The translations under genes and the position numbers were made by a program. From Curvularia clavata (lineage: Eukaryota), in the NCBI GenBank assembly GCA_023920165.1, contig CP089274.1:1302001-1366000 (forward strand): a stretch of DNA of 64,000 bases. Direction: 5' to 3'. Below the pieces are notes generated by a model that ran no database searches, had not been told where the DNA came from, and was given only the letters and a program-made list of their open reading frames with translations. Below, piece after piece: positions 1 to 64,000 of this stretch; position 1 is the stretch's first letter, and each line of letters starts with the position of its first letter.

Positions 1-265
1 CAACTCTACTGTCCACAATATCTGCCCGAGTCGCTCCGACAACCGGCTGCACAGGTGCAGTTCTGGTTGGCGCCATGCCTAAACAGGCCTAGAGTGCCAT
101 TTCGCGTTCAGAAAAATTGGTGGGGTGTGTATGGATGGGGACATGAGGTGCTCGCTCTGACTACTTTAAAACTTCCGCAAAGTCTATTTATCCTCTCCCA
201 CCCTTCCACCCCTTTGCTTTCTCTTCATCTTTCCCTCTTTGTTTCTTCTCGTCCTACCACACATC

Positions 266-1842
266 ATGTCTAACTACGCGCTTCCAAAGTCCCACCAGGA
301 CGTATGTCACCCCTCATTTCGCAAAACTATGCATTTGGTGCTAACACGCCACAGCTCATGGAGAAGTCTCTGGTGGAAACTGACCAGGAGATCGCCCAGA
401 TCATGGTAAGGACAGTCGTTTACTACGTTCCAAACATTCCATTGACAATTGCCACAGGAGAAGGAAATCCAGCGTCAGCGTGAATCCATCCTCCTGATCG
501 CCTCCGAGAACGTTACCTCCCGCGCCGTTTTCGATGCGCTCGGCTCGCCCATGTCCAACAAGTACTCTGAGGGTTACCCCGGTGCCCGATACTACGGTGG
601 TAACGAGCACATCGACTCAGTCGAGCTGCTCTGCCAGAAGCGTGCCCTCGAGACCTTCCGTCTGGACCCTGAGAAGTGGGGTGTCAACGTCCAGTGCTTG
701 AGTGGTAGCCCAGCAAACCTGCAGGCTTACCAGGCCATCATGAGGCCACACGACAGACTCATGGGTCTTGACCTGCCCCACGGCGGACACTTGAGCCACG
801 GCTACCAAACACCACAAAGGAAGTACGTACTTAGGATCACCTTTATGTGTGGCGAGCGAAGAAACTAACTGCATGCAGGATCTCCGCTGTTTCCACATAC
901 TTCGAGACCTTCCCTTACCGTGTAAACCTTGAGACTGGCCTCATCGACTACGACCAGCTTGAGCAAAACGCCCTCATGTACCGCCCCAAGGTCCTTGTCG
1001 CCGGTACCTCTGCATACTGCCGTGAGATTGACTATGCTCGTATGCGTGAGATTGCCGACAAGGTTGGCTGCTACCTCCTCATGGACATGGCCCACATCTC
1101 TGGTCTTGTTGCTGCTGGCGTCAACAAGTCGCCTTTCGAGTACTGCGACATTGTCACAACCACCACCCACAAGTCTCTCCGTGGACCTCGTGGTGCCATG
1201 ATCTTCTTCCGCAAGGGTGTCCGCAAGACTGACCCCAAGACTGGCAAGGAGACTCTGTACGACCTCGAGGGTCCCATCAACTTCTCCGTTTTCCCTGGTC
1301 ACCAAGGTGGCCCCCACAACCACACCATCACCGCGCTCGCTGTTGCGCTTAAGCAAGCCCAATCTGAGGACTTCAAGTTGTACCAGCAACAGGTTATCAA
1401 GAACGCCAAGGCGCTCGAGGTTGCCTTCAAGTCCATGGGCTACAAGCTCGTAACTGACGGCACCGACAACCACATGGTCCTTCTTGACCTGAAGCCCCTC
1501 GCTCTCGACGGTGCCCGTGTTGAGGCTGTTCTTGAGCAGGTCAACATTGCCTGCAACAAGAACACCACTCCTGGAGACAAGTCGGCTCTCACCCCCATGG
1601 GTATCCGTATTGGAGCCCCCGCCATGACCTCGCGTGGTCTTGGTGAGGAGGACTTCAAGAAGATCGCCAACTACATTGACACTTGCATCAAGCTGTGCAA
1701 GAAGATCCAGAGCGAGCTTCCCACCGAGGCCAACAAGCTCAAGGACTTCAAGAGCAAGGTCGCTTCTGGCCAGGTTCAGGAGATCAATGATCTGAAGAAG
1801 GAGATCGCCGCTTGGGCCGTCACCTTCCCTCTTCCCGTCTAA
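266..1842 (+). CDS. SHM2: Serine hydroxymethyltransferase, cytosolic type (4 exons)
   Basis: ATG 266; GT-AG introns 302-354, 406-457 and about 824-878; motifs [36 protein letters not shown] (PLP lysine); short N-terminus without a presequence. Confidence 0.96.
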
Positions 1843-2262
1843 GGGCTGAGTGGTGTTAAAAAAATTTCAACCATGTGGCGTAAGACGGCGTTTTTTTTCT
1901 GGTATATATGGGTAAAGGTGTTTCAACAAAAAGAATCTGCATGGGAGTGTTCAACAGCTCGTACGATATTTAGGATTGATGATGAATATGATAGGATGTT
2001 GAGATTGGAGGGTTTGTGGTTTAGATATACCAAATGGTCTCCACTTCAAGGGTTTCTCATATGAAGTAGAACACGCTTTTACGCGTAGTGGGCCTAACTT
2101 GGCTCAGTGATAAGATTGCTGCTTAACCAGCGGTCTTTTTCATATGAAGAGAATATTTTGCTGAACAATAAGTTTGATTTCATCTATGCATTCCGGTACA
2201 TGCTCTGCGCGTGCTTCTAAATAGGGGGAAGAATTTATCCAAAGGACGTGGTACTGCCATAT

Positions 2263-3574
2263 CTAAACAGACTGCCACGAAATGCTAAACTTGGCCGAGT
2301 GGTCCCCGCCTGCATACACCGTCTGCTGCGTGCTGCCGCTCGCAACCTGGTCGGCACTCCAATTGGTATTGCCACCAGCAGCAAGCAGCCCGTCAGCGCT
2401 GGTGAAACCCGTTCCCGCACTCACGCTGTTATCGCATGAGAGGGCGCCGCCAACAATGCCACACTTGCCCTTTGAGCTAGACAATGTAAACCCATTGTCG
2501 CCGACTTGCGTGGCGGAGAAAGTCGCACACGTTCCGGTCGTATACCACGTTCCCTTGCTAATAATGCAGCCCTTTTTCGCGCCATTGACCATGACATTAA
2601 GCTGGCCTCGGCCACTGAATGGGGTTCCGGGTGCGGACGTTGGCGCTGGTGAGCCGTTGCCTGCGGTCGTCGTGGTGCTAGGAGGCGAAGAGCCATTTCC
2701 GTTCTTGGGAAGGTACTTGATGCCTGTCTTAGGGCAGGTTGACTTCGTACCATCTGGGTTCGAGGGCACAAATTCACCTGTTTGCACGCTGCCGCGAACG
2801 TCAAAGTGGTACCAGATTTCGTTCAGCGAGCCGGAGCGGCAGCCCAGCGTAACTTCGACATCTGGTCGCTTGGCCTGAATGGCCTTTTGAATGGCGTCAA
2901 AGGTGTAGGTTTGGGTGGTGCTTGGGGTAATGCCTGCTTCCTTGAGCCACTCGTAGCTGGGCAGGGTCTTAAACAGATCGACAGTCTTCTGGAAGAAATC
3001 GACGACTTCCTCGGTGGCTTTATGGTCGGTGTAGCAGTCCGGCTCAAGGGTGGAGATGCAGGTGCCGTGTTTGGCCCACTCGTGGTACCAGAAGGACTCA
3101 TCGTTGCCCTGGTAATCTTTCCAGTAGGTGGACATGTATGAGAGGAGGTCGGTGGCGCCGAAGGAGTTGAGGATGGCGCTGATGTTGGAGTAGGAACGCG
3201 ACGAGTCGCAGTTTGCGTCGTAGCTACCGTCGCAGCGGTCAGGCCTGTGTGAAGTCAGTCAGCAAATATGTACATACACAATCGGGATATTATGCTAAAG
3301 AAACAGTGTAGAAAAGGGAATCGTACCATAGCCCGTGGATTGTCCAGCTATCATCTGGCCCCGTGGCTGGCGAAGCATCCCAGAACTGGGTCTGGAGGAG
3401 CTGGCCTCCAGGTGCGTTGAAACAACATAGATTCTCAACGGCAGTCGTGTTGTGGCAACTCAGTTGGGCATTAGGACAGGCTTGGGTAAAGTCGCCCATG
3501 ACGCGTTTTCCTCCACCGAGGATGATCTGGGCGCCGCCAACGGCCAGCTTGCTTAGAGTCCTGAGAGATGGCAT
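2263..3574 (-). CDS. Ribonuclease T2 family (Rny1-like) with Ser/Thr linker and C-terminal extension (2 exons)
   Basis: CAS I WTIHGLW/PD split by an intron (about 3245-3325); CAS II FWYHEWAKHGTC. Start taken at MPSLRT (3574); an in-frame upstream ATG exists near 3661. Confidence 0.92.
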
Positions 3575-6500
3575 GGTTGGCGTTTCTGCTGCCAGACTTG
3601 CAGAGGTAGCGGCCGCATTATGTATGCCGTCCCTGACTGCATCTACCAGGGAGTCGATCATGGTGTTCCCCTCCGTCTTTGTGGACCTTCTATTACCGGC
3701 AAGGGCACACTGAGTAAATGATAGTTTGGGCGCCTGTGTAACCAAGCTACACCAAGCTTTCTTGTTTTTTGCGGAGCGATCCTCCCGTCACGGCAGGGCT
3801 CTGAATACCCACGCCTTCACGTTGGTGTCGCTGATTCGGCAGGCCGTGAATACGACTTCCTTAATGCGGAAGGTCGGTCGTTTAGTCAACGCGGGTCGCC
3901 GGTATAGTGAGGAAACGCGTCGATGGGTGGAGTCCACGGAGAAGCCGAGATATGTCTCCTGCGCAAACTGACTGGCTGGTTGGGAGGACGTAGAAATGCA
4001 ACTACTGTATGTGAGGGGCGTGTGAAGGGGGGGCCGGAGATGAAGGCTGGGAGGCTGGTGTTTATGTAGAACAGATGAAAGGGTTAAAGAGCACAGCCAG
4101 TCATGGCGCAGGATTAGGCATCACGCTGGGCAGAGGTCACGCAGACACCGGGTCAGGGCTGTGTTTCGAGGCATAAAGTAGTGAAGATCTACCTGCGTGG
4201 AAGCTCTGGGGGCCAGTCAGATGGCGTTTCATGGCGGTGGGCGACGCGAGCACGTGTGACGGCTCGTGGACGATAAGGACGTCGATTGGCAAGCTTGTCG
4301 TTACTTAGGGCGATTGGACCCTGATGTGAGGCTTATCCGCATTATACGCTAACCCCAGCCGAGGCGATCAGGACGGATGTCGGATCGGTATTGCCAGGAC
4401 GCCTCCCCACGATGATGGCTTTTGTCTGCTTGACGTGGTTTCGCATCGCCGAACTGGTGCGATACGATGCCACATGTACGCATGCGTGTTCGGCATCCGG
4501 GACGGAGAGCGGCGCCACTCCGGCTGCCTAGTGGTGTTAGGCCAGTTGCTTTTCTGGTGGCTCTTTGCATCGCCGTATGGTAGCCGAATCGATCATGGCG
4601 CGATCCTCTGGAAAGTCGTTCCCATGGGGGACGTAGAAGCGTCGGGGGTAGGGCTTTTGGTGGTTGGCGGACAGTGCCTGGCGAGCTGGACTGAAAGATC
4701 GTGCCCCTGACCGAGGTCACATGACATTGTTGATCACCTTCGCTCCTTGCGCGCGTGGTATTTACCTGGAAAGATTTGGTCTTTAACATACTATATTTTA
4801 ACTATGCTTTTTCGAGATGCCGTTTGTAGTCGGTTGCATGACCCTTTAGATATGTGATGATTATTCGGACTATATTGCTACGAACACCTCCGTGAGTGTT
4901 ACAGATCTAAAAGGTGATTGCAGTACACACAATTACTGCTTTGGATCCTGAGTAGCTCGATGAATTGTCTTGGAGAATTTTGAGATCTCGGCATTAAGAC
5001 CAAAGTGAGATCAACAGATGTGGCGCATCTCGTACTTACTTTGATGCCATTATCAGTGCCTTTCCAGAGAATGTGTGTGTGTGCATGAAACGGAGGATAG
5101 GAAGAGCCAGCTTAGCAAAAGACTTGTGCAGGTATCTGTTTACTTGAGAACCATATTCATATATCTATCACAGACATATATCTCGAGGCGACCTATCTCC
5201 CTACTAAATTTGGCTCAGGAGACATGCAGGAACAGTAGCTCTATACTTTGAACTACTGGTTCAATGACACACGCTATACGACAGTCAGAGTAGATACACT
5301 CAGTATCAAGGTCATGCAACCTCTCTCTAGTATGCGAACCTACTATATTAAGGGACGTCGTCAGTACCTCAGGGATTGCAATGACGAGGCAAGCCCTGCT
5401 CAATTTCGAAACTAAAGTAAGTTCGACAAGACCTGGTGGCTGAACGCAACTTCACTTTCAAGACGCCAAACCATGCTTACACGTACAAGTGGATAACTCC
5501 TGATTGACCCTTGCATAAGTACGATGAGAAACAGTTTGGCCTAGAATTTCAGTAACTTCCGTGCAGAGTCCATGCACAAAGGACACCGTAAGCTTACTCT
5601 GGTTTCTAATACAAATGTTCATAGACACTATACATAGTGCTGAAGAAAGGGGTACTCCTACTGCTGCAGGAGAACAAGAGCCAGGTAGTAACACATAGTA
5701 CGTACGTACATACTATGCACATGGTGATAGGTTTCGGGCGCATAAAGACTCCGTGTACAGTGCTCCAATTTTGATTATTAACTGGTTGCAATGAGCAGTA
5801 CACAATATTTACTTGTAATAGCCAGAACTTGTGATTTTATGGCTACAGCGTGCAAATTCTATACGAATGCACTACAGATAGGTTGCAGTGGCAAAACGTG
5901 GAAGTTATTTGACGTAAAGTGGTAGGTTTTTGGTCTTCGGACCATAAAGCGCCCGTGCTAGTGGCTGAGAGGTGACCGTTGCTTCCGAACGGGACGCAAC
6001 CCATGGTTTCGTGGATTCGCCGCTGTCCGACATGACACGTTTAGAGTTGGCAGTCAGACAGCATGTCCCCTTTTCTTCTCCATGACCATCGCTGAACTTT
6101 TTACCAGCTGGCGAAACCAATTTTCTTCTGTAGGCTGTATTGTGTTGAGGTAGTACGATGGTGGCAAAGCTGCGCTGTACGATTTAGCCCCTTTCCTCTA
6201 GGACGCCCAGCTAGCATGGAAGGCAAAGAACACGAGAGACGAAAACAAGTGGTTCCATGGTGATCGTAGCCAAGAGGGTGTGGCCAAGCGTCGCCAGCCT
6301 GGTGTTCTATTCTTGTCAGCGGAGGCAACGGGCGAATGGCATTGTTCCTATGAGCAGGACCTGTACAGAAGAGGCAGAACGCTAACCAATGTTCGACAAG
6401 ACGTCTTGGCTTGGGTCTTTGAGTTGAACACAGCCACGTCACCTCCTGCGACTTTGATTTGACATTCATGCGAACACTCCACAGGCCTGGATGGGGCTAC

Positions 6501-6728
6501 TCAGAAATGCAGCCTTGTAACAATCTGTAGCTCCCGCACCGTCTCTGATGGCTCCCCGAATAATACCTAAAGTGTGGGGGCGCCGAGGTTTCTCTTCGTG
6601 TTCGGACCGCAAATGATCTCATGGAGTAACATTAAGGAAAACAGGCCGAGCAAACTGACCACATTCTGCCTCGATAGCGTTGCATGCGTACAGGGACCAT
6701 GACGAGGGTTATGAGATGAGGCTTTTTG

Positions 6729-6736
6729 TATATAAA
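6729..6736 (+). promoter_or_regulatory. TATA box of the PhiA-like gene
   Basis: TATATAAA about 110 bp upstream of ATG 6839, followed by a CA-rich leader. Confidence 0.6.
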
Positions 6737-6838
6737 TCGCCGTTGTCCAACTCGTTCAATTGCACACAACACACACAAACCAAGACATCCAGTCCAATCA
6801 CTTGATCTAATAACCAACCACCACCACCAGCCATCAAC

Positions 6839-7429
6839 ATGAAATTCACTACTGCCGCCCTTGCCTCCAGTGTCGCTGTGCTTGCCGCCGCCAGCCCTTT
6901 CCCCCAAGCTCACATCGCCGAGTCCACCAGTTTCGGACCCTCCAAGCTTATCGCCGAAGCTCCTGGAACCGACTTCGACGGCCTCCCTCTTCAAGCCGCC
7001 CAGGGCGGAATTATCATCGGCGCCGAGAAGCAAAACGCCTCATGCGGCCCTGAGCCCCAGGAATACGCTGTATTCCAACTCAACTCTGCCAGCGAGCTTT
7101 CTCTCTACACCGCCAACCCCATCCAGGTCTTCTACGCTGATGTCTCTGGTATGGGCCAAGGTATTATTCGGTATACCACCGGAGCCCAGCAGCCCAGCCG
7201 CTACGGAGAGCGCAAGGGCTTCACCCTTACCGAGGAAGACAACCTCATCTGGACTTTCCCTGGTTCAAACTACACCAATGGCTTCCAGGCTTGCGGTCCT
7301 GCTCTCGGTGCCAAGTACTCGGTTTGGCTGGATGGTGTAACCAATCCTGCTGGTTACACCAACTGCAAGAAGTTCACAGTTCGTGCTGAGCCCGTTGAGA
7401 ACCCAGTCAAGTGCATGTACACTGAGTAA
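6839..7429 (+). CDS. phiA: Secreted PhiA-like cell wall protein
   Basis: Signal peptide MKFTTAALASSVAVLAAA; motif DVSGMGQGIIRYTTGAQ...ERKGF and 4 Cys, as I recall for PhiA; strong codon bias. Confidence 0.8.
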   Translation: MKFTTAALASSVAVLAAASPFPQAHIAESTSFGPSKLIAEAPGTDFDGLPLQAAQGGIIIGAEKQNASCGPEPQEYAVFQLNSASELSLYTANPIQVFYADVSGMGQGIIRYTTGAQQPSRYGERKGFTLTEEDNLIWTFPGSNYTNGFQACGPALGAKYSVWLDGVTNPAGYTNCKKFTVRAEPVENPVKCMYTE

Positions 7430-8686
7430 ATGCGGTCATTTTCCTCTTTCTGAGAATTGAAGATTTGACAAAGATTGGAAAGTTATTTGTTAATGTATAA
7501 GCATTCTTGTACATAGGCTGTTTTAGGCCTTGGATCGTGGGTTTTTTTGGCGACGCTCAGCATACTTGTAAATACGACATGATAAAATGAATAGACTCAT
7601 AGCCTTGTGCTGATATCTGCGACTTTCCCTTTTTTGTGTTGATTCGTGCTGCATGATGGTTCTGCTGTAAGACGGAGAGCTCGTTCTTTCTTTGGTGTCG
7701 TTGCCGATTACTCTACAAACATCAAGTAGTAGCCGAAGCATCTGGTGTTACTAGAGAGGGGCCAATACTCCCTAGTTAGCAAGGTATCGAGGGTGGATAC
7801 GTTTAAGGGAATTACAATACCCGTTCTCTCGTAAAACCACTAAAACCGAGGAAATCAATCAAAGTGAGCCCACGTACTTTGTGCGACGACAACCTATTCA
7901 TATAAATAATATGTAACTGTGACAACTGCTGCGGCTTTTAAAGGTATAGTTATAAGTATAAATAATAAATGGCTGTGATAATCACAGCTACATTTCATGG
8001 TGGTGGTTGTACTAGAATGCCATTTTTTGGGTTCACAAGTTGTGGGAGAGCCATCTTGTAAGCGTGAAGCGAGCTTTCTGAGTTGTATTCTACAAAAAGG
8101 ACAGAAGCATCAGCTGATAACATCAAGCGTTCTTATCTTATCAAGTATATTGTGGGTCCAGGTCACGAGGAACGTAACCTCAACGCGTCCCTGTCAAAAC
8201 AACACGTCAGAATCCCACTCTCATCACAAGGCAAGAAACGTGTCATGTTTCGAGTTTGAAGTGTATGGGTATTTTCATTGCTTTGAGACGATGAGCGTCA
8301 CGTCGTAGCCATTATCCTCTCTCGATGAAAACGCTGCGAGAAGCTCAGCGCCGGAGGACTAGATAAGATAAGGAAAAAAGAAAGCAGACAGACAGTGACA
8401 ACAGAGAGACAGACATGACGCGCTGAGACGAGAACAAAGAATGCGCCCGAAACGCCCCGCCAACATATGCTCGACAAAAGAAGAGCGAGTGAGAGAAAAG
8501 GAACATCCCAAACCCGTTCCCATAGACCCTACACCCATTGTCCACCCGTAAAACCCAAAGAACTGACTCGAAGACAAAAGGGAATCCGTGAAGAAAGTGT
8601 AGTCTAGCATGTGCTTCGATGCCAGAAGACTGAAGCAGTTCAAAAGGAAAAGAAGATCAGCAGAGACAAGCAAAAGACTCTGGCGT

Positions 8687-10018
8687 TTATGCCTTGGCCT
8701 TTGGTGTGGCCTTCTTGGGCGTTGTCTTCTTCTTGGGTGTGGTGGCCTTCTTAGGCGCGGCAGCCTTCTTTGCTGCAGGCGCCTTCTTCTCCTTCTCTTC
8801 AGTTGCCTTCTTCTTGGGTGCAGCGGTCTTCTTTGCTGCTTTTGCCTTGGGCTCAGCAGCCTTGGTCTTGGTGACACGACCAGACTTGGTCTTGCCGAGA
8901 ACGCGCGACACTTCCTCCTCAACAGCTGGCTTGTCAGCCGCTGTCTTACGAGGCTTGCTGGCGTTGGCCTTGGGCTTGGCGGCCGCCTTGGTGGTAGTGG
9001 CAGCCGCCTTCTTCTTTGGTGCAGCAGCCTTCTTCTTAGGGGCAGCCTTGGTCGTAGTCTCAGTCTCCTGAAAATCGGGTCAGCGAAGTCACCTGAGAAC
9101 ATGAGTATGACACGTACAGTAGCGCTCTCCTCCTTGGTCTCCTCCTTGGCAGCCTTCTTGGGGGCAGCCTTCTTCTTCTCAGTGGTCTTCTTCTCGGTCG
9201 TCTTCTTTTCAGTAGTCTTCTTCTCAGCCTTAGCCTCAGACTTCTTGGAGGCAGCAGCAGGCTTGGCCTCCTTCTTAGCCAGTTTTACTGGTCCAGATGG
9301 GCCTGCGTGGCGTGTCAGTTAACGTTCCAACTCTCAAGTGACAAGCAGGGATCGCATCGATGGCACAAACGCGTCACGGGACGTGTTGTGTGGCAACGTT
9401 AGGCAGCGTGAAGGTAGGCACTCACCCTTGGGACGCGCAAAGTCGCCCTTCTCCTCACCAGAGGCGATGGCGCGGTTGACGTGACCCCTGAAAGTGGTAT
9501 CGCTCACGTTGCCGATTTTGTTGTTGGCTTGGATGTACTTTTGAATGGCTTGACGGCTGTGAGGAAAAGCGTCAGTACAAACTCTTAGACAGGCGCGCCG
9601 AGGCATGACGCGAAGCGAAAGCAACAACAGCACTAAAATGGGTTGACTAACCTGGATCCATTACGCTCCTTAAGCTGTAGTACAGGAAGAACATGTCAGT
9701 AATCAAATCCATTGAACTTTACGGGGTGGGGGTGCGTTGTTGTGTTTTGCGCGACGATGCGCTGGCGTCGCAATCCCCGGTGCGGGGGAACTGGCAATGC
9801 GCCTGGCAGGATAGACTCACATTGATAATGGCATCCTTTACCATGTCTACAGGATAGAGTCAGCATTGATCGGCGACCAGGATGCAACCGGACACGAACG
9901 CGTACAGCAAGTGTTGGTGGTGTGCGGTGGTGTGGAACTTACCAAGGTAGGGAGCATGTGCAGGCGCGGCGGCGGGGGCCTTTGCCTTGGAGGGGGTGGA
10001 AGTTTTCTTGGGAGGCAT
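8687..10018 (-). CDS. hhoA: Linker histone H1 (6 exons)
   Basis: Spliced MPPKK...HAPYL/DMVKDAIIN/LKERNGSS/RQAIQKYIQANN...ARPKG/PSGPVKL globular domain, then a Lys/Ala/Thr-rich tail ending KKATPKAKA; GT-AG introns; TATAAA on the minus strand near 10164-10169. Confidence 0.93.
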
Positions 10019-13000
10019 TGTTGCTATTGATTTGGACTGATTGACAGACGCGTTACGGAAGCTTCAAACAAGAGGCTGAAGACTAAAATCGATAACGAGG
10101 TTGTGGTGGTGGTGCGAGGTTTGCGATCGGGCAAGAGCGCGCGTGCAAGTGGGGGGCGGCCAATTTATAGCACTTCCCAGGAGCTGTGTGATCCAAGTGC
10201 GCTCTTTTTCCCAACCCGCAAAAGTGCGCTAACACTCCATCCCCTTTGCCAACCTGGAGCGCTTCAGGGTGATCTCGTCTCGTTTCTTTGCCATCTTGGA
10301 CTACTGGGCGCTTACCGGCTGGGCGCGTTGCTGCTACGATGGAAGCGCACGCGTTGAACCCCTCTTGTTTCCTTGCTCGGCATGTCTTCTGTCTACCCAT
10401 AAGGTTTTGCCTCGACTCACCGTTGTCAGCCTGCCCAAACTCGGGCGCTTTTGGTTCCATTGTATTTGTGCTAACGGCACTTCATCATAACCATGGTCTG
10501 TTTGTCTTTACTTGGGCGTTGGCTGAAGTTTTGCCCGGGTTGCTGAACTTCTATTGAAAAATGACTGCCCTACATCAAAGTGTTCCGCGTATGAACGCGA
10601 CTTCTAGGCTCCTCTGATTCTTTCTTGATTTCCTCGCCTTTTTCTTTCCAGTCTGAAGACCTTCTACCATCCAAAAAACTTGACTTCAGACTAGTTTTGG
10701 TGGTGTTTGGAGATTCTGCGCGTTGCGTTCCGCTCCCTTCCGTGGTGTTTCGCTTGTGCGCGAAATCACCCCAATTCTTCTACTACAGTACCCCCGGGAA
10801 ACCCATACTCGGGCGGAAAAGACAGATTTCATTATTGCTAAGAAAAAGCAAACCCGCAATATCGCCTGTCTCTTCCTATGTACAGTGCAACCACTTGGTA
10901 ATCGTGTCAAGTCGATGACGTGTCTCTTGGATGTGTCAGGTGGGGGATGGTCACGCGCTCCAGGAGGTAGGTTTGCGCGATGTCGACTGCTAAACCCAGA
11001 GTTGGTGCCAGTCCCTCATTTCTCCTTTGGATAAAGAGCATCTCTTGCTCCATCTTCTTTGATGGTTTTCTTGTGTAAGGGCAACTCTCAAGAAGCACCT
11101 GGTGGTTACGCTGAGCGGACGCGTTGTTTGGAGTTGTTGGCGGGGCTGTGTCTGACACGTCTCGATAACAACAGGTCGCACTGGGCGTATGACAACAAAG
11201 AATTACCTACCCTCTCAATTGTGTATCTGCTATATTTTTCTCCTTTGATCATGTCAACGTGTGTTAGGCGCTGAAGATACGGCAGTGTGAATTCTGTGCT
11301 CGCTCACGAATGTTCTGAATCCGAGTTCGCACTGCTGCCGCCGTTCCCATCGTCACGACAGCAACGTATACCCAATCCTTGCTACACGAATAAAGAGCCA
11401 TAATCAAATACCGCTAACAATTCACCGGAGAAATAGTTTGACTCAAGCAATCTCGAAGTGTTGTTTCTCTTTTCTATCAGTAACTCATGAAACAGTCCAT
11501 ACTGAAGTCGCACACACCTTGCAATCACTGGGCAGCTGCTCAATCCCCAGTTACTTTTTTTGCCCATATACAATGGGAGCTGCAGAATTACAAGGCAAAA
11601 GCTCTTGATGTGTCTCTCCACACTACTGAGCTAATGTTGTATTGTTGCTTAGAGAAGCTGTCTAAGCGTAGCATTAGTAGTAGTTATATATATATTTCTG
11701 CCGTATCTTACTCGTCGAGCATGTTCCGAGCCGACTTTAGCATGTTTCTTTTTTAACAACTTCGATAGTCTGCTGCATTAGAAGATGAATACTTTCTATT
11801 TATTTCTCCCGTTGACCTCTTGATCAAATCATCATGCGTAATTCCGGATGAGAAGGAAAAAAAGTCAAGCTACATTACTACTACTTGCTGGTATGTACTC
11901 TCACTGTTGACAGTCATCTGTATGTTGTAAAAATACTTAAGGTGATTTTGGTTCGCTAGGTATGGGATTGGGCTATTTGTTAAATAATGTCAGATAAACC
12001 TGGCATTATCCACACAATCCGTAACAACAACGACGTATACCAAAAGAAACCCGGTAGTTCGGTTGATTTAGTGACATGAATATCTCAATCGTGTAACGAT
12101 ATTGAATCAATCGTCAGCATATCCATAATGCTGAGTATTGATGATGAGAAACGAAATCGCAGTAAGGATAGCCGACAAGTACCCGGACCTTGAAGGAAAT
12201 GCCGACTAACAGATAGTACGGTAGTCGAAAGATATGCACCGGAAAGTCTTTTCAGACTCGATTTTAGGTATTTTGATAGGAAAGGTTGTGTTATAGAACT
12301 CGGGCCAGCTGTATGAACTAGTAGTTAGGTGGATCTCTGAAAGTCATATGCATAAGTAAATGCTCAAATTACTATCGAATTTCGAGCCCAGATCAACGTG
12401 TTTGCCGTTTTGTATGCTGGCAATGTAAATTCGAAGAGGTGTTTTCATGAGCATATCCTGAATAATATCGACACAAAATTTGGAAAAGGTTAACTAAGAT
12501 GCCTCTGTATCTAAATGACTGGCAAATAGCTACGAGAAAGGCATTAGTTGAACCCCAGATATAATACTCGATATGATAGACATTGCTTGCATGCACCTTC
12601 CGTGCGATGGAAAGTGGAAACAGTAAGTTCCAGTGATCCTGTCATATGTACGCTCTAGAGGAGATACGCTAGAGGAAAAGCTTCTTCATGTAGTCTTGGT
12701 GGCGATTTGAAGAGGTTTTCGACCACTGCCTTTGATTCGTGAGGCTGTGAGGGTTTGTCGTAGGTTGAGTGGCCACCGCGAAGACGACCAAACAAATCAT
12801 GCTTCTCTGCTTCCTCGTGCCAGCCTGAGAGGGTGATGCGGAAATAACTCTTGTTCTGTTGTGAGTGTTGCGCCTTCCTCCTCATGTACTCACCTAATTC
12901 GGAAAGAGTCGAGAAGTCGCACCTACCTGTGTTGCGGAACATATAAGCCTTTTCTCGCTCTGGCCTGTTTATACCATGGTACGTTCATCTCCTTCTCCTG

Positions 13001-16000
13001 CTTCGCTCCATCACGACAAACGTCTTTTTCCCACAATGACTCGCTGCCATTACTCGCTATCGATAGATACGTGGAGACAGTCACGACACCGCATTTGTCA
13101 TGCTTACGTCCTCAACGACAAACCTGCTGATTACGAAGAGCTAACCATCTCGTAGTCTTTGGGCGAAAATAAAATGAATCAGTCACAGATACAAAAATAA
13201 GTTGGGCGAAAAGAAGACGAGAAATCAAAAACATAGTCGAAGACTATTCCAACCGGCAGTGAAAAAATCTCAAAGCTCAATTCTGTAAGAGGAGGCATAC
13301 CCGAATAAAGAAATCTTTTCAAGATAGTCGATGCGCCACCAATGTGCTTGTGAAGACGAGTGGGACGAGTCCCGGGGTTTCTCCGGTCGCACAGGCAAAC
13401 AGTCAATGTGCCGATATGGGGCTCCACGATGAGCTAGTTGTTCTGGCGGATACCAACAAACCGGGAAACTGGATTAACGGGGCAGCAGCAAGGGTCGCAC
13501 GACAAGTCGTATGCTCGGTACTTGTACAACCGAAAAGCGAAAGTCGATATCGACGTGGCAGTCGGTATCCGATGGAGGCATTCGTATAGTCAATGAGACT
13601 GATTCAGAGGGCCTTTGTCAGTTTTGAGTCAGGCAAAGCGCTCCGCTGGAGGAATGCCAGAGGGTCTGTGGGGCCCCAAGGCGGAGGGCAGATAACTGGA
13701 CCTTGTTCGAGACTCTGGTCCTCTCGCTGTTCTCGTCATCACATCTGTTGAGAATCAGATGCATCGGAGTACTCAGCCCTGAGGCTGGTAGTGGACATGT
13801 TGTGCGTCGAGCGCTTGGCATAGATGCCGGACCGAGTTGCTGAGCGTGTCTTTGTTATACTCTCGCTTGTACCGCCCGCTGCATGTCGGACTGACTACCT
13901 GCGGCGCGGTCTACGCGAGGCACGTTGGGAGGGGTTTGCAGTGCCTTTTCATCATTGAGACGGGTGTCTTCAGATCCGTGGCGCTACTTGCGGCTCTGGT
14001 GATTCGCGAAGCGTTCGCCAATGTCGTCCCGAGTTGCTGCGGATATGTGCTCGCTGCAAATATGCGCCGACGGAGCTTGAATCAGCACCGAAGAGAACGC
14101 TGGCGCTAGCCATTTGGTGTTGGGCGCTAACAGACCCTTGGTGCTCCAGCCTGTACAGACGTTTGGCTAGAGCCCCATGGAGAAAAGAACGCACCACCAC
14201 CTCGCACCTCGCCTCAGCCGACTCCATGCCCATGGACAGAGAGACACGGGGTAGCGTAGCACCAGGTCTGGACACCACAGTCGCTACCGTTACCGCTCTT
14301 GAGCGCATACACGTGTGACACGTCCATGAATTGGCATGCGCGCTTCGAGATCCAGACTATACGCGCCTATCCGGCCCAGCGCGCCGTCGCCGAGCACCCT
14401 AGGACATTACCGTTGGCCTTTAGCTTTCGTGATACCCTTGCCTGTCCATTGGATTCGCCCAAAACCAAGACTGTCCGCGGGACCGCTCACGGCAGATACA
14501 ATAAAAAAAGCCATGGCCTTGTGTGGCTTGCAGCACCATCTCCTCCACCGTGGGGCGATTGTCACGAGGCGTCACAAAGTACTCTTGCTTTTGCGGCACG
14601 CCTTGGGGGGCGGGGTGTTACCCGAAACTTAGCTAGCGAGAGGTTGCCGTGACACGCATGTGAGAGACTGTCCAGCCACCCCAGCTCATTCGTTAGTTGT
14701 CGCTCCGGTGGTGTAGGCAAGGTTCTCCAGATGCGCCGCACGGCTGTGGCGAGCAAAAGGGAATAGCGACAGCAGTGGCAGGACGCCACCCGTGCTTGTG
14801 ATCACACAATTACGCTGCCTGAACAACGGCCGGGGTAGAACAGCAGGGTGTCCTCAGCGTCCCCTTTCTGCTAATCTTGACGTTTCCGGGATTCGGCCCA
14901 TCAGCTGGGAGACAGGCATGTGCTGCGTGCCAGGGCACACCACCTCTCCGGACTGCCATCTTCATTGGCGACATCTGTCCCGCTCCCTCTCCACCTCCCG
15001 AGACGAACCAATCGTCTTATGCAGACGCATGTATGAATGAGCTGGGGAGATATGCTTGACCCACCTCAAAGGGATGACCTTTAAGGCGGGACACACTTTC
15101 CACTCCCGATTCCACACCATCGCGATGCACAACGGCCGGCTTGCAATAAACACTAACGACTCCAGACTTGGGTGGGCAAGCGAGATACCCCCCCAGATCG
15201 TCGTTTGTTTGACAAAGACTAAATGCACAATCAGGCGCCGGCGCCCAGTGGCGTTTTGCCTACCAGCAGCTGCTGGCCATCGACAGGACTGAGCTAATTT
15301 CATCTTCACGGTCAGGTGTTGTTGGTGTTGTTCATGAGCAGTCAGCGTGATGCATCGAGGACCAGACATGCCCGCAAACCCAAGGTGCAACAAGACATCT
15401 TGGCGACAGAGGCGTTGGTTAGCGGCTGTATTCATGGCGCTCGTATCCCGTTCATTCGCCAGATGCATGAAAGCCTCGGTCCTCTAACCAGCATCTACTG
15501 GGAAAAAATCTGCAGGTCTCGCCCGCTAGTGGAGACTCCATGGGCAGCTTAGAGGAACTTGGCGCCCCAGGTTTCGACGCCCCCGAAGGCACGTCGTATC
15601 CCGGACCAACTGTTGTACTGCCTAATCGGGCCACCCCATGCGGCCATCTGCGACAAATGAGTGGTACCGACAATACAGCGATTAACTTCGACGCCTAGGA
15701 ACTGGTCAATCGAAGGCCGGCTGAGATGACAGGCCGAATCAGCCGCGTGCCAGCCGTACATGCAGACCTGTCCATCACTCGGCCTGGTCTTACGCGGACG
15801 GCCTATAGAGAAATAGTAGCAATCCTTCCAGAACTGTAAGATGCGGAGCTATAGCCCGGGTAAGCCTAGCGTAACATTGTGCAATGTTACCGTAGAAAGC
15901 CACACGCGCTCCGTGCTGCAGTATCACGGCTGCTCGAGGTGCCATATTAAAAGCTTGAGAATCCCACTGCTGATCGCGTTTCACAGACGTTCCCAGCATC

Positions 16001-16094
16001 TTCTGTTTTCAGTGCTGCGCGGGACTCCTCTTTCTGGACGAAGAGTCTTTCCAACTTCCTACGTCTGCTTCGACTTTGACAAGCAACCGCAATC

Positions 16095-17954
16095 ATGCCT
16101 GGAGGCGCCGTTGTCCCTGTCACTGGCACGGCTGATGTTAGCCGTGTCGAAGCCCCCGTCACTGTTCGTGCCTACCTGATTGTTGCTTTCGCAGCCTTTG
16201 GTGGTATCTTCTTTGGATATGATACCGGTTGGATGGGAGGTGTCCTGAACATGGACTACTTCATCAAACAATACACTGGAGCAGAGTACCCCGACGTCAA
16301 GTTCCCCGGCGTCGACCACCTAGACTCTAGGATCACCGACTACCGAAAGTCGACCTTCGTTATCGCTCCATGGCAACAATCCCTTGTTACTTCTATCCTG
16401 TCTGCTGGGTATGTCAATCAACTACTATAATATAGCCAATGTGTACTAAATCATCAATAGTACTTTCTTCGGTGCCATTATCGCTGGTGATATTGCCGAC
16501 TTCATCGGACGTCGTATTACTATCATTCTTGGATGCGGTATCTTCGTTATTGGTGGTATTCTCGAGACTGCTTCTACCGGCCTTGGTGTCATGACTGCTG
16601 GTCGTCTCATTGCTGGTTTCGGTGTTGGTTTCATCTCCTCCATCGTCATCCTGTACATGTCCGAGATTGCGCCCAAGAAGGTTCGTGGTGCCGTTGTTGC
16701 TGGTAAGTGAAGATTGCTGTTGGTTCAGATCGTTCGATTGTTGACTCTTATAGGCTACCAATTCTGTATCACCATTGGTATCCTGCTCGCCAACTGCGTC
16801 GTCTACGCGACCCAGGAGCGCCGTGATACTGGTTCCTACCGTATCCCAATCGCTGTCCAGTTCTTGTGGGCTATCATCCTTGCCGTCGGTCTCGCTCTCT
16901 TGCCAGAATCCCCCCGTTTCTGGGTCAAGAAGGGAAAGCTCGACAAGGCCGCTGGTGCTCTTGCCCGTGTCCGTGGCCAGCCCGTTGACTCCGAGTACAT
17001 CCAGGATGAACTTGCTGAGATCATTGCCAACCACGAATACGAGATGTCCGTTGTTCCCCAGACCAGCTATCTCGGCTCCTGGATGGCCTGCTTCGAGGGC
17101 AAGATCAGCAAGCCTGCCTCCAACTCTCGCCGTACTACTCTCGGTATCGTCATGCAAGCTATGCAGCAACTGACTGGTATCAACTTCATCTTCTACTTTG
17201 GACCTGTTTTCTTCCAGCAGCTTGGCTCCATCAGCAACCCCTTCCTGATCTCTCTTGTCACCACCCTTGTCAACGTGCTCTCCACTCCGGCCTCATTCGT
17301 CATGGTTGAGAAGATTGGACGTCGTCCTCTTCTCGTCTTCGGTGCCGCTGGTATGGTCATCATGCAGTACATTGTCGGTGCCATTGGTGCCACTGCTGGA
17401 AAGAACACCCCTGACCACCCTGCCAACCCCGACGCTACCCGTGCCATGATTGCTTTCATCTGCTTGAACATCGCAGTCTTCGCCACCACCTGGGGTCCTT
17501 GCGCCTGGATTGTCATTGGTGAAATCTTCCCTCTTACTATCCGTTCTCGTGGTGTTGGTCTCTCCACTGCTAGCAACTGGTTCTGGAACTGCATCATCGG
17601 TATTATTACCCCATACCTTGTTGCCGACCGTGAGGACTCTGCTCGTCTTGGATCCAACGTCTTCTTCCTATGGGGTTCTCTCTGCTGCCTTTCCTGTAAG
17701 TCTTTGTCTACCCATACATCACTGGGAAAACAGCTGCTAATATATAAATAGTCCTCTTCGCCTACTTCTTCGTTCCCGAGACCAAGGGTCTTACTCTCGA
17801 GCAGGTTGACAAGATGTTGGAGGAGAGCACTCCTCGCAACTCCCGCAAGTGGAAGCCACACAGCACCTTCGCTGCTGAGATGAACCTTGCCGAGAAGCAC
17901 ATCGAGATCCCAGTTGAGAACGTTACCACCAAGCAGGAGGTCTCTACTGTCTAA
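16095..17954 (+). CDS. MFS sugar porter, probable high-affinity hexose transporter (4 exons)
   Basis: AAFGGIFFGYDTG, GRR loops, PESPR, QQLTGINFIFY, GEIFPL and PETKG motifs; three GT-AG introns. Confidence 0.94.
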
Positions 17955-18705
17955 GCTGGTCACGTGAATTACCTCAGGGTAACGGAATACACGGTATTCG
18001 GAATGGATTATGTGGAATGATGATGTTGGTGGATGATATGTAATGTTTGAGAAGCTATAATGTGCCCTTGCTGCATTGACTGCAGCAATGAGTATTTTAG
18101 CCTCATAGGGAAATCTTATACCCAGAGTCAGTTATCACTGTGCTCTACCATATTGATGCTTCCCTTGCTATCCCAGTGTGATGATTCATATTGCCATAAT
18201 TTTCTCCAAATTCATCTTGTTTGTTCGTTTGTTTATTTATTTGTCAATCTCCCTCACGTCCATGCACACTTTTGCTTCTCCTGTTTCTCTCTTCCAGCTG
18301 AAACAGAAAAAAAAGAAGAGAAGAAAAAAAGTTTACCCTTCCCACACTCCCTTCTACGCATCCATGCGCTTCGTCCCTCCCTCCCTCTCCCAACCACCTG
18401 GGAATCGCATGACCCTGAACTTTCGCGCGTACAGATGCATGCATAACCACGCCATGCCCAGCCTGTCCACCACATCACGCGCACCTTAAACGCTCATGTC
18501 GCACAGGGAAAAAACCCCAGGACCACTAACTTCTAGCTCGAAACGCTAATATCGCTGGTCTTCCCCGCATTCCAATTTCTACACCGACCTAACACTAACA
18601 CGCACCAAAGCATCTGTCCCAAACGGGGAAGTCATGCTGTACCAGCATACCCCAAGTCCCGACCCTGCATGCAAAGAGTCAGGTCAAAGCATTCAGCCTC
18701 GCCTC

Positions 18706-18790
18706 GCCTTGTCCTTGTCCTTGTCCTTTTTCCTTGTATTTGCACTTGCACTTGTACCACCAACACCAACACCAATACCAGTACTGCTGC
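18706..18790. repeat. Compound imperfect hexanucleotide microsatellite
   Basis: (CCTTGT)n grading into (TTGCAC)n and (CACCAA/TACCAA)n. Confidence 0.6.
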
Positions 18791-19848
18791 TACCCTTTGC
18801 CGGCAAAAAGCACACTAACTTTAGACCCAAAAATAGCGCAGAAGCGTCATGCGTATTTGAGATACACAGTACCAGTACCAAACAAGCAGCACCCAGCACG
18901 CAGACAAAGCAAAGGGACTTTCTTTTTTGGTGTTTATCCTCCGAGCTGGTCGTCGCGCTAGTTGGGTAAGGTAGGTACAGCGGTGGTACGATGCGTGGGT
19001 TTTTACTGGGTGGGAGGAAGAGACCGGCGGAGAGTCTAGTCTGGAGGGCTTGGCGGTCTAGTGAGGTAGTAGGAAAGTTGGTACGCCCAGGCAGAGGGAG
19101 AGGAATGGAAGCTGGAAGGGAAGCTGAGAGGCTTAGCGGAAGTCTTAGCGGGAGGGTTGAGGTAGATTGATGTGGGGTAGCTGAGGGCGGTGGGCAGTCG
19201 ATAGTGGATAGCGGTCTGCTTGAGGTAATTTTGATGTAAAGTTTATGCAGTGATGGGGCGAGTGTTGGTGCTGGGGGAGGTAGTGGTTTGGTTGGTGAGT
19301 ATGAACTGGGTGGAGCGATAAGAGGACTAGATGCGAAGGTGGTGTGATCCTACGCTTTCTGCTTGTCTATTCGCGTTGATCTATTGTTTGGGAATGAGAG
19401 GGGGGAATGCTCTTGAGCTTGTTTCAAGAGCATGGCGTTGAAGTTTGTTACGTTCCCTTCGTTTGTTCCAAAATATGATCGCTATCCCCCTCCCTCTGTA
19501 CATCTCCCACCTTTGCTTTTGAAGAGCATAGTGATGTCGGGTTCGTGATGGTGGAGGTGGCGTTGGATTTGAAGATCGTACGAATTCACTGTAATGCTGG
19601 CTGAGTGTTTTTTTATGCTCGCAACTTCTTCTCTTACACATCGTCTCCTTCTAAATATCAACAATAACAATAAAGTAAAGGTAATACAGGATCATGAAAG
19701 GTAAAAAGCTTAGAGAGGAGTATCCAAAGTATGTACCGCATAAAAAGAAAACAGATGTACAGCGTCAACACTCTTCTGCGAATATTGAGAGCAGGACTAC
19801 TAGTCCGAAGACATCAAGGGGTGAGTCGTGTTTTTGATTCGTGTTCTT

Positions 19849-21709
19849 CTAATCGTGAGGATATTCGTCACGCACATTACTTACGAAACACTGGTTCGAT
19901 TCATCCCATCGCTTGAAGTGGCGTCCAGCGAGCTTCAGCAAGGCTTCTGAAGGACGTACATCTTTGCCAACAGGCTGGATGTTCTCAGCTGCGACATAGC
20001 GAACCGACTTATCGCAGACACTACATGGCCGTTAGCAGAGTTTACTAGGATGCACCCACCAATATAAGGGAGTCGGGCATGTCTTACAGGACGTGGTAAA
20101 ATGCCTGGTTCCTACCATTTGGCAGAGAGTCAACACGCATGTTCTGAATCCAGTCTTCGTTTGCGTCACACACTACATCCCATCCCGTAATGACACCCTC
20201 GTAGCCATAACGCTTATGTTGGAACAGCTGTCCAACTTTGAAAGCGACATTCCGTGTCCGCTCGGAGCGAGTAATGACGGGTTTCCGTATCGCATCGACT
20301 TGGTGCATGTTCTGCACAAATTGTAATAATCGGTGGCCCTCAGGTTGATTGTAGAACATCGGAATGACGTAGCGTGATAGCAAGGTGACGTCCCATGGGT
20401 AATGCATTTGGAAATGTTCGAGCAAATAAGGCAGGTACTGACGACGGCGAATGGTTGTGTGACCTAGATTGGCGGTATCATCGCCTGGTCCGAGGAGCAG
20501 CATGGCCCATATAGTTGCGTAAAAAGCGTTGTCCATGTCTGGACTGGAATTTATCCATGATGCCTGAACAGTACGCATCCCGGCCTCGGTTTCGCGAATC
20601 ATTTGCACAGAGTTCATGATGTTACGTGCCGTACGTAGAACCATTTCTCTTGTGTTGGTATCAGTCAGGAAACTGCGATGTTCGCTGCTCGGAACGCCCA
20701 TATCTCGTAGTGTGCGCTGCAAGTCGCCCCGTCGTACTTCGGATGTGGATCGGAAAGGATCCAGATACATGTAATCGAGTTCATTGGAGCTGGTGGGTTT
20801 GTATTTTCCATTAAGATCATAATTCTTGGGTGCGTATACAAGAGTGTAGACATGGAAGAGGAATCCACAGGGGCGCGCATCCAGACCAACGCGCCGAGCA
20901 ACCGCACAGTATATCGCTACGGAAATGAGAGGGAGTGACTCGTGGGCGGCTGAGCGCAGTACCAGACCAATGAAGGAGTTTCGCAAGGCGCGGTAAGAAG
21001 TGTCAGGAACGCCGTTGAAGCCTTGTTCTCGAAGGTAATGTGCTAACGTCGAAGCCTTGTCTCGAGGGGACCAGTCGGGGAAGGCAGGGTACTTTTCTAG
21101 CAAACCATTGGCAAGTTGGCTGATATCATCGGCGACGATATCCACGTCCACCTCTTCACCAACCCTAGCAAAGACATCGTATGCGCCCAGCGCTCTCTCA
21201 ATGGGCACATCATTGCCATCGTGTAGACTTGTCCACACCTTGATGGCCACCTCACGATGTATGCGCTCCAGAACTGCGTTTGCATAATATCTTCTTGCCA
21301 GCACATCCTCGGCATCATCTGGGCATGCGCATTCTCTGAGCAGCGTCTCTTTTGCGTCGTATCCATAATCGGCAATGTCATTGATACACCGTATGCGCCC
21401 TTGCTGAGTGGCAACAATGCGATTCAGCAGCTCTCGTGTGCGACGGTCAATCGTGTGTCTAGTCTTGTATAATTTGCGCCAGTCTACGTCTGATAAGGGT
21501 GCGGCAAACTTTGCGGCGATGTTGTGGCGAGAATCCCATGTTTTGAACTGCGTCTTGCAGAGGTGGCGCCAGATGATGGGCGCATCGGTCGTCAGCCGCT
21601 TTATGAGCCTATTCGTTTGTGAAACAGACACGAGCGATTGTGGATCCAGATTCAGGAAGATGGCCTCAAGAATCTCTGTCGGTAGGTCTGTGAAGCAGGT
21701 GCGCGCCAT
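19849..21709 (-). CDS. F-box protein with transglutaminase-like and YccV/HspQ-like domains (FBXO21-like; 2 exons)
   Basis: N-terminal F-box FTDLPTEILEAIF; LPLISVAIYCAVARRVG and YLDPF; C-terminal FKVGQLFQHKRYGYEGVITGWD...QAFYHVL/...SVRYVAAENI; last exon ends VRDEYPHD*. Confidence 0.9.
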
Positions 21710-21895
21710 AATGGGCGACGGAGGGGGGTTCACAAAATTGTCAAGTCGAATCAACTTTGCGCTTCTGGGGACTTATGAAGACGTGGAGAGAGAAGCCAGC
21801 CGGAGCGCGATTGTACTGACGGGCTTGACGTGACGACTATGCACAGGTTGTGATTTACTTTTGGCGCCGGGATTGCGTCAATGTTAAGGCACGGC

Positions 21896-21952
21896 CACCA
21901 GGTGGGGCAGTAATTCGTTGTGCATCTTGTGATGAGTAATCCACCCCAACAC
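21896..21952 (+). repeat. Left terminal inverted repeat (57 bp)
   Basis: CACCAGGTGGGGCAGTAATTCGTTGTGCATCTTGTGATGAGTAATCCACCCCAACAC is the exact reverse complement of 23463-23519. Confidence 0.97.
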
Positions 21953-22075
21953 ACCCAACCCCCCATACAAAATAATGAACTGCGCATCTATCTTATATGC
22001 TTTTTAAGTAATGTAGTTATGAAACTATGTAACAAACTCTGTATATACTGATTTTTTAGAGTTTTACTTGGTGTT

Positions 22076-23377
22076 TTACCACTTTCTGCCGCGAATTCTC
22101 TCACCACTATTACGGGTCAATTCCTCGCACCGCTCCTTCATCTCCATGATTCTCTCTCTTATTTCTTGGATAGTAATAGTGTCCCAGCACTCTTGGAGAA
22201 GTAATTTGAGATGTTTCTTTGTCCCATCCCATCTTTTTTGGGGTGGTAAAGGCCACCAAAGTCTCTTCTTCATGCGCTGGTTAAGAATCAACCACACACC
22301 TTCTTGTGGGTTTAGATCAGGACTCTGTGGTGGGTGTATAATAACGTCAATCCAGTTAGCTGTTTTGTAGTCTCTTGCAATGTTGTTCTGACTTTTTGTG
22401 CCATGGGATGGGTCGTTGTCCTCCTGTAATCTCCAGGTGGTGATACCTAAAGTATCTACAGCCCGAGATTCCTGCACTAACTTGCAGTAATACGGTAGTA
22501 TAGTTTCAGTGTAATACTCTTGAGTCATATGGTGGCCGGTACTGACAACCTGCAAAGGAGGGGGCTTCTTTGCCTCCCATTCTTTGATCTCTTCGGCGTA
22601 CTGTTTCTCAGTCTGGTACTTTGATTTTCTTGGCTTTCTTGGAGGCTTAGGAGGTGTAAGCATCTCAGAGTCGTCGTTGTAGAAGTTTAAAGCACTTTTA
22701 TAGTACCAGTTAACTGCTGCGTACATATGTACTGTCCTAGAATCCTTCCCCATTTCACTACGGGTGCGCAAGTTACTCCCTTTTGTCCGAGGATCACCAC
22801 GACGCCGGAGTATCCGAGGCTTTTGAAATGAAGTACGAGGGTTAAAATGCTCTTCGTCGGTAAACCAGACACCATCCCAGTAGCCATATAATGGCTTATT
22901 CTTGTGCTCTTCACCATACTGAATACGGTATACTTTGTTGGCTGGAAGAATGTCTTTTGAGTAAGACGCCACATATAAATGGGCATCAAGTCTACTTGAT
23001 AGATTATACCTTAATGCACGCTCACTAAGAGGGATTTGGTTGGCGCGGGCTTGAAGGAAGTAAGGTGCATCGCGGTAAGGATTCTGACTGTCATCGAGGA
23101 GAGATTCAATAGTTTCCAAAGGCACTTTGAATGGCCGTCCAAGTTTATTTCCTTGTTTTTCTGCTTTCCTCTTCCTTACGCGCCTCTCGTCTCCAAACTC
23201 CTTGCGATCTTTGAGCCATTTACTTGCTGTGTTGCGGTGGATACCATGTTGTTCTGCAATGCCCCTGAGTGTGTCCCCTTTGCCCCGCCGATCGTAATGG
23301 TCAAAAAAGTGCGCACGCTCTTCAGTATCTGGTACTTTTAGCACGCAAAAGTTTTCTGGAGTAGAAGGCCTGTCCAT
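22076..23377 (-). CDS. DDE transposase, 433 aa (Tc1/IS630-like)
   Basis: HTH-like TLRGIAEQHGIHRNTASKW, GRP motif, catalytic FTDE, QEDNDPSH and PPQSPDLNPQEGVW. Confidence 0.93.
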   Translation of the reverse strand: MDRPSTPENFCVLKVPDTEERAHFFDHYDRRGKGDTLRGIAEQHGIHRNTASKWLKDRKEFGDERRVRKRKAEKQGNKLGRPFKVPLETIESLLDDSQNPYRDAPYFLQARANQIPLSERALRYNLSSRLDAHLYVASYSKDILPANKVYRIQYGEEHKNKPLYGYWDGVWFTDEEHFNPRTSFQKPRILRRRGDPRTKGSNLRTRSEMGKDSRTVHMYAAVNWYYKSALNFYNDDSEMLTPPKPPRKPRKSKYQTEKQYAEEIKEWEAKKPPPLQVVSTGHHMTQEYYTETILPYYCKLVQESRAVDTLGITTWRLQEDNDPSHGTKSQNNIARDYKTANWIDVIIHPPQSPDLNPQEGVWLILNQRMKKRLWWPLPPQKRWDGTKKHLKLLLQECWDTITIQEIRERIMEMKERCEELTRNSGERIRGRKW

Positions 23378-23462
23378 TGCACTTTGAATTGATTCATTTG
23401 GACTAGTATTGGCTGCGTTGTGTGGCTGTGAAGATGGTGGTGGGTAGGTGCGACACTGCGGA

Positions 23463-23519
23463 GTGTTGGGGTGGATTACTCATCACAAGATGCACAACGA
23501 ATTACTGCCCCACCTGGTG
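23463..23519 (-). repeat. Right terminal inverted repeat (57 bp)
   Basis: Exact reverse complement of 21896-21952. Confidence 0.97.
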
Positions 23520-24184
23520 CGGCTGGAGAGGATGATGATCGCATTGCCTCGTTCGCTTATCGCTAATCAGCCAGCCTCGGCAGCTAAGCCGCGATACTGC
23601 ACCTCAGCCTTCTGCGTGCGCTTCTGCGGCATCTTGGGCCAAGACACAGGTCCTCTGTGGTACACGAAGACGGCGACGCAGCAAATGTTGTATCTATACC
23701 GTGCCGAACATGTGAGCCTTGACCACTATAGGCCGACTAGTTCCGATGCGAAGCATGGGTCTGATCTTGCTTGCTGGCCAGCTATAGTCAGCTGCCAGAG
23801 CCAGTCGTTGCCGGCTGGAACAGCTTCCGGCTCTCCGAAGGAAAGTTCCACACGGAGGAAACAACTCTGGACCTTGCGCGAACAATGCAGCGACCGCACG
23901 TTGCAAATCCAGCCGTCAGACAAGCACAACGACTCGCCAAAATGGCACAAAGTCGTCCACGTTTGGTCCGAAGAGTCCGCGCGATCGCTTCCGATATTCG
24001 CGTTCCGAGAGGGCCGACCGGTGTGTAGCCACAATTGATGTCACCGTCTGCCACCGCACCGCCGCACCGCCTAGACAACATGACGCCCTACACCTAGAAT
24101 CGAGCATCCTGTCTTACCGCCCGCCCTCTTCCTCCGGATAGCTTCGTATCGTTTCGATTTTGTCCTGACATTTCCTACCTTACC

Positions 24185-26036
24185 ATGGCGGAGTTAACCA
24201 GAATTGAGTCAATGCAATACCCTGCCGGACATTTGTCCCATCTTTCCGAAACCCAGCAGACGCAGCTTGTCGAGTTCAAGCGCATCTGCCACGAGGCCGG
24301 CTACTACACGCCCGAAGCCGGAGAAAAGCAAGCAAGCCATGATGATGAGACGATGCTGTGCGTGAAAAACTCTGGATCGCCCACAACATTAGTGGGGCGC
24401 TGACTTGGAACAGGCGCTTCTTGCGCGCGCGTCGATTTGTGCCCCAGGAAGCTTTCAAGCAGTTCAAAGACACGGAAGACTGGCGCAAGGAGAACAAATT
24501 GAGTGAGATTTTCAACACCATTGAAATCGAGGAATACGAGCAGACGCGTCGTTTGGTAGAGCCTCAGACCCTGCATGCGGTCAACCCAATCTAACAGCCT
24601 CATCTAGTACCCGCAATGGCTCGGCCGACGTGACAAGCGCGGCATTCCTCTCTTCCTCTTCGAGGTCGCGCCGCTCAACTCCAAGAACATCTCCGCATAC
24701 GAAAAGCAGCTTGCCAAATCAAAGACTATCATTCCCAATGTCGCAACCAAGAACCTCCGTCTCTTCGCTCTGTATGAGTCGCTCACAAGGTTCTACTCGC
24801 CATTGTGCTCCATGGTTCCCCGCGCATACCCCGAGACGCCGGTTTCGCAGAGCAACAACATTGTAGATATTAGCAATGTTGGATTGAAACAATTCTGGAA
24901 TCTGAAAGGACACATGCAAGACGCTTCAGTCTTAGCCACAGCGCATTACCCAGAGACGCTGGACAGAATATTTGTATGCCCACGAAAATCCACGCTACAG
25001 GCTCACAGCAAGACTGACATATCTCTAGATTGTTGGCGCGCCTAGCTTCTTCCCGACCGTCTGGGGCTGGGTCAAGCGTTGGTTTGATCCTATTACAGTA
25101 TCCAAAATCTTCATCCTCTCTCCACACAACGTCTACTCAACACTCTCCCAATATATCGACCACGACAACATCCCTAAGAAATACGGCGGCGGCCTCGACT
25201 TCGAGTGGGGCCAATTGCCCAACCTCGAACCGACAATTGAGGCGCAAATGAAGTGGGAGAAACCTAACATTCAAAACGGGCGCAAGACATTCCCGATTGG
25301 ACCACTGAAATGGGAACAAGGAAAAGATGGGGCTATGGAAGCTTGGGGGGTTGGAAATGAGAATGGCGTACCAAGACATGAACTCATCTTCACCATCCCT
25401 AACCCTGTTGGTTACAAGCAAGGAGATGTTATTCCACCAACACCTGCGGCGGAAGAAATCGGAGACCCCCTCACAACGACAGGCACCGCTACGCATCCTC
25501 CCGACAGTGAGGTTCCAGATACGGAGACACCACCTTCGGACCTAGACAGCCCGACCCCGGCCAGTGAGCCTGCCACGACAACCTTGCCTATTCGTTCTGG
25601 CACCTCTGAAGCCAAATTTGAGCAACAAAACCACACACACGCCTCAGGCCAGCTTGCAGAAGGTACTCCGGATGCCGCAGTCATCGATCACGGCAACGGG
25701 GACAAGAGCATAAGCGTCGAGCCCCAGACCATTGCTCAGGCACCAAAAGAGGTACCGCTCCCTGACCCACAAGAGCCTCCAGCCCCTAGCTATCTAGACC
25801 AAGCTAAATCTGTTGCTGCATCAGCCTCAGCCGTAGTCACGTCTACAGCTACAACCGCTGCCGGGGCCGTTGCTAGTATTGTCACGGGCAAAGAGCACGA
25901 GAAGCCCGAGGAACCGGTACGGGAAAAAAGCGCCGACGAGAAAGAGGTAGATCGTCAAATCGATGCCACCAGTGCAAAGGAAGTCGAGTCTTTTCTGAGA
26001 GACCAGACTGCGAGTCGTGCCCAGGTGCCTAGTTGA
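24185..26036 (+). CDS. Sec14/CRAL-TRIO lipid-binding protein with disordered C-terminal tail (4 exons)
   Basis: YPAGHLSHL, DDETML/RFLRARRF, RDKRGIP, HYPETLDRIF, WFDPITVSKI and IPKKYGG across three GT-AG introns. Confidence 0.9.
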
Positions 26037-26365
26037 TACAGATACAACAGTACATACACCAACCTACTAGATCTGCTGAATAGATTGGAGAGGAAAATAA
26101 AAGCAATGATACCACCACCTACTCTAGAATTCCCATCTTTTCCTTTCATGCCCGTACTTGATTTGTAAACTGGGCTTGGTATTACGAGCTATCGCTTATT
26201 ACCTAGGCACAACCTCACTCCGAGACATGCCTTCAGCGGAAGTAATCAAACAATCAATCACTCAGTCAGTCAACCGAACCAAAACAAAACGCTTCCTCGC
26301 AAACACTTTCCAACGCCAGTAAATGCAAAAGAAAATCATACAATGTCCTTTCCTTGCCCTCTACT

Positions 26366-29300
26366 TCAGTACGTCAACATCTTTTGGCCTCCAGTCTTGC
26401 CATCCATACCCTCTCCTGGCCTAGCAAAACTACACCACCTATCCTTGATCGAAACAACCTCGTACGTACCCTCCTCCTGCACTGGAATACTCATCGTCAT
26501 CTCGTGGCTGACTTCGGTGCGGATCTCCAGCACCTTACTCTTCCTACCCTTGTTCGCGTTTGTACTCCTGGTGTAGGTGAACTCAAAGGGCGGGGTGCCC
26601 CAGAATTGGAATTCCAGATCGGTGCCACCTCCCTCGTGGATATCGACTTCAGTCACTTGGCCACCAGAGAGTCGCACAGAAGGAATTGGGTGAATCGTCT
26701 TTGTAAGTTCCAGACTGGCCACGCACTCCGAAGCTGAGTCGCGGAGGCCGGTGATGGTGAAGGTTCCGGGGAGCTCGGCCAGACGGCGGAAAGTGGTGCC
26801 TGGGTTGGATGCCTTGCGCTCTTGCTTCTCGAAGGTGTAGTAAACTGTAAAGGGAGATTGGCCACCAAGGGCGAATGAGAGGCGCTCGCCAACGCAGAAA
26901 TCCTGGCGGTCTTCCAGAGGTGTGGCAGTTGGGGCGTCATGCACACTGATTTGGACGCGAGGGCCGCCTGGTGGGGGCTTGAGGGTACATCCACGCGAGT
27001 CGCGAACCTTGCGAATAGAGATAGAAGAGTGACCAAGATGCATCTTACGGTGCTCAATCTTGAGGTCGTACTTGTTTGTAGGGATATTCTTGTGGATGCT
27101 GATCTCTGGCTTCGGCGTGCCCTGGTGTTTAATTTCAACCTCGAGATAAAAGGGTGCAACACCTTCCAAGGTAATAGGGATAACCTCTTCTCCCTCTGAC
27201 TCCCGTGAGCAGTAACTATAGGTCTTTCCGGGCTTGTCGAAACGGGCGCTCGGTCGCGAGTGGACAGTTTGTTGGATAGTAACAGGAGAGAAATGCTTCT
27301 TCGAGTGGTCGTAACGAGAGTCGGCAAGCTTCAAGAAAGTGTACTCATAGGTACCGGCCTTAGAGGTTTCTGAGCGTATGGAAGCGAAACCACCCGCGGT
27401 ATGAAGATCCTTTTCACTGACAGAAGCTGTCTTGCCCTTCTTGTCCTTGTACTCCTGTCGGTAAGATATGTCGAACGGAGGGTTTCCTACAACATAGTTA
27501 GTGTCACGAAAAATGTTGTTAGATCAGGATGCTTACCAGTCAAAGAGACATCAAATGCATCCTCATCGCCTTCGCAGACGGCCTCTTTGATGTACTTGTT
27601 TCCATCAAGAACAGCGCTCTTTTCAGGAACGCTGAGTGAGGGCCGAGCCACCCAAGAAACATCGAACTGATCAGCAGTCTCATCAATCAGACCAGGACAG
27701 ATAGAGTCTCTGACTGCAAGCAGCTGATATGTGCCGTCAGTCTTGACATCGAGCCATGAGTTGGGGTTCTGGAAAGACTCCCTCTTGACTTCTTTTGTCT
27801 TGAGATTCTCATATTTGAGTGTCCAAGGGCCGTTTCCAGTAAAGCGAAGCGGCAGTCCAACTTGCCGGCTCTCCAGAGCCAGTACTGACTGTTTGCCTTC
27901 GATGTGTCCGAAGTAAGCCTTGGGTCGTTCGTGTCGTACGTTGACTCTAGCTTCCTCCTTGAGGACCTCTTTGCATTTGGCTTTGTCGGTAACACTTGTT
28001 AGTGCCACAACGTATTCTCCACCACTGCTAAGCTTGTCGGTTCGAATAGTGTAGTGCGCGTTTTCGGTTTCAATAGAATGCCTTTTACGTTTACCATTGT
28101 GAACGATTTCGTATTCCAATTTCCAGGGTGCCTCGCCGACGAAGCCAACATCAAACTCCACCACATCGTCGATACAAGCTTGTTTGGGTCTCCTGCTCTC
28201 AATGAAGTGTGCTTGAGCAGAGGGCTTCACATCTTGCTGAAGCCTAATGTTGTTAAGAGGCCTCTCCGAGTAGACAGAGTCGCTAATGGTCTTGAAAATG
28301 TACTCGTAGTGGCCGGCATCTTGTGGGGTGAGGTCGATCGTGCTACGGAGGCTGGCGATCTGCAATGGCTGTTTTCTAACCTCTCTTCCGTTGTCCTTCT
28401 TTTCATAGTAGGTAAGGGTGAAAGGCGGGCTTCCCACGAAATCGAGACCAACACGTAGACCAATTGGATTGCCGGCACACTTGTCAATGATATCTTCGCT
28501 GTCCAGAGTCATATCTGGCTCAGGCGGGTTCTGTAGCAGACACGAGGTAGGTTCAAAAACTTCGCCGTCGCAGAACTCGGATGAGACGGACTTGATAGTA
28601 TAAAGGCCTGCTGCTGAAATAGTAGGCTGCTCTCCCTTTCGCATGACTTGCTTTTGTAGTACCGCATCCGGACTATGGTAACCATCCGCAATGATCTTTT
28701 CCTGAGGCGTGAAAAGGTATTCGACTGTGTGCGCAGTGTCAATCGCATTTTTGCCCGTCGAGGCATAGTGGACCGGTAGGCGGGCGGCATTGCCCTTGGG
28801 CACGCGAAGAGGATTCTGTGGGCTGCATCCCTTGAGAAAGGCTGTAGGACGCTCGTGGACTTCAAACATTTGACGGATGCCTGCGACCTTGGGTTTTGGT
28901 CGATCTTCGTCATCGACATTCACGTAGCTGACGAAGTTGCCCAATCCATCTTGCACCTCTTCAATCTCGTACTCCCATGAACCGCTGTTTGTAAGAGTTT
29001 CGTTCAAGGGCACCGTAACCTTTTGTGAGCGTGCCCAAGAGATATCTTCGCGCCCATTCTTAACTAACGCTTGTGAGGTGTGCCTAGACAGAGGAGAAAT
29101 GAACTCCTCTGGCTGTAAATTCTGAAACTGAGATCCACCTCGGGGCTTTCCATTTACCGTCAGACGATATTTGACGTTCAATGGCGGCGTGCCTTCGACT
29201 TCCAGCATAACGTTGGATAGATCGCTCCGGCATCGATTGTTCCCAGTGGGTTTGACTCGAGCTTGCGGGCAGGTAGTTACCACAGCGTTGGTTGAGCGCG

Positions 29301-30207
29301 GGCGCACCTGAAGTTTTGACTGATCCGTAACCTTCTTCAAAAGATATACACCTGGCTTCTTGACAGTGTAGGTCAACGTCAATGGATCGTCGGGGTTGGA
29401 GGTCTTGACCGCCTTCCTTGCCTTCTTCAGCATTCCTTTCAGCTCGCTCTTCTTGACTATTATGGTTTCATTGACGTTGGTGTCGATATCGATGCGTAGT
29501 AATTCCATTTCGTGGGGCTCCGTCTGGTTGATCCTGATAGGGATCTCGAGCTGGGAGATGGTCGAGCTGAGACAGAAAGACTGTCTTTCCGGATTCAGGA
29601 TGGCGGATCCTTCGGGCAAGATGTTGACAATCTGCTTTCCAAGAATCAAGGAGGCATTGTGTAGAATTGCGCCTGGCTTAACGCTCCGCTCGCTGATAGC
29701 CAGCTCGCTGTCCCACAGGAAGCCAATCAAGCCCATGAACCAAGCCTGCACGGGTATGCCAATTCTAAACATGAGCATGACATCGATGCCGGCATGGAGT
29801 ACGAAGAGGAGAAACGCGGCACCATTGCCCCATTCTAGCCAAGGAATCTCAAGTAACGGCACACCGAACATGAACAGCACGTCAAAGAAACACCATTTCA
29901 GACATAGCCATAACGACTCGTCATCCTCGAGTGCGAGCGTGTAGAAGTCGTATGTGCGGTATGCCCATAGAGCAACATAGAGAGCGAAGACGTAGAAGCG
30001 CTGTTGAGCAGGATCGAGGATGTCCGACGGTATGAGGGGCCCTGAGCTCGGTTGCGGAGGGGCTTTAGGGAGGTCGGGAAGCGGAGATCGAATGTTCGGC
30101 CGCGGTGAAGATCCATCTGGACTTTGCAGGCCGGGAGACCTGTTCGCGTTGTTGTGTGGTGTTGATGGGAAGCCGCCCACGCCTCGCCGGACCTGCGGTG
30201 TATTCAT
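26366..30207 (-). CDS. POM152: Nuclear pore membrane protein Pom152 (2 exons)
   Basis: PLIP..ILDPAQQR, TM segments, ILGKQIVNILPEGSA and repeated Ig-like units (G.PPF...Y); intron about 27489-27536; start could also be 30252. Confidence 0.92.
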
Positions 30208-30718
30208 CGCACCAGAAGTTGAGCCTTCACCTATGTCGTGTTCATGGGTCAAGAGATGCGACGGCGTGCGATGGAATCAGTCTGTACGCTTTGCGGAGTT
30301 GGGTGCTTTTCGATGGTTCCTCTCCTTAGGCGACGTGAAACTGTCAAACAAAACATTTACTGACAACGCGACAGGCGGCGCGACAAGGATGATGCGGGCT
30401 GCTGCGCACAGCTGGCCAATGAGCGCGATGGAACGCCGAGCTCTTGGTCACGTGTCGATAGAGCAACAATAGCATTACCTGCTTGCCTATACAATATCGA
30501 TTTACCCTCGCTTACATTACTGGCTTCCTATTGTGAGAATACCACAACTTTACAAAGCAAAACAGGGTATCGCATGGGCTACATATCCCGCCAACATGCT
30601 CGTCTGTTTCCCCTTTCTCTACAAACTCCTACAATCCACATATACACGCGAATCGTTTCAAACTCAACCCAACATACCATAAGCCCTTTTTCTGTTTACT
30701 AGGTTCCGACTGTTTGTC

Positions 30719-32326
30719 ATGGCGCAGGCGCAGTACCAACAATCGGAGACTGGCGTTGAGGCCTTGGAAACCCCCAAACAAAATGACCCAGAGCGACCTA
30801 TGTTCAGTAATGGGCCAGACTTAGCAGACATTGCTGGTTCAGATGCCACCAAAGAGGAAACGGCCATGTCAGTACCTGGGGTTTGCGCCGACTCAGAACC
30901 TTCGGCCACGCCTTCCGAAGCAGCTTCGCCAAACAACAGAAAGCGAGGTCTGCCCGAGCCGTCTCCAGACACTAAGCCGAGTGTGAAGAGGTCCAAAGGC
31001 TCGCCTTCACCCGCGCCACTGGAGAGTAACGTCAAATCTCGACCAGCCTTCCCCAGCCCTCCAGGTATGCCGGCAACCAGGTTAGACAAAGAAACCTGGC
31101 AAGGCTTTTGCGAAATCGAGAGCGAGCCCGCATGTTTCTCTGTCATCCTCCGCGAAATGGGCGTGCAAGGCGTGACTGTCCGAGAAGTCTTCAGCATGGA
31201 TCAGGACTTCATCCGCGAGAACATTCCCCAGCCAATCTACGGCTTCATCTTGTTGTTCCACTACCGCCAATTTGGTAATCAAGGCCAAGAAAACGAGAAT
31301 TCCAACAAAGTGTGGATGGCCAACCAACTACCAGCTCAGAATAGTTGCGCAACGCTCGCCATGATAAATGTGCTCATGAATCAGAGCACAGATGTCAGTA
31401 TCGGCGAGCATCTGCAGCAGTTCAAGGACTTTACCAAGGACTTCACACCGTACCAACGTGGTGAGGCATTTTCCAGTTTTCAATTTGTTAAGAGAATCCA
31501 CAATTCTTTTGCCAAAAAGATGGATATCCTGGAAGGCGACAAGCACCTCAGCCACAAAGTCAAGCGTGCCAAACGTGCCAAAGCACAGCTGATTGAGAAC
31601 ATCAAGCCCAAGACCAAGAAGAAAGGCACAAAGCCACGCCGTATCTCTGTCGACTCGGCAGCCACAGACGATAGCCAAGAGAGTGTTGAGAACAACGCCC
31701 ATCACTATATTGCTTTTATTCCTGTTGGCAATGAGGTATGGAAGCTGGATGGCCTGGACAAGTATCCGACGCGTGTGGGTTCTTTCGATCAAGAACGTGG
31801 AGAGACGTGGTTGGAATCAGTGTCTGAGACAATCACTGCGCTCATGGCAGTGGGCGACGATGACTACGGAGTGATCGCACTGACTCAATCTCCTCTTGTC
31901 TCTCTACGCAAGCGCATCAGTCTCACAATCAACACAACAGTCTATGCCGAATCACGCCTTGATAATCTCTCAGCGTCTTGGAGAGACCTTGTCGATTCAG
32001 GCGAGCAGCTGCCAAGTCCTCGCATGCTCGGTGTTGAGGAACAACTCACCGTCACACCCCTGTCAGATGCACTTAAGGAGGCAATTGACAAGGAAGGCAC
32101 AGAAGAACTTCTTTCTCGGCGACAGTTGCTGATTATTCAAGCCAGCTACGAAGGTGCGCAAATCATGACGGAGATGCAGAGCGAGGCGGATGAAGACGAA
32201 AAGGCTACACAGCGGCGTTATGACTCTGGTCCCGTTATCAAAAAATGGCTTGAGATGTTAGCCGAGAACGGCTTTCTGGAAGAGAATCTCGAGCGCTTTA
32301 TGCCTTGCAAGGCTAAGAGGAAGTAG
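30719..32326 (+). CDS. Ubiquitin C-terminal hydrolase (peptidase C12; UCH37/BAP1-like), single exon
   Basis: EIESEP, NQLPAQNSCAT (Q and catalytic C), HHYIAF, KLDGL; ULD-like tail RRYDSGPVIKKWLEMLAENG. Confidence 0.9.
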   Translation: MAQAQYQQSETGVEALETPKQNDPERPMFSNGPDLADIAGSDATKEETAMSVPGVCADSEPSATPSEAASPNNRKRGLPEPSPDTKPSVKRSKGSPSPAPLESNVKSRPAFPSPPGMPATRLDKETWQGFCEIESEPACFSVILREMGVQGVTVREVFSMDQDFIRENIPQPIYGFILLFHYRQFGNQGQENENSNKVWMANQLPAQNSCATLAMINVLMNQSTDVSIGEHLQQFKDFTKDFTPYQRGEAFSSFQFVKRIHNSFAKKMDILEGDKHLSHKVKRAKRAKAQLIENIKPKTKKKGTKPRRISVDSAATDDSQESVENNAHHYIAFIPVGNEVWKLDGLDKYPTRVGSFDQERGETWLESVSETITALMAVGDDDYGVIALTQSPLVSLRKRISLTINTTVYAESRLDNLSASWRDLVDSGEQLPSPRMLGVEEQLTVTPLSDALKEAIDKEGTEELLSRRQLLIIQASYEGAQIMTEMQSEADEDEKATQRRYDSGPVIKKWLEMLAENGFLEENLERFMPCKAKRK

Positions 32327-33060
32327 GATCCTAGTTAGATACCTGTATGGAGCTGTACTACATCAGTATCTTTCATAAACTTCATGAGCTGATCGAACTA
32401 TGCTCTCAACTTTATCGAAACACTTATATGTATATCACGACATCACTACATAGATATAAATAATCATTAACTCAACCGCCCGTGTTCCGTATATGAGATT
32501 AGTGTAGAGTGAGGTGTGTGATGTCGGTAAAGAGTTTTCGCAATGTCGCTGTTTTCGCCGAATCAGCAAGAGATGAGAGAAGAAATTATTGGCGCTGATA
32601 TGTGTTGCTAGGGTATCGATATATTCCATACTTGGCTGTGTACATCTTCTCATCACCAGTTTCTTCTACCGAAACAATCCACGGGGACACTTGTATCTGA
32701 CATATATGTGGAGACTACTAAGCAAGCTGGGTGAGTAGGTTGCCTGTTTTGAAATGTCGATAAGCGAGATAAGACTGTGCATGAGTGACCATCTGGTCCG
32801 CGGGTGTGATTCAAGGTTCATCGATGAACCATAATGGTAAGCTTCTAAATGCGGGGTCCGTATCTCGATGCAGCATCTCAACGTAAGCTTACATTGCCTA
32901 TACTAAAAGCTACTAACAAACGCACGTGACGTCATGGATACATCCACACAACTACGCAGACTTCATGGGCTAATCTATTGCAATTAAATTCTCAATTACT
33001 GGTGCCAGATGACACACAGCTTGACCTTTTGCAAATCTCCATAGCTTCAATCCACGAAAA

Positions 33061-34170
33061 ATGGCAGAGAAATCACCAAACCTGACATGGCACCCCATAC
33101 CCCACTCGCCAGCAACATGCAACGTCCACCTTATCCAAGCTGGTGGCCTCTACATTCCCTACGATCTAGTCATACTTCCGGATTCGACTGAGCCTCAAGA
33201 CCCCTCAGAATCTGAATCATCAAAAGAAGACCGGAAAACATACTACGCCCCAAACTATGTCTTCCTCATTGAGCACACTGCGACTGGGACAAAGTACATG
33301 TTTGATCTCGGCATACGGGTTGATCTCGAAAATCTCCCCCCCTTGATCCAGGAAACCGTACTACCCATCTTCAAATGCGAGCCCAAGTCCCCAGAAGCCA
33401 TCCTCCGAGAACACGGCTCACCCGACCAGCAGCCTGAAAACATCAAGGCTATTATCTTTTCGCATATGCATTTTGATCATATGGGCGATGGTGGAAAGGG
33501 AGGGTTTGAAGGCGCAGAATTGTGGGTTGGACCTACATGCTGCACATATGCTCGACAGGGTTATCCAGCCGATGAGAAGGCACCGACGCTCAGTGAAACA
33601 CTGCCCGTGGATGGAAGCAGGAAGATTGTAGAAAGCTACATCCCTGATGACTTACTCCAAGACGCTGGAGATAAGAGAGCAGGGAAGGTTATGGAGGATT
33701 TAAGTAAAGGAAAGTACGCTGCTGTTGATTTGAAGATGGCCGACTGGATACGCCTTGGGGCATTTGAACGGGCATACGACGTGTTTGGCGATGGATCAGC
33801 GTACCTCATCGATGCATCCGGACATTCGCCAGGGCATCAGATGATGCTTGTGCGGACTACATCTGGCTCTGATGATAAGGAGAGCTCATTTGTGCTCTTG
33901 GGCGGCGACTGCTTTCACCATGTGGATATCCTCAAGGACCCCAGCCGTACCGCTCGTCCTCCCTATGTGAAGCTGTGCATGCACAGCGATCCAGAACAGG
34001 CAGTTGACACCATGTTCCGGACCAGAGAATTCGCACGAAAGGATTACGTATGGGTGGTTGGCGCACACGATGCAACGGTAGGCGAAAGCATCAAGCCCGG
34101 TGTCAAAGAGATTGAAGGCCTTGTCGAGATAACCGCGTGGTTAGACAAGGGCTGGAAGAAGGCAATCTGA
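33061..34170 (+). CDS. Metallo-beta-lactamase-fold hydrolase (lactonase-like), intronless
   Basis: MFDLG, SHMHFDHMG (HxHxDH), DVFGDGS, GHSPGH, GGDCFH, GAHD. Confidence 0.9.
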   Translation: MAEKSPNLTWHPIPHSPATCNVHLIQAGGLYIPYDLVILPDSTEPQDPSESESSKEDRKTYYAPNYVFLIEHTATGTKYMFDLGIRVDLENLPPLIQETVLPIFKCEPKSPEAILREHGSPDQQPENIKAIIFSHMHFDHMGDGGKGGFEGAELWVGPTCCTYARQGYPADEKAPTLSETLPVDGSRKIVESYIPDDLLQDAGDKRAGKVMEDLSKGKYAAVDLKMADWIRLGAFERAYDVFGDGSAYLIDASGHSPGHQMMLVRTTSGSDDKESSFVLLGGDCFHHVDILKDPSRTARPPYVKLCMHSDPEQAVDTMFRTREFARKDYVWVVGAHDATVGESIKPGVKEIEGLVEITAWLDKGWKKAI

Positions 34171-34340
34171 GCCGACCATCTCAGGCCACGCAATACAGTA
34201 GCTCGAGCGAGCCCAATCGAAACATCAATGTACATACATACTGCCACTATCTCAATTAGTAACCTGCAAGCTATACGCGGCGTTCCATACAAGCAGCCCC
34301 CTGCAGATAAACCGATATGATATCAGAACCCCAAACCGCA

Positions 34341-34775
34341 ATGACATACGCTCGATATCCCTACAATCTAGCCCTCCCCCTTCCCATTTCACACCCAATC
34401 CCCACCCCAAGCCCTTGGCTCCCGAGACACAAAAGGCTTGACCATGGTTTCCCACGTCACACCGTCCGCTCGTGCGCCCACCCACATGCCACGCTGCACC
34501 GCGATAGGAGAAACACAGCAGAAACGCGAGTTCGTTACGGACGCGAGCCAGGCAAACTTTCCCCACTAAACAGAGGCCCGCTGGATTGCGTGTTCGGGGA
34601 GAATGGTAAGGAGGAGATAGCGAGGGAGGGAGGAAGGAGTGCGGCGAAAGAGGTTTCGAAGGGCTTGGCGTGGCGTAAATGCATGAATGGGTGTGGCGTG
34701 ATGATTTGGCAGGGAGAGTCGGAACGGATGAATCGGGATTTAGGTGGTTGTCGCAAAGGGGAAGGTTGGAATTAG
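34341..34775 (+). CDS. Hypothetical small orphan protein (about 144 aa)
   Basis: ATG in ACCGCAATG context; open frame with C-rich 5' and G-rich 3' halves; no recognisable domain. Confidence 0.35.
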   Translation: MTYARYPYNLALPLPISHPIPTPSPWLPRHKRLDHGFPRHTVRSCAHPHATLHRDRRNTAETRVRYGREPGKLSPLNRGPLDCVFGENGKEEIAREGGRSAAKEVSKGLAWRKCMNGCGVMIWQGESERMNRDLGGCRKGEGWN

Positions 34776-35221
34776 TATGGAAGGTGGTGAAGGGGAGGAG
34801 GGCAATGTACAAGAGTCTTGTTTTTGCTTGGCTGAGATCGTGGGATTGCAGGAGATTACAGTCGAACGCGTCGAGAAGATGGCTTTTTTGCATATAATTT
34901 CTCTATTATTATGACTTTTTTTTAATCGATAGGATATGAGCTTTTTGGAGGTTGTGATAGTGAGATCATTAGGGCATTTGTCGTTTGTTGCAGCTGACTT
35001 GCAGCTCTGGGAATTACATGAATGAAATGAAGAACTGTAAAAAAACGGCAATAAAACAAAAAAGATGCCAGACAAGCGAATTATATATACAACGAGATAA
35101 TAATACGGTTGCAAAGAATTCGCTTCCAAAAGTTACGCACAAAATGGTATATTCGCCTCTGCCTTGTTTCCTCCTTGTTGAACAAGCTCCCACCTTTTTT
35201 ACTCTCCCCCGTGCTATGCCA

Positions 35222-37120
35222 CTAGAAGTTCTCCTTGCCCCATACGAAACTGAAGCCAGGCTCCGAGTACATGTTGCACTTGATGTGGAGGGTGGATCCA
35301 AGACCCTTGGGACCACAGAAGAAGACACCTGCCTCGGCGGGCGCGTGGATCTTGCGGATTGACTTGAAAATCATGTCCCAGTTTGGACGACCAAAGTTGG
35401 TAGGGGCGCGAAGACCGGTAATGGCATCTTGTTCGGCATTGGCATCGTTGATCATGATGTTTGTCGCGTCGTCTGCTTTAATCTTTGCGGTGAGGTACTG
35501 AAGGATGGTTAGTGACTAATGAACAACGTTTAGGTGTGATAATGAACTTACGGTGTGGATCTCAATGTGGTCATCGATATCCTGTGCCTCAATAGCCAAG
35601 AGCAATGATCGGAACCACTCAAAAGAGCCGAAGTCTCTGCAAATCCAGAAGAAATAGACCTTCCTTAGGCGAGTGCGGGATCCCTGGGGATAGTTCATAC
35701 GGTACCAAATACTCTTGAGGATGGAGGCGAAAGGCGTGACACCGATACCGGCACCGCAAAGGACTGCAACTTCGAACTTGAACACGTCCTCGGAGGCGGA
35801 ACCAAAAGGTCCATCAATATAGACACGAGGAAGAATCTGGCGTAGAGCAATCTCCTCGCTAGATCCGCCCTTCTCGCCCTTCTCACCACCAGCCTTCTTC
35901 TCCGTGCTGCAGCCAAGGGCCTGTCCAAAGGCTTTAGTGAAGTCACCGACCATACGAATGTGAACAGAGATGTAGTCCTCCTCGGGTGCACTAGTAAGGG
36001 TAAAGGGGTGGTATTGCCAGATGGAGATTTCAGGGCAGCACAAGAAGATGTACTAGATTTGTTAGTAGAGAATAATACGGAAAAACCGGATGTTACGTAC
36101 TTGTCCAGCACGGGTCGTGGTGTGCTCTTTCTTGATCTGGACCTCACAAACGTTGCTAGGGTGCTGAATGACCTTGGAGATATACGTCTTGTGTCGTCCT
36201 CTGACCTCACGCGCGATACGCTCAGCAAGGTATGCGAACCCACCATACATCCAGTACTCCCAAAAGACACCGATACCGTCGCAAAAGGGCGCAAAGTCTG
36301 GAGTGATCATGCAGAAAGCACCGTGGATTGACCAGAAGAGGAAGAAGACGATGAAGAGGTGGTGCATATACCAGAAACGTTCAAAGTTTGCACGACGAGC
36401 CTTCTCCGCTGCCGTGAGCGCGATGGCCATCAGACAGAGCAACATAACGTAACCACTCCAACCGGGACCCGTCGCAAGGTTAGCCAGGATGAAACCCATG
36501 AATCCAAGCTGGTTGCCTGCCGAGAACCTGGCGAGATTGTTCCAATGGGCGATGGTGTGGACCCAGGAGAAGAAGACAATGGCCCAAGCCACGAGCTTGT
36601 GGAAGGTGATGTTCTTGTCGAAAGGAATTACGTCGTTTAGAGGCGTACGACGAGCCATGGAAATTAGGTTCCTGCATACTGGGAAGAGGATAAAAGCAAC
36701 GTCAACGTGGAGTACCAGGGCTGCTGAACGGGCGATGGGGTAGGTTATGCCGAATCTTTGTCTTGCACCAATGACATTGTCCTAGACTTTGTGAGCAGGG
36801 TGCGCACGCCTACCTGGCGACTGTGGGAGCGTACCTTGATGCCATAATTCATCATACCAAAGACGAAGACGAAGACGTGAAGAATGGCAAAAGTGAAGAC
36901 GAAGCTGTTGAGCATTAGCAACGTTCTTGAAAGGACCACAAGCATCTTGCGCGCGCACTCACAATCGTCGGTAACCCTCGTTGACCATCCACACGTCGAA
37001 CTTCTCTTTTCGCGTCAACTCTCGACCTTTTTCCTCGGACATCTCGCCCGACATGAGCATGCGCGTAAGCGGTGGCCATCTCGACCGCTCGCGACCCGTA
37101 AGACTGCTAGTGAAAGACAT
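35222..37120 (-). CDS. noxB: NADPH oxidase NoxB/Nox2 (5 exons)
   Basis: N-terminal extension RERSRWPPLTRMLMSGEM that I recognise as NoxB-type; heme His pairs (FHKL, HTIAH, MHHLF, IHG); FAD motif HPFTLTSAP; DGPFG; GAGIGVTPF; C-terminal KENF. Confidence 0.92.
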
Positions 37121-38529
37121 GATTGACTACTATATGGAGCGAACGCAGTAACCGTAGAGCGCCTGTCGGTTGGTGCCGATGGGCTTCAGACCTGCTGAAA
37201 GGGGTCGAATGGTAATGGGGGAAATTTCAAAGAGTGTCTAAGTAATCTGTACAAGGCAATTGATTAGTCCAAAGGCTCAACGGCAGTAACAACAACCATA
37301 ACAACCACACACTGCTACACGTACTAAAAAGTGCCCGCACGAGAAAAAGAAGAGAAGAGAACTCGCGAGGAAGCGTTGGATCACGCGGCTAAGGAAGTAC
37401 CGGCATGAAATCGGTCGAGTCTAGGGGTGAGTCGGGGAAACAAAAGTCTATAAGCCAGCAGTGTGAAGCGGCGTCAGCAAAAAAAGAGGGACAAAGCGGC
37501 TACGACGGGGATGGGGCAAGTCAGGTCATGTCGGCACCAGCAGGCACAAGTGGGTAATAGGGTATCAGTCGGTCTAGTGCTGTGAATGAATGGGCTTGCG
37601 CAGGGCATTCGATCCAAGAACGCGAAACGGTAGCAGAAGTCGAACCATTTTCAGTGGCCTTGTTGCGACGGCGCACGGTACCGCCATCTCTGAGGGCGTC
37701 CCGAGCCGGCGGACAAGCCAATCACGGCGGTGGCGTGGCGTGATTGGATCGTAGCCGATGCCAAAAGAGCCACCTGAAACTCCAAAGGCCATGCGGCTTT
37801 GTCTTTGGCATGCGAAAAGGCAGAGAGGAGACGTTTGAGAGGCGTTTGGGGCCAGGGCTAAAACACACAACGTTAGAGCTCGGCGCCTCCATTTTAAGCC
37901 CCTGATCGGTCCTTTGCAACGCCCCCAACTGCCGACGCATAACCACAGTCCTCTCTCTGCCTTCAGTTACCGCGCCCCTGCTCGCACCGCGTAGGCAGAT
38001 GTAAAGACAAGCTTTGGCAAGTGGTGGCGATTGCGCGGCTTGGCTCAGAATGACAGCTGTGAGAGAAGGGGATACCTTGGCTCAGGTGGTGTGGCGGCGT
38101 TGGCTGAGACGAGTGCAATAGAATCTTCATTGGCAGTACTTTGCCTACATGTCGCTTGGATGCGTCGTTGAAAAAACGTGCTTACTTGTACACGCTATAA
38201 TACCTATGCTTACTCCATACGTACATACACTGCAGCGGTTTAACCGGTGTGGCGGCATCGATAACCTACGCTTTCCACGCGGATCAACCATGTTTCTGCA
38301 TGTTTCGACGGCGGTACTGCGGTCAAATCCATCATGGACATACGGCATTCCGAGTTAACTAAATTCAACTACATACCTACTACTAGATAGTGACGCTGCC
38401 TCCTTGCCCAAACATTTTCGGTCTTGGAACCCCAAACATACCACCGTCATAACCGCGCCCATCACTCTTCATCTGGAAAACACGTATACCGAAAAGCCAT
38501 ACTGTCTAAAACAATAACAACACCAAACC

Positions 38530-39373
38530 TCACAGCATGAGGAAACCACCGCTCGCCGAGATTGTTTGACCCGAAACCCACTTTGCGTCCTCGCCACAAA
38601 GCCATGCCACAATTCTTGCAACATCATCGACGGTGCCCATTCGCTGCTCCACAGCCGTCTGCTTCATTTGGCCCTCGACAATCTCTCCTGGCACGTCTGC
38701 CAGCATCTCCGACTCGACAGGCCCAGGGGCAACGGCATTGACGGTGTGGCCTGCGCCACCTAGTTCCTGTGCTAGGCTGCGTGTTATGCCTTCGATTGCT
38801 GCTTTGGAACCCGCATATAGCGACAGGTTGGCGAAACACATTCGTGCGCCGACGGATGACATGTTTATGATACGGCCTGGGGCACGTAGATGAGGCACCA
38901 CGGCGCCTGTAAGGAGGAGCGCTGCTCGAACATTGACGTCGAACATGGCTGCATAGTCTTCCGCCGTCACTTCTACCACCGACTTGTTGAACAAAACACC
39001 AGCGTTATTGACGAGAATATCAATCTTATCGCCAAAGGCTTCTCTGGTCGCGGATACAATCTTTGTAGGCGCATCCAGTTGCTTGAGGTCTGCTTGTACA
39101 ATAGTCGCGGCGCTGCCATTGCCAAGTGACTGGATCTTGGATGCAACTTCTTCTGTCAATTCCTTACTTCGGGTTGACGTGTAGACAAGCGTCACCTGTC
39201 ATCAGTGTCAGTAGACAAGAGTGGCGTGGTTTGACTGGATAAGGTAGACAAGCCTTTGCTCCTCGTCGCGCTAACTCTAACGCCAAGCCAGCACCAATAC
39301 CTCGCGAAGCGCCAGTGACTATGGCCACTTTGCCTTGGAGAGGGTGTTGTGTGGGGACTGATTCAGAAGTCAT
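38530..39373 (-). CDS. Classical short-chain dehydrogenase/reductase (2 exons)
   Basis: [26 protein letters not shown]; the intron at 39196-39253 appears to be GC-AG. Confidence 0.93.
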
Positions 39374-40068
39374 GGTGGGTTCAATCTGCTTCTGCTATGT
39401 GCTTGGTCTTGAACCCCAACATCAGCTTGTTGATGGGCTTTTGTATTAGGGCAGCGAACTTGGCAATTGGCTGCACGCACCGATGTAGGTCGGTATTCAT
39501 GAATTTCTTCGGCCATGTGTCTCCGGTCTTGTTGCTGCCTCCTTGCCATCCTGACTGTTGGGGTAAGCCACACGTCATTTGATGATACCACAAGTTCCGA
39601 TCGTCCACGAGAAATCCGATACGCTTCGGAAGCATGATGCAACTTGTGATCGACAATAAGCGTCGAGTAGAACAGATCGTATCAACTTGAACATGCAGCG
39701 AGTGAAAATAAAGCATGCTTAAAAATATGTATTATGTCGAAAGTATCTCCAAACGCTTGCTTAATAGACAAAAAAAACAAACTCTTGATGTATGTTGAAC
39801 TGGCAGCCTCCGACCTGTCCCACGCACAAGAACCAAACCGGTCTGTGCCACTTTCGAAATGAGTTTGCGGCAGATAATGTGTTCGAAGATGGTATCTGGG
39901 GGTGACTGTCGGAAAAAGACTCAATCGAAGGGTGCGTGTGTCGGTGCTCCAGGGGGTATTCGAAAACAAAACCACAACAGTCGGCAGCGAGAACTATGAC
40001 GGCCCTGACGTACTTGGAAGCCTAATATCAAAGTTTCTCGGGCGCCTCTCTCCCACTACTCTGCCCGC

Positions 40069-40287
40069 CTACCGTGGGATGATGCCGAGAATCTTTCCCT
40101 TCTTCGCGTTTGCGTCTTTCTTCTTGGGGTACATCTTGGATGTGACGAAGTGGCAGTACCATATTACTGCACCGAGGATTGAGAGACCGAAGATGACCAA
40201 GAACAGCGTGATGACTGGTCGGCCGTCTGCCTGTACTGAACGCAGAGCAGCAGGTGTGAGAATTGGTGCGAGCCAGTCGAAACCCAT
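40069..40287 (-). CDS. Small single-pass membrane protein (72 aa), unknown function
   Basis: ATG in ACAACATGG context; one hydrophobic helix followed by a Lys-rich tail; host-like codon usage. Confidence 0.65.
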   Translation of the reverse strand: MGFDWLAPILTPAALRSVQADGRPVITLFLVIFGLSILGAVIWYCHFVTSKMYPKKKDANAKKGKILGIIPR

Positions 40288-41420
40288 GTTGTACGTATTT
40301 GCTGGGTACGTTTGTGTGAGGTGGTTTTGGTTAGGCTGACAGGGACGTCTTTAAGCTTGTAGTTGCGAATGAGAGAAGGACAGCCGGCTGCCAGTTAAAG
40401 AAAAATCAAATAAAGATATCGCCGGCGATGGAAAAGAATGGTACCAAGGAAACGTGATGTTGGCTGTACAGCTGGGAGAACCCGCGAGAGTGCGGCAGCT
40501 AGCGTTCATGTATCCCTACCGGCAGCCATAGGACAGCGGCGCGTCGGCCAAACCCATGTCGTTTCGCCCATGACCTGATCTCTTGGTAGCCTCGGCAGCT
40601 CGCATGATGTTTACACCAGAGACCATACACTTTGCGTATGGCGACGTGTTGAACGTGAAGCGGTTGTGCGATATGACGGTTGTTTCAAATTCAAGGTGGG
40701 CCAAGAGACCATGGTGAGACACTTTCGTTGCAGAACGTTGCAGCGTCCGGCCAAGCATGACAGCTGCGAGGCGTCCCACCCAAAGACTCTGGAACGAATC
40801 CACGTCTTTACATTAACCCGACTTTTCCGGACCTCCTCGGACACCGGCGTGCCTTGAGGTGCTGCTGGGAACCGAATCTCACCGAAACGGGCGCTGTAGT
40901 TCAAGACTAGTGGGCTGCGCTGGAGCGGAGACAAGCTGGGCAAGTCGGGGCGTTACGGTTGCTGCACGCCATTGGTAGGGTAAGTTGCTGTCTGAATCCA
41001 GGCCCGAATAATGGCAGTATTACTAGTATACTGATTCGGGGACTTTTACTGTTGGTGGTGGTTGTAAACTTTGCGATTACTGGCACATGAACGCTTAGTG
41101 GCATTCTCACGTAATCTCTGCGGCCCACTCGGCTGTGATTGGTGGAGCGAAAAAGGCTCTTTCCACGAACTATCCTGTGCAAAAAGGCGCGCGGTCCCTT
41201 CACTCTCTTTTCAAGCTCATCTACACCTCCACACCGCTTGACGACAAAGCACCTGGTCTGTACAGCGCTTCTGACACTGCTAACCCTTAGACAACCACAC
41301 AGAAGGACCTATTTTCACTCATCTCGGTGGCGCATTAGAACCACTTTTACGTCAGATTCTACACACCTACACGCACCCCTACACTAGTAGAATTTGTTTG
41401 TTTCAACATATACATTCAAC

Positions 41421-42442
41421 ATGGCTCCCCTCAAGCCCGAACGCTCTATTTCGCCTGCAGAGAGAGAAACGTCTCGTGACTCTACTGAGCGGGGGAAGAA
41501 GCGCGCAAGTATGTCGTCAGCTTACACCTTGATTGTTACTACTGCTATTGCTGCTATTGCTACTACTGCTACTATTACCACTACTACTACTACTACTACT
41601 ACTTCTTGTCAACCATGAACAAGGCTAATATTGCCGTTTTACCCGTAGGAACACAGTCGATGCCTCCACCCGAGCTGCCGAAACTAGTCGCCGAGCAGCA
41701 TGCCCCCATTCCCACCAACGACAAGGACACACAACGGCTGATCGTCGTGCTCTGCAATGCGACTCTGGAGACGTACAAGGCATCGCATGGAAGCGGCCGG
41801 GGACCTGGCGCGCGCGAAGACAAGTACAACCTGCTCAACAGCGACGATCACATTGGCGTTATGCGGAAAATGGGGCGCGACATCAGTGAGGCTCGGCCAG
41901 ATATTACACACCAAGTGCGTACAAGAGGAGGCTAAGGGTGCTAACCAGCTAACGTGGCCATGCAGTGTCTACTCACACTACTGGATTCGCCAATCAACAA
42001 GGCGGGCAAGCTCCAGATCTACATCCACACATCCAAGAATGTGCTCATCAGGGTCAGCCCTACTGTGCGCATTCCTCGTACGTTTAAGCGATTTGCTGGA
42101 CTCATGGTACAGCTGCTGCACAGACACCAGATCCGCTCGACAACATCACAGGAAAAGCTCATTGAAGTTATCAAGAACCCGATTACCGACCACCTCCCGC
42201 CAAACTGCCGCAAGGTGACACTCAGCTTTGACTCTGAGGTGGTGCGTGTAAGCGACTACATTGGAGGACTCAACAAAGGCGAGAGTATTGCAGTGTTTGT
42301 TGGTGCCATGGCCAAAGGCAATGACGATTTTGCCGATGGCATCAAAGACGACAGCATTGCCATTAGCCAGTTCAATCTCAGTGCCAGCGTTGCGTGCAGC
42401 AAGTTCTGCCATGCAGCTGAAGACGTATGGAATATTTTCTAG
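41421..42442 (+). CDS. EMG1: 18S rRNA pseudouridine N1-methyltransferase Emg1/Nep1 (3 exons)
   Basis: [59 protein letters not shown]. Confidence 0.96.
41547..41603. repeat. (ACT/GCT/ATT)n trinucleotide microsatellite in EMG1 intron 1
   Basis: Imperfect run ending in about 8 perfect ACT units. Confidence 0.85.
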
Positions 42443-43890
42443 CTGAGCGGGCAGGCGAAACGACGGATGGACCTATCCATGGCGAACACGCCAGCAAGCC
42501 CACAAGCATCAAAATTACACGAGTCGGAACTGGAACCGGAATACCGCAGGACTAGGACTAGGGAACTCATAGGCAGCGGGACGTGTTTGGGGCTTAGATC
42601 GCAACATCGACAGCCCGAACGCTTACTGCATTTGATTTTGGGCGTCTGCTTGAGGTTTTTTTACAACAAAACAACTGCTCTGGCTCAACGCACAACAATC
42701 GGTCTTCTGCGGAAGACAGCGGGGCAGCTCAACCGGCCCCGTCCCTTTTGTTTTTCCTTTTGTATGTCTGTAGGTGGCGCAGCCGATTAGTGTGTGTAGA
42801 CGGTGGGCTGCAATTGGCCTTATGTGTGGCGCCAATTGCGTGGACGGGCAGTTTTGTAGGTAATCGCGGCTCTTTTCTAGAAAGTATGTATGCAGATAGC
42901 GCATAGCAGCGCGGGGGCATGGACAGGATGCCGGGCAGCGTCAGCAATAGAGGCGCTGACGAATGGAAAAAAAAAGTTGTGCTTCACGTCATGTTCGCGA
43001 TGAGAGCCGTTGACCCCTCTATAGTGTGCGACCAACACATGGGAAGAGCTATACCGGATAGGGCTAGCGCGGGGATCAAGGTCGGCCGCCTCGGTGCGCA
43101 TGCGGCGGGAGAGTGACGGGATGGGCAGAGAGGGACCAGGAGCCGCATCGCCGATCTCCCACGATGGGCAGCGAACATGGCAAAAAGAAAGCACCAAATA
43201 GCAAGTCGATGGCTGTCACGGGAGCCGGAGCAGGGCTGTCGTCCTGCTTCTTGTCAAAGAGACGGCCCCATTGACGACGTCAGACATGGCCCAGTGCGGC
43301 GACGTGAGGTGCCCAGACCGCAAATACTCGACTGCACGCGACAAGCGACGGCCGGCCGCAGACGAAGAGCCATTTAGTCTCGAGCAGCGTCATGGGCGTT
43401 GTGAGGCGACGGCGGCCTTTTACCTCTCGCGGCTGCGGGCCGGCGGTGTGTAGCCAATGTCACCGCCCGGGCGCTCGCTTACTTGGACAACTTTGCTAGC
43501 CTGCAGACGCAGGACATGTGGCAGCATCTCGACTTGTTGACAGCGGCCTCCTGGATTCCCGCCTGCAGCTGTGGGGCCTCCTAGCACTGGCTTTCCCTAC
43601 CACACACATTCTGACGCCCTGCTACTCCCTTCACGATGCATCCAGACGCGGCACTGACTTTGTCTTTGGCACGGGACCGGCCAATCGTGATATAAACCCC
43701 GACCTTGTACCTCGCGACCTTGTACACCCCCCCATACTGCATACATGCCATATATACATACATACTGCACGTTTACATACACTCTTGACTTTTACCATTT
43801 GCAACACCCACTCCCTTCCCCTTGCACCCCTCTTCCTCCCCTCACTCGCTACCCATCACTTCAGTCTACTCATCTCCAACTTGCTCAGCA

Positions 43891-46215
43891 ATGCCTGTCG
43901 CCCATATTGGCCTCACAGTCTCGCATCTGCCAACATCGACGTCCTTCTTCCTCTCTGCCCTCCAGCCGCTTGGCTACCGCTACATTGGAGAGTCTGGTCA
44001 CCAGATCGGGCTCGGTATTCACAATGCTGACTTCTTTCTCTGCCAAGAGACGCCTGGGTAAGAGCCCCAATTGATTGTCTCATACACCGCAACTAACGCC
44101 CGGGGTAGCGTAAAAGCTGGTGCCGCTCACATTGCCTTCACCGCTCCCAGCACGACCGCGGTCCGGAACTTCTATACCGCAGCATTGATAGCTGGCGGTC
44201 GCCCCAACGGAAGCCCAGCCACTCGATGCGCGGAAACCGGCCACTTCAACGCTGCAGTCCTCGACTTTGACGGAAACAGTATCGAAGCCGTCTATCGCAA
44301 CGGACCTGACGTCGGGGAAGACGGCACCGTTTACGAGCACAGCAGGATCATCACGTGGCACAGGACAGTCACCACTACCACTACAACTACCACTACATCC
44401 TCCTCGTCCTACCGCGCCAGCTCGACCCTGAACACTTACACATCAACGTCAGCCTCGAGAGCATCACCTGCTGCTGCATCGCCCGCCGAATCAGCCGTTC
44501 CAAAGCCACCCAGTGTCGTCAGAAGTTTCTCTGCAGACGACGTTATGCCTGCCCCCAAGGTCACCAAATCCGAATCCAACGAAGGGGCCGGCAAGCAGCT
44601 CTTTGGTGCACTGCTTGGAGCTGCTGCAGGTGCAGCCGTTGCGTACGCATTCGCGAGGAGCGAGCGCGATAGCGCCAAGAAGGAGGCCGAATTCAACGCT
44701 TTCCTGGATGCCAAAAGCGCGGTCAAGAGTGCGGCAAGCCTCTCTACTCAGACCCCGGCGCAACCCGAACCACCCCAGCAAACCCCACAACCCGAACCGC
44801 CAGCGCAGCCAGCACAGCCAGCACAGCCCACGCCCGAGACTACCGCCCCGCCAAAGTCACCCAAGTCAGTACACCGCAACAGCGACGACGACGACGCGCG
44901 TTCCGTCTACTCGCGCGCATCCCAGATTCCAAAGTCGTCTGTCCCGCGACAGATCGAGGCCGCCCCCGCCGACTACTACGCACCGTCTCAGTTCGGTGGC
45001 TCCAGTGCCCTCGCTCAAGCTCGCGCCATTGAGTATGCAAAGCCCCGTGCTATTGAGTATGCAGAGCCTCAGGCCATTGAGTATGCGCCTGCCTACTCCC
45101 GTGCACCTTCAGCCGCCCCCTCTAGGCTTACGTCAGCCAATCGCGCAAGCACAAGCCCTGACTTGTTGATGCTTGAGCAGGCAAGGAGCACAGTGTCGGC
45201 AGCTAGACCAGATGGCATGGCATCAAGTCTGAAGCCACCGCGACCACACAAGTCTCACAGTGTTGTCTCAAAGGCACACAGCGCGGCTCCAAGTGCTGCG
45301 CCTAGCTCCTTCATCTCATCTTTTGTCGCTGACAACGAGGATACGAAGAGTATTCGTTCGCATCGCTCGAGCCGATCAAAGGCAAAGTCGTCGCATAGCA
45401 GGCATGGTAGTCGCAAGGAACGTGACTCTTCTCCGTCCCCGCCACCTTCTGAATCCAAGGCAACCAAGGTCCCTCCCAAGGTTCCGTTCAAGGCTGCCTC
45501 CATTGTCAGCAATCTTTTCAAGCGCGACAAGGCCAAGAACGAGCAGGATGATGATGACGACTTTATTGATGATCTTGATGTTGATGAGCAAACTGAGGAT
45601 GACCTTGACACCGTAGTACCTGACGATAGTATCTCTCAGATTGGCGACGGTCCACGCCGCAGGCACCGTTCTCACCGTCACAAGAGTAAGAAGAATGACG
45701 ACGCCGAGACCTCCGTCAGCCACCGCAGCAAGAAGCATACCGAGGACGCCGAATCCTCCGCCCACCACCGCAGTAAAAAACACGTTGAAGACGATGAGTC
45801 CTCTGTCAGCAAGTCTACCAGGCGCTCACATCGTTCTCGTTCCCACAAGACTTCCGACTCGGCCGACGACGAGGACTCTGGACGTGCCCACCGCTCCTCG
45901 CGGTCTTCCAAGCACAAGCCTTCCATCACCTCTGAACCCAGCGAAGTTTCTACCGTACGCCCCGTCAAAACATCATCCTCATCTTCAAAGTCTTCTCGCA
46001 AGGATAGCCTGACCCAGGGACAGTACGATCAATTGTTCGACGAGGTCCAATATGGCACCGGCAGTGTGCGCGCCTCCAGATATCCTCCTACCCCCAGCAT
46101 GGTCAGCGCCGCCCGCAAGAACCCGATGCGCACCATGATCAATTTCAACCATGCACAGAAGATGAGGAACTTTGAGGGAAGCCAGGCGGGTATGGCTAGA
46201 CATGATGACGACTAG
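43891..46215 (+). CDS. VOC/glyoxalase-domain protein with long low-complexity C-terminal extension (2 exons)
   Basis: MPVAHIGLTVS...ALQPLGY.../AHIAFTAPS...FY.AAL.AGG..NG.P...AAVLDFDGNSIEAV, then about 600 aa of Ser/Pro/charged sequence. Confidence 0.85.
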
Positions 46216-46545
46216 GTCATGTACCCTGCGGCAAGTGTGTAAGAAGTGTCTTGCTTTCTTTTGTTCTTGATTTTTCCGTCCCTAGAAGACTGTTGCATCA
46301 TTGCACCTCGATCTGCCATGTTTTGTCCGCCATTTGGTCAGAATTTCCGCTCCTATACTGCTTTTTCGCGCGCTCTTGCTCCACAAACTTAGCGTCCTTG
46401 TTTGGCATCGTCATATAGCTCTCCCACGCACAGCGGCATTGGGCACGGCGTTTTTTTATCCTCTGTTTTGCTCTTCTCACATTCCTTTTTTTTAAGAACT
46501 TTGCAACGCTTAGAGCTTGTTGGTTGTTTGAATATGAATGGACAT

Positions 46546-46590
46546 GAAAATGAAGAAAATGAAGAAAATGAAGAAAATGAAGAAAATGAA
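46546..46590. repeat. Perfect 9-bp minisatellite (GAAAATGAA)x5
   Basis: Directly visible downstream of the VOC gene. Confidence 0.9.
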
Positions 46591-47033
46591 GGAATGTAGA
46601 TATGAAAGAAAATATTTATGGGTTGGGGTTTGGTCTGGATAGAAATACTATACATCTATTCGGCAGTCTATTTGCTTGCTTGTCTGTGTGAGAAATTAGC
46701 CAGGCTCTGCGTGATGTTTCGATTGTCCATCTCAGCACATGTTTCCTGTGCAGTATCGAATTGATTTTGGGTGAAGACTAACAAGCCCAAAGAAAAGACG
46801 AAGCGGACAGATCAATGCAAGACTTGAACAAGAATAGACATGACAGCAAAAAAAGCAGGCGCTTTCATAAAACTCGAACATAACGCTACACATGTCCCTG
46901 CCAACAAAGTATACTAGTACAAGAAATACTTCGCCGTATAAGAGAGGTATAGCTCCACCATAGATCTACTATTTTAATCAAAAGTCGCAGCACACCAAAC
47001 TACTCCCTCTCTCCCCTCCGCCTCCGTTCCTCA

Positions 47034-47285
47034 CTAAACGCTCCTCACACACCTCCCCTCCCTTTCCATAGCCCCGACCCCAGCCCTAACCCGTCCCCAA
47101 CTCACGTTCCTCGATGCAAACAGCGCCTCCGGTGGTCCTTGACCCGGATCACAATCCCAGCATTCTCCACCTCGCTCCCGGTGCACTTCTGTAGCCAAGT
47201 CGCACGATGGGTGCCGGGGGCAGGTGCGGCGAACCCAGAAAGTATGTTTGCAGGTGAGGTGTTTGAGGGTCACTTTTGTGCACAT
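47034..47285 (-). CDS. Small Cys/His-rich protein (83 aa), possible zinc binder
   Basis: AAAATG start; pattern MC-x9-C-x-H-x7-C-x5-C-x13-C-x2-C. Confidence 0.6.
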   Translation of the reverse strand: MCTKVTLKHLTCKHTFWVRRTCPRHPSCDLATEVHRERGGECWDCDPGQGPPEALFASRNVSWGRVRAGVGAMEREGRCVRSV

Positions 47286-48983
47286 TTTCTGTGATGGGCT
47301 TACTCGGGATTTTGGGTAGATTGGAGATGGCCTGTTGGGGGTCTATTAGAGCCGAAGAGTTGTGTATGTTGTGTGTAGGTGTGATATCGATGGATGTGGT
47401 TATGCCTTTGTTGGAAAACAGGAGAGTGAACTCGGCAGGTCTACTCGATGCTTCTTGGTGCGTTGATGATGGGTCGATGAGATCAGGTATTTTCTGTAAA
47501 ACAGTGGTGGTGTGAGGTCCAAGGATATAGGGTCTAGACAACCCTCTGTTGTGTGACCCTTAAGGGCTTGTGCGAGGCACGATATGCTCCTCAGCTCTTT
47601 CGTGGTGAACACGACCGTTTTCGGATACTAGTACTGTGTAAGACTTGAATGGTGCGATAAGAGCGGTATGTGGTAAGCAGCATGGTGGATTGTCGAGAAG
47701 AGGCCTTGTGGCACGATGGTGTTTAAGGGTGAAAAGAGCGTAGGGGAACCAGCCTCGTCTTCTTCTGCGAACACGTTCGTTCTTTACTTCCCCCCGGAAC
47801 AGGGGGAAGCTGGTCGGGATACTTCGCGGGGATCTATTATAACGAGTTAATACACTGGCAATTTCCTTTGTTTCCAACACTCTTCACCCACACTTTCGAA
47901 ACCCATTCATCACATCACCCACCCACCCCCAACTAGCTACCGTACTCACTTCGAATGTCTAGATTCGCTCTTACAGCTCCCAGATACCTACAACACCTCA
48001 ATCTGGAAGTCCGTGATAATTCTTTCACCACCAGATTCCCAAGACAAAGCCGGAATCGAAAAAAAAGGGTCCAGTCCGCCGAACGCCCTCCCATTTAAAC
48101 CACCTTTTGGTCCCGCACCTCTCCCTCCCCACCGTGACTAATACGCCCACAGACGCAAGAGGCCCCGAGGACCCCTCCGATACCCAATTTGAGGAAAGAG
48201 GAAAAAAAGGCAGGGTCCAGCTCCGAATCAGGTTTGGAGAGAGGTTGGCCCAAAAGCACGCGATCGCCGATTCACACTACCCATGGACACCGCACCATCA
48301 AGAACGACCACGGGAACTTGGTCCCATCCAATAGTCTTTGAGTAACGCTCATTTTACCAAGCTAGACTGGATACGGACCCAGCAATTATCGCAGAACCGG
48401 TATTTCGTAAGGTTGTAAGGGGCTTCTATTCGGGACGGGTTCCGAGAGGTTGAGGCTGTTGCGGTATCTGATGGAAGTCATCGCCGATTCTCTTTTTCAG
48501 CCCTGCATTCGGTTGTTGTGTTGTGAGTTTGGAAAGTGAGCAAGAAATTTCTCGAAGATTCGTTTGGTGCGGAAGAGATAGCAGTGCGATCTATTACCGA
48601 TGGTCGTCGCAGTTTGCCTTTTGACCTAGCATGCGTTGTTTGCAAGGGGGACGAATCAACTGTCAATGTTTAAGAAAAAGAAAGGTCATGCAAATCGGAT
48701 TACGGGTATCTAAATTGGATATAAGACAACGCAAGTCGCTGGTACTTTTAAGTAACGAACGCCGGAACAGAGGAGCTCGAATGACAATACAACAGTGTCT
48801 ACTATGCCAGACGTGGCACGTGAACCGAGTTAGGCCCAACAATCTAGCCGATTGAGGAAAACCTTGCTCTGGGCATATTGGTACCATCCTGTATACTGCA
48901 AGCCATGCAGTCGGCTGTGGAGCTTTGAGAATTGAGTCAGACAGGCGGAAGTCGTCAAACGCCCAACAAATGTCAGACCAATG

Positions 48984-50631
48984 TTAGTAGAAAGCATCCG
49001 GGTTGTTGTCAGGCCCACGGTTGCCATTGTCGACATCGTCCAGACTTTTGTATTGTGATTGTCCACCGCCACGACCACGTCCTCGACCGCTATTGCGATC
49101 TCCGCGGTAACCACCACGAGCGCCTCCTCTTTGAGCATAAGATGTGTGCCTGTTGCTACCACGGCCGCGATCCCGGTTACCTCCGCGGTAGCTTCCCGGC
49201 CGGTCATCCCGGTCTTTGCGGTTTTGTCGGGAGCTATCATTGCGGCCATTATGATCTTCTCTGCGATGGGCCTTGTTAGGAAAGTAGCTCTCGTATTCGC
49301 TCTCGTTTGCCGTCTCTTCCTCAATACGTAGCATCTGCTTCTCACCTACGACACTATCAAACTCAAAAGCTTGCTCTTGGGGCACGGGATGCCAGTTGAC
49401 GATGCGGGCGGCATCTGCTGGTCGACCATTCTTGCGAATTGCCAATACAACTGTTGGAACGGGATTCTCAGAGTAGAACTTTGTGCCCTTTGGCACAGTC
49501 TCAACTCTCGCTGCCCACAACTTATTCTCGAAACAAGAAATGGCTGTCACCTTCCACCTGACCTTGGCACCTATACCACCAACCTTGTCCAGGATGCTCT
49601 TCGGGCATGGCTTTGGTGTAATCAGAATACTATTTGCAAGGTACCGGATGTCGTCTCTTGGAGCACCTGGGGGTATCGAAACCAGAGAGGTCAGCTTCTC
49701 AGTCACGTCCGCAGGAATCATGTAGCCAGTGTAGAAAACCGTCTTCTTGATCTGGTACGGTGGTGTGCCAGGGGGAACGTTTCCGGACTTGACTTGTATG
49801 TTATGCGTGTTGATCATCTTTTGGATCTCGGCAATCTCAGACACAGGGTCGAGTGATGTGGCATTCTCCGGGACCTGAATGACCTCTGTGGTAATGGGTA
49901 GACGGGACGCTTGAGTTGACGCCCTGATCAAGTCCTCGTTGAACTGGAAGAAGAAGTCGCGAAAGCCTTTGGTGTGCTTCACTCGGTCCTCGTAAATGTG
50001 CAACTTCTCGGCGTTCTTGTATGTGTACACGACATCCTTGAGCAGCTCTTGTTTGAACTCCATTGTGTTCTTGAACTTCTGTCCTGCAGGGCCAATCGCG
50101 GGCTTCAGGCAAACCATGTCGAACTCAAGGCGCCTGCTCCGGATGATGCGTTTGACAAGATCGGCGAAGTTGGACTCTGACCGGCCAGTCAACAGGATAC
50201 TCAGCGCATCCTTTTGCGCCATTGACGATTCGACGAGCTCGACAATCTGTTCGTTCCACCAGCCTTGCCATGCGCGTGCCTCTTCCTTTTCGAGGCCTTC
50301 TCCTGTCGCCGCCAGGATGTTCGAATCGTGCCACCAGCCTCCGTTGAGGAACATGTCCGGCGAACCAAGCTGGCCAATGGTGGCACTGTTCCATAGCTGC
50401 TTGTTCGGAAGAGGACTCGCGAATACTGCTGTCGTGTTAGCGCTGGGCTTGCGACCTGACTGTGATAAACGTACGGGTGTTGTCGAAGTCGTAGACGTGG
50501 ATCGCCTTGATTGCCGACACGGCAGGAAGCTCCTTGTCGTCGCATGACCACCTCTTGAGCGCCGTCACAGTGTGGTATGTTGCTTTACCATTTGGCCCGG
50601 CCACGGCAGGCCTGGTCGCGGTTGCTAGCAT
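48984..50631 (-). CDS. HAD-family 'Swiss Army Knife' RNA-repair-like protein with RGG tail (2 exons)
   Basis: HVYDFDNT/LFASPLPN (HAD motif I), LLTGR (II), K, IYEDR (IV); RGG-rich C-terminus. Confidence 0.82.
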
Positions 50632-50902
50632 GGTTGGAAATGAGCGTCTGAAAGAAGTCGAAACTATGCGCCGGGTAGCAGAGAATAGCATCCAGGAGTC
50701 ACACTAGACAGCAGCCGGTGCTGGGCGATTCGGAACCTGCCACACGTCTCTGTACACGTGCAGCGAACGTCGAGGTGGATGGCGGAGTTACGGGCGAAGT
50801 GTTGGAGGGAAGTCGCGACTACTTTTGGTTGGCCCAAGCGCACTTCAGTGAGCTCATCGGAGCCGTGGGTCTGGCTCTGCACTCCCGCAACACCACAAGC
50901 GC

Positions 50903-51769
50903 ATGCCAGCAAGTACGGCCGGATCCGCGCACGACGACAGAGAAGACACATGCGTGATATGTCTTTCCTCGGTTACAGAGAGAGCCATCACTGTACCATG
51001 CAACCACTACACGTTTGACTTTGTATGTCTCGTGTCATGGTTGCAGGAAAGGTCGACTTGTCCGCTATGTAGGATGCATTTCAATTGAACGCACCGACTC
51101 TTTCTGATTCAAAATCCAGGCAAATCGGACGTCACTGCCGTTCAGTATGACTGGCGCTCGCCATCTGACTACAAAAGCTACACGGTTCCTCGTAGCCAGT
51201 CTTCTGGTCATAGGGATGGGACCCATAGTCGGACTGACCGACCAGGCTCCCTCTTCGCCCCTTATGGACTACCGAGGAGGCCGAGGGGTACCCGTCGCCC
51301 GTACTCTCCACCTGTTGAAGATCCCGCTCTGCGCAGACGAAGGGAGGTTTACCGCAGGAAACTGTACTCTCTCCACATGGGCAGCAATCCCTTCTCTGGA
51401 TACCGCGACATCACTCCTGCCATGGTCGCGAACGACCCTGCCCTGCAATCCAAGGCACGCACCTGGATTCGGCGTGAGCTCCGCGTGTTTTCCTTCCTGC
51501 AAACAAGTCCTGTTGGCTCATCGTCCTCTGATTCAGTAGCGACCAGTACCAACGCCGAGTTTTTGTTATCCTATATTGTGTCCATCCTGAAAATGGTGGA
51601 TTTGAAAGCAAGTCATGGGCACGCGGAGAACTTGGTGACTGAGTTCCTCGGCAGGGAAAATAGCAGGCTCTTCCTACATGAGTTAAATGCATGGTTGAGA
51701 AGTCCATATTTCAAAGTGGAAGACTGGGATCAAGCAGTCGAGTATATGGAAGACTTAGAGACAGAATAG
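50903..51769 (+). CDS. RING finger E3 ligase, Topors-like (2 exons)
   Basis: CVIC...PCNH.TFDFVC...W.....CPLC; C-terminal WIRRELRVF and FLG....LFLHEL.AWLRSPY. Confidence 0.85.
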
Positions 51770-51895
51770 ACTGCAAGTCGTACTTTAAAACTAGATGCTG
51801 TCACTTGTGAGCTAATATTATATATTTGGTGTAAAAGTGGCTTTATCTGGCTGTCAAATTTGTGTACAGGATCCGCTCTGGATCCTGCTGATTAC

Positions 51896-53113
51896 TTATT
51901 TGGAGTCCGCAGGTGGGAGCATGACAACATACTCCCTCTCGCTTGCGCCAAACGTGATTATGTCCTTGTCCCTAAGCTCATAGTATCGACTTGCTTCGAG
52001 TTCCTCCCCATTCAGTTCTGTACCATTACTACTTTCCAAATCGATGATATAAGGTTTGACCTTTCCCCGCGTGCTCTTTACTCCAAACTCGTCTTCAACC
52101 GTCTTCTGAATATACCGGAACTGGATGACGGCATGTTGCCCACTTGAACTAGGGTGCTCTAGAACATAGTCGACAACTTCACGCGCCCGACCCAAGAGCC
52201 AGCAGCTCTTTTGCCAGAGCTCAATTGTGTCTGCTACATCATCCCCTTTGAAGACAAAGATGCGCCATGGCTGCGATGCAGGCGGTTTTCGCGCCTCGGC
52301 AGGTTCGTGGTACTTGAGGGAAATCTTTGTGCCTTCTACGCGGTTGGCAGCTTTCGCCAGTGCACCACTGGGTTTGAAGTTAGGCTTCTCTTTTTCGGTT
52401 GGTGCACCACCATATTTTGACGGTGGTTGAGCAGAGTCGTCAAGTCCGCGGAAGGAGACCTCCTGGGAAGGCAGCGGCTGCTTTTCACGCTTGCGCTGAA
52501 GGGGTGAACGCGACCGGGACTTGGAATGTGTGCGGCGGCGGCGTTTCGGTGGGGGCGAAGTCGACGTGGACAACGAGCGACTGCGCGGTTTTCGAGAACG
52601 GTGGGGTATGGGCGAACGAGAGCGAGAACGCGAATGCAGTCGGTCCTCGGCCTTGTTCTTGCGTTGTCGGTCCTTGTCCCTGGAGCGTGACCGGTTTCGC
52701 TGCCTGTATCTGTCTCGAGAGCGACTACGCCGCCTGTGCCTCGAGTTGTCTCTCTTCCTATCTCCAGACCTGTTGCGCCTCTTCTCTCGCCGCCTATCCT
52801 TTGATCGGTCTCTGTTGCGCTCCCTTGATGTGTCGCGCCTCCTCTCTCTGGACCTGGACGAGTTGCGCGGCTTTCTGTAAGGTTCAGGCGAAGGCTCCTG
52901 TCTAGAAACAGCACCTGACTTTACTGTTGGGCTCCTGGGGGTGCGATCTTTGGACGCATTTCTCGGCTTCTCGGCTCTGGAACTGCTCCTTGAAGGGCGG
53001 CCCGATGGGCTTGCATTCCTGCTGCCTTCTGGCTGTGGCGACGCTGCCTTGCCCTCTTCCAACTGTTCGGTTAACAATCGCCGCGCGCTGTATGGCGACA
53101 GGTCTCTGGTCAT
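51896..53113 (-). CDS. SNIP1/Pml1-like FHA protein (RES complex) with RS-rich N-terminus
   Basis: KPNFKPSGAL, LKYHEPAEAR, LLGR, HPSSSGQHAVIQFR, PYIIDLESSNGT. Confidence 0.92.
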   Translation of the reverse strand: MTRDLSPYSARRLLTEQLEEGKAASPQPEGSRNASPSGRPSRSSSRAEKPRNASKDRTPRSPTVKSGAVSRQEPSPEPYRKPRNSSRSRERRRDTSRERNRDRSKDRRREKRRNRSGDRKRDNSRHRRRSRSRDRYRQRNRSRSRDKDRQRKNKAEDRLHSRSRSRSPIPHRSRKPRSRSLSTSTSPPPKRRRRTHSKSRSRSPLQRKREKQPLPSQEVSFRGLDDSAQPPSKYGGAPTEKEKPNFKPSGALAKAANRVEGTKISLKYHEPAEARKPPASQPWRIFVFKGDDVADTIELWQKSCWLLGRAREVVDYVLEHPSSSGQHAVIQFRYIQKTVEDEFGVKSTRGKVKPYIIDLESSNGTELNGEELEASRYYELRDKDIITFGASEREYVVMLPPADSK

Positions 53114-53819
53114 GTCGGGGCCGATTGCTGACTGCGGTTCAGCGGCGCAGCGTGGAAGCCAGAGCGAGATGACGTGTGCGAGTGTTTTTTTTCGCTACTC
53201 AGTCAGTATATGCAGCAACCAGGTCTTCAGGGCCAGGCGACACGAATTGCGGTTATTACGTGGCTAGAAAATTAGGCCGCAGAGAGCAGATTGTACAAGG
53301 TTGTGTTGATAGTACTACAAGAGTTGCGACCAGGACGCGGTAGCGTGAAAACAAGTCAAGCTAAGCAGTCGCGACTTCCCCACACATATTAGCGACAACG
53401 GGCCGAGCTGGCTGCATCTCGTCACGCCAGTCACACGCTGTGCCAGCCACGTGCATACTTTCTTGCTCTCTCCTCCATTCGCTCAAGGCGGCTATTCTCT
53501 GTCCAAGCAAAATTTCGCCCCATCTCTGGCTCATTTGTGCCCCTTGGATCCCTGTAATTATGATGTCGTGCCCTCTCGAGGTACGGCATAGCTCGTATCT
53601 CGCCCCTTCAAGGCACGGCTCAAGTCAAAATGGAAAAGCAGATACCTTGCAGATGAAGTCTTATAAGCGACACCTACTTGTCTTGATGTTATGCTCTTTT
53701 TATAATTCTCATGTGTATATCGTTCCCTCTCGTATATACAGCACACTGCTCGAGTGTGTCATGTCCTCTTTATCTGTGTCCATATCATCTGCGTATCTAC
53801 AGACCTCTAGGCCGGTACA

Positions 53820-56800
53820 ATGCTATCCAAGCCACTTCTTCCTTGGTCCAAACGTCAGTCTGGGTCTGAGACTTCTCCTCGAACGGCTGGACTACTCCCT
53901 ACCCTGAAACATCGAGCATCTAGACTTGTCCTTTTACCATCTGACGACAAGCATAATACATCCAGTCCAGTCACCACACATTACGACACAGCCCTGGCCA
54001 ATGCAGTTGGCAACCTCCATATAGCTGTCAATCACATGCTAAGCTCACGACCGTCTTCTGTGCGTGGATCTCTTAGCAGGCCACAGTCTAGCTTAGCACC
54101 TTTGGAAGTAGAATTGCCTGCAGACTTTCCTAGCTCAGCCCTATTTAAAGATGGAAGTCAATCCTCATGCTCTGCTCCTGTGTTCGCAACACCAACTGTC
54201 AAAATCGCCCATAATGAGGGCCAACAGCCGAGAATGCAGCTAGACTACGAAGCTGCTCTGACTGCATCAGATCCGAGTGCGCCCATACCGGTCTTCACCA
54301 GGAGCATTCTGGCAAGGGGCTCGTCGTACAGTTTGAGGGAGAAAAGTCACACCAACAATGTACCAATTGCGAATGACACAGCTCAGTCTGGAATGCCAAA
54401 GGCAAAGCGGAATAGCTCCTTCACTGCTGCCTCGATGTTGAGGAGACGCCTAGATTCCGATGCGATGGGATCGCTTGCGTTTGTTATGCGGAATGACTTT
54501 ATTAAAAGCGGTAGCAAAGGTTCGGACCGCGAGGCTGAGATGCCCAAAGACTACAAAGAAACAGTGAGTTCATTTCTACCCCATCATGTCCATTGGATAA
54601 ACAAGAGCATCACACTGTGATGTATCTTCAGAACCTTTGTATACAATTTCCACCAGTCTTGGGAAGCTTCTCTCGTTAAGCTCTTCTAGACATGGCGATT
54701 GATACCCAAAACATGCTGACAGCTTGCAGACAGCTTCTGAACCTAGCCCCATAGCAGCACACAGTGAACATGCCCACAAATCGGAATCAAACAATACTCG
54801 CCAAAAATATGCCATATCAACATCGAAGGCTCGTTTCGAAGGTTCAAGGGAAGCCTACGTATCTCATTCCAACGTTCTCAAACGTCGGCATTCTGTGCAA
54901 GTCGCTTCCTTTGAAACCCATGCACGACTGCACAAGGGACGAACGAATAAGTATCGTCTTCGAAAAAGTAAGTAGAACTTTATTGTGTTATTGCAGCATT
55001 GTTCTTTAGAGTCGACGTATCCATCCCATTCCATGAAGATGGTAAATATGGATTCTTCGCCCTGCGTATTCGGCCTACTATGCAATAGAACTGATCATAC
55101 ACAGGAGCAAGCAGTGGTTGGTTGGCTGGAATCCATTCAGACGGCTCACCACACACCCACACACGTGATAGTGATAAGAAGCCAGCAGAAATGGAACTGG
55201 CAACCCTAAATGCATGTTCTCGCTACGAGCCGGCTGGCCAGCAACGATTACTTCGACAGCCGCCAGTCAGCCCTCAAACAGCAAGTAGCCCTGCATGAAC
55301 GTGTAGATTAATATATGTGCTGAAACTGGGAAACTAGGAAAACTTGACACGTAAGCCTCTCGAAACTCCGGGACTGGAATCGACAACTCACTGCATCCTG
55401 TCCGAGCCCGGTGTATATGCACAAGACAGAACTGCACTTCAAAAGCAGATTGATTTGCTCACAGCAAAATTAAGCAACTCGAATAAGAACGAACAAAATC
55501 TCAGAAATACGCTCGCTATGGCAAAAAGGGAAAACACGGATAAGGCAATGCACGCTGAGAAGCTTGCAGAAAAGATACAAGCCCTACACAACACCATCAC
55601 ACATCTTGAGGACCGCCTTGAAGCTTCCAATATGAACCGATTAGATGCCGAAGAACAGCTCTTGACCTGGAGAGACCAAAAGTCAACATTTGACCTTATA
55701 TGTCCACGGCATCCTGCTTCAGTGGATATGAATCAGGTAGCTCTGGATATCCAAAATGACGGTGGCACTCGTATAAATCCTCCAAACCATGTCAATTGTG
55801 TTTCAAGAGTCAGTTGCTCAGAGGAGACTGCCCCAGCTCAACCTGTTGCTCGCATAGAGGACCTACAGACTCAAGCCAAGAAGAAGGATGCATGTATTGC
55901 TGAGTTGGAGACAAGATTGGAACAGCTGCAAGAAAAGCACAGTCAACTTCAGCATGAGCACGAGAGAGTCGTGGTTCAATTGGATCTTCAACATGAGCTT
56001 CTCAGAGAAACACGAGCAAGTGATAAAGTTATGGAACAGCTCCGGATTGCGGTGATCAACCATGAATCCATGATTATTGAAAAAGAGCAAACTATCTATG
56101 CGCTGAGGAGGCAACTAGAGCATCATAAGCTCTTGCTGCAAGCTGAGATCCGACGGCACGCGGCAATGAAACTTTATGTTGCTGCAGAAGAACATCCTAT
56201 GCCGGAGCTCACATCGTTCGCTAAGATAGAAGATGTCGACTGTTGGATGGAAAAGCTTCACGAGCGCTTGAGGAGAGAGCAGTCGAAAAACGAAAGCGAA
56301 GCTGTTGCCGATACACCTGAAGCAAAGATTGAAAGCTTGCGTCATGAAATTGACTTCTACATCAGCGAGATCATTCTATTCAAACTTGATATCAGGGGAT
56401 ATAGAGGCGACATTCGCAAATTGAAGGAGATGATTGCGTACCGAGGTAGCTCCCAAAACCCGACTAACATCGAACCGAGACCTTCGTCTAGCGGGACGGT
56501 GGCCTCGTCTGCTGATTCTAGTTTTGCACCTACCACACCTGAGCTGGATGCCTTCCTCGATGCCTCCCCAATCATAGGTCAGGTTGATACCGTATCACGA
56601 TCAGAAGTGTGTTCCATTACTCCATCGTCGTCAACCTCGTTATCTAAAAGGCAGGTTGGAACAATAAGTGATCAGTTGCTTGATCTAGAGAGAGGTCAAG
56701 ACTTCCGAAACTCGAAATGCAATCACACTTTGCCAAGTCAGGTTGATTGCATTGAGTCAGCTTAACATCTTCGAATGCACTCCAGGGGTCAAAGTACCGA

Positions 56801-57230
56801 ATAATGTCGGTATGTACGCATTGAATGGGCTTTGGTCGATCTTCTGACTTTTATTTAGTGTAGCTTGAGTCACTTCAATCAGCGTAGTATGAGCGCACCT
56901 CCCCTACAGCTTCACCAACGGGCCGATGCACTCGATAGACCTACAACAGGGGGAAGAGGCACAACATTGAAGGCCAAATGGGAAGTAGCGTCTTATATAA
57001 CCACATCAAATGCGTCCAAGCCGCCTCTGAATCTACAACTTGATTCATCAAAATTAATAGACGGCCCCAACTCGAGCGAAGAGGTAGCACCAACATTATC
57101 GGCCTCCTGCGAAAGGCCAGCAGCCTATATAGCATCACCGTTGCCTGTCGAATCACAGTCAGAAACCGATTCTGTCCTCTCGACTGCAAGTGACTACCTT
57201 GCGCAATCTGCGCTCCTATCCGATGGCTAG
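53820..57230 (+). CDS. Hypothetical multi-exon coiled-coil protein; model uncertain, possibly disrupted
   Basis: Long ORFs 53820-54562 and 55344-56765 with heptad-rich sequence; the 54563-54729 intron splices in frame, but other junctions are not cleanly resolved. Confidence 0.5.
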
Positions 57231-58312
57231 GTGTGTCAGTCATGGCAGCTGACGAGTCGCCACGAAAACCAGCACATATGACACTGCCCACTCCCGCGGA
57301 CTCACCAGCTTCATATACCCAATCATCGAGAAAACAAGTGCTTCTGAAAGCCAAAGCACCCCGAAACTCACCACCAATACTCACGGCGTCGGATGTCGAA
57401 GTTGGTCTCCTGTCTAAGCAAGAGCAAAGCCGGTATCCAAGCTTACATAGCATGCTGTCTTACTTGCGCTTTGTCTGCGCAAGTAGCATCTATTCGGCGA
57501 CAGTTGCCAAAAACCAATGGCGGGAATAAAGGGCGAGGTATCTATGCACCCAGGAAAGATGCGATTAGCATAAAAGCGTTACAAGATAGTCCACTTACCC
57601 TGAAAAACCCCATGATGGAAAAGGTGCGCGAGATAATTACAGAGACAGATGGTTTCTTGCCTAGAATCTGTTCAATGGCAACATGAGCTGTTCTTCGCGG
57701 TGGTATGACGCCAACAGCTCAGGGGTTGACTTTTCTTTTGTTTATTCTCACACAGAATGGTCACAGTTGACATGTCATGTACTATATGTCACTTTATTTA
57801 TATAACTTGCAGAATGTTTTGCTAACTGGCAGCGATAACATTTGGACGCGTCACTGCCAGGAGGGATTGAGATCAGGATCGTTATATGGCGCAGCCCAGT
57901 TCCGCTTAGCGTACCGTATATAACGACGCTTGTCTCGCCACTTCAGCTCAGCCGCTTTCTTGCTCAGCAACGATCCACTGGTTGGAATAATTCTCAAAGG
58001 GTATATGGACTTTTATCGTAGCACTTAACGATATGTGAAATATAATGTGACATCGTGGCTCGTTTTATGCCATAGGAGAGCAGGCCAACCAGCAGCCAGG
58101 CGTTGACATATCTTGCGGCAAAGCCGATGCTGGCAGGGATGCTGGCCTTGCCGCCTTGCCGCCTTGGCAGGGACATGCATCCAAAGGCGATCATCGCTTT
58201 CCCCACAGTTCGTGTAAGACGTAGTCAGCGTCTTGACGCGTTCCTCCCACTCTTAATCCTTTCCCTCTTTTCCCTTTATCCTTTTTGATCTTTTTAGTAA
58301 TTTTAATACAGC

Positions 58313-60211
<1,899 letters not shown>

Positions 60212-60552
60212 GAGTTACTTCCTTGAAAAATTTAGATTTCCTCTTCGCTTTTCTTTCTTCATGGATACTAGTCGTGACAGGTAGCAAAGTGATGAATAAT
60301 ATGCCTCCCTGAAATTCATGTACGCATTCCTGTAGATTTGAATCATGGACGAAAAAGCTAGACGTATCGATGAATGCTAACATTGTATGAATCTGTATAG
60401 CCGCTACTAAACCAAAATCTAAACGCCAATGCAAACGAGTCTTCTTTCCAAAGAAAAGCAGCAAACAAAAGCCTGCCTAAACCAGGGTATACATGTCTAC
60501 ACACCTGAGATGATTGCATAAATGTTCCAAGCACAAGTTACAATAATCTTCT

Positions 60553-61712
60553 CTACTTGACCAACACCGGTGCGGCCTTGGCCGCCTTCTCGGCAGCCAA
60601 GTCTGCGAGTTTCTGCAGCTTTTCTGCGCGGACCTGTCGGAAGTAGCGGAACAGCAGGATGAAGGAAAGCTCGATGCGCTCTTTTGTCATCATGAGGAAG
60701 CCCTGGACGAGCAGGCCCTTGAGAATCTGGGGGCCAATACCCTTGAAAAGGGCCATGGGGCCTTCGTGCTGGATAATGTACTGCATGACCTCTGTGAAGG
60801 ACTTGAAAGGCTTGCCGTTTCTGGATGGCGGGGGCTTAGATTGCAGGCCGACTTTGGCGACGATGAGAGGTTGTGTTGCGATGGTGGCGAGCATCTTGGA
60901 AAGAGAGCCGAGGACTGTTTGTGTGTGTGTGTTAGACTTGTTTTCATTCGAACTTTTTTTTGGAAGAAAAAACAAGGCTTGTGTCAAGACAACTTACGGA
61001 ATGCCTCCATAGGCTTCAGGTTCTTCTTTCCTGGGTATAAGATCTCGCGCAGACGTTGGTATGCGCCGTAGGTAATGGAGGGGTTCACAACCAGGACCAA
61101 ACTCGCCCTCAGTCCTCGCCAGAGTCCAGTCCAGCCATCCTCGCCGTTGACGACGTCCATGGCAGTAGCAATCATGCCCTTGCGCTCTGCCTTGCTCATC
61201 GTCTGCTGCCTCGTTGTCACTACCGCCACGGGGATGGTGAACAACTGGGCTAGGGCACCGGCTACGGCACCAAGAGAGAGCTCGACCGCCGTGCCAGGCG
61301 ACGTTTGCAGTGTCCGGTTGGCCATGTACAGAGTCCGCACAATGGTGTACCAGTAGAAGTAGGCAAAGTTGGTCGAGGCCACGCCGAGCAGCGCGCCCCC
61401 CATGCCAGCATATAGACCAGACAAACCCTCCTGGGCATATACTTTACGTATCGCGTCGAGCGCACTATCATAGTGTTCCTCGTCGGCGGGGTTGGTACCG
61501 GTAGCGTTGGGGGAGCGCTTGACTTGGACTTGTAACCGCGTCTTGATCCTGGGGTGGGTTAGTATCTGCAACAAGACAGCACGAGGGCACATTGGTGGTG
61601 AGACGCACAAGTCCAATGGGTAGACCAGAGTATTAGCAATGACTGCGCCAGCAGCACCGGCAACAGCATTCCCCCATGGCGGCAGGGTCTCTACTTTGGA
61701 TTGCCCGGCCAT
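60553..61712 (-). CDS. ANT1: Peroxisomal adenine nucleotide carrier (3 exons)
   Basis: Carrier signature YPLDLIKTRLQ; STNFAYFYWY, VVTTRQQT, LVLVVNPSITYG, PQILKGLLVQG. Confidence 0.88.
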
Positions 61713-62416
61713 GGTAGCAGTTGTTGTAGAAAGCGGTAACTAAAGAGCGGACTCGGGTGCTGCAATGCGATGACGAGCGAAGGACGCAACCGGTTATGGG
61801 CGACGACTGTATGGTAGGAGTACAGTTGGTGCTATCTCATGGAGAACAGCCAACCGAGGATTCAAGATAGCAGCATGGGCGGTTTAGGAAAAAGCGGGCA
61901 GGGGAGGTTGATGATTGTCGCTCCGCAACGTGATAGCGCGGTCGCATGCATGGCTGACCTCTCCCGAGGTTCCAAAGGCCGAGGTTCAGGCTCGGACAGA
62001 TGACGACACACGATAGGCTTTCACCGTGACCACGAGCGGGCCCACAGAAGACCATGACCGTCGCTTTTGTTGGTGAGGCCGATGTCGTCCGGAGGTGAAT
62101 GAGAAGTAGAGGTTGGCCAGCCCATGCGGCCATGGCAATTGTATTGTTTGCTTGTCTCTGGCGGACATGACATGGCAATCGCGACGTGTTTGGGCAGGAG
62201 CGTGCGACACGCTACTATTGGTGAACCCTGCGCCGCCTCCAAACTGCTTACAATATACATACCACATACATACATGCAACACGACAACGCCATTGCCTTT
62301 TCTGGCTCCACTCTCAACCCAGACTCTTGTGCCATGACCAAGCACCGGTAGCACCTTAGTCTACATGCCGTACTAGTCCATTCGCCCTCCCGTTGCGCCG
62401 TCTCGTTTCCGTCGTC

Positions 62417-64000
62417 ATGGCTGACCAGACCGCTCAGCTTGAGGCTTGCAAAGCTGCTGCAAGCAATTACCGCTCTCAGGTGAACACGGCAGCCACCAAA
62501 CATGAGGCTCTCAACTTGGCCATTGGCGCAGCCGAGAAGCTCATTGAAGCACTTAAGTTGTCCTCAAGCCCAGACGAGAGGAAACAACTCAAGGCGCAGT
62601 GCGGCGAGATGATGAATGTTGCCGATCAGATCAAGAAGACTGAGACGTGGATACCTGCCAAACCACCATCGACCCCCTCCAAAGACGCGCAAACTGGCCA
62701 ATGGGCAGCACGGGGCATAGAATCTGCAGCTTCGTCATCCGAGGTTGGACATGCCACTACACGCTCGAGCTCTTCTCGTCCTGACCCTTCACCTACCCCA
62801 AACCCCCATGCACCACACCCAGATGGCCCACGTGCCAAACCCAGCAATGACATTCACACTAACCATGCAATCTCTCTGAGTGTCAGGCCTTCCCCAAGTC
62901 CCCACCTCTCTAGCAAAATTTCTCAGTCAGCATCATCTAATGCGGACGAGGCTGCTCCCTCCTCATCTCGCTCCCAGATATACAGGTTACGTGAGCCTGT
63001 TTCAACCAGAGAGTTGTCCAAGAAGGAAGAGATCATCTTGCTGAGGGCATCCGCGGTCAATGGCTTCAAGTGTCCACCCTGGACCAAGGATCCGTCTGCC
63101 GAAGAGTTTGCTCCCAATGACGGTCAGTTCACAGACAAAGGCCATCTGAGTCTTTCTCCATACCAGCAGCAATTCTTCCAGGCCTGGTTGCGTGCTCGAG
63201 AAGCCATACCGCCGCCTTCGAGCCTTCCCAACAGCAGGGACGAAGTCGGGCCATCGATGTCTAGTTCGAAACCTCTTGACCTTGTACAGGATGCGGCTTC
63301 CGACTGTTCGGTAGTGACGAGTTTATGTGCTGCCATTGCTCGTTCAGAGCGCGGACATGAACAGGTTCGTCTTCTGTACCCCCCCAACAGCCTCCATATT
63401 AACTTTGATAGATACTCACCAACAAGCTATATCCATTCGACAAACAACGTGGAACTCCCGTAACTTCATCAAACGGCAAGTACATTGTACGACTCAATTT
63501 CAACGGCTGTTGGAGGAAAGTTGTCATTGATGACCAACTGCCCGTCTCGAGCACCCACCGAATACTTCACGTCATCGACCGCCGTAACCCGGCCTTGTTG
63601 TGGCCAGCACTACTAGAGAAAGCCTATCTCAAAGTTCGCGGTGGTTACGATTTTCCCGGTAGTAACTCATGTGGCGATCTGTGGGCGCTGACTGGCTGGA
63701 TTCCCGAACAGGTCTTCCTGCAAGAGTAGGCCATATGTGTTCCTATGCTGGGTTTGGAATATACTAACGAGTTACATACAGGACAGACACGGTGCCAGAC
63801 CAGCTATGGAAGCGTATATACAACGCTTTCACGTATGGCGACGTTCTGGTTACGGCAGGTACAGGCAAAATGTCGAGCAAACAAGAGCGTGAACTTGGAC
63901 TTGAAGGCCAACACAGCTATGTAGTACTCGACTTGAAAGAGATGGAAAACGATCGGCTGTTACTTGTGAAAAATCCTTGGGTGGAAGGCAAGGGCTGGCG
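62417..64000 (+). CDS. palB: Calpain-like protease PalB/Rim13, 3'-truncated by the window edge
   Basis: DLVQDAASDCSVV (catalytic C), FNGCWRKVVIDDQLP, LWPALLEKAYLKVRGGYDFPGSNS, GQHSY, LLLVKNPW. Confidence 0.93.

Follow-up and report, generated by a model that had tools for sequence, protein, structure and literature searches.

Insertion at TA is an accepted hallmark of the IS630-Tc1-mariner (ITm) superfamily, and annotation tools rely on this dinucleotide for element boundaries, classes, and miniature derivatives. A transposon in a 64-kb stretch of the Curvularia clavata genome (hereafter the window, meaning the whole stretch of DNA that was analyzed) appears to depart from this rule, since its Tc1-type transposase gene lies between inverted repeats that are flanked by CGGC. 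Is this repeat a true target-site duplication, does the element belong to the ITm superfamily, and do its relatives share the departure? A sequence-only reading of the locus had favored a fungal ITm-related lineage with altered target choice and cleavage stagger, and we evaluated that proposal using sequencing runs from near-identical genomes, domain and profile searches, and related elements from metagenome contigs.

Element structure and the empty site

The junctions of the element fall at exactly 21892-23523, where the sequence runs ...AAGGCA CGGC, then CACCAGGTGG...CCACCTGGTG, then CGGC TGGAGAGG, with TA at neither junction. A single transposase gene lies between the 60-nt terminal inverted repeats, and the length of 1,624 bp is within the range typical of ITm elements (about 1.3-2.4 kb; Table 1). 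The repeats match at 59 of 60 nt, including 57 consecutive bases counted from the tip, and an inverted-repeat search ended this match at the boundaries that the sequence-only reading had drawn. The two arms, 21896-21955 and 23460-23519, form the only long inverted repeat in the window. When the window was searched with the 22-nt terminus, allowing up to 3 mismatches, two sites were found, both of them element ends; shuffled sequence gave 0 matches in 100 shuffles.

Table 1. Features of the transposon and its transposase gene, in window positions
Feature	Position	Strand	Basis
Left target-site duplication copy, CGGC	21892..21895	none	Junction read; single CGGC in empty site
Whole transposon, 1,624 bp, 5'-CAC...GTG-3' termini	21896..23519	-	Skipped 1,628 = 1,624 + 4
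Terminal inverted repeat, 60 nt, 3' side of transposase gene	21896..21955	+	98% complementary to 23460-23519
Transposase CDS, intron-less, ATG at 23377, 433 codons, stop 22078-22076	22076..23377	-	ORF and domain searches
Putative catalytic Glu codon, E359, motif SPDLNPQE	22301..22303	-	Invariant in alignment
Putative second catalytic Asp codon, D320, motif QEDNDPSHG	22418..22420	-	Family and Sleeping Beauty alignments
Conserved basic insert, residues about 242-273, PPKPPRKPRKSKY...WEA, between catalytic Asp 1 and 2	22559..22654	-	Family alignment
Putative first catalytic Asp codon, D174, motif FTDE	22856..22858	-	At least 90% conserved; aligns with Sleeping Beauty SDE
N-terminal helix-turn-helix DNA-binding domain, residues 18-62, Pfam HTH_23	23192..23326	-	E 6.4e-7, above curated cut-off
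Terminal inverted repeat, 60 nt, 5' side of transposase gene	23460..23519	-	Inverted-repeat search
Right target-site duplication copy, CGGC	23520..23523	none	Junction read; empty site

Four sequencing runs, three with an empty site (X3, X4, and X6) and one with a filled site (X2), allowed the insertion to be compared with its target. One contig from each empty run joins 21891 straight to 23520, skipping 1,628 bases and keeping a single CGGC whose four letters fit either side of the join. The single CGGC, coupled with a skip that equals the element plus four bases in all three runs, identifies this as a true empty site, as the earlier reading had anticipated. The CGGC repeat is a genuine 4-bp duplication and not a chance match: insertion duplicated exactly these four bases, at a site without TA. 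For the window element's own lineage, this is the one insertion with both flanks known.

Near-identical genomes differ in whether they carry this element, which is itself intact. In run X2, which shares its organism code with X1, the likely source run, contigs span both junctions, and depth is about 100 over the element compared with about 50 over its flanks. The empty-site contig of X6, 12,439 bp in length, shows 1 difference in the flanks over 1,773 aligned bases. These depth and divergence values, together with the intact open reading frame and the near-perfect inverted repeats, point to recent activity.

A Tc1-type transposase and its relatives

Domain searches bear out the earlier assignment of the protein to the Tc1/IS630 type. 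The window transposase exceeds the Pfam cut-offs for DDE_3 (31.9 bits versus 28.6) and for HTH_23 at residues 18-62 (29.4 bits versus 24.6), and at E values up to 1 the only models returned were these two and HTH_28. Among 52 relatives, DDE_3 is present in 51, and helix-turn-helix models are rare (HTH_23 in 6, HTH_28 in 6, and HTH_Tnp_Tc3_2 in 3). The NCBIfam IS630 model matched all five proteins searched (E 2e-9 to 1.7e-16), with matches that lie below its equivalog cut-off. Among solved structures, the sole transposase matched by the family profile is the Sleeping Beauty catalytic domain (PDB 5cr4; E 3.4e-26), in an alignment that runs through the DNDPxH and SPDLNPIE motifs; on this alignment, a Tc1-type domain suffices to explain the whole window protein.

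Alignment places the predicted catalytic triad at D174/D320/E359. The 38 residues between D320 and E359 define a DD38E spacing, with 4 residues inserted compared with Sleeping Beauty, so the element falls outside the strict Tc1 family (DD34E), which has a 34-residue spacing. The second departure lies between the two Asp residues, where the Sleeping Beauty chain offers just residues 71-111 opposite profile positions 200-289, leaving about 49 extra positions with abundant Lys, Arg, and Pro; K248, P249, R250, W267, E268, and A269 of this basic insert are conserved in the family alignment. The element thus has the DDE_3/IS630/Tc1-type domain and N-terminal helix-turn-helix of an ITm member but not insertion at, or duplication of, TA, having CGGC and an empty site without TA instead. 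We are confident that it is an autonomous cut-and-paste ITm transposon, nearest to the Tc1 type and part of a non-TA fungal clade, and that it resides in a plant-associated fungus of the family Pleosporaceae. It is likewise very probable that this clade shares 5'-CAC...GTG-3' termini, the DD38E spacing, and a catalytic domain enlarged by a basic insert of some 50 residues.

The sequence-only reading had called for the flanks of other copies to be tabulated, and 42 loci were available for this: 41 relatives found on metagenome contigs, at 30-40% protein identity, plus the window element itself. The relatives measure 1,393-1,638 bp in 39 of 41 cases, the exceptions being L061 (961 bp) and L053 (1,252 bp). 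Their termini, with those of the window element, begin CAC in 78 of 84 cases and CAA in 6, extending the CAC ends noted earlier to the family, whose terminus can be written CAC(C)AG(G/T)GGG. TA flanks none of the 42 loci. Exact repeats of 4 bp, as foreseen, flank 10 of them, 12 carry 3-bp repeats instead, and 20 have none; chance would account for about 1 locus in 42 (among 1,640 mismatched flank pairs, 1.8% shared a 3-bp repeat and 0.55% a 4-bp one). The 3-bp duplications, which the sequence-only reading did not foresee, are AAG (twice), ACC, CAA, AAC, CAT (twice), CGC, GCT, CTG (twice), and GCC. The relatives thus bear flanking repeats of 3 or 4 bp with no fixed sequence, and never TA, which supports at family level the proposed fungal ITm lineage whose target choice and stagger have changed. 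The targets also give a hint of a purine-NNNN-pyrimidine pattern.

Near-identical paired copies also favor this reading. L052 and L066, with 2 differences in 1,408 bases, sit in unrelated flanks with 3-bp repeats, CTG and CAT; between L012 and L014, identity is 99.86% and covers precisely the stretch from CAC to GTG. The latter pair, though intact, is among the 20 loci without a flanking repeat, a group that we attribute to putative joining of different copies' flanks in metagenome contigs or to decay. The palindrome GCGC accounts for 3 of the 10 4-bp cases (L033, L051, and L058), which could be inverted-repeat extensions instead of duplications; in L051, the palindrome extends 8 bp and is followed by GTT on each side. 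Inspected by eye, the flanks and the L052/L066 alignment did not fit an account of the 3-bp cases as one-base-shifted termini or as 4-bp duplications overlapping the element end. Duplication length requires 4 changes on a tree in which 19 tips were scored, a result matched by 18 of 300 label shuffles; length is therefore weakly tied to the tree and may vary from event to event instead of being fixed by lineage. No indel common to transposases of one duplication length was seen in the family alignment by eye.

Further searches were directed at additional copies and hosts. No complete extra copy was found when L001, L002, L010, L043, and L060 were searched for more ends, and the viral contigs searched held no relatives. 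Prokaryote genomes gave two weak matches only (30% identity over 108 residues), both of which correspond to a Tc1-like element of the canonical DD34E type carried by a MAG. This element serves as a positive control for TA, reading TA, then CACTATCAG...CTGATAGTG, then TA, with TA|CAC in both of its copies. Ordinary Tc1 ancestry is thus compatible with a CA(C) end, and the earlier suggestion that CAC ends point toward Chapaev or Transib carries little force.

Alternative readings and known systems

Four bases match by chance with a prior of 1 in 256, and one might suppose that CGGC is such a repeat beside a canonical TA-duplicating Tc1/mariner element whose true ends lie elsewhere. The exactly 1,628 extra bases relative to the empty site refute this reading, and the absence of TA from both junctions and from all 42 loci, set against its presence around the control element, leaves it with virtually no probability. 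Presence and absence alone do not order the two states, however, and the "empty" alleles might be secondary, the element having been lost through recombination or repair between two pre-existing copies of CGGC that acted as microhomology. Against such a loss, the skipped stretch corresponds to the base to the inverted-repeat ends plus 4 bp, and 21 further independent loci of the family show repeats of 3 or 4 bp where about 1 is expected. Tc1-type excision, moreover, normally leaves footprints and not a clean site. We regard secondary loss as very unlikely, and target duplication upon insertion as the better account.

CAC termini combined with 3- to 5-bp duplications are typical of Zator, Sola, Chapaev/CACTA, and Transib elements, which raises the prospect that the Tc1 likeness is superficial and that the element belongs to another superfamily. 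Zator duplications, for instance, are 3 bp in the available text of PMC10045372, and 12 of the 42 family loci show this length; the window copy, however, duplicates 4 bp. PF07592, the Zator/ISAzo13 domain, was absent from the window protein at E values up to 1 and from all 52 relatives, and ISAzo13 models matched none of the five proteins that the IS630 model matched. Zator and Mariner do converge in PSI-BLAST under Repbase practice (PMC4455052), and fungal Zator is placed, in the portion of PMC5751038 available, in Rhizophagus and in single occurrences in Basidiomycota, not in Dothideomycetes. Sola shares the 4-bp duplication of the window element and is listed without a Pfam match in that portion of PMC5751038. 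CAC termini are a likeness to Chapaev/CACTA and Transib but do not discriminate, being found in a canonical Tc1-like element too, and Pfam at E values up to 1 gave no EnSpm-type or RAG1-like transposase. The confinement of Pfam matches to DDE_3, HTH_23, and HTH_28, the Sleeping Beauty alignment through both motifs, and the co-variation of terminus with transposase across the family make placement in any of these superfamilies exceedingly improbable, and we retain the Tc1-type assignment.

Within the ITm superfamily, the resemblance to Tc1 and Sleeping Beauty is extensive: one intron-less gene between inverted repeats, a length of 1.4-1.6 kb, an N-terminal helix-turn-helix, DDE_3, the motifs (S/T)DE, DNDPxH, and SPDLNPIE, and termini that start with CA. 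The differences are the duplication (4 bp in the window and 3 or 4 bp in relatives, of no fixed sequence, in place of TA) and the spacing and basic insert described above. Precedent for leaving the 2-bp rule comes from Tc4/Tc5 of Caenorhabditis elegans and TBE1 of ciliates, ITm members with 3-bp duplications. Their targets, however, keep fixed outer bases (TNA and ANT), which are lacking from the 12 three-base duplications of the fungal family. The animal Intruder elements share the nominal DD38E spacing, a likeness that need not reflect common descent; they are siblings of DD34E/Tc1 in the available text of PMC7731502 and duplicate TA, whereas the window element has CGGC. A model for a shift in stagger within one transposase family is provided by IS3, whose duplications vary by subgroup between 3, 4, and 5 bp (PMC10045372, available text), although IS3 is prokaryotic and differs in both DDE family and mechanism.

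Proposed mechanism, novelty, and significance

In the mechanism that we propose, the transposase would bind the 60-nt inverted ends via its N-terminal helix-turn-helix domain, and the triad predicted by alignment would excise the element. The two 3'-OH ends would be joined to target phosphates 4 bp apart in the window lineage and 3 bp apart in many others, so that the stagger in the fungal clade would not be the 2 bp across TA, and gap repair would generate the target duplication. Both the altered stagger and the lost reading of TA may reflect a changed geometry of the two active sites around target DNA. Candidate causes would be the 4 residues added downstream of the DNDPSH motif and the family-specific insert that separates the first Asp from the second.

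Fungal genomes, Pleosporales included, have been mined for repeats for years, and a family with real 3- to 4-bp duplications may already stand in Repbase or Dfam, for example as "Mariner/Tc1" or as an unclassified fungal entry. Homologues in NCBI and UniRef do carry the label "Tc1-like transposase DDE domain," and one homologue cluster, in Bimuria novae-zelandiae, comprises 9 sequences. However, a search confined to the literature turned up no account of Tc1-like elements that duplicate 3 or 4 bp, and a literature search by terminal sequence returned unrelated primer matches only. In the text available from each source, TA is given "in general" for ITm elements (PMC10045372), Tc1/mariner elements are said to seek TA (PMC7731502), and DDE_3 elements are placed in Tc1/Mariner with no duplication exception reported (PMC5751038). 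Prior cataloguing is a serious possibility, although we lean against it. Our own proposal, advanced tentatively and with somewhat less than even confidence, is of an undescribed Tc1-type clade, found in Dothideomycetes and common in the metagenome contigs searched, that has abandoned TA for a 3- or 4-bp stagger at targets of no fixed sequence.

If this proposal is correct, the clade would be a source of naturally occurring Tc1-type enzymes, probably active, that are not bound to TA. It would also make the evolution of target stagger within one DDE fold tractable to study, since its 3-bp and 4-bp members are closely related, and close transposases with staggers of 2, 3, or 4 bp would permit a direct test of the distance between strand-transfer sites. 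Current annotation would set the wrong boundaries for elements that combine CAC ends with duplications of 3 to 4 bp, or would label them as CACTA-like or unknown. Vectors of the Sleeping Beauty type are limited to TA sites, and a natural relative without this restriction could seed less biased insertional tools.

The window element is inserted approximately 190 bp upstream of an F-box/YccV gene. As the insertion is polymorphic among near-identical genomes, it may alter expression of this gene.

Element boundaries, transposase and surroundings

The sequence-only reading described a Tc1/IS630-type transposon with CAC ends and a 4-bp CGGC duplication instead of TA. A repeat finder recovered inverted repeat arms of 60 nt, 98% complementary, that stop precisely at the proposed ends. 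No second long inverted repeat occurs within the 64-kb window, and the 22-nt tip was not found elsewhere in it at up to 3 mismatches, nor ever in 100 shuffles. The limits of the repeat and the uniqueness of its tip define an element of 1,624 bp that starts with CAC, ends with GTG and is flanked on both sides by CGGC. The junctions read ...AAGGCA CGGC|CACCAGGTGGGG...CCCCACCTGGTG|CGGC TGGAGAGG, bearing out both the repeated CGGC and the absence of TA at either junction. The G+C content of the element is ~44% versus 52-57% in its flanks.

Features of the element and its surroundings in window coordinates
Feature	Position	Strand	Remarks
Left inverted repeat arm	21896-21955		
Right inverted repeat arm	23460-23519		
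Transposase ORF	ATG at 23377, stop 22078-22076	minus	433 aa, unbroken frame
HTH_23	transposase residues 18-62	minus	Pfam, exceeds curated cut-off
DDE_3	transposase residues 314-372	minus	Pfam, exceeds curated cut-off
F-box/YccV gene	20084-21709, ATG at 21709	minus	ATG ~190 bp from element
CRAL-TRIO/Sec14-type gene, candidate	about 24600-26036	plus	judged by eye
Degenerate periodic repeat	8692-9210		

The encoded protein is a Tc1/IS630-type transposase, as originally claimed: in addition to DDE_3, which is present in 51 of 52 aligned relatives, all five proteins tested match the NCBIfam IS630 model (E 2e-9 to 1.7e-16), with scores under the bacterial-equivalog cut-off, as expected for eukaryotic relatives. 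A 15-member family profile searched against all solved structures yielded a sole transposase match, the Sleeping Beauty catalytic domain (5cr4, E 3.4e-26), and no match to mariner structures. The family motifs ftdE, lqEdnDpSHG and SPDLnPiE align to SDE, QHDNDPKH and SPDLNPIE of Sleeping Beauty, relative to which the profile alignment places a 4-residue insert directly after the second motif. From this alignment the catalytic triad of the window protein is predicted to be D174, D320 and E359; the second and third of these are separated by 38 residues (DD38E). The interval between the first and second catalytic Asp (D1-D2) is ~49 profile positions longer in the family than in Sleeping Beauty, and the extra positions contain a conserved basic stretch, PPKPPRKPRKSKY...WEA.

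The nearest transposase homologues are just 55-57% identical to the window protein, and those that are named all come from Dothideomycetes (Bimuria, Clathrospora, Setomelanomma, Aulographum and Eremomyces); many others lie on contigs, several of which roughly match the element in length. A full-library protein search returned 1,147 proteins at E<=0.001 but 80 at E<=1e-30, indicating a clear gap between this group and most Tc1/mariner proteins. No family members were found in prokaryote genomes or viral contigs. The element is inserted in the divergent intergenic region between the F-box/YccV gene, whose protein is 91% identical to that of Bipolaris zeicola and 84-86% identical to Alternaria and Pyrenophora proteins, and the CRAL-TRIO/Sec14-type candidate. 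These identities of the F-box/YccV protein place the host in the Pleosporaceae.

Empty alleles of the insertion site

From 23 public sequencing runs listed for 21000-24400, contigs of four (X2, X3, X4 and X6) were aligned to the stretch. X2, which shares its organism code with the likely source run, has a filled site with contigs spanning both junctions, and its word depth of ~100 in the element versus ~50 in the flanks suggests at least one further copy. X3, X4 and X6, which carry three other organism codes, each provided one contig joining 21891 to 23520; these contigs skip 1628 bases, and four letters fit either side. As 1,628 equals 1,624 plus 4, the unoccupied allele reads ...GGCA CGGC TGGAG..., with a single CGGC. 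The X6 contig extends over 12,439 bp, with a single mismatch to the window across the 1,773 aligned bases of its flanks. The 4-bp duplication of the window copy was therefore produced by insertion, and given single-CGGC alleles in near-identical flanks, this insertion is recent and polymorphic. The window holds an intact Tc1-type gene between cognate ends, recently inserted with an exact 4-bp non-TA duplication.

Loose contig ends reveal additional copies elsewhere in X2, X3 and X4, with one end visible per copy. The left flank of the X4 copy terminates in GCGT (loose end near 21889-21896), and the right flank of the X3 copy starts CCGG (loose end at 23520). In X2, a contig carrying 255 unrelated letters joins the window 7 nt ahead of the repeat arm, which would fit a further copy with the same flank, GCACGGC. 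Like CGGC, every one of these flanks is GC-rich and includes a CG, which may reflect a target preference.

Termini and duplications across the family

A metagenome scan provided 79 loci, around whose transposase matches inverted repeats were sought by script, and termini were anchored by eye on the conserved tip. After leaving out duplicate contigs (L006, identical to L005, and L036, identical to L034), loci cut at one end and L001, whose ends were undefinable, the final set consisted of the window and 41 distinct loci. Termini are CAC in 78 of 84 cases and CAA in 6. Tabulating the flanks upheld the expected lack of TA-flanked ends (0/42), but the 4-bp length held for a subset: the longest exact direct repeat abutting both ends is 4 bp at 10 loci, 3 bp at 12 and absent at 20, with none showing a 2-bp repeat only. 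When each left flank was paired with another locus's right flank (1,640 pairs), 3-bp and 4-bp repeats arose at rates of 1.8% and 0.55%, an expectation of ~1 locus versus 22 observed. The family as a whole makes non-TA duplications of 3-4 bp, in agreement with the suggestion of altered target choice and stagger in a fungal lineage related to IS630-Tc1-mariner (ITm).

Two prokaryote-MAG loci, L080 (876-2493) and L081, served as a control. They carry a canonical Tc1-like element with a 343-aa transposase, DD34E by hand count on the ORF, and TA|CACTATCAG ends; both copies read TA|CAC(A/T)...GTG|TA, so the flank procedure detects TA where it is present. The CAC ends had been taken as a hallmark of Chapaev and Transib; the tips are indeed common to those groups, but this control shares them, making CAC ordinary among Tc1-like elements. 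L080 and L081 are on two short contigs assigned to a Dysgonomonas MAG; eukaryotic DNA misbinned into a bacterial genome is their most likely source.

The boundaries are set independently by two pairs of almost identical copies: L052 and L066, with 2 differences in 1,408 bases, have unrelated flanks with 3-bp repeats (CTG and CAT), and L012 and L014 are 99.86% identical across exactly 1,412 bases, from CAC to GTG. The latter two retain intact reading frames and exact boundaries without a flanking duplication. Metagenome assemblers can fuse flanks belonging to different repeat copies; such joining would erase duplications and is a candidate cause of the 20 repeat-less loci, L012 and L014 included. 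The four-base flanks of L012, GCTG and CAGC, are mutually reverse-complementary.

Among the 4-bp cases, 3 of 10 (L033, L051 and L058, all distant members) are bounded immediately outside both CAC tips by the palindrome GCGC; at L051 the palindrome reaches 8 bp (ATTAGCGC/GCGCTAAT), followed by GTT on both sides. GCGC may extend the inverted repeat, placing the termini outside CAC, rather than being a duplication, or else reflect a palindromic target preference. No consensus emerges among the duplicated bases of family sites. A purine precedes the duplication at all 10 of the 4-bp sites and a pyrimidine follows it at 8 of them, a pattern not seen at the twelve 3-bp sites and, in this small sample (n=10), a hint of a symmetric R-NNNN-Y target. 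In a quick maximum-likelihood tree (47 rows, 15 of them read through breaks with X), one well-supported clade of four (L009, L011, L013 and L017) has 4 bp throughout, and 3-bp duplications are scattered over most other clades. Duplication length requires 4 changes for 19 scored tips, and 18 of 300 label shuffles gave as few; each enzyme may have a fixed stagger or may produce both lengths.

Relation to known groups and a possible mechanism

By its sequence, the element belongs to the ITm superfamily, nearest the Tc1 side, while departing from the usual TA target rule of ITm and, with DD38E, from the DD34E spacing of Tc1 proper. Sola, Chapaev/CACTA and Transib resemble it in duplication length or CAC tips, but by its Pfam matches the protein does not share the transposases of Chapaev/CACTA and Transib, and probably not that of Sola. 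Tc4/Tc5 and TBE1 are ITm members with 3-bp duplications and fixed outer target bases, which sites of this family lack. Intruder, described in the available text as mainly restricted to animals (PMC7731502), shares the nominal DD38E spacing. Zator has 3-bp duplications and kinship to ISAzo13 in the accessible sections of PMC10045372; identity with Zator/ISAzo13 was rejected, as no match to PF07592 or to an ISAzo13 model was found for the window protein or for its relatives. A precedent for variation within one family is IS3, whose subgroups differ in duplication length (PMC10045372, in part).

We found no account in the literature, fungal or otherwise, of Tc1-like elements that duplicate 3 or 4 bp as a group, including the available portions of PMC4522978, PMC11544213, PMC7731502, PMC5751038, PMC4455052 and PMC10045372. 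Within these portions, TA is given as the Tc1/mariner target (PMC7731502), and ITm elements are said to generate TA in general (PMC10045372). That the family is already catalogued in Repbase or Dfam is a possibility we take seriously but consider the less probable case.

By established DDE transposase chemistry, the transposase would bind the ends via its HTH region and then excise the element; target strands would be attacked 4 bp apart in the window lineage and 3 bp apart in others, and gap repair would create the duplication. More speculatively, TA loss and the wider stagger could stem from a changed geometry of the paired active sites, with the basic D1-D2 insert and the 4-residue insert after DNDPSH as candidate causes.

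Elsewhere in the window, the degenerate repeat has an 18-nt periodicity (CCTTCTTCTTGGGNGNNG-like), with a 58-nt unit present 6 times at 60-71% identity, and its probable product is a Lys/Ala-rich repeat read from the minus strand.
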